Part shown: in pieces, positions 1 through 64,000 of the stretch
Layout: every line of letters begins with the position of its first letter
Numbering within the stretch: the first letter of the stretch is position 1
DNA from: Octopus vulgaris
Lineage: Eukaryota
Length of the DNA: 64,000 bases
Direction: 5' to 3'
Assembly: GCA_951406725.2 (NCBI GenBank)
Contig: OX597821.1
Span: 50,654,001-50,718,000, forward strand
Position numbers and translations under genes: made by a program
The notes under the pieces: generated by a model
What the model was told of the DNA's origin: nothing
Databases searched by the model: none
The model's input: the letters and a program-made list of their open reading frames with translations, nothing else

Positions 1-121
1 CTGAGCAGAATATTTGCTGCAGTCCATCTTTTATACCAAGACAACACAATGTAGATGATAACACTTCCAATCAGTTAAGATCAGAAGCCATGGAAGCCAC
101 TTCTTCGTACATCATCAGGGC

Positions 122-239
<118 letters not shown>

Positions 240-434
240 CATTATTGTTGTTGTTGTTGATTAAAATAGTTTGATTCGGCTCCATGCGACGTAAAGTTTC
301 GCAGGTTTCTAGCAAGATGGAAGCCTGTGAAAAACATTAAGTCGCACATAGAGCCAAAATCAAACTATTTTAAATATTAATATATGTAACTCCTACTAAA
401 TGTGTCGCGCACCTCTTTCTTTTGCTTAACCACT

Positions 435-478
<44 letters not shown>

Positions 479-668
479 CATATGAATTCACAAACACATT
501 TCACACACACATACTACACGCTCGCGTGCACACAGACTCACACACATACAGACTTGTCATTGTCCTATATTTAGCTTTTCCCTTTGATATACTGACTATT
601 TATAGCTCTGACCTTGTGGCTGGGGAAGTATAAACGGAATACATATGGCTACATACGCAGATAAGTAC

Positions 669-725
<57 letters not shown>

Positions 726-854
726 CATACAGACATGTAACATTGACAATGTACATGAAGAATGTTTTCTTTTCAATTTTGTGTGCTTGTCTTACCTGGA
801 ATATACAACTTGACAAAGGACACCGGCTTGTCAAGTTCACAAATGCGATTGTCC

Positions 855-917
<63 letters not shown>

Positions 918-1060
918 GTGTGTGTGTTTTTGTGTATCTCCCCCCCCCCTCTCTCTCTCTCTATCTATCTATCTGTCTCTCTTTCTCTCTATATATATTT
1001 ACTTATGAATTAAAAGCAGCGCCAGTCTTGATAACATTACCGACCGAACGTAATTAATGA

Positions 1061-1906
1061 ATGCGCTTCACTTGTTTACCGGTTCGCTGCGGAACGGCGC
1101 TGTGGGGACGACTCCCTCATAGCACTGGGTTTTAAAGTACCTGAAAGTCATAGACAGGTGAGAACAACTCGCCCCAGTCCCATCGAGGAGTGTTGGATAC
1201 CAATATTTTGCCATTTTAGTGGCTTTTCGACATCACGACTTTGTACAAATGTGTTTACATTTTTATTTTTATTTGCATTTTGTTTCCTCCCGATATAACC
1301 GAAACGAAAAACCTGGCGGACGCTCAAGGTAAGAGAGCACCTTTAATGCAGGCCTGAAGAAGTCTTACTCCAATGTTTAAAACCGCAAATATTCCAGAAA
1401 CTTTTCACTTGGGACTTTTGCGTGAATTGGCGTTCAAAGTATATACATATAAATACACACACACACACACGCACGCACGCACACCTACACAAGGTGGCGA
1501 GCTGGCAGAATCGTTAGCTCGCCGAGCTAAATACGTAGCGGTATTTCGTCTGCCGCTACGTTCTGAGTTCGAATTCCGCCGAGGTCGACATTGCCTTTCA
1601 TCCTTTCGGGGTCGATTAAATAAGTACCAGTTACGCACTGGGGTCGATATAATCGACTTAATCTGTGTGTCTGTCCTTGTTTGTCCCCTCTGTGCTTAGC
1701 CCCTTGTAGGTAGTAAAGAAATAGGTATGTCGTCTGCCGCTACATTCTGAGTTCAAATTCCGCCGAGGTTGACATTGCCTTTCATCCTTTCGGGGTCGAT
1801 AAATTAAGTACCAGTTACACACTGGGGTCGATGTAAAACCAGTGCTATGAGGGAGTCGTCCCCACAGCGCCGTTCCGCAGCGAACCGGTAAACAAGTGAA
1901 GCGCAT
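1061..1906. repeat. ~73-bp inverted repeat pair (1061-1134 / 1834-1906; duplicate at ~4711-5557)
   Basis: ATGCGCTTCACTTGTTTACCGG...AGCACTGG(G)TTTTA and its reverse complement; the right copy interrupts a SINE. Confidence 0.9.
1491..1725 (+). mobile_element. tRNA-derived SINE with Nin/Deu-like central domain (family A). Other copies at ~5141, 7790(-), 15252, 15390(-), 17930(-), 28270, 60525(-), 62284(-), 62985
   Basis: A-box-like GGCAGAATCG, B-box GAGTTCGAATTCC, then GCCTTTCATCCTTTCGGGGTCGAT..AAGTACCAG; more than 10 copies in the window. Confidence 0.85.
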
Positions 1907-2163
1907 CCGTTGTTTGTCCTCTCTGTGTTTAGCCCCTTGTGGGTAGTAAAGAAATAGGTATTTCGTCCGTCTTTCCGTTCTGTCAGAATTCATATTCCGC
2001 CGAGGTTGACTTTGTCTTTCCTCCTTGTGGGGCACGACAAAAAAAAGTACCAATTGAGCACTGGGATTGATGTAATCGACTTACTCTCTCCACCGAAATT
2101 GCTGGGCTTGTGCCAAAATATACAGTTGTATCAATAATCATGTACGTACATGCATATAGAATA

Positions 2164-2255
<92 letters not shown>

Positions 2256-2679
2256 AAGAGAGGTAGTGAGAGGGAGTTAAAAAGAGAGTGAATGATAAGA
2301 TTGATTCGTAGTAACATGCCATCGGACCTGACTAAATACCAATTTCTCATAAGGTAATAAGTACTTTTCTTCTGTTCTTTAAATTCTATACAATCGTAAC
2401 AAATACCCTCACGTCACATATGCACACACGTATATGTATATCTCAAGCAGAGTACTATTAGACCACTATTTATATCCGTAAAAATTCGACCACCTGCCAG
2501 ATATAATTTTGAAGTTGTAGCGGGAATAAGTAGAATTGCTGATCTATCCTCACAGGGGGGTACCTTCAATTGGTCAGCCTCTTAGTGGTAAAAATAGATT
2601 TGCGTCGGGCCAACGTCTCAATAAAGAGAGAAAACGAAAGTTATGGAAGTAGTGATGACAATTCAAAACAAACACGACC

Positions 2680-2850
2680 TGGGAGAGGGAGGCCTTACCT
2701 CAGGGAAACATATAAGGCGAAATATTGAGGCAAAGGTGGAAAAGCAGGAATCCAACTGGAGAGATGTAGAAAAGACAGCCCAGCGCCGATAACACCGGAT
2801 AATAGTTGTCGATGGCCCATGCTTCATAGGGAAAAAATCGCTTGAAAGAA
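2680..2850 (+). mobile_element. RTE-clade LINE 3' fragment (duplicate at ~6330-6500)
   Basis: Degenerate translation RRNIEAKVEKQESNWRDVEKTAQRR..IVVDGPC resembles the RTE ORF C-terminus. Confidence 0.55.
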
Positions 2851-2889
2851 ATGAAAATGTGAAGCACAACAATGCATGGTAAACAACTG

Positions 2890-2989
2890 NNNNNNNNNNN
2901 NNNNNNNNNNNNNNNNNNNNNNNNNNNNNNNNNNNNNNNNNNNNNNNNNNNNNNNNNNNNNNNNNNNNNNNNNNNNNNNNNNNNNNNNN
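2890..2989. other. Assembly gap (100 N)
   Basis: Run of exactly 100 N. Confidence 0.99.
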
Positions 2990-3162
2990 ACAAATCTGTG
3001 CTATTCAGCGGAATATTTGTTGTAGCCCATCTTTTATACCAAGACAAAACAAATATATGATAACTCTTCCAATCAGTTAAGATCAGAAGCCACGAGAACC
3101 ACTGTCTGGTACTGCATCAGGGCATTGATGCTCCCCCACTACTTCTGCAGGTGATCAGAGAG

Positions 3163-3278
<116 letters not shown>

Positions 3279-3822
3279 ATTGAGTGAGAGAGCAGTGCAT
3301 GCCATCAAAGTGACACTGGGGTAAAATATACGAAGCTCAGAATACACATCATGACTACCCGTCTGATAAGGGTATCACAACCATGCGTGAGCGGCATAAT
3401 GAACTCATATCAAGATAAACAGTGCATGACCTTGCAGGTGGGGCCCATTTAGAATTTTCTTCTGGTCGAGTAACCCATCCCGCTCAAAAGGTCCCCCAAA
3501 TAAGGGTTGTTTAGGGATGTTGAACAAAAAAAAAACCCATGTTTCTATAGGTAAATTATCCAAACCCCAAACAATTCCTCTCAACACATGGCTATGATGC
3601 TCTCCCACTACTTCTGCTCGTGATCAGAGATGCACATATCGTCAGCCGCTAAGGGAATGCACAACTGGTTAAAGTCAAGCAACTGACAAGCAAATATGTG
3701 GTACTGAGCAGAATATTTGCTGCAGTCCATCTTTTATACCAAGACAACACAATGTAGATGATAACACTTCCAATCAGTTAAGATCAGAAGCCATGGAAGC
3801 CACTTCTTCGTACATCATCAGG

Positions 3823-3944
<122 letters not shown>

Positions 3945-4504
3945 CATTATTGTTGTTGTTGTTGATTAAAATAGTTTGATTCGGCTCCATGCGACGTAAA
4001 GTTTCGCAGGTTTCTAGCAAGATGGAAGCCTGTGAAAAACATTAAGTCGCACATAGAGCCAAAATCAAACTATTTTAAATATTAATATATGTAACTCCTA
4101 CTAAATGTGTCGCGCACCTCTTTCTTTTGCTTAACCACTTATGTATATATATATATATATATATATATAGGCATATGAATTCACAAACACATACTACACG
4201 CTCGCGTGCACACAGACTCACACACATACAGACTTGTCATTGTCCTATATTTAGCTTTTCCCTTTGATATACTGACTATTTATAGCTCTGACCTTGTGGC
4301 TGGGGAAGTATAAACGGAATACATATGGCTACATACGCAGATAAGTACACACACACACACACACACACACATGTGCATACAGACATGTAACATTGACAAT
4401 GTACATGAAGAATGTTTTCTTTTCAATTTTGTGTGCTTGTCTTACCTGGAATATACAACTTGACAAAGGACACCGGCTTGTCAAGTTCACAAATGCGATT
4501 GTCC

Positions 4505-4570
<66 letters not shown>

Positions 4571-5816
4571 GTGTGTGTGTTTTTGTGTATCTCCCCCCCT
4601 CTCTCTCTCTCTATCTATCTATCTGTCTCTCTTTCTCTCTATATATATTTACTTATGAATTAAAAGCAGCGCCAGTCTTGATAACATTACCGACCGAACG
4701 TAATTAATGAATGCGCTTCACTTGTTTACCGGTTCGCTGCGGAACGGCGCTGTGGGGACGACTCCCTCATAGCACTGGGTTTTAAAGTACCTGAAAGTCA
4801 TAGACAGGTGAGAACAACTCGCCCCAGTCCCATCGAGGAGTGTTGGATACCAATATTTTGCCATTTTAGTGGCTTTTCGACATCACGACTTTGTACAAAT
4901 GTGTTTACATTTTTATTTTTATTTGCATTTTGTTTCCTCCCGATATAACCGAAACGAAAAACCTGGCGGACGCTCAAGGTAAGAGAGCACCTTTAATGCA
5001 GGCCTGAAGAAGTCTTACTCCAATGTTTAAAACCGCAAATATTCCAGAAACTTTTCACTTGGGACTTTTGCGTGAATTGGCGTTCAAAGTATATACATAT
5101 AAATACACACACACACACACGCACGCACGCACACCTACACAAGGTGGCGAGCTGGCAGAATCGTTAGCTCGCCGAGCTAAATACGTAGCGGTATTTCGTC
5201 TGCCGCTACGTTCTGAGTTCGAATTCCGCCGAGGTCGACATTGCCTTTCATCCTTTCGGGGTCGATTAAATAAGTACCAGTTACGCACTGGGGTCGATAT
5301 AATCGACTTAATCTGTGTGTCTGTCCTTGTTTGTCCCCTCTGTGCTTAGCCCCTTGTAGGTAGTAAAGAAATAGGTATGTCGTCTGCCGCTACATTCTGA
5401 GTTCAAATTCCGCCGAGGTTGACATTGCCTTTCATCCTTTCGGGGGTCGATAAATTAAGTACCAGTTACACACTGGGGTCGATGTAAAACCAGTGCTATG
5501 AGGGAGTCGTCCCCACAGCGCCGTTCCGCAGCGAACCGGTAAACAAGTGAAGCGCATCCGTTGTTTGTCCTCTCTGTGTTTAGCCCCTTGTGGGTAGTAA
5601 AGAAATAGGTATTTCGTCCGTCTTTCCGTTCTGTCAGAATTCATATTCCGCCGAGGTTGACTTTGTCTTTCCTCCTTGTGGGGCACGACAAAAAAAAGTA
5701 CCAATTGAGCACTGGGATTGATGTAATCGACTTACTCTCTCCACCGAAATTGCTGGGCTTGTGCCAAAATATACAGTTGTATCAATAATCATGTACGTAC
5801 ATGCATATAGAATATA

Positions 5817-5913
<97 letters not shown>

Positions 5914-6861
5914 GTAGTGAGAGGGAGTTAAAAAGAGAGTGAATGATAAGATTGATTCGTAGTAACATGCCATCGGACCTGACTAAATACCAATTTCTCA
6001 TAAGGTAATAAGTACTTTTCTTCTGTTCTTTAAATTCTATACAATCGTAACAAATACCCTCACGTCACATATGCACACACGTATATGTATATCTCAAGCA
6101 GAGTACTATTAGACCACTATTTATATCCGTAAAAATTCGACCACCTGCCAGATATAATTTTGAAGTTGTAGCGGGAATAAGTAGAATTGCTGATCTATCC
6201 TCACAGGGGGGTACCTTCAATTGGTCAGCCTCTTAGTGGTAAAAATAGATTTGCGTCGGGCCAACGTCTCAATAAAGAGAGAAAACGAAAGTTATGGAAG
6301 TAGTGATGACAATTCAAAACAAACACGACCTGGGAGAGGGAGGCCTTACCTCAGGGAAACATATAAGGCGAAATATTGAGGCAAAGGTGGAAAAGCAGGA
6401 ATCCAACTGGAGAGATGTAGAAAAGACAGCCCAGCGCCGATAACACCGGATAATAGTTGTCGATGGCCCATGCTTCATAGGGAAAAAATCGCTTGAAAGA
6501 AATGAAAATGTGAAGCACAACAATGCATGGTAAACAACTGCAACAACAGTAATGATGATGATAATGATGATGATGATGATGATAATAATGGTTTCGAATT
6601 TTGTCACAAGGGCAGCCATTTTGGAGGAGAGGATGAGTCGATTACATCGACGCCAGTGTTCAACGCGTAAGGATGAATTTGAACTCAGAACGTAGAGACG
6701 GGCGAAATATCGCTAAGCATTTTGTCCAGCGTGCTAACGATTCGGCCAGCTCACTGCCTTAATAATAATAACAACAACAACAGAAACAAGAATAATAATA
6801 ATTGCCCTCATGCATTGCCAGTTAGTGGCTCTCATGGCTTCTGATCTTAACTGATTGGAAG

Positions 6862-6991
<130 letters not shown>

Positions 6992-7406
6992 ATAAACCAA
7001 GAGAATAAAGTTAAGAGGTGTAAATTATTTAAAGAAATAACAGAAAACATATGACAAATCCAAACCGTAGTACACCTTTATAATACAGGTCAACAAAAAT
7101 CGAATTAGAACCACATAAACATAAATAAAAGCGAATATGTAGAAGATTTACGAATAGGAAATTCCAAAGAAAATGTTTAAATCATGACTATAACAATCTC
7201 AAACTGGAAATAATTCAAGAATGACAAACAATAAAATGTTTTGCAAGAGATCAAAGGAAATCGCTCCTAAAGATAAAAACTCGACTATCAAAAAAACAAC
7301 AGTAATAAATAACGCAAACCTGACTATCACGGACTTAATGAAAGCAAACACAAATATATCAATGATAAATCTCAGAGCGAGTTATAAACAGTAGCGGTAA
7401 CACATC

Positions 7407-7736
7407 GTGATGCATATATGCCATTTGAATATGGCTAACCCATAAGGGTGGATGCTACTGTAGTTTGTAGCCCCAGGAAGATATCTCCTCCAGCTGGCTA
7501 TAGACACACTATCTGTGTCCTGTCAGTATTTGTGAAGGGGAGTCATCCTCCCCGTCTTCAACACATGATACACACGTACCCGAAACTCGGGTACGTGTGA
7601 CTCCCCTTCACAAATACTGACAGGACACAGATAGTGTGTCTATAGCCAGCTGGAGGAGATATCTTCCTGGGGCTACAAACTACAGTAGCATCCACCCTTA
7701 TGGGTTAGCCATATTCAAATGGCATATATGCATCAC
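7407..7736. mobile_element. Fold-back element with 139-bp arms (7407-7545 / 7598-7736); truncated member of the hammerhead-bearing ~360-nt family
   Basis: Arms are reverse complements. The centre holds GAAACTCGGGTA (3' half of a hammerhead). The arm shares CTCCC, GGACAC..GTGTC, CCTGGGGCTA and GCCATATTCAAATGGC motifs with 31721-32111. Confidence 0.85.
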
Positions 7737-8043
7737 AAATATATCGTTCTAGTTTTAGTATATCTACTGCCAAAGCATGTACATTATTGGTTTCAAAGTT
7801 TGGCACAAGGCCAGCAAGTATGAAGGAGGGGATGAATAGATTACATCAATTCTAGTGCTCTACTGGTACTTATTTTATCGACCTGAAAGGCAAAATTGAC
7901 CTTGGCGGAATTTGAACTCAGAACGTAAAGAGGGACGAAATGTCGCTAAGCATTTTGCCTGGAGTGCTAAAGATTCTGCTAGTTCGCCGCCTAAAAGCAA
8001 AGACAAATATTAATAACATTATATATATATATTTTTTTTTTCG

Positions 8044-9545
8044 GATAAAACCAAGAACTTATACCTGATAGATAACAGCATATATACACAACTCTTACAC
8101 AACAGCATCATTAATAATTACACTAGGGCTAGGCCACAGACATATAATGAAATTAATAAAGAAGCTAGCGTTATCGCCGCTAAACTTAAATTAAATAAAA
8201 AAATAGAAGTCCTCCCCCAAAAAGAGGCCTTTATTACAATTAAAGACCACAAAGAGAACTTCCTTTCCAACCCTAAATGTGAGCTTATCAACCCAGCTAA
8301 GTCAGAACTTGGGATTATTAGTAAAGAAATTTTAGATAAAATAAATGCGAAAATTAAGACCGCTACTAGGCTAGTACAATGGTCCAATAGTATAGAAGTC
8401 GTAGACTGGTTTAAAGCCATTAAGAATAAGAAAAAAGCGAGGTTTACACAATTCGATATTGTTGATTTTTATGCCACTATCTCTAAAGAACTGCTAGATA
8501 ACGCCCTCGTCTTCGCTAGCGATTTCATAGAAAACAATACAAATGATAAGGACATAATCTTCCATGTTAGAAAAACCTTGCTTTTCAGTGAGAACGCAAA
8601 GTGGGTCAAAAATACCGACACAGAGGGTGCTTTCGATGTGAGCATGGGGTCATATGATGGAGCAGGCATTTGCGATCTTATTGGATTTTTTCTCCTAGAT
8701 ACTTTAGGTAAGACATTTCCTGACGTATATTTCGCCATCTACAAAGATGATGCCCTCGCTTTAACCGCTAATACAAATGGACCAGCACAGGATCGTTTTA
8801 GGAAGGATATTATCCAATTAATGAAATATTTCGGACTTAGTATAACTATAGATACTAACCTGACGGTTGTCAATTTCCTAGGCGTTTCCTTAGATCTAAA
8901 TAAGAATATTTATAAGCCTTATAGGAAGCCCAATGATAGACTTAGTTATATTAATGTAGATTCGTGCCATCCCCCTATAGTATTCAAAAATTTAGTTAAA
9001 AATATTAGTAAGAGAATTTCTAGCCTCTCCTCCGATAAGGACATTTTTAATAGCGTTGCCCCAGTTTATAATAAGGCTTTAAAAGATAGTGGATTTAGCG
9101 AAAAAATAAAATATACACCTGTTACTAGCCCAACAGTAAAGAAGAGGAAAAATAGAAATAGGAAGATCATCTGGTTTACACCCCCTTACTCACCCGAGGT
9201 GACCTTCAATATAGGTAAATATTTCTTAACACTGATAGATAGACATTTTCCAGTCAACCATACTTATAGGAAACTCTTCAATAAACATAATTTAAAAATT
9301 AGTTTTAGTTCTACTACCAATTTTAAAAATATAATCACACATAACACACAAAAACCACAAGAAAACAGCTGTTCATGCAGGAATAAAAAATTGTGCCCGC
9401 TAAATGGAGCTTGCATGTCCGAGACCATCATCTATGAAGCTGCCGTGGACTCTATAACCACTAAAGACACCGTTTCGATGAAGAAATACGTGGGCCTTAC
9501 AGAGGGTAATTTCAAGGCCAGGTTCAATAACCACACCTTGAGTTG
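8044..9545 (+). mobile_element. Penelope-like element ORF (RT + Cys linker + GIY-YIG), truncated at both ends
   Basis: Frame is open from ~8044 (DKTKNLY...AFITIKDHKENF...QFDIVDFY...FDVSMGSYDGA...IYKDD...FLGV...WFTPPYS...CSC..CPLNGAC..IIYEA..KYVGLTEGNFKARFNNH) and ends in (TG)n. The ORF-track entry at 8578 is its 3' part. Confidence 0.92.
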
Positions 9546-9901
9546 TTATATGTATAACAACTTGTGTGTCTGTGTGTGTATCTGTGTGTGTGTCTGTGTG
9601 TTTAACTTTTGGACCTACCAAGTTTCATTATTAAGGATGGAAAGTAGTGTGTAGCAAATCTATATATATAAAGCTGAAGTTGTCTGTGTATGGCAGGTTT
9701 GGTAGCCTTCAACTAACACTACCTCCTTCGAGACCCTGCATCGCAAGTTGACCAAAATTGAGAGTATGATAGAAGAAGGCGTGCTCTTTATTCTGTAGAA
9801 GATAAAATTCAAATCGGATCATGTTAACACCAAAAATTATTTACATCAAAAAGGTGCTTTTTTTTCTATGAAAAGCCCTTATGTGTATATATATATATAA
9901 G

Positions 9902-9935
<34 letters not shown>

Positions 9936-9937
<2 letters not shown>

Positions 9938-10046
9938 TAATTAGATAAAGATGTCTACGGTCGCCCATAGCCATCTTTATCTAATTACTCTACTGCTCTA
10001 TAGCTTAGTGGGTACTTCTCTGTCGGATTTATGATTTACTGACGTT
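9936..10046. repeat. Short hairpin insert within a (TA)n tract
   Basis: AGTAATTAGATAAAGATG...CATCTTTATCTAATTACT inverted arms followed by TACTGCTCTAT, a motif shared with ~42062. Confidence 0.7.
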
Positions 10047-10384
10047 ATATATATATATGTATATATATATATTTATATGTATATATATGTATATGTATGT
10101 GTATATGTATGTGTATATATATGTATATGTATATATATATATGTGTATATATATATATATGTATATATATATATGTATGTATATGTATATATATATGTAT
10201 ATATATGTATATATATATATATGTATATATATGTATATATATGTATATATATATGTATATATATGTATATATATGTATGTATATATATATATGTATATAT
10301 ATGTATATGTAAGTATATGTATATATATATATGTATATATATGTATATATATATGTATGTATATATATGTATATATATGTATGT

Positions 10385-10415
<31 letters not shown>

Positions 10416-10493
10416 TATATATATGTATATGTATATATATATGTATATATATGTATATGCATATATATATGTATATGTATATATATATGTATG

Positions 10494-10574
<81 letters not shown>

Positions 10575-10580
10575 GTATCA
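10046..10580. repeat. (TA)n/(TATG)n microsatellite; representative of many (18600-19000, 35970-36300, 44600-45090, 55640-55990 etc.)
   Basis: Directly visible. Confidence 0.99.
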
Positions 10581-11241
10581 ACTGAGTCGACCCGACCTTG
10601 ATATTATCACTGTATTGAAAAAGTCATCATCAAATTCGTGCTGGAATTCCAGTTCACTGTACAACAGTGTTGATAATGTGTTCTCATGTTGATTTAGAGA
10701 AAAGACCAGATTACAATAAACCTTTGTCTATTTCGTTTGTTGTTATCTCAACTTCTCCATATATATATATATATATACATATACACATATATATATATAT
10801 ATACACACATACATATTTACATAGAGATTTGTTTTAAGCCACCAAGTATAGAGTCCTTGAAATGTTGTAGGACAGAGAATATGTTTAAAGAAATTAAACC
10901 ATTGCACAAACATTAACTATAAGTATCCATACACACACTCGCACACACACATACACATATGCACACATACACACATAGAGATACGCACACACACACAAAC
11001 AGATACGCACACATGTATGTAGTGCTCTCTCTCTCTCTCTCTCTCTTTATATATATATATGTCTATATGCACGTATATGTGTGAATATGTATGCATGTAT
11101 CATGAGAGTAAACATGATAAAAAAGGAGTCAAATTCATAACAAAAGAAGTGAACAAAATATAACAATAAGAATATGCCATGTATTAAGAGAATTATGATA
11201 TGATATACACATATTCATACATACATGTATATATATATATC

Positions 11242-11310
<69 letters not shown>

Positions 11311-13629
11311 CTGTACATATACATACATATATGCATGTTTGATGCTGGGCTCACAGTCATAAGCTTGTCACTTCGATTCCCCGAACAGATTGGTGCGCTG
11401 TATTCTTGAGCAAGGTACTTCCTTTCAGTTACTTATTCATAATTTTGGGCCATTCTTCCTTTATCCACCTTTCAGTTGATAAAAGCAAATGGTGCACTAT
11501 AACCTCACCATGAACGCATTCATACACAGTATTTTTATTCTCCTTTCGTCAGTTGGTATGATGTTTTCTGCGCCTATTTCTTTTCAAAATATTCCGTTTT
11601 TTGACCTATCAGTAATTAAAATATTCTTTTCTCGAACATTACCAAATCAAGTTTTCAATTCTGATTCAACTTGATTATTTTTCCTTAAATCTCTTTTCCA
11701 ACTTAATGTTTTTTCAATGTCAGATCTTTGTCTTTGAATCTTACACAATAATGATTGTAAAATTTTAAAGTAAAAAGCAGTACAATATGCGGGGGATGGG
11801 GTGGATTAGTTCTGGCATTTTTGGTTTCTGGAATCAATACTTTTTCTTATATCTTGGGACGGTATTTCTTTTCTTGCCAAATAAACTCCCGCACTATATA
11901 TTCGTTCTTCACTCGTTTATTATTGTTCTTATTCTATCTTATGTCCACTGTCTGGAAATCTTTCGTCACACATCTGTGACATCTTCAGCGACTCTAACAC
12001 CCACGTTTATTTTCCTTCTAATAGCCAGTGGATGAAGGCGCATGGCCTATTAGTTAGGCGTAGTAGTCAAGATCGCAAGATCGTAGTTGCGATTCACGGC
12101 CCTGGCGTTGCGTTATGTTCTTAAGGAAAATCTTCAGTTCATGTTGTCCCAGTCACCTCAGCTGTAAACGTGTAAACCTTCCACGGACTGGTGTTCCGTT
12201 GAAGAAAATATTGTGATCTTGGGCGCTTATACGCCAAGGAGACCTGGTAATCCACCCGACGAGTCTTATGACTCGAAAAAGTAATGTGATAGCCAATACA
12301 AGTGTAGAATCTAGTCAGTTTAGTTAATTCTTTATATTCTGATATCATATATTCATGAATAATGCTGAAGTGCTTTATAGCAAAAATGGATGACTTGAAG
12401 AATTGCAATATCCATCCTTCTTAGTTGTTTAACTTTTTGCTTTTCTTGGTTAATTTCCCGCAAGTCATCGTGGTCCATGCTTGTGGATGTGTTGTATTAT
12501 CCTTGTGCTATTCTTTTTTTTAAATCTATTATTCGTCCTTATATTCTATATTGTATTACAAATAATAAAGCAAAATTATAGAATATAATATGAGAGAAAT
12601 CAATAAAAATGTACGTTTAATTCCTACAATTTCCCTTGCTGTTCCAATTCCTGCTTCTAGTACGTCTTCCAATATTATTTATGTTCATTATTGGTGTCCC
12701 GGAAGACTTAACTCGGTAGTTGTTTCAAATAGACGATTTCTGGTTGAGAAATCGCTCACAAATTTCAAATAATCTTATCAAGCATGTCTTTGTTCAGAAC
12801 AAATTGTTTGGGTATTTTTTTAACTGCAAAGATTTCTTATTCCTTATTCGTGCTGAATTTCTTTGGTTTCATCAAGATTTCTTTCTATTATTTCCTTTTT
12901 CGCTGATTAAGAAAACTACTCCTCTCCTTTTGTCAATTTTCTATAATATATTTTCTAACATGTTTTTTTCTGATGCTTTGCAAATGTGCCTGACTGGACA
13001 GGATATGTGGGGTTATGTTGTAGTAGCAGTAGTAGTAATAGTAGTAGTAGTGGTAGTAGTAGTAATAATTATTGTTGGTTAGCGCCCGCCTTAGGAGAGT
13101 TCTCATCAAGCAGATTTATCATTATAGACACTCCAGTCATGATCATCCCATCTGTATCTATGACTTCATTATGACACGGTTTCTGTTTTTTCAGATGGTA
13201 GTGTGTGATTTGAGAGAGATTTGGTTGCTATATATAGCTGGTTGATCACGTAAAAGTTTCCTCGTTCGTTTACTGATGTTGTTATGGGGTTGAAAGATGC
13301 TACAGTTGTATGGGACGCTGCCGTAGTGTTTTAGGGCGTTATAACAGTGTTGTAGGGTGGTGTAGTAATGTTTTGAGGTTGTTGTAGTAGTGTTCAGGAA
13401 TGTTCTTGTACTACTGTTAAGAGGTTTTGTAGCAAGGTGTTTTTTGAGGAAGAGTTGTAGTAGTTTGTGGTGTATTATGGTAGTATTTTAGGTTGCTTGC
13501 TGTAATACGGTTGGAGATGTGCTGTAGATAACTTTGCCCTGTGTAAGAAAGCCGGTGTTCTTTTGATGGTGTTGTAGTTGTGTTCTTGAATATTTTAGCG
13601 ATGTTGGGGGAACAAACACAGACATACAA

Positions 13630-13702
<73 letters not shown>

Positions 13703-13704
13703 CG

Positions 13705-13866
13705 ACGGGCTTCTTTCAGTTTCCGTCTACCAAATCCACTCACAAGGCTTTGGTTGGCCTGAAGCTATAGTAGAAGACACTTGTCGAAGGTGCCACGCAG
13801 TGGGACTGAACCCGGAACCATGTGACTGGTAAACAAGCTACTTATCACACAGCCACTCCTGCGCCT
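13705..13866 (-). mobile_element. tRNA-derived SINE, CORE-like (family B). Bipartite copies at ~36780-37160(-), 40950-41500, 43633-44070, 45355-45830(-), 46500-47110
   Basis: GGCGCAGGAGTGGCTGTG..GGGTTCAGTCCCACTGCGTGGCACCTT..CAAGTGTCTTC head, followed by a microsatellite and a conserved 3' module in longer copies. Confidence 0.8.
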
Positions 13867-13904
13867 ATTTTTGAGCTGATAGAGCGTCATTTGGGGGTTA
13901 TTTG

Positions 13905-14838
13905 TAGCTGCCCGACGACCTCACGCAACACACCCTTCTATTTGCCGACGATATCAAACTGGTCGCTCCTCGCGGTAATATAGAGGATCTTCGTCGATGC
14001 CTCCACCAAATTTGGAAGTGGTCTAACGATTGGGACCTGTGTCTGAACGTGTCAAAGTGCTGTCATCTGCCTGTCGGCTCTACTCCTGCAACTCAACTTG
14101 ATTTCGAGCCGGGTCGTCTGCTGCTGGAGAGGACCGATCAGGTAAAGGACCTAGGTATCTTGGTGGATTCCTCCTTTTCGCCTTCGGCCCAGTGCGTCCA
14201 TGCTGCCAACAAAGCACGTGGAATTCTGTTCTTGATTCGACGGTCATTCGGAATGCTCACAGCAGCCATATTCCTACCACTCTATGTCACGCTGGTGATA
14301 CCCATATTGGAGTATGGGATTCAAGCCTCTTCTCCTTATCTCCTCAAAGACATACAGCATCTCGAAAGAGTCCAGAAGCTGGCTACCCGCATGGTTCATG
14401 GTCTCAAAAATTTGTCCTACGAAGAAAGGCTGAGGACGCTCGACCTTTATTCTTTTGAAAAACGCCGCCGCCGTAGTGATCTCATTCTCGATCACAACAT
14501 CATAAGCGGAAAGTGTAACCTCTCGAAAGAGCTGTTCTTCATTCCTGCTCCAGAGCGTCGGCTGCGGGGTCATTCCGAAAAGCTCTACCTGCGACGATTT
14601 CATCTCAATCGAAGGAGAGGAGCTTTCTCCGTCCGGGTTGCGGATCCGTGGAACAAGCTGCCAGACGAGATGGTGAAGATGCCGACGACCGCTTTGTTCA
14701 AAGCCTCCCTGGACCTCAAGTGGCCTGAACTCTTTACATGAACACCACCCTGTACTTAACTCCATGTCCTCCTACATGGCCTTGCTATTTGCTTTTGAGC
14801 CAAATTAACTAACTAACTAACTAACAAACTAACTAACA
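13905..14838 (+). mobile_element. CR1-clade LINE 3' fragment
   Basis: LLFADDIKL RT motif; KDLGILVD...LYVTLVIPILEYG...LERVQKLAT...LRGHSEKL...FSVRVADPWNKLP; 3' UTR ends in (TAAC)n. Confidence 0.9.
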
Positions 14839-17800
14839 TGCCATGCTACCACGTAGAGATTCCGTAGTTGGTTTGTTGATGTTGTTGTTTTATTGTTGTT
14901 CACTAGTCTACGTCTAAAATATCTGCACTGGGTCAACGTCGGTTGACGTACGTGGCAATCAGAGACATATACTACGAAGTACCTAACCTGTCTTGAATAT
15001 TTACAAGAATTGTAATGATTTCTTTTGAACAGTAAAGTCTGACTATCGAAGCAAATATTAAAAAAAAAAAAAGAAATGACCTGGATAGAATACTGAAATT
15101 TTCGAAGAGGATAAAAAATGTGTGACGTACGTGACACCACACAACGTTTTTTTTCACCTGAAAATATTTACTGCAAATTTCTCTGAATTTTTTGCTAGAG
15201 CAGCACAAAAAGCTTCTAGGTGTTTAAATTGACTTAGATATTTCAAAAGATAAGGCAGCGAGCTGGCAGAATCGTTAACGTGCCAAGCAAAATGCTTAGC
15301 GGCATTGCGTCCATCTTTACGTTCTGAGTTCAAGTTCTGCCGATGTCGACTTTGACCTTAATCCTTTCGGGGTGGATAAAATAAATACCTATTTCTTTAT
15401 TGCCCACAAGGGGCTAAACACAGAGGGGACAAACAAGGACAGATAAACGGATTAAGTCGATTATATCGACCCCAGTGCGTAACTGGTACTTAATTTATCG
15501 ACCCCGAAAGGATGGAAGGCAAAGTCGACCTCGGCGGAATTTGAACTCAGAACGTAACGGCAGACGAAATACAGCTACACATTTCGCCCGGCGTGCTAAC
15601 GTTTCTGCCAGCTCACCGCCTGTTGAGCTCTGAGGTCGATGTAATCGACTGAACTCCACCCCGAAATTATTGGCCTTGAGCCAAAATTTGAAACCGATAT
15701 ATCAAAAGATGCTAATCTATTTGCTGGACAACAAGTTTGGTGGTCACAGTTCTCATTTATCTGGTGTGACGCGCGTGACAAAAATCGATGTGGCATTTTC
15801 AAGACAAATGTTTTCTATATCTTCCAAATACTATAGATCAGGATGAAATTTTCTCATATCAATATCTGATCGAAAATAAACATTTTGAACACCTTTATTT
15901 GCATATAGTAATTTTCCTGTTTGAAAATGTTTGAAAACTTGTTTTGGTTAAATTTTCTCATGAATGGCACAATGCAATACATCTTTCACACAAGAGGACC
16001 AGTTTCGTGAATCATCAGGAATGTGTTCCAGTCAAGGTTACCCAGAATTTATTCTTCAACATTATTACTAATTCTCTCATGTCACCGAATTGAATTTCGA
16101 TCTGTAAATCATAACAGCCAAATTTGCTCAAGTTATGCCCCATTTTTAGAAGGGAAGATGCATGGGATAGTGTAGGCTTTGATATATTTTGTCTTAACCC
16201 TCTGATATTTAAAATGGCTGTGTAAAGCTAAAATATTCTATCTGTTTTATATTCAAATCAACCTAATCCAAACACCTACTGTACGATATCATTCTAAAAA
16301 TAAACAGTCACGTCATTGAAATCTCGAAGCTGCAAGATAATGCATAACTAATTCTGACAGGATGATCTGAATGCTAAAGAGTTGAAATAAGATACGATGG
16401 TCACTGTTTCAATTTCTTTGAGCTGGATCAAAATAATAACAAAAACATTAATCAGCATTAACTATCTATTGATTCCTCACTCTTAAGCTGAAAAAAGGGT
16501 TTCTGTAACATGAAGCAAAATTTGGTGTTATGGTTGTTATTGCTGTTGTTGCTGTCGTTGATTTCACGTTGTTGTTACATTTGCTGTTATTGCTATTGTA
16601 TAGCTTCAGAACATTCTGATTAAGCCTATCTCTAATCAAAAGCGTCTCATCATATTTAGGACTACATCATTCAATGCGTCCTTCCTTTCCTATGATTGTC
16701 GGGTATGATTTTGAGAGAGGTTCGGTTGCTATTTCTAACAGGCTAACAGGTCATGTAACCTCGTAGATCAATGCTTTTCAAAGTGAGATTATATATGAGA
16801 ACTATATATCTATTTATATATAATGCATAAACAATACACAACCAAGTTTGACCGGAGGCACGTGTTAGAGTATAGAAGAGTATCAAAAGTCAAGCTGCGA
16901 TATCTCAAATAGTCACTTATGCAAAGGATGACACTATGGTAAGAAAGCCAAGTCAAACTGGCACATGGAACCAAATTACCCTGGCCTGATACTATACGTA
17001 TGTAGGTTAGGTTTTTGATGAAGAGGGTGTTGAATCAAGGGATGTTGTTAACTTGTTTGTAAAGGAAAAGAGGCGATTGGTGAAAAAGTTGGCTCTGATG
17101 TGGTTGTGTGGCTTAGAAGCTTGCATCTCATCCATGGGATCTTGGGTTCAGTTCCACTGTGCGGCACCTTGGGTAAATGTCATTGCGTTATGTTTGTTCC
17201 CCATGATAACCAGTGTCTCGTTTAGCTATGGTCCCCGTATCTAAACGGTTCGGAAGAGAAAAGAGCAATCGAATAAGTACTAAACTTGAACAGAAAAAAA
17301 GTACTGAGGTCGATTTGTTCGATTGAACTCTTCAAGGCTGTGTACCAGGTTGGTCGCAGTCAAAAGACTGAAACATGTAAATGGAAAAACATGTGCGCTG
17401 ATATAGATAATCTCTCTCTCTCGCTCTCTCCCCCTCTCTCTCGTTGGTTCGGAAAGAAAACACCTTAAGTAAACGATTTCAAGTGATTCAGCCAAACCAT
17501 TAACCTTAGACGAGATGAATGCGACGAATTGGGCGCATCGTTACAGTTTAGGCAAATTACTTGGAGCATCTATTTCGGCTCTTTACGTTCTGAGTTCGAA
17601 TGGCACCCAAATCGATTTTGTCTTTCATTTTTTAGGGGTCAATAAAATAAGTACCAGTTGAGCACTGGGAGTCGAGGCAGTCGATCAACCTAATTCCTCC
17701 AAAATTTCAGATCTTGTGCATGTAGTAGATAGCAGACAAAATATTGGACAAGATGACGGTGATTTTCTGGCGGAATCGTTTTCATGACGGACAAAATGCT

Positions 17801-18598
17801 AACAGCATTTCTTCCGCTCTTTACGTTCCAAATTAAAATACTTGATGAGTCGATAAAATAAGTACCAGTTGAGACCTAAGGCCGATGTAATCAACTTTGC
17901 TTTCTTCTCAAAATTGCTGTAGAATATTCTTTACTAGTCTAGGCACAGGGTCGGAAATTTTAGGAGAGGAGGTCAGTTGATTAGATTGAGCCCAGTACGA
18001 AACTGGTACTTAATTTATCGACCCCGAAAGGATGAAAAGCAAATTAGACCTCGGTGGAATTTGAACTCAGAACGTAAAGACAGATGAAATATCGCTAAGC
18101 ATTTCGCTCGGCGTGCTAACGATTCTGTCAGTTTGCCGCCTTACTTAGAATATCAGACGAGCTGTATCGTATTTTAAGACTTGAACACATCTCATGTATA
18201 AGAACAATTAGGAATGAATTCAATATTTTTGTTTCTTTGACGAGGAGTTCCAGTAAATATAGGTGTAATTGTTCTCCGTCATTCTAGCATAACATAATTT
18301 TAATCTCCCTCAGTAAGCCCCACCTCTCAAAATATGTTTATTGAATGGTAAAATACAACTGATAACTATTGACATTATATTTCATTATGCAAGTCATCAC
18401 ACATTTATAAATTTTCTTTCTACATGAATAATCTTGTTTCCTATGTATTTTTTTTAAGTGCAGTCAGATATCAAATATTTAGCATATGTGCGTTCTTGCA
18501 GCAGCAACACCCAAAACAACAACAACAACAACAACAGCACAAAGTTTCGGTTTCGATTGTCTTTGACTTCTTTTTCATGTCTTCAATGCATACATACA

Positions 18599-18669
<71 letters not shown>

Positions 18670-18670
18670 A

Positions 18671-18739
<69 letters not shown>

Positions 18740-18786
18740 ATATATATGTGTATATATATATGTATATATATATGTATATATATATG

Positions 18787-18818
<32 letters not shown>

Positions 18819-18823
18819 TATGC

Positions 18824-18855
<32 letters not shown>

Positions 18856-18888
18856 GCATATATATATATGTGTATATATATATATATG

Positions 18889-18935
<47 letters not shown>

Positions 18936-19248
18936 ATGTATGTATGTGTATGTATGTATATATGTATATGTATGTATATATATTAATGTATATATATGTA
19001 TATTTTATATTATTATTCAATAATTTTTGCTTGTATGTTTTGTCCCTCCGCTTTACCTCATGGTGCGATATGAACATTTAACGTGGTACTATAGTCAGTG
19101 TTTCGACTGCTATTTCGGCATGTTGGTGTCTTTTAGACACCCTCATTTTTAATTGTTAAAAAATTTTTTTACCTTTGTAAGGTATTTCTTTCATGCTGGC
19201 CACTTGATAATTTCGACACTTAAATATCGATATTATCCTCATATATAA

Positions 19249-19336
<88 letters not shown>

Positions 19337-19339
<3 letters not shown>

Positions 19340-19630
19340 GAGGCGCAATGGCCCAGTGGTTAGGGCAGCGGACTCGCGTTTTCGATTCCCAGACCGGGCG
19401 TTGTGAGTGTTTATTGAGCGAAAACACCTAAAGCTCCACGAGGCTCTGACAGGGTGTGGTGGCGATCCCTGCTGTACTCTTTCACCACAACTTTCTCTCA
19501 CTCTTTCTTCTGTTGGTCTGCTTGCTTAACCAGCGGGGTGGCGTCATTTGAAGGCTAAAACAATGCGAAGCGCATTGAGACCAGTGATGTTTAGCAACAT
19601 CTGATAGCCTGCTCGGTCACGTGATTACGT
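19337..19630 (+). mobile_element. tRNA(Arg)-like SINE (family C). Copies at 21748-22030(+), 53540-53820(-), 53925-54235(-)
   Basis: GGAGGCGCAATGGCCCAGTGGTTAGGGCAGCGGACTCGCG...TTCGATTCC (A/B boxes) and a shared 3' body. Confidence 0.8.
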
Positions 19631-19635
19631 GCTCC

Positions 19636-19686
<51 letters not shown>

Positions 19687-19784
19687 GTTAATCCAAACAA
19701 GAAAACCCAAAAAAACACAACAACGCGAGGACGTGGAACAAATATAATATTATTGGACGCTCAGGAAAGAAGGAAAGAAGGAGG

Positions 19785-19819
19785 GTTAAACGTTTCGAGC
19801 GGAGCTCTTCGTCGGAAAC
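19785..19819 (-). ncRNA. Degenerate minimal hammerhead-like motif in a ~200-bp insert (19687-19890) within (TA)n
   Basis: Minus strand GTTT-CCGACGA-A-GAGC-TCC-GCTC-GAAACGTT-TAAC; U4>C core change. Confidence 0.5.
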
Positions 19820-20104
19820 ATAGGAGGAGGAAAGATCCAGAGAAGGGAAGACAGAGGAAAAAAATCGCCAACGGTACACACGCGGTCACATACACATATA
19901 CATATATATTTATATTTACATATATAATTGAATATAGTTATATATATTTATATACATATATATATGCGTGTGTATATGTATGTGTATGTATGTACATGGA
20001 TATATATATATATATATATAAATACATATACATACACACATATATATGTATGTCTATCTTTCTTACTCATGCTCCATATATATATATGTATTTATATATA
20101 TATG

Positions 20105-20169
<65 letters not shown>

Positions 20170-20179
20170 GTATATATAT

Positions 20180-20754
20180 ATAATAGTTATCGCCATACTA
20201 ATATGGCATTCTTATAAAAATAAGAATAAAGCTGTCCGCTTATTAGCTCCATGAGGCCATCGCCTTAAGTTAGCTATTTGATACACAAACTGTATCCATA
20301 TAACCTTCGAACAAGGGAGGTCAGTCGCTCGACACTACTTGACCGGCTGCCGTTGTTCTCTTTTAGAGAGACTTAGTAATTTTAATATTTCTATTATTGA
20401 AAACAAGTGGATGTATTCCACCGAAGCTAGGTAAATAAAACCTTCGAACAGAGATTGTCAGAAGCGACACCTACTGGTCTGGCTACGCTGCATTGAAAAG
20501 GGGCAATACCCCGAAACGCGTCTGTAGCTGCCGGTCAAGTAGTGTGGAGCGACTGACCTCCCTTGTTCGAAGGTTATATGGATACAGTTTGTGTATCAAA
20601 TAGCTAACTTAAGGCGGTGGCCTCATGGAGCTAATAAGCGGACAGCTTTATTCTTATTTTTATAAGAATGCCATATTAGTATGGCGATAACTATTATTTT
20701 CCGGGAACGCTGCCGTTGTTCTCTTTTAGAGAGACTTAGTAATTTTAATATCTC

Positions 20755-20760
<6 letters not shown>
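20180..20760 (+). mobile_element. Hammerhead-bearing element: inverted arm + 363-nt unit + partial tandem repeat, within (TA)n
   Basis: Inverted arms 20180-20347 / 20530-20697; direct repeat 20346-20398 = 20709-20760. Confidence 0.88.
20487..20528 (+). ncRNA. Type I hammerhead ribozyme (U3-A8 variant)
   Basis: GCTGCA-TTGAAAA-GGGG-CAATA-CCCC-GAAA-CGCG-TC^-TGTAGC. Stem I 6 bp, stem II 4 bp, palindromic ACGCGT stem III. Confidence 0.82.
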
Positions 20761-20810
<50 letters not shown>

Positions 20811-20858
20811 AAACAAGTCAAAATAGAAAATGCTAAAATAATTTTATAAAGAACATTT

Positions 20859-20896
20859 CAGTACCGGTTTCGGTCATTTTGAGACCTTTTCAACTG
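20859..20896 (-). ncRNA. Type I minimal hammerhead ribozyme (U3-A8 variant)
   Basis: Minus strand CAG-TTGAAAA-GGTC-TCAAAAT-GACC-GAAA-CCGG-TA^-CTG; palindromic ACCGGT. Confidence 0.8.
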
Positions 20897-21392
20897 TAAC
20901 GATTAAATAATTAAATTTGGAAAAATTAAAAAGAAAAGTTTTTTTAAAGGAATATTTGTATAGTGTTCAAATATAAGTAGCATTCTGCCTTTCTCTGTCT
21001 CCCTTGTTTGCACTTGTGTGTTCGAGGTCGTTGTGAATTCTTGGTAGGGTAGAAGAAGAAGGTTGATGAGGAGAGGGGGTGGAAAAATTTGGGAGTGCCT
21101 TGATGGTCGTATTTTGAATGGTCAGTGACGGCTAGCAGTTGCAGATCAATTCAGGAGAATATTTCTATTGAAAGGTTTGTTTATGGAATTTGCGTAGGTG
21201 TTTTCCACCCCCTCTCCTCATCAACCTTCTTCTTCTTCTACCCTACCAAGAATTCACAACGACCTCGAACACACAAGTGCAAACAACGGAGACAGAGAAA
21301 GGCAGAATGCCACTTATATTTGAACACTATACAAATATTCCTTTAAAAAAACTTTTCTTTTAATTTTTCCAAATTTAATTATTTAATCGTTA

Positions 21393-21430
21393 CAGTTGAA
21401 AAAGTCTCAAAATGACCGAAACCGGTACTG
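21393..21430 (+). ncRNA. Second copy of the same hammerhead, with a G10.1>A mismatch
   Basis: CAG-TTGAAAA-AGTC-TCAAAAT-GACC-GAAA-CCGG-TA-CTG. Confidence 0.65.
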
Positions 21431-21512
21431 AAATGTTCTTTATAAAATTATTTTAGCATTTTCTATTTTGACTTGTTTTTTCATATATATCAACTCGTGT
21501 GTTCCTTTTCAC

Positions 21513-21601
<89 letters not shown>

Positions 21602-21689
21602 CCATTATATAATCCAGTATGAAAAAATTGCTCTTAGTATGAAACAATTGTACTAAACTACTAATCCATTCTTGTTGCTTTTTTCTTGG

Positions 21690-21740
<51 letters not shown>

Positions 21741-22039
21741 CATATATGTGGAGGCGCAATGGCCCAGTGGTTAGGGCAGTGGACTCGCGGTCGTAGGCTC
21801 GCAGTTTCGATTCCCAGACTGGGCGTTGTGAGTGTTCATTGAGCGAAAACACCTAAAAGCTCCACGAGGCTCCGGCAGGGTGTGGCGATCCCTGCTGTAC
21901 TCTTTCACCACTCTTTCTCCCACTCTTTCTTCTGTCGGCCTGCTGGCGTCATTCGAAGGCTAAAACAATGCGAAAGCATTGTGACCAGCGATGTGTAACA
22001 ACATCTGACGGTCTGGTCGGTCACGTGACGTGATATGTG

Positions 22040-22139
<100 letters not shown>

Positions 22140-22179
22140 GACATGGGTATATCTATCTATCTATATATATTTGTATGCT

Positions 22180-23099
22180 GGTAATTTGCTGCTCCAAGAT
22201 GCACCACAAATGATCGATTATATTCTGAGATACGGTGACTGAAGCGAGTATGTTCCAGTTTGTTATTTTGAAAAATATTCACTGTGTAAATTGGTGTATT
22301 ATACCATCAGGGAACAATGTTTGTACCATACAATCAACCAAACTATTCAGTCTCTGGGGTTTATCTCTATCATATAAAACAACTGAAGAGCCAAGAGAAT
22401 TCCGTGATATGGCCGCTCAATTCATCACAGAGCAACCTCCATGCTTTACTGCAGAAGCTAAGTAGTCAGGTTTCAAGGTTTTATTGGACTGTTGCTAGAT
22501 ATAAATTCACACAAAGTGGGAAAGAGATTGAATGATGATTCATCAGAGATGACATTGTTTTGTTGAGCCACTGACTATTTCTGACGGCCCAGCCACCGTT
22601 TCCCCGCTTATCAATGTTGACGGGGGACAGGTGTAGCCTTCCCAACTTTATAGAGTTCTCGATGAACAGTTTAAGTTTACACATGCTTTGCAAGGTAGTA
22701 GCTTAGTTCTGGTGACATTTTTGTTGCCGTTCTATGACTTTTAGACAACATTTCACCATTTTGCGGTTCATTTCTGTGAGCTTTGCCTCCAATTCTGTGA
22801 GCTATGCCTTCAATTCGGTGCTCGTCAGTGCTGGTTTTACCTTGGTTTGAAGCATCAATTATCCGCTCGCCAACAACGTGTCCGCCTTGAAAATCATATA
22901 GGTCACTCATTTTAACTTATTTAAATATAAATATCTGCAAAACAAGAAAAAAACAGAGAGCTATATCATAAAGTACCAGGTGTACATAATGCATATAAAC
23001 ACATATATACGGACTTGAACAGTTTTGAATGTGTTATGTTGCCAATACAAAAAATACTTAAATAAAACGTGTTATTTTCCAAATATTTTGTCCAGCCTG
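22180..23099 (-). mobile_element. Decayed Tc1-family DNA transposon
   Basis: Minus strand TA-CAGGCTGGACAAAATATTTGG TIR-like end; MSDLYDFQGGHVVG, ISDESSFNLFP, VKHGGCSVM, QTLFPDG and [10 protein letters not shown] remnants with stops and frameshifts. Confidence 0.78.
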
Positions 23100-23156
23100 T
23101 ATGTATGTTTACATGTATGTATATGTTTGAATATATATATATATATACACACACAG

Positions 23157-23207
<51 letters not shown>

Positions 23208-23286
23208 TATATATACACATATATATATACATATATATATATATACACATATATATACATATATGTGTATATATATATATATATAC

Positions 23287-23343
<57 letters not shown>

Positions 23344-24863
23344 TATACACACACATATATATATAAAGTTAGTGAGTGAGTGTACGTGTCTGTCTGAGAG
23401 AATCGTAATAGTTTTAACTACTATCAGCTTTGCGTGTTTATACAGATATATAATAAATCCAGAATGTTTATGATACATACATACACACACTCACTCACTC
23501 ACTAACTTTCTCTCTCTCACAATCTCTCTCTCTCACACACACACAAACACACACATACACACATATTCAAGTATACTAATATATGCAAATATATAAAAAA
23601 TGTACAAAAAGCGTAGTATACAGTAGCAGAGTAGCAGAGATTAACATTTTTATCGAAAGCATTCGAGGATGTCCTAAATATCAAGTGAAGCGTCACGTGT
23701 GAGATTTGTGTTTAAACGAATTATTCTTATTGCGTTTACATGTCAACAATGTAGATGAATGAAAATAGTTGAAGGGGAATGTTCTGCATAGTTAATGCGA
23801 ATTACTATTGGGCTTCGATAAAATAGTGCGATGGAAAACCTCGGTGAATTGAGATTAATTAGACAAGTAATTTGTCGAACTAATACTACATCTTGCGGGT
23901 ATTTAAAACCTAAAATTAACAAGCAAGGGAAGTAACACGAATAAGTTCAGTTGGCCTTGTGTGTTTTAGTTTTTGAAAATATAGATTTGAGTGGAAGTGA
24001 AGCTGTGAATGCAACGGACATTTTTCGATCTTAACAGCTATATCGAGGTGAGTTAGGATATCTACAAATCAATTGATTTCCTGCAGCTTAGGAACTGTCA
24101 GATGATACGAATTGCATTACCATGTCATAACCTTACAATAATGAAGTGGTTATGGTTGGAGAAATATCGGGGATAGTTAAAAAAGTAAGAGGCCAGTCCA
24201 GTTCAAAGGCAAGCAAGCCTTGTTAAGACTTCTATATTTGTGTTATTTATCTTCCTTTTGAGGCCCTGTACTTGCAGTAGAAAGGATTATTATTATTATC
24301 ATTGTTCAATAGTTTCAGGCAAATTTCTACTGCTTCACCTGCTGGGATGAGAGCAACATTGTATGTTCTTTATTGTTGTTGGGAGTGTGCACTCTTTCCG
24401 GTATTGTGTTGCACCAGTTTCTTTTTATTATGAAGTGTTGTGCAATCTTTTGTTGTATTGTGTGTTGTGTGTAATGCATTGATTACTTGACCTGTTGATG
24501 GAAGTTTATTTCATTGGATATTTGCTGTATAGACTGTCTTGTGTTTGTGGATTGATTTGTTTAGGTTGTATTATTGAATTGATATTGCGTAGGATGTAAG
24601 CTGTTCCAAGCAGGGATATTCTTTGGGTAGTGTGTAGTATTGAGAATTTCTTCTTCTTCTTCTTCTTCTTCTTCTTCTTCTTCTTCTTCTTCTTCTTCTT
24701 CTTCTTCTTCTTCTTCTTCTTCTTCTTCTTCTTCTTCTTCTTCTTCTTCTTCTTTGGAAGATTTGTGCAATTTCAAGCAACACTGTTTTCTGCAGATGCT
24801 CTGACTTCACATTTACCCCTAACTTTTCAGTTTGTTAGCTTCGTACTTATAGCACATAAAGCT

Positions 24864-24906
<43 letters not shown>

Positions 24907-24939
24907 AAACAATAAGTATGGCAGTTACCTTCCTCAATG

Positions 24940-27900
24940 TCCACAATCTTCTGGTTTCCAATTTCATATTATCACATTTGACCTACTTCACTTCTTTTTC
25001 CGATACTTTTTCATCACCAAGACGTGCCATATCTAAAATTAAGCAGGGTGTTTTTTTTACTTTATTCGCAACAACTATATCCAGCTTTCAATATTGAATT
25101 TCATGATCATATTGGATTGTTACATTCCCCAGTATCTTCCTTATCATTCTCGTTTACTCCTTCTGAGAATAATCTGCTCATAGCACGCCTTTGCTCCATC
25201 TAATGCATACTTGTCACACCGGCCCTAATGAATCATTCTGCGTGTCAAAGTGCTGTCATCTGCCTGTTGGCTCTCCTCCTGCAACTCAACTTGATTTCGA
25301 GCCGGGTCGTCTGCTGCTGGAGAGGACCGGTCAGGTAAAGTACCTGGGTATCTTGGTGGATTCCTCCTTTTCGCCTTCGGCCCAGTACGTCCATGCTGCC
25401 AACAAAGCACGCGGAATTCTGTTCTTGATTCGACGGTCATTCGGAATGCTCACAGCAGCCATATTCCTACCGCTCTATGTCACGCTGGTGAGACCCATAT
25501 TGGAGTACGGGATTCAAGCCTCTTCTCCTTATCTCCTCAAAGACATACAGCATCTTGAAAGAGTCCAGAAGCTGGCTACCCGCATGGTTCTTGGTCTCAA
25601 GAATTTGTCTCATGAAGAAAGGCTGAAGACGCTCGACCTTTATTCTCTAGAAAAACGACGACGCCGGGGAGATCTCATTCTTGCTCACAACATCATAAGC
25701 GGAAAGTGTAACCTCTCGAAAGAGCTGTTCTTCACTCCTGCTCCAGAACGTCGACTGCGGGGTCATTCCAAAAAGCTCTATCTGCGACGATTTCATCTCA
25801 ATCGAAGGAGAGAGACTTTCTCCGTCCGGGTTGCGGATTCGTGGAATAAGCTGCCAGACGAGATGGTGAAGATGCCGACGACCGCTCGGTTCAAAGTCTC
25901 CCTTGACCTCAAGTTGCCAGAACTCTTTACATGAACACCACCCTGTACATAACTCCATGTACCCCTACATGGCCTTGCTTTTTGCTTTTTGAGCCAAAAA
26001 ATTAACTAACTAACTAACTAACTAACATTCTTGTGACATTATCGCATTTTCTTTCGCATTTCTTTTTTTTGGGTTAGCTTCCTGCACTCATTCACAATAT
26101 GCCTTTATCACCGTATGACCTGCACTTGTCACTTTTTGCTGTGTTGTCCATCTTGCATCTGATGTAATTTCTACAAAGTGTTTGTCCCTGTGCAGCAAAG
26201 ACAGGCGCTTCTCTTTCTGGCTTCTCGCCATTCCTCCTTAGTCAGTGCTACTTCCCATCGACATCTGTATTCCTGCTCACTGCTCTCACTAACTGCCCAC
26301 ACAACATTTTCCTATTCCATTTTTCTTTCGTCTTCCTTACTCTTTTTTCTTTGAACTCTTGTCTCTACGAAAATAGCTGTTCTGGTTATACTAGATAGTT
26401 TCACATGAATCCTCAAAGGTTCTATGGCACACTTGATATACCACCCAAGTTATTTTTGTTCCGAGCATATACAGCTTTCATAGCTGATAAGCCCTCAGCC
26501 CACTTTGTGCTGGTTGTATAAATCCTGTATCACCAATCTTTTTCATGATTTCTTCTGATAGTAATTCTACACTAAGTCTTCACTTACCCTCTCATCAGGT
26601 GTATAATTCCACATTTATTTAGATCAAATTCCATTTTAATGATTTGCTAAAACAATGAGTTGTGTTCATTGAAGAAATGACTTGAGCTTTGTCCTTACCA
26701 TACTGCTTGAGGTCACCCATAAATAATAGATGGTCGATTTTTTTAATGTTTTTCTTTAAACTCATATCTAAATGGTATTTTTGCTCAGTAGCAATATTAC
26801 AGGAATCATGTATAAAACAAATAGTAAAGGAGACACAGTTAAATTCTTTTGATTCTTAACATTCCTAAGTTTTGTCCATATGACGTCACTTCAGTCTTCC
26901 AGATTTCCCCACTTTTTCTCAAAAACCTTTTAACTTTCTTTGCAATCCCAAACATGTAGCTGGTCCTTAGTTCCCCTGCAATTCCGTTTACAACCTTTCT
27001 GCTCAACAGAGAGAATTCCATTATCATCAAGAATTGTATACATTTCAGTAGCGATTATTCCTGTTAGTACCTTCCACATCAGTAGGAGGCATGATATGCG
27101 TCTGTAGTTATCTACAGCATTCCCTTCTGAAGCATCCTTAAATCACAGTACTGCTCATTCAATAGTTATCTACTCAGGAACCTCTTCATTCCCAATGATT
27201 GGAGCACTAAACTGTTCTGCAATTCTTTTATGGCATTCCGTCAGCGTCTTTATCCAATACCCCTGAACACCATTAGGTTCAGCTGCTTTCCAGTCCAATT
27301 ACTCATCTTCATAATTGCTGCACATTTTCTTTTTCAATTTTAATGTAACAAATAGACCCATTCAAAATTTATAGCCACTCAGCATTATGCTGCTCTTCCT
27401 TATTCAACATTTCTCTGCAAAACGCAACTTTAGTCGGCTTCTGATATAACTCTTTCGTGTATGTCTTCCCAACTTATTTCATGATAAAGTTTCTTCTGAT
27501 CAATTTGGAATAATCTATCTTGCCTTTAATATTTCGTTCTTTAATCATGTCTTGTTATCTTTCCTCTCTTCACTAAAATGCTTTAATTATAACTTGCAGC
27601 CTTTTCTGTCAATGCTATACTTTTTCTTCAGTTCGTCATGTTTATAACCATTAATAAGCTCATATTTTCTTTTTCTTTGCGATATTGATACATCACCCAA
27701 CAAGCCTCTCTATATTCTTCATATTCTTCTTTTCCACTATAAATCTTAGTTTTGTGTATTCTTCACTTGGCATGTTCTTTCACTGACTTTTAATCCCAAA
27801 TTTTATACGACTCTGACTCGTTGCTTCAATAAACCTACAGGTCCTTATTTTTCTATTTGTTCTTATATGCTGCTAAATTTTATAAACTTACATTTTTCTT

Positions 27901-28010
27901 AAAGTTCAACTTTCATTGATTTGCTTTTTGGAGATCATGAACTCCATGTATATGTTGGGAATCTACCACCCTATTAATTATATCCATCTGTATCCGTATT
28001 CTATTGACAA
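24940..28010 (-). mobile_element. Decayed R4/Dong-type non-LTR retrotransposon, interrupted by a CR1 fragment
   Basis: WKAAEPNGVQGYWIKTLTECHKRIAEQF and [24 protein letters not shown] at ~27050-27300; restriction-like endonuclease remnants at ~24950-25140. Confidence 0.7.
25240..26026 (+). mobile_element. CR1-clade LINE 3' fragment (same family as 13905-14838)
   Basis: Closely similar ORF end, 3' UTR and (TAAC)n tail. Confidence 0.9.
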
Positions 28011-28508
28011 AAAATGCATTATGATTATTATTATTATTAAAAGGTGATCTAAGGTAGTAAGCTGGTAGATTCATTACCGCGTCTGGCAAAATGCTTAGCA
28101 ACATTTCGTCCCTCTCTAGTTCTGAGTTCAAATTCCGCCGAGATCAACTTTGCCTTTCATCCTTTCGGGGTGAATAAAATAAGTTTCAGTAGATCCCTGG
28201 GGTCGATGTAATCGACTAACCCCTCTCCAGAAATTGTTGGCCTTGTACCAAAATTTGAAATCATTATTTAAAGGCGGCGAGCTGGTAGAAACGTTAGCAC
28301 GCCGAGCGAAATGCGTAGCCGTATTTCGTCTGTCGTTACGTTCCGAGTTCAAATTCCGCCGAGGTCGACTTTGCCTTTCATCCTTTCGGGGTCAATAAAT
28401 TAAGTACCAGTTACGCACTGGGGTCGATGTAATCGACTTAAATCCCTTTGTCTGTCCTTATTTGTCCCCTCTGTGTTTAGCCCCTTGTGGGTAGTAAAGA
28501 AATATATT

Positions 28509-28692
28509 TAAAGGTGATCTTTATATCCAATTTAACATGGATGCTTTGTTAAAACAACGAATACTACGTTATTAACATTGAGAGATCCTCTCATATAGGT
28601 GTGTATGTGCTGTTATGCACCAAGCGCCATTAAGGATCTCTCTATGTTAATGATAAGTCATCCATACTAAATTGGATATAAAGATCAGCTTT
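28509..28692. repeat. Imperfect fold-back / MITE-like inverted repeat
   Basis: AAAGGTGATCTTTATATCCAATTTA..ATGGATG..TTAACAT.GAGAGATCCT pairs with AGGATCTCTCTATGTTAA..CATCCAT.CTAAATTGGATATAAAGATCAGCTTT. Confidence 0.75.
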
Positions 28693-28809
28693 TGGTCGCT
28701 AATAATTGCTTTCGTCGCTAATAATTAATTAATTAATTACTTATTATTTCATTTGCGCACAACAAATTAGACTGTTGGAAAAATTCTTAACATCGGGCTA
28801 CAAGAAGTA

Positions 28810-29078
28810 ACCTTAAATGCCAAGAACCTTCCTAAGTATCTTCGCTGTCCCTGATTCTGGAGCTTTATGCCTATTTCCTCTATCCATCTGCTCCAGTTTT
28901 TAGAAATAGTTCCTAATTCACCTGTCCCTGCAGGGATACATTTTACCTACATTTTCTCTAGTCTCAGTGACTCAATGGCTAGGTCCTGATACTTTGCCGC
29001 TTTCTTTATACGCTCATATTGATGTTCTCATCATTTGGGACTGTAGAGTTATTACCATGTACTTTCTATTTTTTTTGT

Positions 29079-29132
<54 letters not shown>

Positions 29133-29690
29133 GTAAATCACGCTCTCTAGATTCTATATACTGTCAGAGAGTTAAAATTCCACATCTTATATTTACTACT
29201 TTCTAGCACTTTACTTGGTTCATGTTCATGCCACTTACCAGTATGGTCAAATTCTAGCTTTCTACGTAACTCCCAGGGGATTATTCTTTCTAGGTTGTCA
29301 TGTTTTTTCTTGTATTCTTTCTGTGCCACCATACTACACTCACTAAGTATATGAGCAACAAATTCTTCTTTTGATTTATGTAACCTACATTAGCAACCTG
29401 CCTGGTTTTTATTTAGTTAGTCCCCAATGCCTAATCTTGTGCTACTATCAGGCTTATTGTCTCCTTTTCAGCCTCCCTTTTTGCAACTACAACCATCTCT
29501 CACTATACTATTTTCTCCAATTATCTTTGGAAATCTACCAAGGAAAGTCTTCTCCTGCCAGTCAAATAATCTTGCTCTTTTTTCTGACTTTAACTACATT
29601 TGGTTTTTGGTTTCCCTATCTCTTGCTGTTACACTAACGGCTCCTGATAAAATTTCCTCCCTATTACCTCATCCTCCTGTTCGTCATCGC
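28810..29690 (-). mobile_element. R4/Dong-type LINE 3' fragment
   Basis: AQKEYKKKHDNLERIIPWEL...KWHEHEPSKVLE and terminal GTAKILRKVL. Confidence 0.72.
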
Positions 29691-29738
29691 CGTTCTTCTT
29701 CTTCTTCTTCTTCTTCTTCTTCTTCTTCTTCTTCTTCT

Positions 29739-29769
<31 letters not shown>

Positions 29770-30322
29770 TTTCTTCTTCTGGAGGGTTAGGGATAACAAG
29801 TCTATTTAAAATCTCATGAATCTTTCTGAGGATTCTTGAAGAATATAGGAATTGCACTTTTCTATATAGGTTGATAATGAAAATATAATCCTGCTTTGCC
29901 TTCTCCTCACCACTCGTCATCGTCGTCATCATCATCATCGTCGTCGTCATTGTTATCGTCATCATCGTCGTTGTCGTCATCATCATCATCATCATCAAAG
30001 CTGTTTCTTTGCGATCGCTTTAGAAATAGCAGTCAAATTTCCCACGATCCATGCAGTAGTATGTTAAAATAGAAAGGTCAAATTGGATAATGTAGGCCTA
30101 GATACACATCCTAAAACATAGGATTCCACGGCTTCTCGGGTTCGTTTAGTCAGGTCTAGCCTAGGACTATACAACAGTAACAACAACTGCAATATGATCA
30201 GTATAATTCAAATTGTAACCTAAGTTTTTTTTTCTCTTATACAGGTCAGGATGCTAAAATATGTTTCGGAACAATAGTTCAAGTTAATTCGAATCATACT
30301 CATTGACGCCATCCCAGTCACA

Positions 30323-31028
30323 ATGGATTGGTTATGGCGCAGTTGCCATAAAATGAAACTCAACATATTTTTCTTTATTATATTTTGTTTTCACAAATGT
30401 CTGTCGAAAACAGAAGTTCAAATTGCCTCCATACTCCCTCGGAACAATACTTTTTTATTTTCCATTGACCGAATGAAACCAGCCTTAGAACTGGGCATCG
30501 AAGCGCTGATGCGGGATACATATCTAAAAAAGCATTTTAACTTTACCGTGATATTTGCTGACTCAGGCTGTTCTATTGCCACAGCAATGAATCAAGCGAT
30601 AGACATTTACATGAACAGATCTGTAAATGTCTTCTTTGGCCCTGCTTGTAATTATGCAGTTGCACCAATTGCTCGCCAAGTAAAATTCTGGAATACACCC
30701 CTAGTAAGTATTGGTGCTACGGCCAGGGATTTTTCCGAGTCCAGAAAAACATTATACCCCTTACTCACCCGGGTCGGTCCCGCTAACTTGAATTATCTTC
30801 CCAGCTTCATTGCGTACACCATGGATTACTATAAATGGAAAAAGTTAAAGTTGCTTTATTATCGGGATGGTTTCGATTCAATTTCTACACAATTTTGTAA
30901 GTTAGTTACGGAAACTCTTCACTACGAAATAAAAAACTTTGTTAACGACACAAAAACGGATCATTACAAAATGGACGACAAAAATATTTCGGAAACACTC
31001 AGGAGTGAAATTGGAAACGAATACGCAG
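30323..31028 (+). CDS. First coding exon of a natriuretic peptide receptor / receptor guanylyl cyclase-like gene (signal peptide + ANF-receptor ligand-binding domain); exon 30245-31028
   Basis: Hydrophobic N-terminus; IASILP, PALELGI, ADSGCS, VFFGPACNYAVAPIAR..FWNTPLVSIGA, YPLLTRVGP and YYKWKK motifs. Acceptor polyT-ACAG ends at 30244; donor CAG|GTAAGT at 31028/31029. No downstream exon recognised. Confidence 0.92.
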
Positions 31029-31190
31029 GTAAGTAAGCGAATTTCATTGTTATTGTGTATTTGTTATATTTCTCTTATTGTCCAAGATAGTAAACTTTGC
31101 TTAGAGTTAATTCATAAACTGAATTTTGCCATCATACACACAGACGCGCGTGCGCGCACACACACACGTACCTATATGTACATATATATA

Positions 31191-31571
31191 CAGGTCGTCG
31201 CCGACTTACGACAACAGTTGGTTCCGACTGGCTGGTCGTAAGTCGATTTGGTCATAAGTCGGCCTATAGGCCTATATAGCTTTGTTTTATATTTTTTACA
31301 TTTCGGAGTCTCAAACATTCGTCTTATAAACAAATATGAGGTTGCCTCAATGTCTCCGCGACAGGATAGTCATGCAACACAGTAGCGATCAATAACCAAA
31401 TCTAGGGGAAGCGTTTGTTAGCTGACATCATCCATAGACGGGTTAATTTCTAAGATATTAAGCCCATTAGATTTCAACTAGATTATTTATTATTGCTGCC
31501 GGGAGCTGGCGCGCCAATCGTCGTAAAGTCGATTGGTCGTAAGTCGGATAGCTCGTAAGTCAACGACGACT

Positions 31572-31573
<2 letters not shown>
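31191..31573. mobile_element. Tigger/pogo-like MITE
   Basis: TA-CAGGTCGTCGCCGACTTACGA ... TCGTAAGTCAACGACGACTTC-TA imperfect TIRs with internal GTCGTAAGTC repeats. Confidence 0.75.
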
Positions 31574-31648
<75 letters not shown>

Positions 31649-31654
31649 GTGTGA

Positions 31655-31720
<66 letters not shown>

Positions 31721-31722
<2 letters not shown>

Positions 31723-32108
31723 CCACATTCAAATGGCTAATGTCCCTTATGTTATGGAGCAGTTACTGTCTATATCTCGTTTAGAGAAGTATTATTGCTG
31801 TCGAACAGATTTTCGAAATCAGTAAATGTATTTACGTGAAAATCTATATATAAATATCCTGCACAGGAAGTTGTTCATCGAGGAGCGGTGCCTGCCATGC
31901 GTTGATGATAGGCAAATACCTTGAAACCTGGGTCCGTATGTGGCATCCGCTTCTTCGGGGAATGATCTCCCTTTGCAGGATAGAGGACACCGTGATGGTG
32001 TCAGCCTATCTGGTGACGTTGATGATCTCCTGGGGCTAAATGCATCAGTAACACCCCCACCGCCCTGCCCTGTCCCTAGCCACATTCAAATGGCTAATGT
32101 CCCTTATG

Positions 32109-32111
<3 letters not shown>
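31721..32111 (+). mobile_element. 357-nt hammerhead-bearing unit with ~34-nt terminal direct repeat, within (TA)n
   Basis: AGCCACATTCAAATGGCTAATGTCCCTTATGTTA at 31721 and 32078. Confidence 0.85.
31893..31945 (+). ncRNA. Type I hammerhead ribozyme motif (U3.G8)
   Basis: TGCCATGCG-TTGATGA-T-AGG-CAAATA-CCT-T-GAAAC-CTGG-GTC^-CGTATGTGGCA. Confidence 0.68.
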
Positions 32112-32147
<36 letters not shown>

Positions 32148-32461
32148 TAGATACATACATACATACATACATATATGTACATACTTACATATATATGTAT
32201 ATACATATGCATATAGGGGCACGTCACAGAACGTAAACAACATGAAATACGAAAACGTGGAATACAAACTTTTTTTGCGAACAACGAAAGAAAGAAATGG
32301 AAAACAAGACAAGCTACATAAAGAACGACCTTTCACCAGTTGTCGGCTGTTTTCTACTTCGTATTTCGAGCAATTCACGACAAGATACGCCTTCGACAAA
32401 ACATTTGCTCCCGTAAAGCAAATAAAATTTAGTATTTTTGCGGAAGCTCAAAGTTGGTAAC

Positions 32462-32574
32462 TGTTGTGTGGACACCTCCAGACGATGAAGTAGGCTAGCC
32501 CAATACGTAGATATAGAGGGAGAAGTCTAGACGTCGAGAGTTAAGTAGAGGTCATCGGAACGTGCAATATAACA
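32462..32574 (+). mobile_element. Short 5' LTR (113 bp) of the Gypsy element
   Basis: TGTT...AACA termini, immediately followed by the PBS-like GGCGACGAGGAT (complementary to the tRNA-Ser(GCU) 3' end). Confidence 0.7.
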
Positions 32575-32603
32575 GGGGCGACGAGGATTCGAATAGTACT
32601 GAA

Positions 32604-35600
32604 ATGGAAGAGTTACTGAAAGCAGTTGTAAAACAACAAGAGCAGCAGCAGCAGCAGCAACTACAGAAGTTAAAAGAATTGTTACTGCAGTCGAGAAATA
32701 CGACAGAATAATTTTCAGCAGATGGTGTTGCAAATTCCATTGAAGAATTTCACTACAATCCGGATGAAGGAACTACTTTTGCTGCATATTATAGACAATA
32801 CGAAGACATATTCCGAGAGAAATGCAAGGGATGGTCTAGTGAAAGGAAGGTAAGGCTCCTTTTGCGGAAGCTTGCTACTCCGGAACACGAAAGTTTTTGT
32901 AACTTTATTTTGTCGATAAAGCCCGCGGAATTGTGTTTTGATGAAACGATAAATATTTTGACTAATATTTTTAGCGAGAAAAGTTCGCAGTTTAACATTC
33001 GATGGGAATGTTTAAATTTAAAGACAAACGAGTCCGATGGTTTTGTAACTTGTGCCGGTATGGTTAATAAGGCTTGCGAAAGGTTTAAGCTGGAAGAATT
33101 AACGTCAGATATGTTCAAGTGCCTAATATTCGTTAAAGGGCTAGTGGCAACGGAAGACGCGGAAATTAGAAAAAGAATATTATCAAAGTTGAATCAAGAT
33201 GTGAAACTCACTTTGAGAAAATGGCTGAGGAATGCCAACAAATAATAAACCTTCGAGATGATACAAGAAAGACAGAAGACAAGAATAATAATGTACAAAT
33301 GTGTAAAGAAATTACAGAAAGAAGGAAAAATTTAAATTCAAAACGGTGCTATGGTTGCGGAGATCGACATCTGAGGAAAGATTGTCCCTTTAAAGATAAA
33401 ACCTGTTTTAAGTGTGGTAAAATTGATGGGACATATACAGACGAAATGCCGGTCAAAGAAAATGGTAAAACAGAAGAAAGTCTACTCAACAAAAGTAAAT
33501 TATACCAGACAAAACCGAAAATTTGTGTTGGTAGAAATAAATGGGTTTCAGACGAAAATGCAATTGGATACTGGTTCAAACGTAACGATAATAAATACGG
33601 CAACATGGAGTAAGATAGGCAGGCCGTTGTATAAAAAAAAAAAACTACTAGGATAGCCCACGGTGTGTAAGGGGAACGAGTTCAATTCTTGGGCGAAATT
33701 TCACCAGAAATAAAACTTAAAAACAAGACGCGGAAATGTAAACTAATGGTATCTAAGAATACAATGAATGTGTTCAGGACAGAATTAATGGAAGGATTCG
33801 ACCTGTGGGATCTATCACTGAATTGATTATGTAACAAGGTGAATGCGTCACAGTCTGTGTCAGAGAAAGCATCACAAAAAATGAAATTAAAATTGAAAAA
33901 GATGTACTCTGATATTTTTTCGAAAGAGATCGTTTTGTGTAAAAAAATTAAAGTAAAGTTTGAGTTGAAAGAAAATGCGGTGCCGGTGTTCAAACCGAAA
34001 AGGAATGTACCTTTTGCGGCGTTAAATCAAGTTGAGAAGGAATTAAAAAGATTGGAAGACATGGAAGTAATTGCAAAAATAGGCTCCTCTGAGTGGGCGG
34101 CTCCTACGGTATATATAAAAAGGAACAACAACGAGGTAAGAGTATGTGCGGACTTCTCAACTGGTTTTAATGATTGTTAAAAAAATTACAAATATCCACT
34201 TCCAAACCCAAAAGAAATATTTGCCAAGTGCAATGGAAGGAAATTTTTTTCCAAGCTGCACTTGTCAGAGGCCTACCTCCAATTACTGGTAGATGAAGAA
34301 TGTGCTAAGTATTAACAATCAATACTCATAAAGGTCTGTACCATTTCAAAAGACTGCCATTTGGGGTAAAGGTCGCACCAGCAATATTTCAGCAAGTGAT
34401 GGATATTATGCTAGCAGACTGTGAGTTCGCGGTCCCATACTTGGATGATATATTGATCAAAAGTGAATCAAGGGACCAACATATTGAACATATAGAATAT
34501 GTGATTACGGGTTCAAAGTAAAGGAGGATAAATGTGAATTTTTCTTGACAAAAATTAAGTACTTAGGACAGGTGATCGATGAAAACAGAGGAAAACCGGA
34601 CCCTTCTAGGATCGACGCGATAAAAACAATGCCTGCTCCCACTAACAAAACAACACTACAAGCATTTCTAGGTTTGGTAAGTAATTACCAGTTGTACATA
34701 CCTAAAATGTATGAGCTAAGAGCTCAGTTGAATAAGTTGCTAAAGAAAGACTCGAAATGGAGCTGGACAAACGAATATCAGAAATAATTCAAGGAATTAA
34801 AAAAAGCGGTTAACATCAGAGTTATCATTAACTCATTTCGACCCAAATCTGAAAATAATTGTAGCATCGGATGCCTGTGAATATGGTATAGGAACTGTGA
34901 TATTGCATAAATTTAATGATGGTAAAATCAAAGCTATTGCACATGCATCGGGAGTTCTATTACCAGCAGAAAGAAACTACAGCCAGATTGTAAAAGAGGC
35001 GTTATCATTAATCTTCGCAGTAAAAAAAAAATCCATAAATTCTTACATGGAAGGAAGTTAACACTTCAGACGGATCGCCGACCGTTATTGTCTATTTTTG
35101 GTTCGAAAAAGGGTATCCCAACGCACTCAGCAAACCGCTTACAGCGCTGGGGGACTACTCTGTTGAACTACGATTTCCAGATGGAGTTTTTGCAATCAAT
35201 GAAAATGGGACACGCAGACGGGTTGTCTAGGCTAATTCCAAAATATGAGAAACCTTTTGAAGACACGGTGATTGCATCGTTAAAACTAGAAATGGAGCTG
35301 AAGAACATTTTGTGCAATGTAGTACGTGATTTGCTGGTAACGCTGGAAGCAATTAAATTGAAATGATAGGTTCATAAATAAGATTTTTAAAATGTTGTGT
35401 AACACGAAAAATATTAATGAGCGGGACGCAGGTTCAAAGCACTATTCAGTATGTGATGCAGTATTATTATGCACAAAGAGTGGTAATACCTGAAGCACTG
35501 CGAAACAGTATTAAAAGACTTTCATGTTGGACATCATGGGATTGTCCGGCGATTGTCCGGATGAAGAGCCTTATGAGAAGTTACGTTTATTGGCCGAATA

Positions 35601-35970
35601 TGGACAAGCAAATTGAGAGACTGGCAAAAGTGTAGGGGATGCGCTAGGCCAGCAAAGGAACCCCCTGTGCAGATTCAGCCGTGGCCAAAAACGGATTCGG
35701 CATGGTCTAGACTACATGTGAATTTCGCAGGACCAATAAATGGCTCTTATTATATCATTGTGGTGGATAGCTATTCCAAATGGCCTGAAGTGTGTAAATG
35801 TTCAAAGCCAAGCACAAGTGTGACTATCAACTTCTTGGAAGATACGATCGTGTCAGATAATGGTACACAATTCACGGCGAAGGATTTCGAAAGATTCTGT
35901 AAGTCGGTTCAGAAGAAGCATGTGTTAACTCCGCCATACCATCCAAGGTCAAATGAGTTAGCGGAAAGAT
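32604..35970 (+). pseudogene. Ty3/Gypsy (Mag/K02A2.6-like) gag-pol, frameshifted and 3'-truncated at a TA tract
   Basis: Gag with CYGCGDRHLRKDC and CFKCGK knuckles; protease LDTGS; RT SEWAAP, RLPFG, YLDD and KYLG; RNase H VASDAC and HADGLSRL; integrase [22 protein letters not shown] and PYHPRSN..AER. Confidence 0.95.
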
Positions 35971-36252
35971 TATATATATACATATATATATACACATATA
36001 TATATACAAATATATATACATATATATATACACATATATATATACATATATATATATACACATATATATATACAAATATATATACATATATATATACACA
36101 CATATATATACATATATATATATACACATATAGATATACACATATATATTTATATATATATATATATATACACATATATACATATATATATATATATACA
36201 TATATATAAATACATACATATATTACATATATATATATATATACATACACAT

Positions 36253-36294
<42 letters not shown>

Positions 36295-36300
36295 GCATAT

Positions 36301-36714
36301 ATGGGTACAGGACGTCACAAAACGTTAACAACATGAAATAAGAAAACAACATGAATTGCGAAATACGAAAACATGAAATACGAAGGCAAACCTGGGTATG
36401 TGAACAACGAAAGAAACAAATTGAAAACAAGACAAGTAACATAAGGAACTACCCTTCATCAGTTGTCGGCTGTTTATCTACTCCAAATTTCGAGCAATTT
36501 TCGACAATACGTGTCTTCGAGGAACCAAAATAAATTTTGGGATTGGTGGAGGGTCAAATTTGGTAACAAAAACAGAACATACTACAAAGCAAACGAAAAC
36601 AAACAGGGAGGGCCGTTATGTTACTTGTCTTTTTTTTCCATTTGTTTCTCATACCCAAGTTTGTCTTTGCATTTCATGTTATGTTGTTTACGTTTTGTAA
36701 CGTCCTGTACCCAT
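36301..36714. mobile_element. Fold-back element in (TA)n with ~100-150-bp imperfect inverted arms; related copies at 32215-32461 and ~50640-50965
   Basis: ATGGGTACAGGACGTCACAAAACG...CGTTTTGTAACGTCCTGTACCCAT; CTGATGA-containing segment between the arms. Confidence 0.75.
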
Positions 36715-37189
36715 ATATGCATATACATACATATATATACATAAGTACGTACATATATGTATGAACATATGCATATATATACTCTTTTACTCTTTTACCT
36801 GTTTCAGTCATTTGACTGCGGCCATGCTGGAGCACCGCCTTTACTCGACCGAATTGACCCCGAGACTTATTCTTTGTAAGCCCAGTACTTATTTTATCGG
36901 TCTTTTTTGCCGAACCGCTAAGTGACGGGGACGTAAACACACCAGCATCGGTTGTCAAGCAATGCTGGGGGGGTCAAACACAGACACACACACACATATA
37001 TATATATATACATATATACGACAGGTTTCTTTCAGTTTCCGTCTACAAAATCCACTCACAAAGCATTGGTCGGCCCGGGGCTATAGCAGAATACACTTGC
37101 CCAAGATGCCACGCAGTGGGACTGAACCCGGAACCATGTGGTTGGTTAGCAAGCTACTTACCACACAGCCACACCTGTATGAATAATAT

Positions 37190-37514
37190 ATTTCTAAATC
37201 TCTGAGAGATTTAGAAATCTATTATTTCTATTTTTGAAATTAGTGAATGTATTTCACTTGAATTATATGTTTACAGAGGAAGATAGGCATCGACAGCTAG
37301 CAAGCCATGCTATTCCAGACTGATGACGAGCAATGACTCAGAAACTAGTCTCTTAATGCTGGATTTACTGGATGGATGTGCTTATCTCCCCTTTTGTAAA
37401 GATAAGGACAGGAAATGTGTCATGGCCGACAGGAAGCGGTGCTTCCTAGGGCTAAATAGCAGTTGTATTCTTCCCTTTCATGGGACTGCCACATTAAGTT
37501 GACAACATACCACC

Positions 37515-37520
<6 letters not shown>
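37190..37520 (+). mobile_element. Further member of the ~360-nt hammerhead family, starting with a short fold-back
   Basis: ATTTCTAAATCTCT-G-AGAGATTTAGAAAT hairpin; then hammerhead, CTCCC, GGACA..TGTC, CCTAGGGCTAAA and GCCACATTAAGTTGAC; followed by (TA)n. Confidence 0.75.
37314..37363 (+). ncRNA. Type I hammerhead ribozyme motif
   Basis: TCCAGA-CTGATGA-C-GAG-CAATGA-CTC-A-GAAAC-TA-GTC^-TCT..GGA; palindromic ACTAGT stem III. Confidence 0.72.
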
Positions 37521-37558
<38 letters not shown>

Positions 37559-37611
37559 TTATTTATATTATTACACGATTGAACACCTCGTAAGTTTATC
37601 TATCTATCTAC

Positions 37612-37690
<79 letters not shown>

Positions 37691-37707
37691 CTTATCTGTC
37701 TATCTAC

Positions 37708-37788
<81 letters not shown>

Positions 37789-37789
37789 G

Positions 37790-38450
37790 GTTTTGTAGTT
37801 TAACCCAGCTTTCAATTATGGCTGTAAAAACAAATATAGGTAGGGAATTCTTAAAATTAGTCTCTTGACATTTTCAACCTGACCATTCAACCTGAATATT
37901 TAATAGAAGAACGCTTAAGATCAGCTATTCTTGCTGGGAAAACTTCGTCTCTTTTATTAACCTGCACAGCAGTAGGATAATTGCTAATAATCATAGTGCC
38001 GATTCTCTTTTTAAAAGTTGCAATTTCAAAGATGGAGCCTCCTGTCCGTTGGAAGGAAAATTTCTGGAAAAATAAATCGTGTATAGAGCCAAGGTGCAGA
38101 TAGAAGGCTCACGCGAATATAGAACTTATACAGGGGCTTCTGAAAATTCTTTTTCAACCCAATTTTATTCGCATAAAAATTCCTTCAGATACCCCGAAAA
38201 TAGGACGAAAACCAGCCTGGCAAAATATGTCTGGGAATTAAAAGAAAAAGAAGCTCGACCTTTCAACGTCATATGGAGTATTTTAGATAGAGCTGCACCT
38301 TACAGGCACGGTACTCATAAAAGACCCATCAAATGTGATTTATGCCTGCTGGAAAAATATTTTTTTTTTTCAAGGACAATAACTCCTTAAATCAAAGACG
38401 CAAACTCTTGAATTTCTGCAGATACGCAATTAAATTTAAAATGTCGGCTA
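37790..38450 (+). pseudogene. Penelope-like element 3' fragment (linker + GIY-YIG)
   Basis: NIGREFLKL..IFNRRTLKISYSC..CPLEGK..VYRAKV..TYTGASENSF..HKNSF..SLAKYVWELK..WSIL..CDLCLLEK. Confidence 0.85.
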
Positions 38451-38767
38451 GCAATATACCATATGGATAGAGTATATTTTTTTGAATCTTGGACTAGTTT
38501 TTAATCACACTGTTGGATTTTTTTCTTATTGTATTTCGCATCGCAAAGTTATTGTATATATTTCGACATACTTCTTAGAAAAAACCTTCGACTGTTATAT
38601 GCAATTATTATTTTCTTGTTTAAGATTCTACTTTTATTTTCTTTTCTTTCATTTTATTGTATTTTATAAACCCATTTGAATCATTTAATTTATAGATAAT
38701 TCTATTTTGCATGTCATTTATCCGAATTTTATTAGTATCCACTCAGCAATTTTTAGAAAGTGTTGTT

Positions 38768-38808
<41 letters not shown>

Positions 38809-39116
38809 GGACCTAGACATATTTTTATGTGAATGTTTGTATTGTTAGCATGCATATGTATTCGTATGTATGCGTCTATGCATGTGTGTATGTTTATACG
38901 TGTGCATATACATACATGGATGTATATGTATGTATGTATTCACTTATATTTGTGTGGATGTGTTATTTACAAATAACGGAAATATTTTATTTTGTTTTTT
39001 AAATGCTTATTTCTAATTAGTTTTTGTATATTTAAAATAAACGAAAGTGTAGATTACACTATATAACAATATTTTTATTATTTTTTGTCTCTGGTGAGTA
39101 AGTGTTACTTCCTATT

Positions 39117-39178
39117 TGCTTCTATTTAGAAGTCAAATGACTACCATTGCTTCTATTTAGAAGTCAAATGACTACCAT
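39117..39178. repeat. 31-bp tandem duplication
   Basis: TGCTTCTATTTAGAAGTCAAATGACTACCAT x2. Confidence 0.9.
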
Positions 39179-41187
39179 TCCCTTCAAACTCTTCTTTTGT
39201 GATCTGAACATCAATGTCTGGAAACTGACCTATTTTCCATTACATTTCAGACAGATTCAGTGCTGAGTTGCTGAAGTAGAAGTATCGTTATAGCAAATAT
39301 TCTCCTCAGCACAACAAATTTGCTTGTCACTTGCTTGAGCTTAATTAATCCTTTGAGCATGTCCCTTAGTGGTTCACAAGATGTGCATCTCTGATCATGA
39401 GCAGGAGTAATAGGGGAGTATCATAGTCATGTGTTGAGAAGGATTCTTTGCAGTTTCGATAAATGTAACAAAACCAAATTTTGAAAGAAATATTAGCCAT
39501 TTTTCATACTTTCTAGGAGTAAGCAAATAGGAAATAACAACTGCTACCCAAGGTCAAAGATCGTGTTACACAATATTATTTATTTCTTATTTACAATATA
39601 TATTTATTGATTCCTCTCATTTTACAGTAAACAGTTTATTTATCATATAGGACGGGGATCGGGGGACTGGCGTAAATTACTCCAAATGAGCTTCAAAATT
39701 TTTTTTACTCCATTTGGGGGTAATTTGAGTGCAATACATGTAGCACGAGAGAGACTTTTATTAGTACTCAGTCAGGTTTATTTAATCGTGAAACAAACTG
39801 GTGCTTTTATTACCTGACATATTGTGTTGATATTTTATTTGCATATTGTTTTCTTTTCTTCTCTTAGACAAATGCGGTGTTATTTACAAGTTTTTCATTG
39901 TTACCAATTTGCGTTATAAGTTTTCTAAATTCTGTCATTGTATTGAGTGCGAAATTATATTTTACGTAATAATTATTTAGCGACTGAAGCAGTATTAGTA
40001 CCAAAATTAAATCTTTATATCCGACTTAACGTAGATGTCTTGTTAGAAGGCTAAACACTGTGGTACTAAAATTGTATGGTTCTCTCATATAGGTGTTTGA
40101 CGCATGAAAGCACAAACGTATGTCATAGCAGACGAGAATCATCTGTTATGAGCGTCGAAACTGCAAGATTACGTGATGTCAGTCAACTGGACTTCTTCAG
40201 GCTTCGGTGACCGCTTTACAGCCAAAACTCACGGCCACGATTTACAGAAATTCAGTGTCTTTTCAGTCATTGATGTATATATTTTACATATATACAATTT
40301 AATATCAAGTGCGTTAAGGTTATGATGGAGTGTGAAACTTCTAGAGAATAATAGTTTTATTTTTAAAGTCTATAACATATATATATATATAATTGATAAA
40401 AAAAATGCTGTACTGATATCACACCTACACGGTATAAAAATAATATTTAGTTTTACATTTTGAATCGTACACTTTTAACTCTAAGAGTGGACTCATTATC
40501 ATTTAATAAAATACATGATGTTAAAATTCATGTAATTGTTATTTTCTATTTTATTATTAATAAATATCAGAATTTTTCAAAGCAATGTACGTTACGTAAA
40601 GCGAAAAACAGCATCTGCGTGACAGTTCATAAACGTGAGCAAAGAAAAAAATCAGCTATTATATTTAAATTCTTATCAATTAAAATTAGATAGCTATTAA
40701 TTTATTTTTACATAAATTCTATTTATGTAATTACTTTCAATTATTATATTAAATATTATAAAAGCGCATAAATTAAATTTCGCTGTTCAATTTGCTTTGA
40801 TACATCCCCTTCTTTATGCATACCCGATGTGACACAAACTGCACTGATTAATGCAACACAATTAGATGCACAATATCCTACCCATAATGGACAGTTTCAC
40901 GATGGGTCGAAACGATCGTCGTACTGAATAAAGACTAGTGCTTCATCAAATATGTGGCTGTGTGATAAGTAGCTTGATTACTAAGCACATGGTTCCGGGT
41001 TCAGTCCCACTGCATGGCACCTTGGGCCGACCAAAGCTTTGTGAGTAGATTTGGTAGACGAAAACTGAAAGAAGCCTGGCGTGTTAAAGACTTGTTTTAT
41101 TTATATTTCCTGAGCGCCATACTAATACAATTGTTTGTTTGTTTTCCACCTGCCTTCGTCTTTTGTCTATTTTCATAAAGCTTCCCG

Positions 41188-41255
<68 letters not shown>

Positions 41256-41532
41256 TTATTGTGTGTGTGTGTGTGTGTGTGCGTGTGTGTGTGTGTGTAT
41301 GTTTGTGTGCGCGCGTGTCCCCCACCATCGCTTGACAACTGATACTGGTGTGTTTACATCCCCGTAACTTAGCGGTTCGGCAAAATAGACCGATAGAATA
41401 AGTACTAGGCTTACAAAATCCCGCGGTCGATCTTTTCGACTGAACGCGGTGCTCCAGCATGGCCGCAGTCAAATGACTGAAAAAATAAAAGAGTAAAAGA
41501 GTAAATGAATATATATATATATATACATATAC

Positions 41533-41563
<31 letters not shown>

Positions 41564-41582
41564 CATACATACATACATACAT

Positions 41583-41623
<41 letters not shown>

Positions 41624-41831
41624 ATGAAATGGATAAATGAATTATCTTGTTACGGATTATTCAAAATTTAACCGATACCTGTGTAGCAAAAATCACACCA
41701 GAAAAGACACGGTTGAGGTTACGACCATGGGGTTTCGCCCCCGTGCTTTAGCGCGGATAATTGAAGTTTTATATATTTAGTGAAGGGAAGAAATGGAGCC
41801 GAACGAAGATTCTACAAAATTCCCTTTTATT

Positions 41832-41917
41832 ATTTTCTACACATGTTTCAAAGGCTGCAAATTCCCAAATTCGGATTGAATAAGGAGACCATTCTGCAGC
41901 TTTCTCTTCAGGAAAAT
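41832..41917 (-). ncRNA. Type I hammerhead ribozyme with canonical core and long stem II, in a ~320-bp insert (41620-41945) within (TA)n
   Basis: Minus strand ATTTTC-CTGAAGA-GAAAGCTGCAGA...TTTGCAGCCTTT-GAAAC-ATGT-GTA^-GAAAAT; palindromic ACATGT. Confidence 0.85.
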
Positions 41918-42799
41918 CCAAGAATTTAAAATCTCAAAATAAATATATATATATATATATATGTATATATAAACATAAAGTTAGTCTGGTCATGGAGTGA
42001 CCAATGGTTTCGTATCCACGAAAGGTATAGGAACCAGACTTTAACTCTATGTTATAATACTTACTGCTCTATTCTTTAGAGTGTGCATCTTATTCTAATA
42101 TATGTTATATTGACAATACACACACACACACATATACATGAATGCTAAATAGATTATTTTACCTATTTTGATATTTGTCATTGAATTATATTTTCAATTA
42201 TAATTTTCAGAAGGTTTAATTTTAAATAATAGACTCTTTAAAATAGTTTCTTGTAAAATAAAACGTCAACATAAATATACTATTCCGAAGTTTGCTTCTT
42301 ATCTCGTGATAATGTTCTTAAGAATTTGTAAAAATCAAAAATGAATTACGAATAATGTTTTTCAGAAAAACTATCCATATATTTTGCAGATTTATTCTGT
42401 AGTTATATAATAGATGTTAATTGTATGACAAAAAACTAAAATTCTTATTTACTCTCTTCAAAGTACAAACTTAGTGTTTATCGAGAAAATATACTATTAA
42501 ATATAACGTCTTTATTATATTGTTTTCATAGCTATTTAAATGCCTTCTTGAGTGTCAGAACCATACTTTTTCCGATAAGTTTAGTAACTCTATTTGGCTG
42601 GCCTATTTCCCATATTCAGTTGATGTCTGGGTAACGTGATTCCCCAAACAAGGAACTACTAGAGGAAGTAATTAATACCACTAAAAAAAATATAGCGAAT
42701 CCAAACAGCAGGGGTTTTCGAAGATTGTGGAGATATCAGTGTTGGCAGCATCAAGGAATCAGTTACATTGTATCTTACCAAACTCTGATTAATTTCTAG

Positions 42800-43060
42800 T
42801 GTCTGATTTATACTTGTTATTTGGGTTGTATTTGGGTTATTTGGGTTGATAACTGAAAGCCTAAAGGTTTAGCAGAAACATTTTTTGGACTCCTTTGCAA
42901 AAGTGAAGCAAAAGCCTTCAACACTACCTATTTTTGTGACACACTTGCGAATGAGTATAGAAATCAGTTGGACCCCGAAGACAGCATCCAAATTGTCTTG
43001 GCAGCTGGATACTGATATATCAATGTTGGATGTTGCTATATATAAAAAATGAAGCTGTCA
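42800..43060 (+). mobile_element. Possible hAT transposase C-terminal remnant
   Basis: YRNQLDPEDSIQIVL resembles the end of the Charlie/Buster dimerisation region; highly decayed. Confidence 0.35.
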
Positions 43061-43794
43061 AAGCTAGCTGCCAGCTGAAATATATTTGAATCCGTAAAAG
43101 GCAGTTTGTCGTGGAGAAAAAGAACTATCGCCTGAAACAAAAAAAATGTTAAAAGCAAATACCTAATTTTGATTACTTTCAATCACTGCTTCACGATTAT
43201 AGTCAGGAAAGAGCAATATTTTTACAAAACCTAAAAAATGCTTCTGTTTTAATTTACTGCTTTTCGATAAATTTGTTTGTGTATTATATTTATGTCAATA
43301 TATTTGATATTTTTCTTGATAGTAAGTCATCCAAAATGTAATTTTAATGTAAGTATTTTTTTATACCTTACGAAACAGTTTCAAGATCAATTGAAATATT
43401 ATTCAGTTTGAAGTTTGAGGACAATTTCATTGTACTTGAATAAACTTTTGTGAGTTACCAAATGAAACATTCCCAACCATTAATATAAGGAGACACAAGA
43501 GTTTAATACAATGCGCTTGCAATTTGCTATTTTTACTAAAATACTTCATATATTACACTAGGGGCCGGCAAATAGGTGGGCTGCGGTCCTCATTTGGTGT
43601 TTTCTAAAAGTTTTAAAGTCTAACATATTTATAGGCGTAGGAGTGGCTGTGTGGTAAGTAGCTTGCTTACGAACCACATGGTTCTGGGTTCAGTCCCACT
43701 ACGTGGCACCTTGGGCAAGTGTCTTCTACTATAGCCTCGGGTCAACTAAAGCCTTGTGAGTGGATTTGGTAGACGGAAACTGAAAGAAGCCCGT

Positions 43795-43853
<59 letters not shown>

Positions 43854-44464
43854 ATGTACATTTTTGGTGTGTCTGTGTTTATCCCCCCAACATCGCTTGA
43901 CAACCGATGCTGGTGTGTTTACGTCCCCGTAACTTAGCGGTTCGGCAAAAGAGACAGATAGAATAAGTCCTAGGCTTACAAAGAATAAGACCTGGGGTCG
44001 ATTTGCTCGACTAAAGGCGGTAATCCAGCATGGCCGCAGTCAAATGACTGAAACAAGTAAAAGAGTAAAAGAGTATATTTGTAGACCATTGAGAAGATGA
44101 TGGCTCTTATAAGTATCGCCAGCGATAGAAATGATGGATGGCTGCACAGTATGTTATATGTAAAACATGATATAATATGGATATAGGTTGTAAACAAATG
44201 AAAAACGAAAACTATAAAAAATGGGACATTAGAAGAAGCAATTGGTCCCCATCATCCACCAACAATTTTTTTTTTTTATCCTGGATCCTGTATGAAAGAC
44301 AAAATCAATAATGTTAGAAGACGGTATTTACTGCAGACGGAAGCGAAGTGACGAGGCAAGGCTGATTTATGTGTAATAAAGAAATTTTGGTCAGGTTAGA
44401 ATCTTCCGTTTCCAAGATACTGTAGCAGTTGTTTTAATGTATTTGTGTATATATAAATGTGTCT

Positions 44465-44498
<34 letters not shown>

Positions 44499-44646
44499 GA
44501 AGAGTTGAAGGGTGTAATATAGACATCATACAGAAGAAAACTGACTATAAACTACTGTAAATATAAGAAAACAACGGGAGAAGGAAGTGAAGAAACAACA
44601 CTAATCAATATGTATGAATATATATCTATATATGTATATGTGTATA

Positions 44647-44691
<45 letters not shown>

Positions 44692-44813
44692 GTGTGTATG
44701 CATATGTAAATGTATGTATGTACGCACGTATGTTTTTATATATGTATGTATGCATATGTGTATCTCTGTATCCCGTTATTAACAAGAAGGAATAATTTTC
44801 TCTATACTTTATT

Positions 44814-44903
<90 letters not shown>

Positions 44904-44920
44904 TATATATATATACATAC

Positions 44921-44977
<57 letters not shown>

Positions 44978-45049
44978 CATATATATGTATATGTACATAT
45001 ATAAATATATATATGTATATATATCTATGTATATACATATATATACATA

Positions 45050-45110
<61 letters not shown>

Positions 45111-45588
45111 GGAGTGAGAGAGAGAGAGAGAGAAAGAGAGAGAGGTACACGCTTATAGTACTTGAAAAAGGAAAGAAATGCCTTAAGACCATTATTTATA
45201 TAATATTTATAGAATTAAGTTAACAAAACAAACAAATGACTCAAGTGTTCTGATCTTGGCAGAACGGGAAGTGTTTATATACTTCAATGTGTGTGTGCGC
45301 GCGCGCTCCTGGTTTAGCGGCAGATTACTTGTATCAAGTAATCTCTTTTATGCTTTTACTCTTTTACTTGTTTCAGTCATTTGACTGTGGCCATGCTGGA
45401 GCACCGCCTTTAGTCGAGCAAATCGCCCCCAGGACTTATTCTTTGTAAGCCTAGTAGTACTTATTCTATCTTTATCTTTTGCCGAACTGCTAAGTTACGG
45501 GGACGTAAACACACCAGCATCGGGTGTCAAGCGATGTCGGGGTTGGGTGGGGGTGGACAAACACAGACACACAAACATATACACACAC

Positions 45589-45672
<84 letters not shown>

Positions 45673-45844
45673 TACGGGCTTCTTTCAATTTCCGTCTACC
45701 AAATCGACTCACAAGGCTTTGGTCGACCCGAGGCTATAGTAGAAGACACTTACCCAAGGTGCCACGCAGTGGGACTGAACCTGGAACCACGTGGTTGGTA
45801 AGCAAGCTACTTACCACACGGCCACTCCTACAACAGAAAGAAGG

Positions 45845-46335
45845 CCATCATTATCATGTCCCTCATCGTGGTTCCCGTTCGCCTTCCCGTCATCATCGTC
45901 GTCCTCCTTCCCGTTGTCCTCCTCTTTCCCCCGTTGTCCTCTTCCTCTCTTCCCCGTTCTCCTCCTCTTGCTCGTCGTCGTCTCCGTCGTCGCCATTGTC
46001 GTCACAATCTCAGCCGTCACCGTCGCCTCCATCGTTGCCTCCACCGTCGCCTTCACCATCCCATCCAACGCCACCACCTCCGCCGCCGCTGCCATCGCCG
46101 CTGCCATCGCCGCTGCCATCGCCGCTGCCATCGCCGCTGCCATCGCCGCTGCCATCGCCGCTGCCATCGCCGTTGCCACCTCCGCTGCCGCCGTTGTTGC
46201 CTCCTGCCTCCACCACCACCACCACCACCACCACCAGCAACAAGAACAACGCCACCACCTCAATACGACTCCACACCACCACCTTCTCTTACCATTCCCC
46301 CTCCTCCTCCTCCCCCCTTCTCTTGCACCCCCCCT
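45845..46335. repeat. GC-rich low-complexity tract including (GCCGCTGCCATC)n and (CAC)n
   Basis: Directly visible; similar tract at 52515-52790. Confidence 0.9.
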
Positions 46336-47733
46336 CCCTATTTCGGTGTACATTTCTCCACGCAACCAAGTTATGCTTTTTAAATAAATAAAAACATCTG
46401 ACACACAACAAACAGATAGATATAGATAGAGACATGAAATGCTGATATCAATTTCTTTGAGATTGATTTCCTTAAAAAAATCTACCTATTACTTCAGTAT
46501 AGGCGCAGGAGTGGCTGTGTGGTGAGTAGCTTGCTAACCAACCACATGGTTCCGGGTTCAGTCCTACTGCGTGGCATCTTGGGCAAGTGTCTTCTGCTAT
46601 AGCCCCGGGCCGACCAATGCCTTGTGAGTGGATTTGGTAGACGGAAACTGAAAGAAGCCTGTCGTATATATGTATATATGGATACAACTCACCCAACAAG
46701 AACTCACTACTTGAACAAAACTGGATACAACTCACCCAACAAGAACTCACTACTTGAACAAAACTTGACTTAAACAGGATTCGAATAATCCTATCAGGTG
46801 GTGCTATTAAGTTAGACATGGCCTGGACCAATCTCTGGTCGAAACATATCTAAGTTTTATCTAAGTTTTATCTAAGTTTATATATATATGTATGTGTGTA
46901 TGTGTTTGTGTGTCTGTGTTTGTCCCCCTAGCATTGCTTGACAACCGATGCTGGTGTGTTTACGTCCCCGTCACTTAGAGGTTCGGCAAAAAAGAGACCG
47001 ATAGAATAAGTACTGGGCTTACAAAGAATAAGTCCCGGGGTCGATTTGCTCGACTAAAAAAAGGCGGTGCTCCAGCATGGCCGCTGTCAAATGACTGAAA
47101 CAAGTAAAAGAGAAAGTGTCTACTTGAGTAATAAAGGCAGAATGTGGTAATTTTGCCTCTTGGCTGAAACAGCTGTAAGCTATTTGCCCAATTTATATTC
47201 ATGTATGTTATTTTGTAGTAATTACTGGTATCCTTATATATCAATATATTTTATAACTTATATGTAAAGCATAATATATTATACATGTATGTATATTCTA
47301 GTAATTGTCAGTTTAGTAAATAAATAAATAAGTTAACATAATATAATGTCTAAAAGTTGATGAAACACCTATTGATCCCTTCCATTTTCTTATGTCAGTG
47401 TATTATGGCTTCAGGCATTAAAAATTATACTTATATGTTAAAAGAACCATAGACCTCGTCAGAGGATATAATAAACTTGAAAAGTATAATACTAATATTG
47501 ATATACAAAACATGCTTCACTTATTATCCAATATATACAAATAGATAATAAAACAAATATCCAAAATACACACACACACACACACATATATATATAATAT
47601 ATATAAATAAATTTTAGGGTAACGTTTTTATTTCTCTCATCCATTTCAGAATTACAACTATTAGTGGTTTGGAGTTTAACTGCTCTTTCTAGTGAGTCAG
47701 ATGTCCTATTATGGCCATCACTTATGTGTTTAA

Positions 47734-47776
<43 letters not shown>

Positions 47777-47837
47777 TTCGTTCCGATTCGTCGTTTCGTT
47801 CCACCTCTTGGTTCCTGTTATATTTTTATATTATTAT

Positions 47838-47893
<56 letters not shown>

Positions 47894-48927
47894 AAAAATA
47901 TACAAATATACATACATAGGCAAATCGTACATGCTATTCACATGCCCGTTTTGTATGTATATATACATGCACACTGATGTGTGCATGTGTCTTAGTGTTT
48001 GTGTCCCCTTACAGTGCTTGACAGTAGGAGTTGATTTGTTTACATTCTCAACACCTAGAGGTTTGACAAAAGAGGCCGAAAGAATAAGTCCTAGGCTGGA
48101 AAGAATAAGCATCAGGGCCGATTTGATTGATCAAACCCCTTCAACTTTAATCAAATGAATCAGTCCTCCTGCTTATTTTTTCAAACCTGGCACATCTAGG
48201 TTATGGGGATGTAAACAAACCAACTCCCGTTGTCAAGCACTGGTAGGGGACACACCAACAGTAGGACACACGCACATCTGTGTATGTGTATATACACACA
48301 CAATGGGCTCTTCAGTTTCTGTCTATCAAATCCTTTCGTATGACTTCGGTCACCCCAAGGCAATAGCAGAAGGAACTTACTGAAGGTGCATTAAACAGCC
48401 GTAAAGAAGTGTTTTCTAAATGTATCAATTTCAAGTGCTACTTAGTGCAAAATTGGATCTCCCCGTTTTCTTGTTAGGCCACTTCGGGTCTATATGGGGA
48501 TTCCTCCACCTCTAATTCAAGGGAGATAACACTGTTCACAGATATATACTTATTTCAACATGTTAAGCGTCTTCATATCTTTCTTGTAGATGACCCTAAA
48601 ATAAAGATGAGGTTACCTTTATAATCGCTTCCCAGATGACAGCTCTTCAAACTGTAGGCCTTTCTGTTTCCTTCAGTCTGACATAAGGGTGGCAAAAGGT
48701 TGGATACGTTGACAAAAGACAGGGTTTATTATTGGTGACATGGTTAGTCCCCTTGATATTCAGGAGTGTTTCTTAACTCTCGACATACAACTGATGGTGC
48801 AAGCAATCTCATAAAGTGATGCTTAGAAAATATGAAAAAAAAAAGAAAGAAAACAACTTTAATAAATTAAATCAAACAGGAACAAATTGATACTTTTAAA
48901 GTTATATATGACGGACTCTCCCGTCGT

Positions 48928-49042
48928 TTTCGAAGGGAGGATACGACAACCTACCCTTTGTTTGTCAAAGTGCTTATGTCGAATGTGTCAACGATTGGCA
49001 AAGAAGCCCGCAGATGTTGCAAGTAAGATGGTTTATATACAT

Positions 49043-49081
<39 letters not shown>

Positions 49082-49196
49082 TCTTGATTGCAACATCTGC
49101 GGCCTTCTTTGCCAATCGTTGGCATGACTCAAATGTCACATTCAACATAAGCGCTATGACAAAGAAAGGGTAGGTTGTCGTATCCTCCCTTCGAAA
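48928..49196. repeat. ~110-bp imperfect inverted repeat centred on a (TA)n tract
   Basis: TTTCGAAGGGAGGATACGACAACCTACCCTTT... pairs with ...AAAGGGTAGGTTGTCGTATCCTCCCTTCGAAA. Confidence 0.88.
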
Positions 49197-49199
49197 CCG

Positions 49200-49233
<34 letters not shown>

Positions 49234-50421
49234 ACACACACACATATACACATATATATATACATACATATTTGTATATATGTGTGTGTGTATGTGTATA
49301 TATATATATGTATGTATATATGTATACACACACATATATGACACACAAACACGCACACTAACACACGCTTACACACGTCTGTTTAACCGTGGATTAGTAT
49401 GATGTGACCCAGTTCCATGAATGGTTTCGCAATCTAAATATTTCATTCCACTTACCTCCCCCTCCAATCACATACCCATCCTCTTTAAACATCTGTCTGT
49501 TTCCTGCCTCCTACACCACCAGTGTGTGTATGTGCGCGCGAACGTATGTGCGTGAGTGTTTATGTATAAAACATATGTGTGTAAATTTGAGCATGATTTT
49601 AAGTGAGCGTATGTGTAGATGTATTTGTGTTTGCGTATGTCAAGTGAATGCACATATGTGTGCATATGTCTGCATATGTTTGTACGTGTGAATATCAAAG
49701 TGTGCTTGTGTGTGAGGAAGTATGTGTTTGAATGTGTGCATATATATACGCGCAGGTGTGGCTCTGTGGTAAGAAGTTTACTTCCCAATCACACGGCCCC
49801 GGGTTCAGTTCCATATCGTGGTACTTTGGACAAGTGTTTATTACGACTATAGCCTCGGGCTGACCAAAGCCATGTTAAGTGGATTTTGTAGACCAAAACT
49901 GAATGAAGCTCGTCGCCTATACTCGTATATATCTATGCGTGTGTTTGTGTTTGTCCTCCAATCTGTCGGACAACCAGTGTGGACATGTTTACCTTCTCGT
50001 AATTTAGTGGTTCAGCAAAAGAAACCGATAGAATAATTAACAGACAAAAAAAAAATAAAACCAAGAAAGTTATTGGTGTCGATTCGTCAAGGCGGTGTCG
50101 CACTCCAATGACTGAAGCACTCCGTCGGTTATGATAATGAGTGTTTCACTTGACCCGATCAATGGAATAGCCTGCTCGTATGATTAATGTGCAGTGGCTA
50201 AGCACTCAACAGACTCACGTGCCCTTAACATAGTTCTCAGGGAGATTCAGTGTCACATAAAGTGTTACAAGGCTGACTGAAGCAAGTAAGAAATAAAATA
50301 TACATATTAATACATATTTATTACTATATTTCGGGATGGTCAATTTTATTTTTGATCAAATAAATACGCGCACTATATATTTCGTTCACCCTCTTTTGCT
50401 TCCTTCCTCTCTCCCTCTCTC

Positions 50422-50468
<47 letters not shown>

Positions 50469-51144
50469 TCCTCATCTCTCTCACAGCCGGCTCCACGAAA
50501 TTCCTTTCGCCGGCGGCCTTACTCAAGTAAACATGTTTCTTCCTGTGCTCGTCAAAAAATTTTTTTTCCTCGTCTAGGCTTTTAGGCCCTCTTTATTTGT
50601 TTTCCTGTCCTGTTTCTGTTACTTCAAGTACTGTATTTCTTGTAATTGTATTTTTATTTTGTATTTGTTTTTAATTGTATTGTTTTTTCGTCCTGTTTTT
50701 GTCACATTTTTTTCCCTTGTTTTTACCCCTCTGCAAAGGAATTTTATTTAATTCTTTCGCAGGAAGGATTAGTTCGTCGAGACGTGTTCTGTCCTCACCT
50801 TCGAAACACGCTGGAGTTGAACTAGGGACGGCTGATGAAGGGGATTTTTCCTTGTGTAGTTGTCTTGTACTCTGTTTTTTCGTTGTTAAAGGAATGGTCC
50901 GTTCCATACTGTTTTTACGTTTTCGTTTCTCGTTGAGTTCTACGTCTATTTGTGGTGTCCTGTACACACGTATATATATTTATATATGCATGTATATATA
51001 CATGTAGATGTAGGTACGTACATATATGTTTGTATGTATGCATATATTTTATTTATTACACTATTGTATGACTGAGCGCCTTCGCGTCGATTCGATTCGA
51101 TTCGTTTGGTTTCGTTTCGTTTCTTCTTCTTCTCTAAGCTGGTT

Positions 51145-51212
<68 letters not shown>

Positions 51213-51991
51213 GTAGAAATATGTTACAAAAAGAAAATGCGTGTGTGTGTATGTTTTAATAGATATTTGATGTCATAGAATGTAGTCTTTTCCTTCAACC
51301 ACTGTATGTTTTCCAGTGTAGTGAAGTTTCTGAAGGTGTGGTTGTGTAGGCGTTTCTTAATTAGGCCATTCGACAGTCCGCTATAGTGATTTATGCTGGA
51401 TGCATAAACAATGGCCTTTACATTCCTGTGAACATTGAGCAAGCAAGTGGTTGTACCTCTACAATAATGGCTCTAGTCTGAGGGGTAGTGTGAGTGAAAT
51501 GATACTTTCATGATGGATAAGCAACTGAATAAAGCTTTAAGCGTGTGTTTACTGAAAAGCATTCTACATGTGTGGCAGGAAGGTAAGTGTTTATCAATTT
51601 ACTTACCAATACTGAACTTGACCTTAAGAGAAGAAATGTGAGCACACAAGTGTTAGCACGCGTGCACATACACACACAAGATAACATCACAACATATATA
51701 CACATCCATACACACACAGATACACGAAACGTACATCACTCTACACAACGAACGCAAACACACACGCTTCCATATACACACACAGACTCACATAATTTTA
51801 AGCTCGCCCACACATATATTCACACGTGCTCGCACCCATTCACACATATGCACTCACACACACACCGTTCTTACATATACACACGCACTTGCGCACCCTA
51901 GTTTAGCCGGGTCACCGCCATTATCTCCCTTTCACTCAGCCTCTTTCTTCCAGTCATTTCATCATGTTGAACCGTTAATCCCTACAAATTT

Positions 51992-52025
<34 letters not shown>

Positions 52026-53825
52026 CTTTTTTTTAATCCTTTTCTCTCCATCTCCACCCTCTCAATCCTCTCTGTTGAACGGCGTAGGCTTGAAACATCA
52101 AAGACTTTTCCATTTTTCCTGGGTGTCAAACTGAAACAAGTACACGATAAAAGATAAAAGACTTTTGTTAAACCGAATAATTCTTGAATTATAAAAGAAG
52201 CATTTAACAACCTAATGTAGCGTGAAAAAATAGGTTGTCTTTGTATGTATTTACATTAACTTATATAATTTGCGCAACTTCTCACCTGATTTGGTTAAAG
52301 GTTTTCTTAAACATATATTTATATCTTATCTTTTCTGTTTCGGTTATTAGGCTGCAGTCATGCTGTGGCGACTGCATTGAAGAACTTTTAATCAAATGAA
52401 TTGACCCTAGTCCTTATCTATTTTTTTTAAAAGCCTGGTACTTATTCTGTCGGTGTCTTTTTACCGAACGGTTAGGTTGCAGAGACGTAAACAAACCAAC
52501 ACCAGTTGTCAATCGGTGGTGGTGGTGGGGGGACACAAAGACATGCATACACAGTGATGGTGGTGGAGGTGGTGTGAATGGCGGCGGCGGCGGTGTTGGT
52601 GTAATTGTGGTGGTAGTGATGATGTTGGTGGTGGCGTGGTAGCTGTGGCGGTGGTAGTAGTGGTGGTGATGGTGGAGGTGTTGTTGTCGGTGGTGCAATT
52701 GTGGCGGCGGCGGCGGAGGTGGCGATTGGTAGTGATGGTGATGGTGGAGTGTTGGTCGTGTAATGGTAGTGCAGCTGTGAGCAATCATGTGTGACGGCAA
52801 CTTTATTCAAAGTTCAAGAAGTCGGTTATTTTACACAACCAAACTTCAATACTGTAATAACAGTTGTTTGTATGACATTAACTACCGGCAGTCACTAGTT
52901 TAGAATTAGATCTAAAAACGATCAATTACGTCTGTGAGGCAGTTTCTGTTACAATTCTGTTGCTATTTAACGCTGCGTAATCTCTTAATGCATATTTAAG
53001 TGAGTCAAAGACTGCACAAGACCAATTTTAACCTTATAATTATACTATATTATGAACAAATACTATTTCTGGTATGAATATAAAAAACTGCATTCCTCTG
53101 AGTAGGCTCACCAAAGCAGTATGATCTCAAGCTCAAATTCACGGCTTCCACATCTGATCATGGTTGGTGGAGAGAACATCCTGAGGCTTTCGTCCTGCTG
53201 TGGACTGAACATTGGTAATCCAATCCAATGAACGAATATACTTATATATATGTCTGTTCAATCAGCTTGAGATTAAATCCAAAGCCAATTGAAATTAGAA
53301 CATGCAGTCTTAGTGAAGGAGGATATACATTGTATTACGTATGTAATCATTTCATACACTGCTTGGACAAAAGGTGGCATAGTTGCGACTCGAAAATTAA
53401 TTTCAGATCTTGATGCGAGCTAAAGTAACCAATACCAGCCACGTCTACAGACACAGTGCCTAATCAGAATAAATAAAAATCATGTATTTAATTATATGTA
53501 CTAATTATATATATATATATATAACGATAAAATCGCCCTTTTAAAGTCTAGCCAGGCTCATGGGCCTGGTTTGCCGGTTTCTGTTTTCCCCCCAGCTGGA
53601 CGGGACGCCAGTCCATCGCAGCGTTACTCAAGAAAGAGGAAGAGAGAGTGAGAGAAAGTTGTGGCGAAAGAGTACAACAGAGGTCACCACCACCCCTTGC
53701 CGGAGTCTCGTGGATCTTTCTTAGGTGTTTTCGCTCGGTAAACACACAACACCCGGTGTGGGAATCGAAACCACGATCCTCCAACCACTGCCCTAACCAC
53801 TGGGCCATTGCGCCTCTACACACAC

Positions 53826-53928
<103 letters not shown>

Positions 53929-54232
53929 CGTGATCACCGTGACCGACCAGGCTATCAGATGTTGTTACACATCGCTGGTCACAATGCGCTTCGCATTGTT
54001 TTAGCCTTCAAATGACGCCACCCCGCTGGCTAAGCGAGCAGGCCAACAGAAGAAAGAGTGAGAGAACGTTGTGGCAAAAGAGTACAGCAGAGATCGCCAC
54101 CACCCCCTGCCGGAGCCTCGTGGAGCTTTAGGTGTTTTCGCTCAATAAACACTCACAACGCCCGGTCTAGGAATCGAAACCGCGATCCTACGACCGCGAG
54201 TCCGCTGCCCTAACCACTAGGCCATTGCGCCT

Positions 54233-54372
<140 letters not shown>

Positions 54373-54508
54373 CATATATATGTATGTATCTATATATATA
54401 TTGCACAGCTATACGGTTTACAGCAGATGCAGGTTTGAATTCAGTGAATCCGCGAAATAGCTGGCCTTGTGCCAAAACCTGGAACCAACTTTTCTGACAT
54501 CACATCAA

Positions 54509-54548
<40 letters not shown>

Positions 54549-55109
54549 TACTGGTTGCGAATTGTAACTTGATCTTTAAAAACAGTTTGAAATAAACATT
54601 TTAAATCATTAATCAACAATTTCCATTTCACTTCGATATTTAAATATTTGAATAAGGGAAATAACTTAAAAGGAACTTCTGCAATTTTAGAGTTATTTCC
54701 CTTGTTATGTAAGCTATTTTAAAAAGCACAGCAGTACGTACCTATAAATTTCCTGAATATACATAACGAAATGACGCGCGAAACTTAATCAAGAGAGAGT
54801 AATAATTATTTTTACTGAGACCACAGAACCGTTACTGCGCTTTAAAAAATTGTATAACGACATTTCATCGCGACTTTATTTCCTCAGTTCAAATGCTGCC
54901 GCGGTCGACCTTGCCGTTTAATACCTTCGGAGTCGATAAAAAAAATACCAGTTGAACCCTTGGGATCGATGTAATCGACTTATCCCCCTTCGCTGAAATT
55001 GCTGGCCTTTTACCAGAATTGTATTGCTTCATATAAACAAAGATACACATAATTAGGCATAAACATGTATACACATTCATACATACGTTTAACTCTCTCT
55101 CTCTCTCTA

Positions 55110-55207
<98 letters not shown>

Positions 55208-55254
55208 TGAGTGAGAGAGAGAGATAAACGTATGTATGAATGTGTATACATGTT

Positions 55255-55315
<61 letters not shown>

Positions 55316-55633
55316 CTCTGTCGGTTTACGGCGACAAGGGTTGCAGTTGATCCGATCAACGGAACCGGTCTGCTCGTGAAATTAGCGTGCATGTGGCGGA
55401 GTACCCCACAGACACGTGTACCTTAAAACTTAGTTCTCATGGAGATTCAGCGTGATGCAGTGCAAGATAGGGCTGGCCCTTAGAATTACAGGTACAGCCC
55501 ATTTTTGCCAGCTGATTGGGCCGGAGTAACATGAAATAAAGTGTCTTGCTCAAGGACACAACGCGTTGCTGGGAACTGAGCTCACGACCTTACGATCGTG
55601 AGCCGAACACCCACACGACTAAGCCACGCGCTT

Positions 55634-55723
<90 letters not shown>

Positions 55724-55780
55724 TATACATATATACATATACATATATATATATATACATATATATATATACACATATAT

Positions 55781-55825
<45 letters not shown>

Positions 55826-55950
55826 CATATACATACACATATACATATATACATACATATATATATATATATACATATATACATACATATATACATATAT
55901 ATATATACATATATATATATACACACATATATATATATATATATATATAC

Positions 55951-55995
<45 letters not shown>

Positions 55996-56639
55996 TGTTT
56001 TTAAAATAATTTTCTTGAGCCCCAAGATTCATAAGGCCGCTTGTTCGGTTTCCATGGTATAAGTAACCGAGATCACTGTGGTGTATGCGAGATATTCGAA
56101 ATAAAGGCGCCTACCTTCTCTTCGCTCAGATGGAGTCCCTTCAGCGGTAATGGATCCGTCAACACAGCCCGACCCGAACGCTAGAAATAGCAGCTGCTTC
56201 TCCCAACCTTAACAACGTCTTACCCGCTCGGCGACCCGACTCAAAAAGGCAGAATCTTGCCCTCGCTACGCGCGCGTCACCGCTGCCACTTCCGATCAGC
56301 CCCAAGTTCCGGTCAGCTCCCCAGCTGCTGACGTCATCCAACAATCACAACATCCCCGCTGAAGAAATGACAGACAAAGTTGACCAGGCGGGATTTGAAC
56401 TCAAAACGTAAAGAGACAGAAGAGATGCCGCTAGTCATCTTGCCAAACGTGCTAACGATTATTCTGTCAGGTCGCTGCCTATTTCTATGCATACACACAT
56501 ATTCATAGATGCGTACGCACATTCATTTATACATACATGCTGACATTCATTCATTCATTCATTCATTCATTCATTCATCAATGCATACATGCATATGTAC
56601 ATACATACATCCATAAGGTATATTTCAAGCTACGCTACC

Positions 56640-57190
56640 AAGAAAGCATCCCTGAAGGTGATAGTTTGTTATTACTACTTTCTACAGTCTTACGAATCGC
56701 CCGTCCTACTAACTACAAAACACAGTTTTAGGAATGGACCCAATAATATATCTCACCTTTTCTTATCTCACCTGAAGCTGTATAGGCCAAATTAACCACA
56801 TCAAGAAGCAACTGGATCTCATTATCCAATTCCCCAAAGACATTGGAATGAATTTTGACAAGTCCAAATGTGCCTTTTTAGCGGTAAAAATGTGGCAAAT
56901 TTACGCACTCATCCATAACACTAAACATAAATAGTCAGAAATACAGCTTCTGATCTCTAGGGAAAGTTACAAATACCTTGGTCGGGGTGAGAATGACTGC
57001 TACGGCGGACCGATCAAAAAGGAGAAGACGAGGAATGAATACCCTAAGAGAAAAAACAAAACAAAATATGGTCATCTGAACTCTCAGCTTACAACAAGCA
57101 TATTGCCCACAACACTTTTACAGTGCCTCTTCTTACGCTTACATTTGTCATTCTGAACTGGTCCATATAACTACTCAATGAGATAGACGT
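56640..57190 (+). mobile_element. R4/Dong-type RT fragment
   Basis: ISHLF..LKLY, KDIGMNFDKSKCAFL, ESYKYLG and KIWSSELSAYNKHIAHNTFTVPLL remnants. Confidence 0.75.
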
Positions 57191-57495
57191 TGGAATTTAA
57201 CTCTAAATTAAAAAGAGAAAGAAAACAGACAAGCGTGCGCATACGCACATTTGCACACATATATACACACATTCATCCATAACCACAACACATGTACACA
57301 TTCATTTACATATATAGAGATATCTGTCTGTCTGTCTGTCTGTCTGTCTATTTCTCTTTCTTTCTCTCTCTCTCTTTTTCTGTACACACACACACACGCA
57401 CATACACACACATAAAGACGCGCGCGCGCGCACACACACAAACACACACACACACACAAAGACGCACACATACACACGTACATATTTACATAGAC

Positions 57496-57535
<40 letters not shown>

Positions 57536-58269
57536 GCATAAAGATACCTACAACAAAAAAATGAATGCATAAGCATTAAAATAATTATGTAGCTGTCAGT
57601 ATTTATTTACATTAATTATGTATGCAAGCACATGTATGTATGTATGTATGTATGTATGTATTGTCTAGCTGTTGTTCCTGACATGAAAGTTAAAACTCAG
57701 AATACCTGTTAATGTAATTCTCAGCTTGCAATAGAGAAGATAATATTTACAATGATTGGTTGTGTTGTACATACATGCATACATACATACATACATGAAT
57801 GCATCCATGTATGCATACGTGGTGATTGCACAGATGCTTGCCGCCTCTTCGTGCTTCTTCGTCGTCAATGACTTTTCTAACTTATAGCCTCTCAGATGAC
57901 TATTCAATCCCGCTGCATATCTGCATGGTTTGAAAAATAAATGACACACGTAAGTTGTACACCATGTGTATCACATGACCAAACACACCTCAGTTTTGCT
58001 TTGATATGGAAACTTTCTGTGCCTAGAATGTCACACGAATCTTGCTAGAACCTCTGGTTCTTTCCAACTACTTGATATAAATTGAATGAAAGTAGCGAAT
58101 CTAGGTCCTTGATATTGCATCTGTACTACAGCCATGCTTAATAGCCATATAGGAGAAAGGTAAGTACCTCGACTCGATATACCTTTTCCTTTGTGGCCAC
58201 GCAGATACCATGATCTCTTCACAGTCTGTGTAGGAGTCTCCCGAAAGCTGAGCTTGCTTGACAATAATT

Positions 58270-58590
58270 GGATAATAAATGGCTCTGAATGTTACACGGG
58301 GAGCTCACTTAACCAATGAGCAGCTTTATCAAGATTTACCAAAAGTGACTAAGAAAATTCCGAAGAGAAAGCGAAAATTGCTGGTCACTGCATCGGGCAC
58401 CCAGAATAACTGCTCTTGTAGCAGTTATTTGAAGAAAGAATCAACGGAGGAAAGAAAAATACCTAACCCACGTGGACAACTTGTTTCAAGATAGTGGAAT
58501 GGCAAATGTTGATGAATGCATGGGGGACCATGGTTGGTGGCGTGCTCGTATGAACTCATTGAAGCGTCTGGGAGGAAGGCCAAATTAATT
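58270..58590 (+). mobile_element. RTE-like LINE 3' fragment
   Basis: MALNVTRGAHLTNEQLYQDLPKV followed by a frameshifted AGHCIGHPE. Confidence 0.6.
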
Positions 58591-59271
58591 AGCAAAAAAA
58601 TGACTCGATATGCGAGGCAGAGTGAAAAGATCTATTATCGTGATTACTGTTGAAATAAATCGTTTTTGTTTCTGAGAGATTTTCGATAAATTCACAGAGA
58701 GAAATAGTAGTCTTGCAAGAGCCATTATCTTAATAGTTATATACATACACATTTACATATATGTTTCAGTATGTACGTACTTGCCTGCCTGTTTACTTGC
58801 CTGCCTGCCTGCCTACCTACCTACCTACCTACCTACCTACCTACCTACCTGCCTACCTACCTGTCTGTTTGTCTGTCTGTACAAAACTACGGTTTACGGC
58901 AGACACGTAAAAGATGTTCTAACTCTATATGTATTAAATATATTATATATATATTTAATAATTATATTCAATACACACATAGACACACACGTACATACTA
59001 CTCATACAAACACACACACACACGTTTATATTTATATACATACACATATCTGTCTTTATCTATCTACCTATCTGTCTGTCTGTCTGTGTTTGTGCCCCCG
59101 TAACTTAGCGATTCGGCATAAGAGACCAAAAGAATAAGTACTAGGCTTACAAAGAATGAGTCTTTGGGTCAATTTGTTCGACTAAAGGCGGTGCTCCAGC
59201 ATGGCCGCAGTCAAATGACTGAAACAAATAAAAAGAAAAGAAGAAAAGAATATATGTATGTGTGTGTGTGC

Positions 59272-59329
<58 letters not shown>

Positions 59330-61306
59330 TAATCCAAAATTGATATAAATATATTAATATCTCTACTCGGATGCTGTCACATAAAGAGAGAAATCACCAT
59401 ACGAAAATACCAATTCAAAATTCCTGCTTTCAAGCAAGAATAATAAACAGTGTTGGAAAACATTCACATCTGATCCAATTATTAAATCAAAACCGTTTTG
59501 ACTTTTTCTGCAATAAAGTTATAGTCGATATTGAATTTGCAAATAGTGATAAATATTTATTAGGTCCTGGAAATGACATCTTTATATCGTGAAAGAATTT
59601 AATTGTTTTCAATTCGAATAATTTTCACTTTTGGTTCTCTTGACCTTGGTATAAATTAGAGAGTCTCGTATTTCTGATTTCTTATATATAGATAACATAC
59701 ATTCTTAGCTTTTCTGCAAAGTGTTTTATCGTACATTGTATTGTTGCGTTTCTGCTCATAGTCATTGCACAGTTTTATCGGCTGTGGTATTTTGCTTGCT
59801 GCTAATTTGCTGTTGTTGTTGTTGCTTAGCCCAGACTCCGACCACCAATGACTGAAAAGATTTAGAATCAAGAGAATCATTTTTGTGCATTGTGTATCTA
59901 GGGCTACAGATGAAGGGCAAAAACAGAACTTGTTTCTGGAACATAAAGAAACACATTGTGTTACGAGGTACACAGTATAGACTCTTCTGATTCTAATTTA
60001 TGTTAATATATGTAAGCTTCTAGTGCAAACCTCTTCTGTATCCAATTTGTTTTCTATATTTTCGGACTGATGAAATAAATACATGTAACATCAGGGGAAA
60101 TCCTGGCAGCTTCTCTACAAAATTTAAACAGATGTCTATTTGTGTTCTGAAAGCTAAGAAAATTTGAGAGTGAGGAAATTTCGAGTGAGAGTTTAGAGCT
60201 GAGAGCAAGTACAGTGATGGATGTTGAGGGTTTGAGAGTTAGGCAGAGCATGAATGACAAAAGAGAAAGTGGAAAGTCCAAAAGATTAGTGTCGGGGCTA
60301 CAAATTAGGTGAAGCATGAATGACGAGGGGTCATAAAGAAATTAAAACACTTATGAATGACAAGTGTCTTAAAATCCTTTCTACTATAGGCACAAGGCCT
60401 GAAATTTGTGGGGATTACATCGACCCCAGTGTTTCACTGGTACTTAATTTATTGACTCCGAAAGAATGAAAAGCAAAGTCGAACTCGGCGGAAATTGAAC
60501 TTAGAACGTAGTGACTGGTGAAATACCTATTTCTTTATTACCCACAAGGGGCTAAATACAGAGTGGACAAACAAACGGATTAAGTCGATTATATCGACCC
60601 CAGTGTGTAACTGGTACTTAATTTATCGACCCCGAAAGGATGAAAGGAAAAGTCGACCTCGGCGGAATTTGAACTCAGAACGTAGCGGCAGACGAAATAC
60701 GGCTACGCATTTCGTCCGGCGTGCTAACGTTTCTGCCAGCTCGCCGCTGACTGGCGAAATACCGCTAAGCATTTCGTCCAGCGTGCTAACGAATCTGCCA
60801 ACTCGCTTCCTTACAAGTGTCTTATAATGTAACTAAAAGTATTACTAAGTAGGGATGACAAAACAAAGAAATACAACACAATAAAAATGGCGTACTTATG
60901 ACATTATTAATGAACGAAGAAAACGTAACAATTCCAAACTGAAGTGCAAAATGGCGAACTGTAACTCTTATTGCCCACGATGAAAAATGAACCATCTGTA
61001 CCATTGTAAGCGTGCTAAGGCGAAAAGAATAAATGTACAACAATGAATCGATGTATGTCTAACGTCACCCGACAAAGTCAAAAAGTGTCCCCTCGGACGA
61101 TTCGACGTAAGCTTAAATAATGAACGATGTGGGAGTGAAAAACGTCACATGACAAAACAATGTCCATTGATTGGGTGACACTTAATAAACAATGTTTTGT
61201 TTCGTGACAACCAGAGTCGTTTTAATAATCAATGGACTTATGGCTGAAATTCGCTTTCTTTCATTCGGAGATTTTAGAGTTTAATCCCATTGCATTATAC
61301 ATTGAC

Positions 61307-61640
61307 CAATGGTTCTCAACCGGGGTCCAAATGGCCCTTGGAGTCCACATGGCCCTTGAAGTCCACATAAGATTTTGTTGCTAAAATTTATGTGCAGTAG
61401 ATTGCTTATAATTCTATAATACAATACTTTGATTTTTTTTATACGAATCCTTGTAGTTCAATTTTTTAATACAAGTCCTGGTAATATTTAATTATAAAAA
61501 AACAAAACAAAAAACTATTTTTAAGGCATCGAATGGCTATGGAGGTCCAGTAGAGTAAAATAGGAATCAAGGGGGTCCATAGGCAAAAAAGAAATAAAAT
61601 AAAATAAAATAAAATAAAAATAAATGGTTGAGAACCACTG
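61307..61640. mobile_element. hAT-type MITE
   Basis: TIRs CAATGGTTCTCAACC ... GGTTGAGAACCACTG; no clear 8-bp TSD. Confidence 0.65.
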
Positions 61641-64000
61641 CCTTTTAATCTACCATGTTGAAACATATTTTTTTCTATTTTGAAAGCATAACTGCAAAGC
61701 TGGGAAATTGGGTGAATTAACTGGCCACATTCACTCATAATTCCGACTTTACGTTTCTGAATCCAAACAGTTATATTTAGAGGATAATGCTGTCAACGGC
61801 AAGATTAGTGCCACCAAACAGATCGGGACAATTAAAGTTTTGCGTGGTTAATCTGGTAAACAGAAATAGTGTGCAAATCCATTAGAGGAGCAGTCCCCCG
61901 GTAAAATGATATACTTAATTTCTCGTCCTTGTACATACATACATATATACATACATACATACATACATACATACATTCATACACACGCATGTATATACAA
62001 AAGGGACAGGTTGTTACAAATGTTTCATTAGCTTAACTCTTAAAGGAAGAGGAAAAGTGTCCACGTTCTGGACGCTAGTTCATCATGGGAAAATTATAGG
62101 GGAGGGGTAAAAGAGGAGACCGAATTTGAAGAATTAGAAGTGAAAAAGAGAAAAAAAAAACGGAGAAAATAATGGTGAAAAAAGGAAAGATGATCGCGAA
62201 AGAGTAGATATAGTGTATGCACGTATGTGGGTGTATTCTATGTGTGTGTGTGTATCTGTGTGTGTGTGTGTGTATATATATATGTTTCTTTATTACCCAC
62301 AAGGGGCTAGACATAGAGGGGACAAACAAGGACAGACAAACGGATTAAGTCGATTACATCGACCCCCAGTGCGTAACTGGTACTTAATTTATCGACCCCG
62401 AAAGGATGAAAGGCAAAGTCGACCTCGGCGGAATTTGAACTCAGAACGTAACGGCAGACGAAATACGGCTACGCATTTCGCCCGGCGTGCTAACGTTTCT
62501 GCCAGCTCGCTGCCTTATACATATATATGTGTGCGTGTGTGTGTATATGTTTGCATATATATATATACTTACATATATACGTACATTCACACATATAAGT
62601 ATATAAATATTTAGGCTGATCCAGTGGCCTTGTGTTATTCCAGAGTTTCCTAGACATGTAATCGATTTCTCAAACAAGTCAACATTAGAAATGAGATGAG
62701 ATACAAACAGATTACTCTAAGTGCTGGAAGGAAGAGAAACAAGAACACACTAACACATAGGAAGTGGTAAATTTCCTTCCACCATTGTCTCAAATATTGG
62801 TCTGGCTAGAACAAAAAGGTAAGGAGGAAGATGTGAATGTGTGCGAGCATGTGCAGACACACACTCATATGTACATGCATACAAACACGTACAGTGTTTT
62901 GTTTCGTGACAACCAGAGCCATTTCAATAATCAATAGACTTATGGCTGAAATTCGCTCCTTCATTCGGAGATTTTTGAGTTCAATTCTGGCAGAAACGTT
63001 TGCACGCCGGGCGAAATACTTAGCGGTATTTCGTCTGTCTTTACATTCTGAGTTCAAATTCCGTCGAGGTCGACTTTGCCTTTCATCCTTTCGGGGTCGA
63101 TAAATTAAGTACCAGTTACGCACTGGGGTCGATGTAATCAACTAATCCGTTTGTCTGTCCCCTCTATGTTTAGCCCTCTGTGGGCAATAAAGAAATAACA
63201 AACACGTACAGGCGTACGTGCTGAACGTATGAAAGCGGGGAAGGGATGAATATTGAAGCGTCATATAAATATTTGATGATAAAAATGTAGGTATTTTATA
63301 AAATCACAACAACCATAACAATAATGATTAATAATAATAATCCTGCCTACGAAAGGCACAAAGCCAGAAATTTTGTGGGAGTGGATTAATTGATTACATT
63401 AACCTTAGTGTTTCACTGCTACGTAATTTATCGACTCCGAAAGGATGAAAGGTAACATCGACTTGGTGGAATTTGAATTCAGAACAAAATTACGGACGAA
63501 ATACTGCTAAGGATTTCGTGCAGCGTGCTAACGATTCTGCCAACCTGCCACCTTACAATTAATGATAATAACCACAATTATCCTTTCTACTATAAGCACA
63601 AGGCTTGACATTTGACTGGTGGAGTTAGTTGATTATATCGACCCTACAGCTCAACTGGTACTTATTTTATGGATTCCGAAAGAGTAAAAGGCAAAGTCGA
63701 CATAAGTGGAATTCGAACTCAGAACGTAAAGACAGGCGAAATGCTGCTAAGCATTTTGTCCGGCGAACTAACGATTATGCCAGCCTTATAATAATCCATT
63801 CTACCATAGGCACAGGGCCTGAAATTTGTGGGGAGGGGACTAATCGATTATATCGACCCCAGTGTTTCACTGCTACTTAATTTATCGACCCCAGTGTTTC
63901 ACTGCTACTTAATTTATCGACCCCAAAAGAATGAAAGACAAAGACGATCTCAGCGGAATTTGAATTTAGAACGTAAAAAAATGGGCGAAATATCGGCGTG

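What the first reader, a model, noticed from the sequence alone, without database searches (positions are those of the whole stretch)
20487..20896. Two unrelated hammerheads with the compensatory U3-A8 core (UUGAAAA)
Seen: hammerheads at 20487(+) and 20859(-) belong to different elements, yet both replace CUGANGA with UUGAAAA while stems I-II and GAAA/NUH are intact. Known: C3-G8 is a tertiary Watson-Crick pair and U3-A8 is a compensatory variant. Inference: the double change reflects selection for catalysis rather than decay, and CUGANGA-based searches would miss these motifs.
Basis: partly seen in the sequence, partly recalled or inferred. Interest (0 to 1): 0.75.

Follow-up and report, generated by a model that had tools for sequence, protein, structure and literature searches.

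The report
Known hammerhead variant in Penelope repeats
Both motifs are real hammerhead-shaped RNA folds, predicted to cut themselves, carried by two young jumping-gene families; their swapped core pair is an already published variant and is the commonest form among similar motifs in this genome, so finding it twice side by side is ordinary.

Summary
Observation confirmed. Two minimal type I hammerheads with a U3-A8 core lie at 20487-20528(+) and 20896-20859(-); a decayed third lies at 21393-21430(+). The first is in a 363-nt non-coding tandem unit (non-LTR retrozyme, 801 motif copies). The second is at the 3' end of an autonomous Penelope-like element (RT + GIY-YIG, 1865 motif copies). The two share nothing outside the ribozyme. 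U3-A8 is the consensus of both families, so it is not decay of these copies. It is not rare here either: 7712 of 8949 genome matches of this architecture (86%) are U3-A8, against 475 C3-G8. Natural U3-A8 is published (Perreault 2011; in Penelope elements, Cervera 2014). The state is probably inherited rather than gained twice: in the retrozyme tree the canonical C3-G8 subfamilies nest inside U3-A8 lineages, with an amplified C3.A8 mismatch subfamily between them. U3.G8 lineages also spread, and G3-C8 (5347 matches) and A3-U8 families exist. Cleavage is untested. This scan already noted like families, the four pair states and G3-C8 on other DNA of this genome. Verdict: new member of a known kind, low interest.

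The parts
20487..20528 (+). HHR1: minimal type I hammerhead, U3-A8 core, 6-bp stem I, palindromic stem III ACGCGU, predicted cut after C17 (20522)
20347..20709 (+). One full 363-nt unit of retrozyme family E1; non-coding (longest ATG ORF in the doubled unit 38 aa), 42% GC, strongly self-paired, HHR1 at the tip of a long rod
   Evidence: D7; z -6.3
20710..20760 (+). First 51 nt of a second E1 unit; this end runs 63 nt beyond the alternative 3' end (Penelope-type tail at one end only), then (TA)n
20180..20347 (-). Inverted, 5'-truncated arm of E1 (unit positions about 184-351), ending in (TA)n; holds no hammerhead
20757..20806 (.). (TA)n microsatellite between the 3' ends of the two elements (shared target)
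20859..20896 (-). HHR2: minimal type I hammerhead, U3-A8 core, 3-bp stem I, palindromic stem III ACCGGU, predicted cut after A17 (20862)
20807..21200 (-). Last 394 nt (3' UTR / pseudo-LTR) of autonomous Penelope-like family E2, 5'-truncated; longer copies elsewhere carry an RT + CX4CX2C + GIY-YIG ORF ending about 710 nt upstream of the hammerhead
21201..21519 (+). Inverted arm of E2 with a tail of about 35 nt that the other arm lacks, then (TA)n
21393..21430 (+). Third hammerhead, a copy of HHR2 with U3-A8 but G10.1 changed to A (decayed stem II)

Best explanation
The two motifs are the hammerheads of two young Penelope-type families, a 363-nt non-coding retrozyme and a protein-coding Penelope-like element, and each likely inherited U3-A8 as the standard core of this genome's Penelope radiation and is predicted to cut its RNA only as a dimer. 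Shown: the motifs, family consensus, copy numbers, element anatomy, (TA)n targets, inverted arms and one-sided tails. Inferred from known biochemistry: U3-A8 keeps the 3-8 Watson-Crick pair. Two hammerheads pair through their 6-nt palindromes, so the core of one cuts the NUH site of the other. For the retrozyme this would release a 363-nt monomer that is closed into a circle. A Penelope RT/endonuclease acting in trans would nick (TA)n, start reverse transcription inside the RNA at two sites 63 nt apart and run round the template, giving head-to-tail arrays with random 5' ends. For the Penelope element the cut would process the long transcript near its 3' end. Selection acts on the source lineages; the window's copies (one hammerhead per strand and element) are probably passive inserts.
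For: Consensus state. Genome census with positions 3 and 8 left open: 8949 matches (reversed control 313); C3-G8 475 (99), U3.G8 587 (75), C3.A8 175 (52), U3-A8 7712 (87) by difference. Penelope identity: GIY-YIG in 5 of 6 E2 ORFs tested, RVT_1 + GIY-YIG in a 634-aa E2 ORF, 5'-truncation gradient. Of 12 endonuclease clusters, 5 carry U3-A8, 1 carries A3-U8, none C3-G8 and 6 gave no hammerhead. Retrozyme tree without the core columns: U3-A8 occurs in all three deep clades, and C3-G8 is nested with support 99/100, 96/93, 98/98, 97/92. Dimer: the monomer fold with stem III is -6.2 and +0.9 kcal/mol, the trans half-site -19.7 and -13.4. Copies within one insertion mostly share one haplotype, across both arms. 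Literature: PMC3088659 and PMC4209133 (natural U3-A8; dimers), PMC7229834 (retrozymes), PMC8557442 and PMC11167929 (inverted arms, tail, (TA)n).
Against: No cleavage, circle or transcript is shown. 5' breakpoints are not enriched at the cut site (6 of 77 within unit positions 172-186, 3.6 expected). Mismatched C3.A8 and U3.G8 lineages were amplified, and an A6G core variant is shared by both arms of one insertion, so an intact core in cis is not strictly needed. No autonomous partner with homology to E1 was found among 13 UTRs from 9 endonuclease clusters (best z 3.2). Published Penelope hammerheads cleave weakly even as dimers (PMC4209133), and only 1 of 9 Xenopus retrozyme dimers cleaved (bioRxiv 2026.07.22.740005). 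The trees are rooted at the midpoint only. HHR2's stem I is weak: the lowest-energy co-fold leaves it open.
Confidence: 0.75

Rival explanations
1. Independent compensatory change: each family started from CUGANGA and separately gained U3 and A8 under selection for catalysis.
For: The elements share no sequence outside the ribozyme. The pair changes at least 8 times on the 19-row retrozyme tree. Both steps are GC-to-AT transitions in an AT-rich genome, and G8 often sits in a CpG.
Against: U3-A8 is found in all three retrozyme clades and in 5 of 6 Penelope clusters with a hammerhead. C3-G8 is nested inside it, and trees that hold the non-C3-G8 members of its clade together are rejected (AU p 1e-5 and 0.003, groups named after seeing the tree).
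Confidence: 0.12
2. Weak or lost catalysis: the motif is kept mainly as a dimerisation or protein-binding structure, and positions 3 and 8 drift towards U and A by mutation bias, with little selection on their pairing.
For: Amplified U3.G8 and C3.A8 lineages. No breakpoint footprint at the cut site. Low published activity of this class (PMC4209133; bioRxiv 2026.07.22.740005).
Against: About 93% of control-corrected matches are paired (U3-A8 + C3-G8). Families with G3-C8 (94 of the first 100 of 5347) and A3-U8 need two transversions that AT bias does not predict. C3-G8 appears regained against the bias. The NUH site and A15.1-U16.1 are kept.
Confidence: 0.12
3. Chance look-alikes in AT-rich repeat DNA.
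For: The isolated motifs fold no better than shuffles (z about -1.1 to -1.2), and neither reaches an Rfam cut-off.
Against: 0 of 100 shuffled windows give such a motif; 8949 genome matches against 313 for the reversed pattern; the position in Penelope 3' ends is the published one.
Confidence: 0.01

Closest known systems
Hammerheads of metazoan Penelope-like elements, including the U3-A8 variant of Schistosoma mansoni Cercyon elements (Cervera and de la Pena 2014, PMC4209133; read: parts 1-2 of 4, abstract to methods)
   Same: Type I fold in the pseudo-LTR, short palindromic helix III, predicted dimer, G10.1-C11.1, copies 100-700 bp apart on opposite strands, U3-A8 covariation (about 1300 hits in S. 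mansoni, found with a changed descriptor).
   Different: There U3-A8 is a minority (about 1300 against about 2000 minimal motifs); here it is 86% of its architecture class. These motifs have a 6-nt palindrome, a 4-bp stem II and no extra base between 9 and 10.1.
Metazoan non-LTR retrozymes (Cervera and de la Pena 2020, PMC7229834; read: passages and section 14. Li et al. 2026, bioRxiv 10.64898/2026.07.22.740005; read: parts 1 and 3 of 5)
   Same: Non-coding tandem units of 350-390 bp with one type I hammerhead each, GC under 45%, strongly self-paired, living beside Penelope elements and proposed to be moved by them.
   Different: U3-A8 core (the term was not found in the main text of PMC7229834). 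Clear Penelope insertion scars (inverted arm, 63-nt one-sided tail, (TA)n target). Circles and cleavage are not shown here.
Natural U3-A8 hammerheads (Perreault et al. 2011, PMC3088659; read: passages)
   Same: C3 and G8 covary to U3 and A8 in several natural examples, stated to be active in vitro.
   Different: A rare variant there; here thousands of copies in many mobile families.
Neptune/Nematis-type EN+ Penelope-like elements (Craig et al. 2021, PMC8557442, passages; Frangieh et al. 2024, PMC11167929, part 1 of 4)
   Same: RT with C-terminal GIY-YIG, CX2-5CxxC linker, 3' hammerhead, 5' truncation, inverted copy, tail of 30-40 bp at one end, microsatellite bias.
   Different: Clade placement rests on the linker motif only; no reference tree was built.

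Membership tests
Type I hammerhead ribozyme (dimer type) | Core U4 G5 A6 A9, G12 A13 A14, A15.1-U16.1 and an NUH site | tested here: met
Type I hammerhead ribozyme (dimer type) | Watson-Crick pair 3-8 | tested here: met
   U3-A8 in both; consensus of both families
Type I hammerhead ribozyme (dimer type) | Stems I and II, G10.1-C11.1 | tested here: met
   6+4 bp and 3+4 bp; stem I of HHR2 is weak
Type I hammerhead ribozyme (dimer type) | Unstable palindromic stem III completed in a dimer | tested here: met
   computed energies only
Type I hammerhead ribozyme (dimer type) | Rfam hammerhead model above its gathering score | tested here: not met
   no match for HHR1; 20.9 of 52 bits for HHR2; the HH9 consensus has C3-G8 and a full stem III
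Type I hammerhead ribozyme (dimer type) | Self-cleavage after H17 | not testable with these tools
   needs a bench assay
Non-LTR retrozyme (element 1) | Tandem units of 150-450 nt, one type I hammerhead each | tested here: met
   363-nt unit, arrays of several units
Non-LTR retrozyme (element 1) | Non-coding, low GC, strongly self-paired | tested here: met
   longest ORF 38 aa, GC 0.42, z -6.3
Non-LTR retrozyme (element 1) | Dispersed multi-copy insertions | tested here: met
   801 motif matches; near-identical copies on many chromosomes
Non-LTR retrozyme (element 1) | Expressed as a monomeric circular RNA | tested here: inconclusive
   only contigs of runs guessed to be RNA were available
EN+ Penelope-like element (element 2) | Single ORF with RT and C-terminal GIY-YIG | tested here: met
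   in other copies; the window copy is a 3' fragment
EN+ Penelope-like element (element 2) | 5' truncation, inverted copy, tail at one end, hammerhead in the terminal repeat | tested here: met
Neptune/Nematis clades | CX2-5CxxC linker before GIY-YIG | tested here: met
   CX4CX2C in P0001; criterion from PMC8557442
Neptune/Nematis clades | Placement in an RT tree with reference elements | not tested
   no reference sequences fetched

The most novel reading that the evidence does not exclude
This genome holds a natural walk of the hammerhead 3-8 pair through sequence space. U3-A8 is the ancestral core of a large Penelope/retrozyme radiation, the textbook C3-G8 was regained from it through a C3.A8 mismatch subfamily that itself spread, U3.G8 lineages spread too, and G3-C8 and A3-U8 families complete all four Watson-Crick pairs. 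Mismatch intermediates survive because in a double hammerhead a partner RNA supplies the core, so weak ribozymes are rescued in trans.
Probability: 0.35. Interest if true: 0.55.

Novelty: new member of a known kind. Interest (0 to 1): 0.27.

Why it matters
The finding as given adds an example to a variant known since 2011 and known in Penelope elements since 2014. Its practical use is for annotation: in this genome a CUGANGA descriptor finds only about 5% of hammerheads of this architecture (475 of 8949), so ribozyme and retrozyme censuses built on it undercount badly. The wider family picture, with all four base pairs and amplified mismatch intermediates on one tree, offers a ready natural series to test how a compensatory pair crosses a fitness valley in a ribozyme, and whether Penelope hammerheads need to cut in cis at all.

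Tried and rejected
Rfam: the 150 listed of 338 whole-window matches held no hammerhead and were mostly miRNA models on microsatellites. Expression: no RNA holder listed. In four runs only guessed to be RNA, contigs span HHR1 with 0, 0, 0 and 1 differences; this is presence, not transcription or cleavage, and is not used as evidence. No reads were laid on element 2, so its expression is open. Core against non-core variation among 49 E1 loci (4 variant votes at 13 core positions; 340 of 17508 overall) was rejected as a test of selection because the loci were picked by likeness to the query or by an intact core. Breakpoint enrichment at the cut site: none. Haplotype sharing within arrays fits a circular template but also uniform multimeric transcripts, so it is not decisive; only 9 private shared variants were found, with no A-to-G excess. 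A parent Penelope element for E1 was not found. The pattern was mis-specified and found only 1 A3-U8 copy, so the size of that family is unknown. Papers not held and not read: Przybilski and Hammann 2007, Nelson and Uhlenbeck 2008, Lunse et al. 2017, Hammann et al. 2012; rates of U3-A8, G3-C8 and mismatch cores are therefore not cited, and these papers, or supplements of PMC4209133 and PMC3088659 that I did not open, may already report natural G3-C8 or A3-U8. Searches for G3-C8, A3-U8 and U3-G8 terms returned only PMC3884650, an engineered variant; searches for the spelled-out core returned nothing relevant by title and abstract start; octopus/cephalopod terms returned no hammerhead census among the listed papers. 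The organism was not determined; earlier AI notes call it octopus-like.

Full report
Observation. Both motifs are in the sequence as described. A scan of the whole window with positions 3, 7 and 8 left open returned four hits. Two are the motifs at 20487-20528(+) and 20896-20859(-); the other two are overlapping weak hits near 58614 with an unpaired 3-8 position. In 100 shuffled windows, hits with a Watson-Crick 3-8 pair and a 4-bp stem II occurred 0.04 times per window, and never with a palindromic stem III. Both are minimal type I hammerheads whose stem III is a 6-nt palindrome. A third copy, of HHR2, lies at 21393-21430(+) with G10.1 changed to A. Rfam gives no match for HHR1 and a sub-threshold HH9 match for HHR2.

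Element 1. HHR1 lies in a 363-nt unit (20347-20709), followed by 51 nt of a second unit and preceded by an inverted, 5'-truncated arm; both 3' ends run into (TA)n. The unit is non-coding (longest ATG ORF 38 aa), 42% GC and folds far better than shuffles (z -6.3), with the hammerhead at the tip of a long rod. The genome (2.8 Gb) holds near-identical copies on many chromosomes, often as head-to-tail arrays with an inverted arm. Seven of 11 loci examined showed one arm ending at unit position 351 and the other 63 nt further on. That is the one-sided tail described for Penelope-like elements (PMC8557442, passages) and explained by internal initiation of reverse transcription (PMC11167929, part 1). 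Size, tandem layout and fold match metazoan non-LTR retrozymes (PMC7229834, passages and section 14).

Element 2. HHR2 lies in the last 394 nt of a longer element. Other copies show a gradient of 5' truncation and an ORF on the same strand, with GIY-YIG in 5 of 6 ORFs tested, RVT_1 plus GIY-YIG in a 634-aa ORF and a CX4CX2C linker. It is an autonomous Penelope-like element of the Neptune/Nematis type by that motif. The window copy is a 3' fragment with an inverted arm that alone carries a tail of about 35 nt. Elements 1 and 2 share no sequence outside the ribozyme. They meet at a (TA)n run that both target, which explains why they are neighbours.

Is U3-A8 the consensus? Yes. For element 1, 801 matches have exact flanks, none has a base other than U at position 3, and the first 100 listed are all UUGAAAA; one copy with C3 and a second change in stem II fell outside that pattern. 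For element 2 there are 1865 matches, and 99 of the first 100 are U3-A8 and one U3.G8.

Is it surprising? No. A generic pattern (Y3, R8, G10.1-C11.1, 6-nt stem III) gives 8949 matches against 313 for the reversed control: C3-G8 475 (control 99), U3.G8 587 (75), C3.A8 175 (52) and, by difference, U3-A8 7712 (87), or 86%. Two of two is then expected about 74% of the time. This share holds for this architecture only. Motifs with an extra base between 9 and 10.1 are excluded, among them a C3-G8 family that I did not count and a G3-C8 family with 5347 matches. Natural U3-A8 was reported by Perreault et al. 2011 (PMC3088659, passages), and in Penelope pseudo-LTRs of Schistosoma by Cervera and de la Pena 2014, who found about 1300 hits with a changed descriptor (PMC4209133).

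Inherited or independent? Endonuclease hits in the fetched loci (76 places, some overlapping) formed 12 clusters. With positions 3 and 8 free, five clusters carry U3-A8 (one only under a looser look), one carries A3-U8, none C3-G8, and six gave no hammerhead; one U3-A8 cluster also has a U3.G8 subfamily. These clusters are 44-62% identical to the query endonuclease or closer, and their stems differ in sequence yet pair. Element 1 belongs to a superfamily of 350-365-nt retrozymes in three clades linked by homology outside the ribozyme. In a tree of 19 hand-picked representatives built without the core columns, U3-A8 occurs in all three clades. The two C3-G8 subfamilies are nested behind two U3-A8 rows and a C3.A8 row (support 99/100, 96/93, 98/98, 97/92). 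Alternatives were rejected (AU p 1e-5 and 0.003), though the groups were named after seeing the first tree and the root is only a midpoint. The simplest reading is that U3-A8 is old and inherited and that C3-G8 was regained. No shared ancestor of elements 1 and 2 could be shown directly.

Selection. Keeping a 3-8 pair across diverged families, with four different Watson-Crick solutions in one genome, supports selection on the hammerhead fold. The constraint is not strict. All 9 hammerheads in 4 loci of one 360-nt subfamily are C3.A8, including a trimer and both arms of inversions, and 15 of the first 100 C3.A8 matches, at 10 loci, belong to it. U3.G8 families are also multi-copy. An A6G core variant is shared by both arms of one element 1 insertion.

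Mechanism (inferred). The monomer fold with stem III closed is unfavourable (-6.2 and +0.9 kcal/mol, against -11.8 and -4.3 with it open), while the trans half-site with a 6-bp stem III gives -19.7 and -13.4. This fits the dimer model of PMC4209133 and PMC6765202 (passages). In such a dimer one RNA supplies the core and the other the cut site, which could let mismatch cores be rescued. For element 1, cutting of a tandem transcript would free a 363-nt monomer, and circularisation with rolling reverse transcription by a Penelope enzyme would give the arrays seen. Copies within an insertion mostly share a haplotype, and 5' ends are spread evenly with no peak at the cut site (6 of 77, 3.6 expected). 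Both fit a circular or a uniform multimeric template. The window's copies have one hammerhead per strand and element and are probably passive. Activity cannot be assumed: published minimal Penelope hammerheads cut weakly, and 1 of 9 Xenopus retrozyme dimers cut in vitro.

Earlier notes of this scan, read after these analyses, describe a 364-base U3-A8 family, a 358-base family with four pair states and the G3-C8 family on other DNA of this genome, and U3-A8 families in other genomes. They agree with this reading and are not counted as support.

Verdict. The feature is real and the variant is known: new members of known kinds, a non-LTR retrozyme and a Penelope-like element. Interest 0.27. The family-wide walk of the 3-8 pair is the only part that could deserve more.

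Noticed in passing
L210-L239; also L005, L013, L043 (G000, genome-wide): A short, apparently non-coding repeat family with a type I hammerhead whose core pair is swapped to G3-C8 (extra base at 9/10.1, 7-bp stem I, palindromic stem III): 5347 matches, control 0, 94 of the first 100 G3-C8 by hand count. No copy in this window.
   Followed up: partly
L089:2050(+), L264 (G000:C12:46019124): Hammerhead with an A3-U8 pair and a 2-bp stem II, about 280 nt behind the GIY-YIG ORF of a Penelope family related to element 2; two loci seen, family size unknown.
   Followed up: partly
L259, L275, L276, L201 (C3.A8); L129, L277, L278 (C3-G8); L130, L136 (U3-A8): Sister retrozyme subfamilies of 359-360 nt in which C3-G8 is nested inside U3-A8, with an amplified C3.A8 mismatch subfamily between them.
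   Followed up: yes
L121, L124, L146, L186, L187, L190, L063 (retrozymes); L181, L192, L195 (Penelope subfamily): Multi-copy lineages with a U3.G8 wobble core, both non-coding and protein-coding.
   Followed up: partly
window 19761-19840 (-): Decayed copy (U4 changed to C) of an abundant C3-G8 minimal-hammerhead repeat with an extra base at 9/10.1 and stem III ACGU; intact copies in L005, L025 and L065.
   Followed up: partly
window 19337-19624 and 21749-22028 (+): Two copies of a SINE-like repeat with a tRNA-like head (likeness judged by eye), each next to (TA)n (families D6, D8-D11, D13).
   Followed up: no
L029 and L016: Core variant A6G shared by both arms of one element 1 insertion and by 2 of 3 units of another, so a likely impaired core was copied; RNA editing is one untested explanation.
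   Followed up: no
L148:2245-4587 (+): Intact 781-aa Penelope ORF (RVT_1 + GIY-YIG) of a third family; many places with a 781-aa open frame are listed, and the family's hammerhead is also U3-A8.
   Followed up: partly

Follow-up and report, generated by a model that had tools for sequence, protein, structure and literature searches.

Layout of the insertion

The window, by which we mean the whole 64-kb stretch of octopus DNA analysed here, is DNA of animal type with many microsatellites and interspersed repeats. At 20180-20760 it carries an insertion of 581 bp in total, in which an inverted arm is joined head-to-head to a direct copy of a non-coding 363-bp unit (41.6% GC), and both ends of the insertion sit in (TA)n. 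The parts of the insertion and its surroundings are the following.

20075-20182, no strand: TA-rich microsatellite target, left side
20180-20347, minus strand: 5'-truncated copy of the unit in inverted orientation, corresponding to 20530-20697 in sense, outer end in (TA)n, inner end at +8 from the predicted ribozyme cut
20343-20352, no strand: head-to-head inversion junction, exact overlap 20346-20347, or 20346-20350 with one mismatch
20346-20760, plus strand: direct copy, about 1.14 turns of the non-coding unit, repeat spacing 363
20691-20697, plus strand: putative priming site A (CTATTAT), the inverted arm's outer end; other copies reach TA-rich flanks at 20696 and 20699
20698-20760, plus strand: one-sided tail of 63 nt ending on putative priming site B, the second CTATTAT (20754-20760, equivalent to 20391-20397)
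20758-20806, no strand: (TA)n target, right side

Inverted-repeat comparison within the 64-kb window pairs 20180-20350 with 20527-20697 at 98% identity. The clean arm measures 168 bp (20180-20347 against 20530-20697) and has two internal mismatches, at 20260/20617 and 20331/20546, in agreement with the mirrored arm described in a sequence-only reading of the locus; allowing one further mismatch, at 20348/20529, lengthens it by 3 nt, to 20527. Between the two arms lie 182 nt (20348-20529) that include a whole, uncut ribozyme. Within the direct copy, 20346-20397 is repeated at 20709-20760 with a spacing of 363 and one difference. The overlap at the junction is 2 nt if exact, or 5 nt with one central mismatch; about 1.2% of position pairs drawn at random from the unit show an overlap of the latter kind, and the same 5-nt overlap is available at 8 unit positions for the junction's partner end.

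The motif CTATTAT is present at only two places in the unit, and the outer ends of the insertion fall exactly on them, the inverted arm ending on 20691-20697 (site A) and the direct part on 20754-20760 (site B). The 63-nt tail, found on one side only, lies between these two ends. The direct part starts about 11-13 nt beyond site A and continues across its own hammerhead. TA repeats occupy both flanks, and a target-site duplication is unreadable amid them. No stop-to-stop frame of at least 120 aa was found within 20218-20760, nor any RT plus GIY-YIG frame inside the element.

The arms agree at 15 of 16 family-variable places. Together with the two internal differences, this agreement fits one real, slightly aged event from a single source. 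An inversion made after insertion, by rearrangement or by a second adjacent insertion, or produced by an assembly fold-back, is very improbable. The exact junction is indeed absent from the joints listed in the four public runs described below, but each arm is the family-like one at one of the two internal differences: the inverted arm has the majority letter of the family at 20617, and the direct copy agrees with the family at 20546. A read artefact would not yield this pattern. The layout recurs in the adjacent element, 20806-21515, and is general for Penelope-type elements (PLEs) according to the available sections of PMC8557442 and PMC3846280.

The hammerhead motif

Two further features, both predicted, lie next to or around the position at which the inverted arm stops.

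20487-20528, plus strand: predicted type I hammerhead motif, helix I 20487-20492/20523-20528, stem II 20500-20512
20430-20585, plus strand: long predicted hairpin with the hammerhead at its apex (extended stem I), z -6.7 against shuffles

The hammerhead has the core TTGAAAA at 20493-20499, in which U3-A8 replaces C3-G8, followed by a 4-bp stem II, GAAA-CGC-GTC, a 6-bp stem I and the GUC at 20520-20522, with the predicted cut after 20522. All core elements of a type I hammerhead are present, namely the 3-8 pair, G5-A6, A9, GAAA, the NUH site and helices I and II; helix III is minimal and palindromic. The motif scan places the start of the arm 8 nt after the predicted GUC cut at 20522, as had been claimed from the sequence, or at +5 if the imperfect overlap is counted. 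Only one hammerhead lies in the 20180-20760 copy, and across the 64 kb, with both strands scanned under relaxed settings, there are two type I hammerhead motifs with helices I and II, the second being in the neighbouring element. At the gathering score Rfam returned 0 matches in the whole window, and among 60 weak Rfam matches none was a hammerhead at the place of the motif, the microRNA rows stemming from TA repeats and hairpins.

Compared with shuffled sequences, the unit folds much more stably (z -6.8). In predicted folds of the monomer the active core is not formed and helix III is not stable, whereas the predicted fold of two copies has a 6-bp helix III between them. Helix I occupies 20523-20528 on its 3' side in the predicted fold; pairing skips 20529 and resumes at 20530, outside helix I. 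In this model the stop of the arm thus coincides with the margin of helix I, besides being close to the cut. Cleavage at 20522 is itself a prediction. By analogy the motif would be of the dimer-type hammerhead design of PMC4209133, the available text of which reports the U3-A8 variant from Schistosoma PLEs and weak cutting of dimer-type minimal motifs in vitro; in the accessible part of bioRxiv 10.64898/2026.07.22.740005, cleavage is reported for 1 of 9 frog dimers. We weighed the U3-A8 core as a possible novelty and dismissed it, since PMC4209133 already describes it.

Other elements in the window

A second PLE-type insertion of another family but the same layout (20806-21515) adjoins the first. 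Its inverted arms are 284 bp long and its spacer 114 nt; the tail is short, about 25-30 nt, and each end overlaps the target in a TATA-like sequence. Its hammerhead, TTGAAAA with the same U3-A8 core, has a predicted cut after 21427; its inverted arm continues through the ribozyme, and stem II is altered in the right-arm copy. At 19690-19890 (minus strand) lies a short TA-flanked element of another family, probably a PLE 3' end. Its hammerhead-like core reads CCGACGA, with C at position 4; stem II has 4 bp and helix III is nearly absent. An older, diverged inverted-arm element sits in TA repeats at 36290-36725; its minus strand has only the half core CTGATGA, and a complete hammerhead was not found there. 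A hammerhead-like half motif, CTGAAGA with a 6-bp stem II and GAAA, is present at 11945-11995 (minus strand), its helices I and III being unconvincing.

At 8017-9654 (plus strand) a 545-aa stop-to-stop frame resembles a PLE RT with a C-terminal GIY-YIG part. The top match of a feature search scores 0.95, with RVT_1 in 76%, HTH_animal in 91% and GIY-YIG in 11% of its members, while the frame had no Pfam or PDB match. A PLE-like RT/GIY-YIG frame is thereby suggested, and nothing ties it to the 363-bp unit. A 252-aa frame at 30278-31036 (plus strand) resembles, by eye, the opening exon of a gene for a receptor guanylyl cyclase or a peptide receptor. Decayed Gypsy-like frames, with zinc knuckle, RNase H and integrase-like stretches recognised by eye, occupy 32712-36209. 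Two copies of a SINE of about 290 bp, tRNA-like by eye, flank the region at 19337-19635 and 21745-22033. Near-identical blocks at about 950-2260 and 4600-5910, some 3.65 kb apart with an N gap near 2800-2900 between them, are either a local duplication or an assembly overlap.

Copies of the family in public data

At least half of the stretch's words are contained in 20 of the 24 public runs listed (11 studies, several organism codes), and none of those listed as containing them is an RNA run. Four runs, all consisting of assembled contigs, were compared with the unit-length stretch 20398-20757, and the family proved abundant, with 959-3822 aligned contigs per run. Across the core, 20493-20499, no variant at 1% or more was listed in these four runs. 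Within the window the unit matches only a relic of its tail region at 37204-37257, 80% identical, and exact-pattern scans for further copies in genome, viral and metagenome contig collections gave no matches. The family is young and very abundant, with an unvaried core and two sharply defined priming motifs, and it was not found described in literature searches.

Contigs cross 20708/20709 and pass from 20757 to 20398 (the latter in 4-9 contigs per run) in all four runs. Because both unit junctions are crossed, the unit is circularly permuted, with 20346 no natural start. This changes one part of the sequence-only reading, which had seen a full unit plus a tandem restart of about 52 bp: the repeat 20709-20760 is real, but 20346/20709 is no natural boundary, and since other copies run across it the "restart" is better read as the 63-nt tail, 20698-20760. 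Among the best 24 of 279 loose-end rows, TA-rich loose ends follow 20696 (7 contigs, run X1) and 20699 (1 contig, run X3), which makes site A a recurrent 3' end.

Inverted copies are also represented. At least four strand-changing joints, 20457/20544, 20502/20648, 20538/20625 and 20578/20720, are among the 11 joints listed (12 of 45 table rows). The first of these is possibly an artefact of the internal hairpin, and statistics were computed with and without it. The joint table is insensitive, the window's own junction being absent from it, and does not distinguish head-to-head from tail-to-tail joints.

Position of breakpoints relative to the predicted cut

The arm's inner end represents the 5' terminus of a reverse-transcribed copy. 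The sequence-only reading took this breakpoint as the mark of the 5' end of a self-cleaved RNA; a trimmed cut end could indeed lie there. Under uniform stops, the chance of one arm stopping within +1 to +8 of the cut is 2-5%, before allowing for a landmark chosen post hoc.

Setting the breakpoints of the other copies against the NUH site is a weak test, with four joints only. None of the four joints listed in the four runs has a coordinate within 10 nt of the cut. Two of four fall within +1 to +25 (P 0.11) and three of four within 25 nt on either side (P 0.08, or P 0.21 without 20457/20544). The mean nearest distance between joint and cut, over the four joints listed, is 28.5 nt (P 0.09 against uniform placement; P 0.16 without 20457/20544). 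Finding 0/4 near the cut has a probability of 0.004 if 75% of joints lie there, 0.06 if half do and 0.32 if a quarter do. A dominant, sharp breakpoint hotspot at the cut is thus disfavoured by the 0/4, with which a minority class is compatible; a looser clustering of joints at the ribozyme is compatible with the three of four joints within 25 nt.

Five 5' ends were mapped in three hammerhead-bearing elements of the window, and only that of the inverted arm 20180-20347 is near its cut. The direct part of 20180-20760 begins at -174 from the predicted cut, the element 20806-21515 has 5' ends at -226 (inverted arm) and -340 (direct part) from its own, and 19690-19890 starts at about -101 from its own. 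The last two elements, which serve as in-window controls, are of other families with ribozymes nearer their 3' ends, and show only that read-through is common.

The cleavage footprint rests on one copy, is neither supported nor excluded by the small outside sample, and is unproven. Run-off at the 5' end of a cut RNA is rather doubtful as the origin of the arm's inner end. The broader claim, that in vivo the RNA template owes its 5' end to hammerhead cleavage and that a separate class of insertions, comprising inverted arms as well as plain truncations, stops within about 10 nt of the cut, we consider unlikely. No paper mapping PLE inversion breakpoints against the hammerhead cut was found in a search of mainly open-access literature.

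Cut RNA, snap-back or double priming

Cleavage could enter through twin priming on one partly cut multimeric RNA, an explanation that is doubtful though far from negligible. The RNA would owe its 5' end to cleavage by the hammerhead of the upstream unit, with the next ribozyme left uncut; the second cDNA would have run off the cut end, lost 4-7 nt and annealed to a first cDNA stopped just short of the second priming site, and the junction would be the footprint of cleavage in a living cell. The arm's end at +5 to +8 from the cut is as this explanation would have it, and the start of the direct part, about 11-13 nt past site A, has the geometry expected for both primers on one RNA, the arrangement of L1 twin priming in the available part of PMC2912911. 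Two motif copies can fold with a 6-bp helix III, and partly cut multimers are plausible because dimer-type motifs cut weakly in vitro. Joint 20578/20720 has a similar second coordinate, but in this joint of the same geometry the partner end is at +56. Other observations run against a cut template: none of the four other joints lies in +1 to +10 (0.06 if half of all joints were there, 0.32 if a quarter), the best 24 of 279 loose-end rows include no 5' end at 20523-20530, and anole PLE RNA reads neither begin nor end at the cut, as far as the accessible text of PMC11167929 reports.

The sequence-only reading had coupled RT run-off to a simple snap-back, which does not suit the anatomy: 182 nt separate the arms, and the outer end lies at the recurrent (TA)n priming site. 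A variant in which a single RT made the direct part, after which the 3' end of the cDNA folded onto a quasi-palindromic pentamer in its own sequence and was copied back to 20697, is quite unlikely. Such folding back, or alternatively self-priming on an antisense template, would let microhomology, not the ribozyme, set the position of the junction. The 5-nt one-mismatch overlap (about 1.2% of random pairs) and the alleles common to both arms agree with it, and self-priming is proposed for PLE inversions in the part of PMC3846280 available. It leaves unexplained, nonetheless, that the arm's outer end is on CTATTAT, where other copies meet TA-rich flanks, and the overlap alone cannot pick the position, as 8 unit positions offer the same 5-nt match.

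Both outer ends lie on the only CTATTAT motifs, and site A is a (TA)n junction in other copies as well; because of this, the anatomy points to two priming events, one per target strand, rather than to snap-back. The reading that we prefer, and for which we see the chances as evenly balanced, is that a 363-nt non-autonomous, retrozyme-like hammerhead unit was put into (TA)n by a PLE RT/GIY-YIG enzyme acting in trans through double priming. Both target strands would be nicked. One would prime on the RNA at the CTATTAT of site B and be extended for about 413 nt through an uncut or circular ribozyme, the other would prime at the CTATTAT of site A and be extended for about 170 nt, and a short microhomology would join the two cDNA 3' ends into the head-to-head junction. 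A direct part of more than unit length would require an uncut multimer or a circle, as is proposed in the accessible part of PMC4209133. The stop of the second cDNA at the base of hammerhead helix I would be due to chance or to stalling at the fold, and cleavage would be unnecessary. Against a chance stop stands the arm's end 5-8 nt from the cut, a 2-5% event under uniform stops. Each of these steps is read from the anatomy of the insertion.

Double priming of this kind is consistent with the activities of a purified PLE protein described in the available sections of PMC11167929: it nicks and extends both strands, two internal RNA start sites bound the tail, and it works with dead ribozymes, so that hammerhead cleavage is not required. 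Priming there is without homology to the target, whereas priming of the octopus insertion would have involved TAT microhomology. The role of PLE-type hammerheads in mobilisation is called unclear in the accessible text of PMC8557442. As it stands, 20180-20760 is unremarkable as an instance of a known insertion pattern, and its family was not found described. The value of the 363-bp family is as a test bed for whether hammerhead cutting shapes Penelope-type insertions. If the cut does set the 5' end, the family would hold a genomic record of PLE-type hammerheads acting during mobilisation, a role of cleavage that the work in PMC11167929, in the text available, could not find in vitro or in RNA reads.

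Comparison with known systems

The source papers named in this section are cited for the portions of their text that were available. Two primed cDNAs joined by microhomology, as proposed here, are shared with L1 twin priming (PMC2912911), and R2 offers an earlier case in which a ribozyme cut fixes the 5' junction of an insertion (PMC3774820). Unlike those of L1 and R2, the octopus insertion has no poly(A) tail and its ribozyme is a hammerhead, not HDV-like; unlike in R2, the match of cut and junction is in one copy only.

The ribozyme itself is closest to the hammerheads of the Schistosoma Cercyon PLEs (Cervera and de la Pena 2014, PMC4209133), with which it shares the replacement of C3-G8 by U3-A8 and a helix III that is minimal and palindromic, implying cutting as a dimer. 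The Cercyon minimal motifs have a long helix II, whereas the octopus helices are of canonical sizes, 4 bp for helix II and 6 bp for helix I.

The typical PLE insertion has an inverted 5'-truncated copy, a tail at one end and a (TA)n bias (PMC8557442, PMC3846280). In keeping with endonuclease-bearing PLEs (Craig et al. 2021, PMC8557442; Arkhipova et al. 2013, PMC3846280), the octopus insertion joins an inverted pLTR-type copy head-to-head to a direct copy, has a one-sided tail, targets an AT-rich microsatellite and carries a hammerhead in the repeat. It differs from them in having no coding region, a tail of 63 nt against the published 30-40 bp, and a hammerhead about 175-240 nt from its 3' ends.

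With animal non-LTR retrozymes (Cervera and de la Pena 2020, PMC7229834; Li et al., bioRxiv 10.64898/2026.07.22.740005) the likeness, known from DNA sequence alone, lies in the unit: it is non-coding, 363 bp long, below 45% GC, strongly self-paired and circularly permuted, and has one type I hammerhead. It thereby falls among the low-GC non-coding units of 150-450 bp with one type I hammerhead that characterise non-LTR retrozymes, and its size matches the 350-390 bp repeats of mussel retrozymes. Li et al. define "active" retrozymes by two consecutive hammerhead units, and the octopus copy, with one ribozyme, falls outside that definition. Unlike non-LTR retrozymes, the octopus insertion bears the inverted arm and tail of PLE-type ends.
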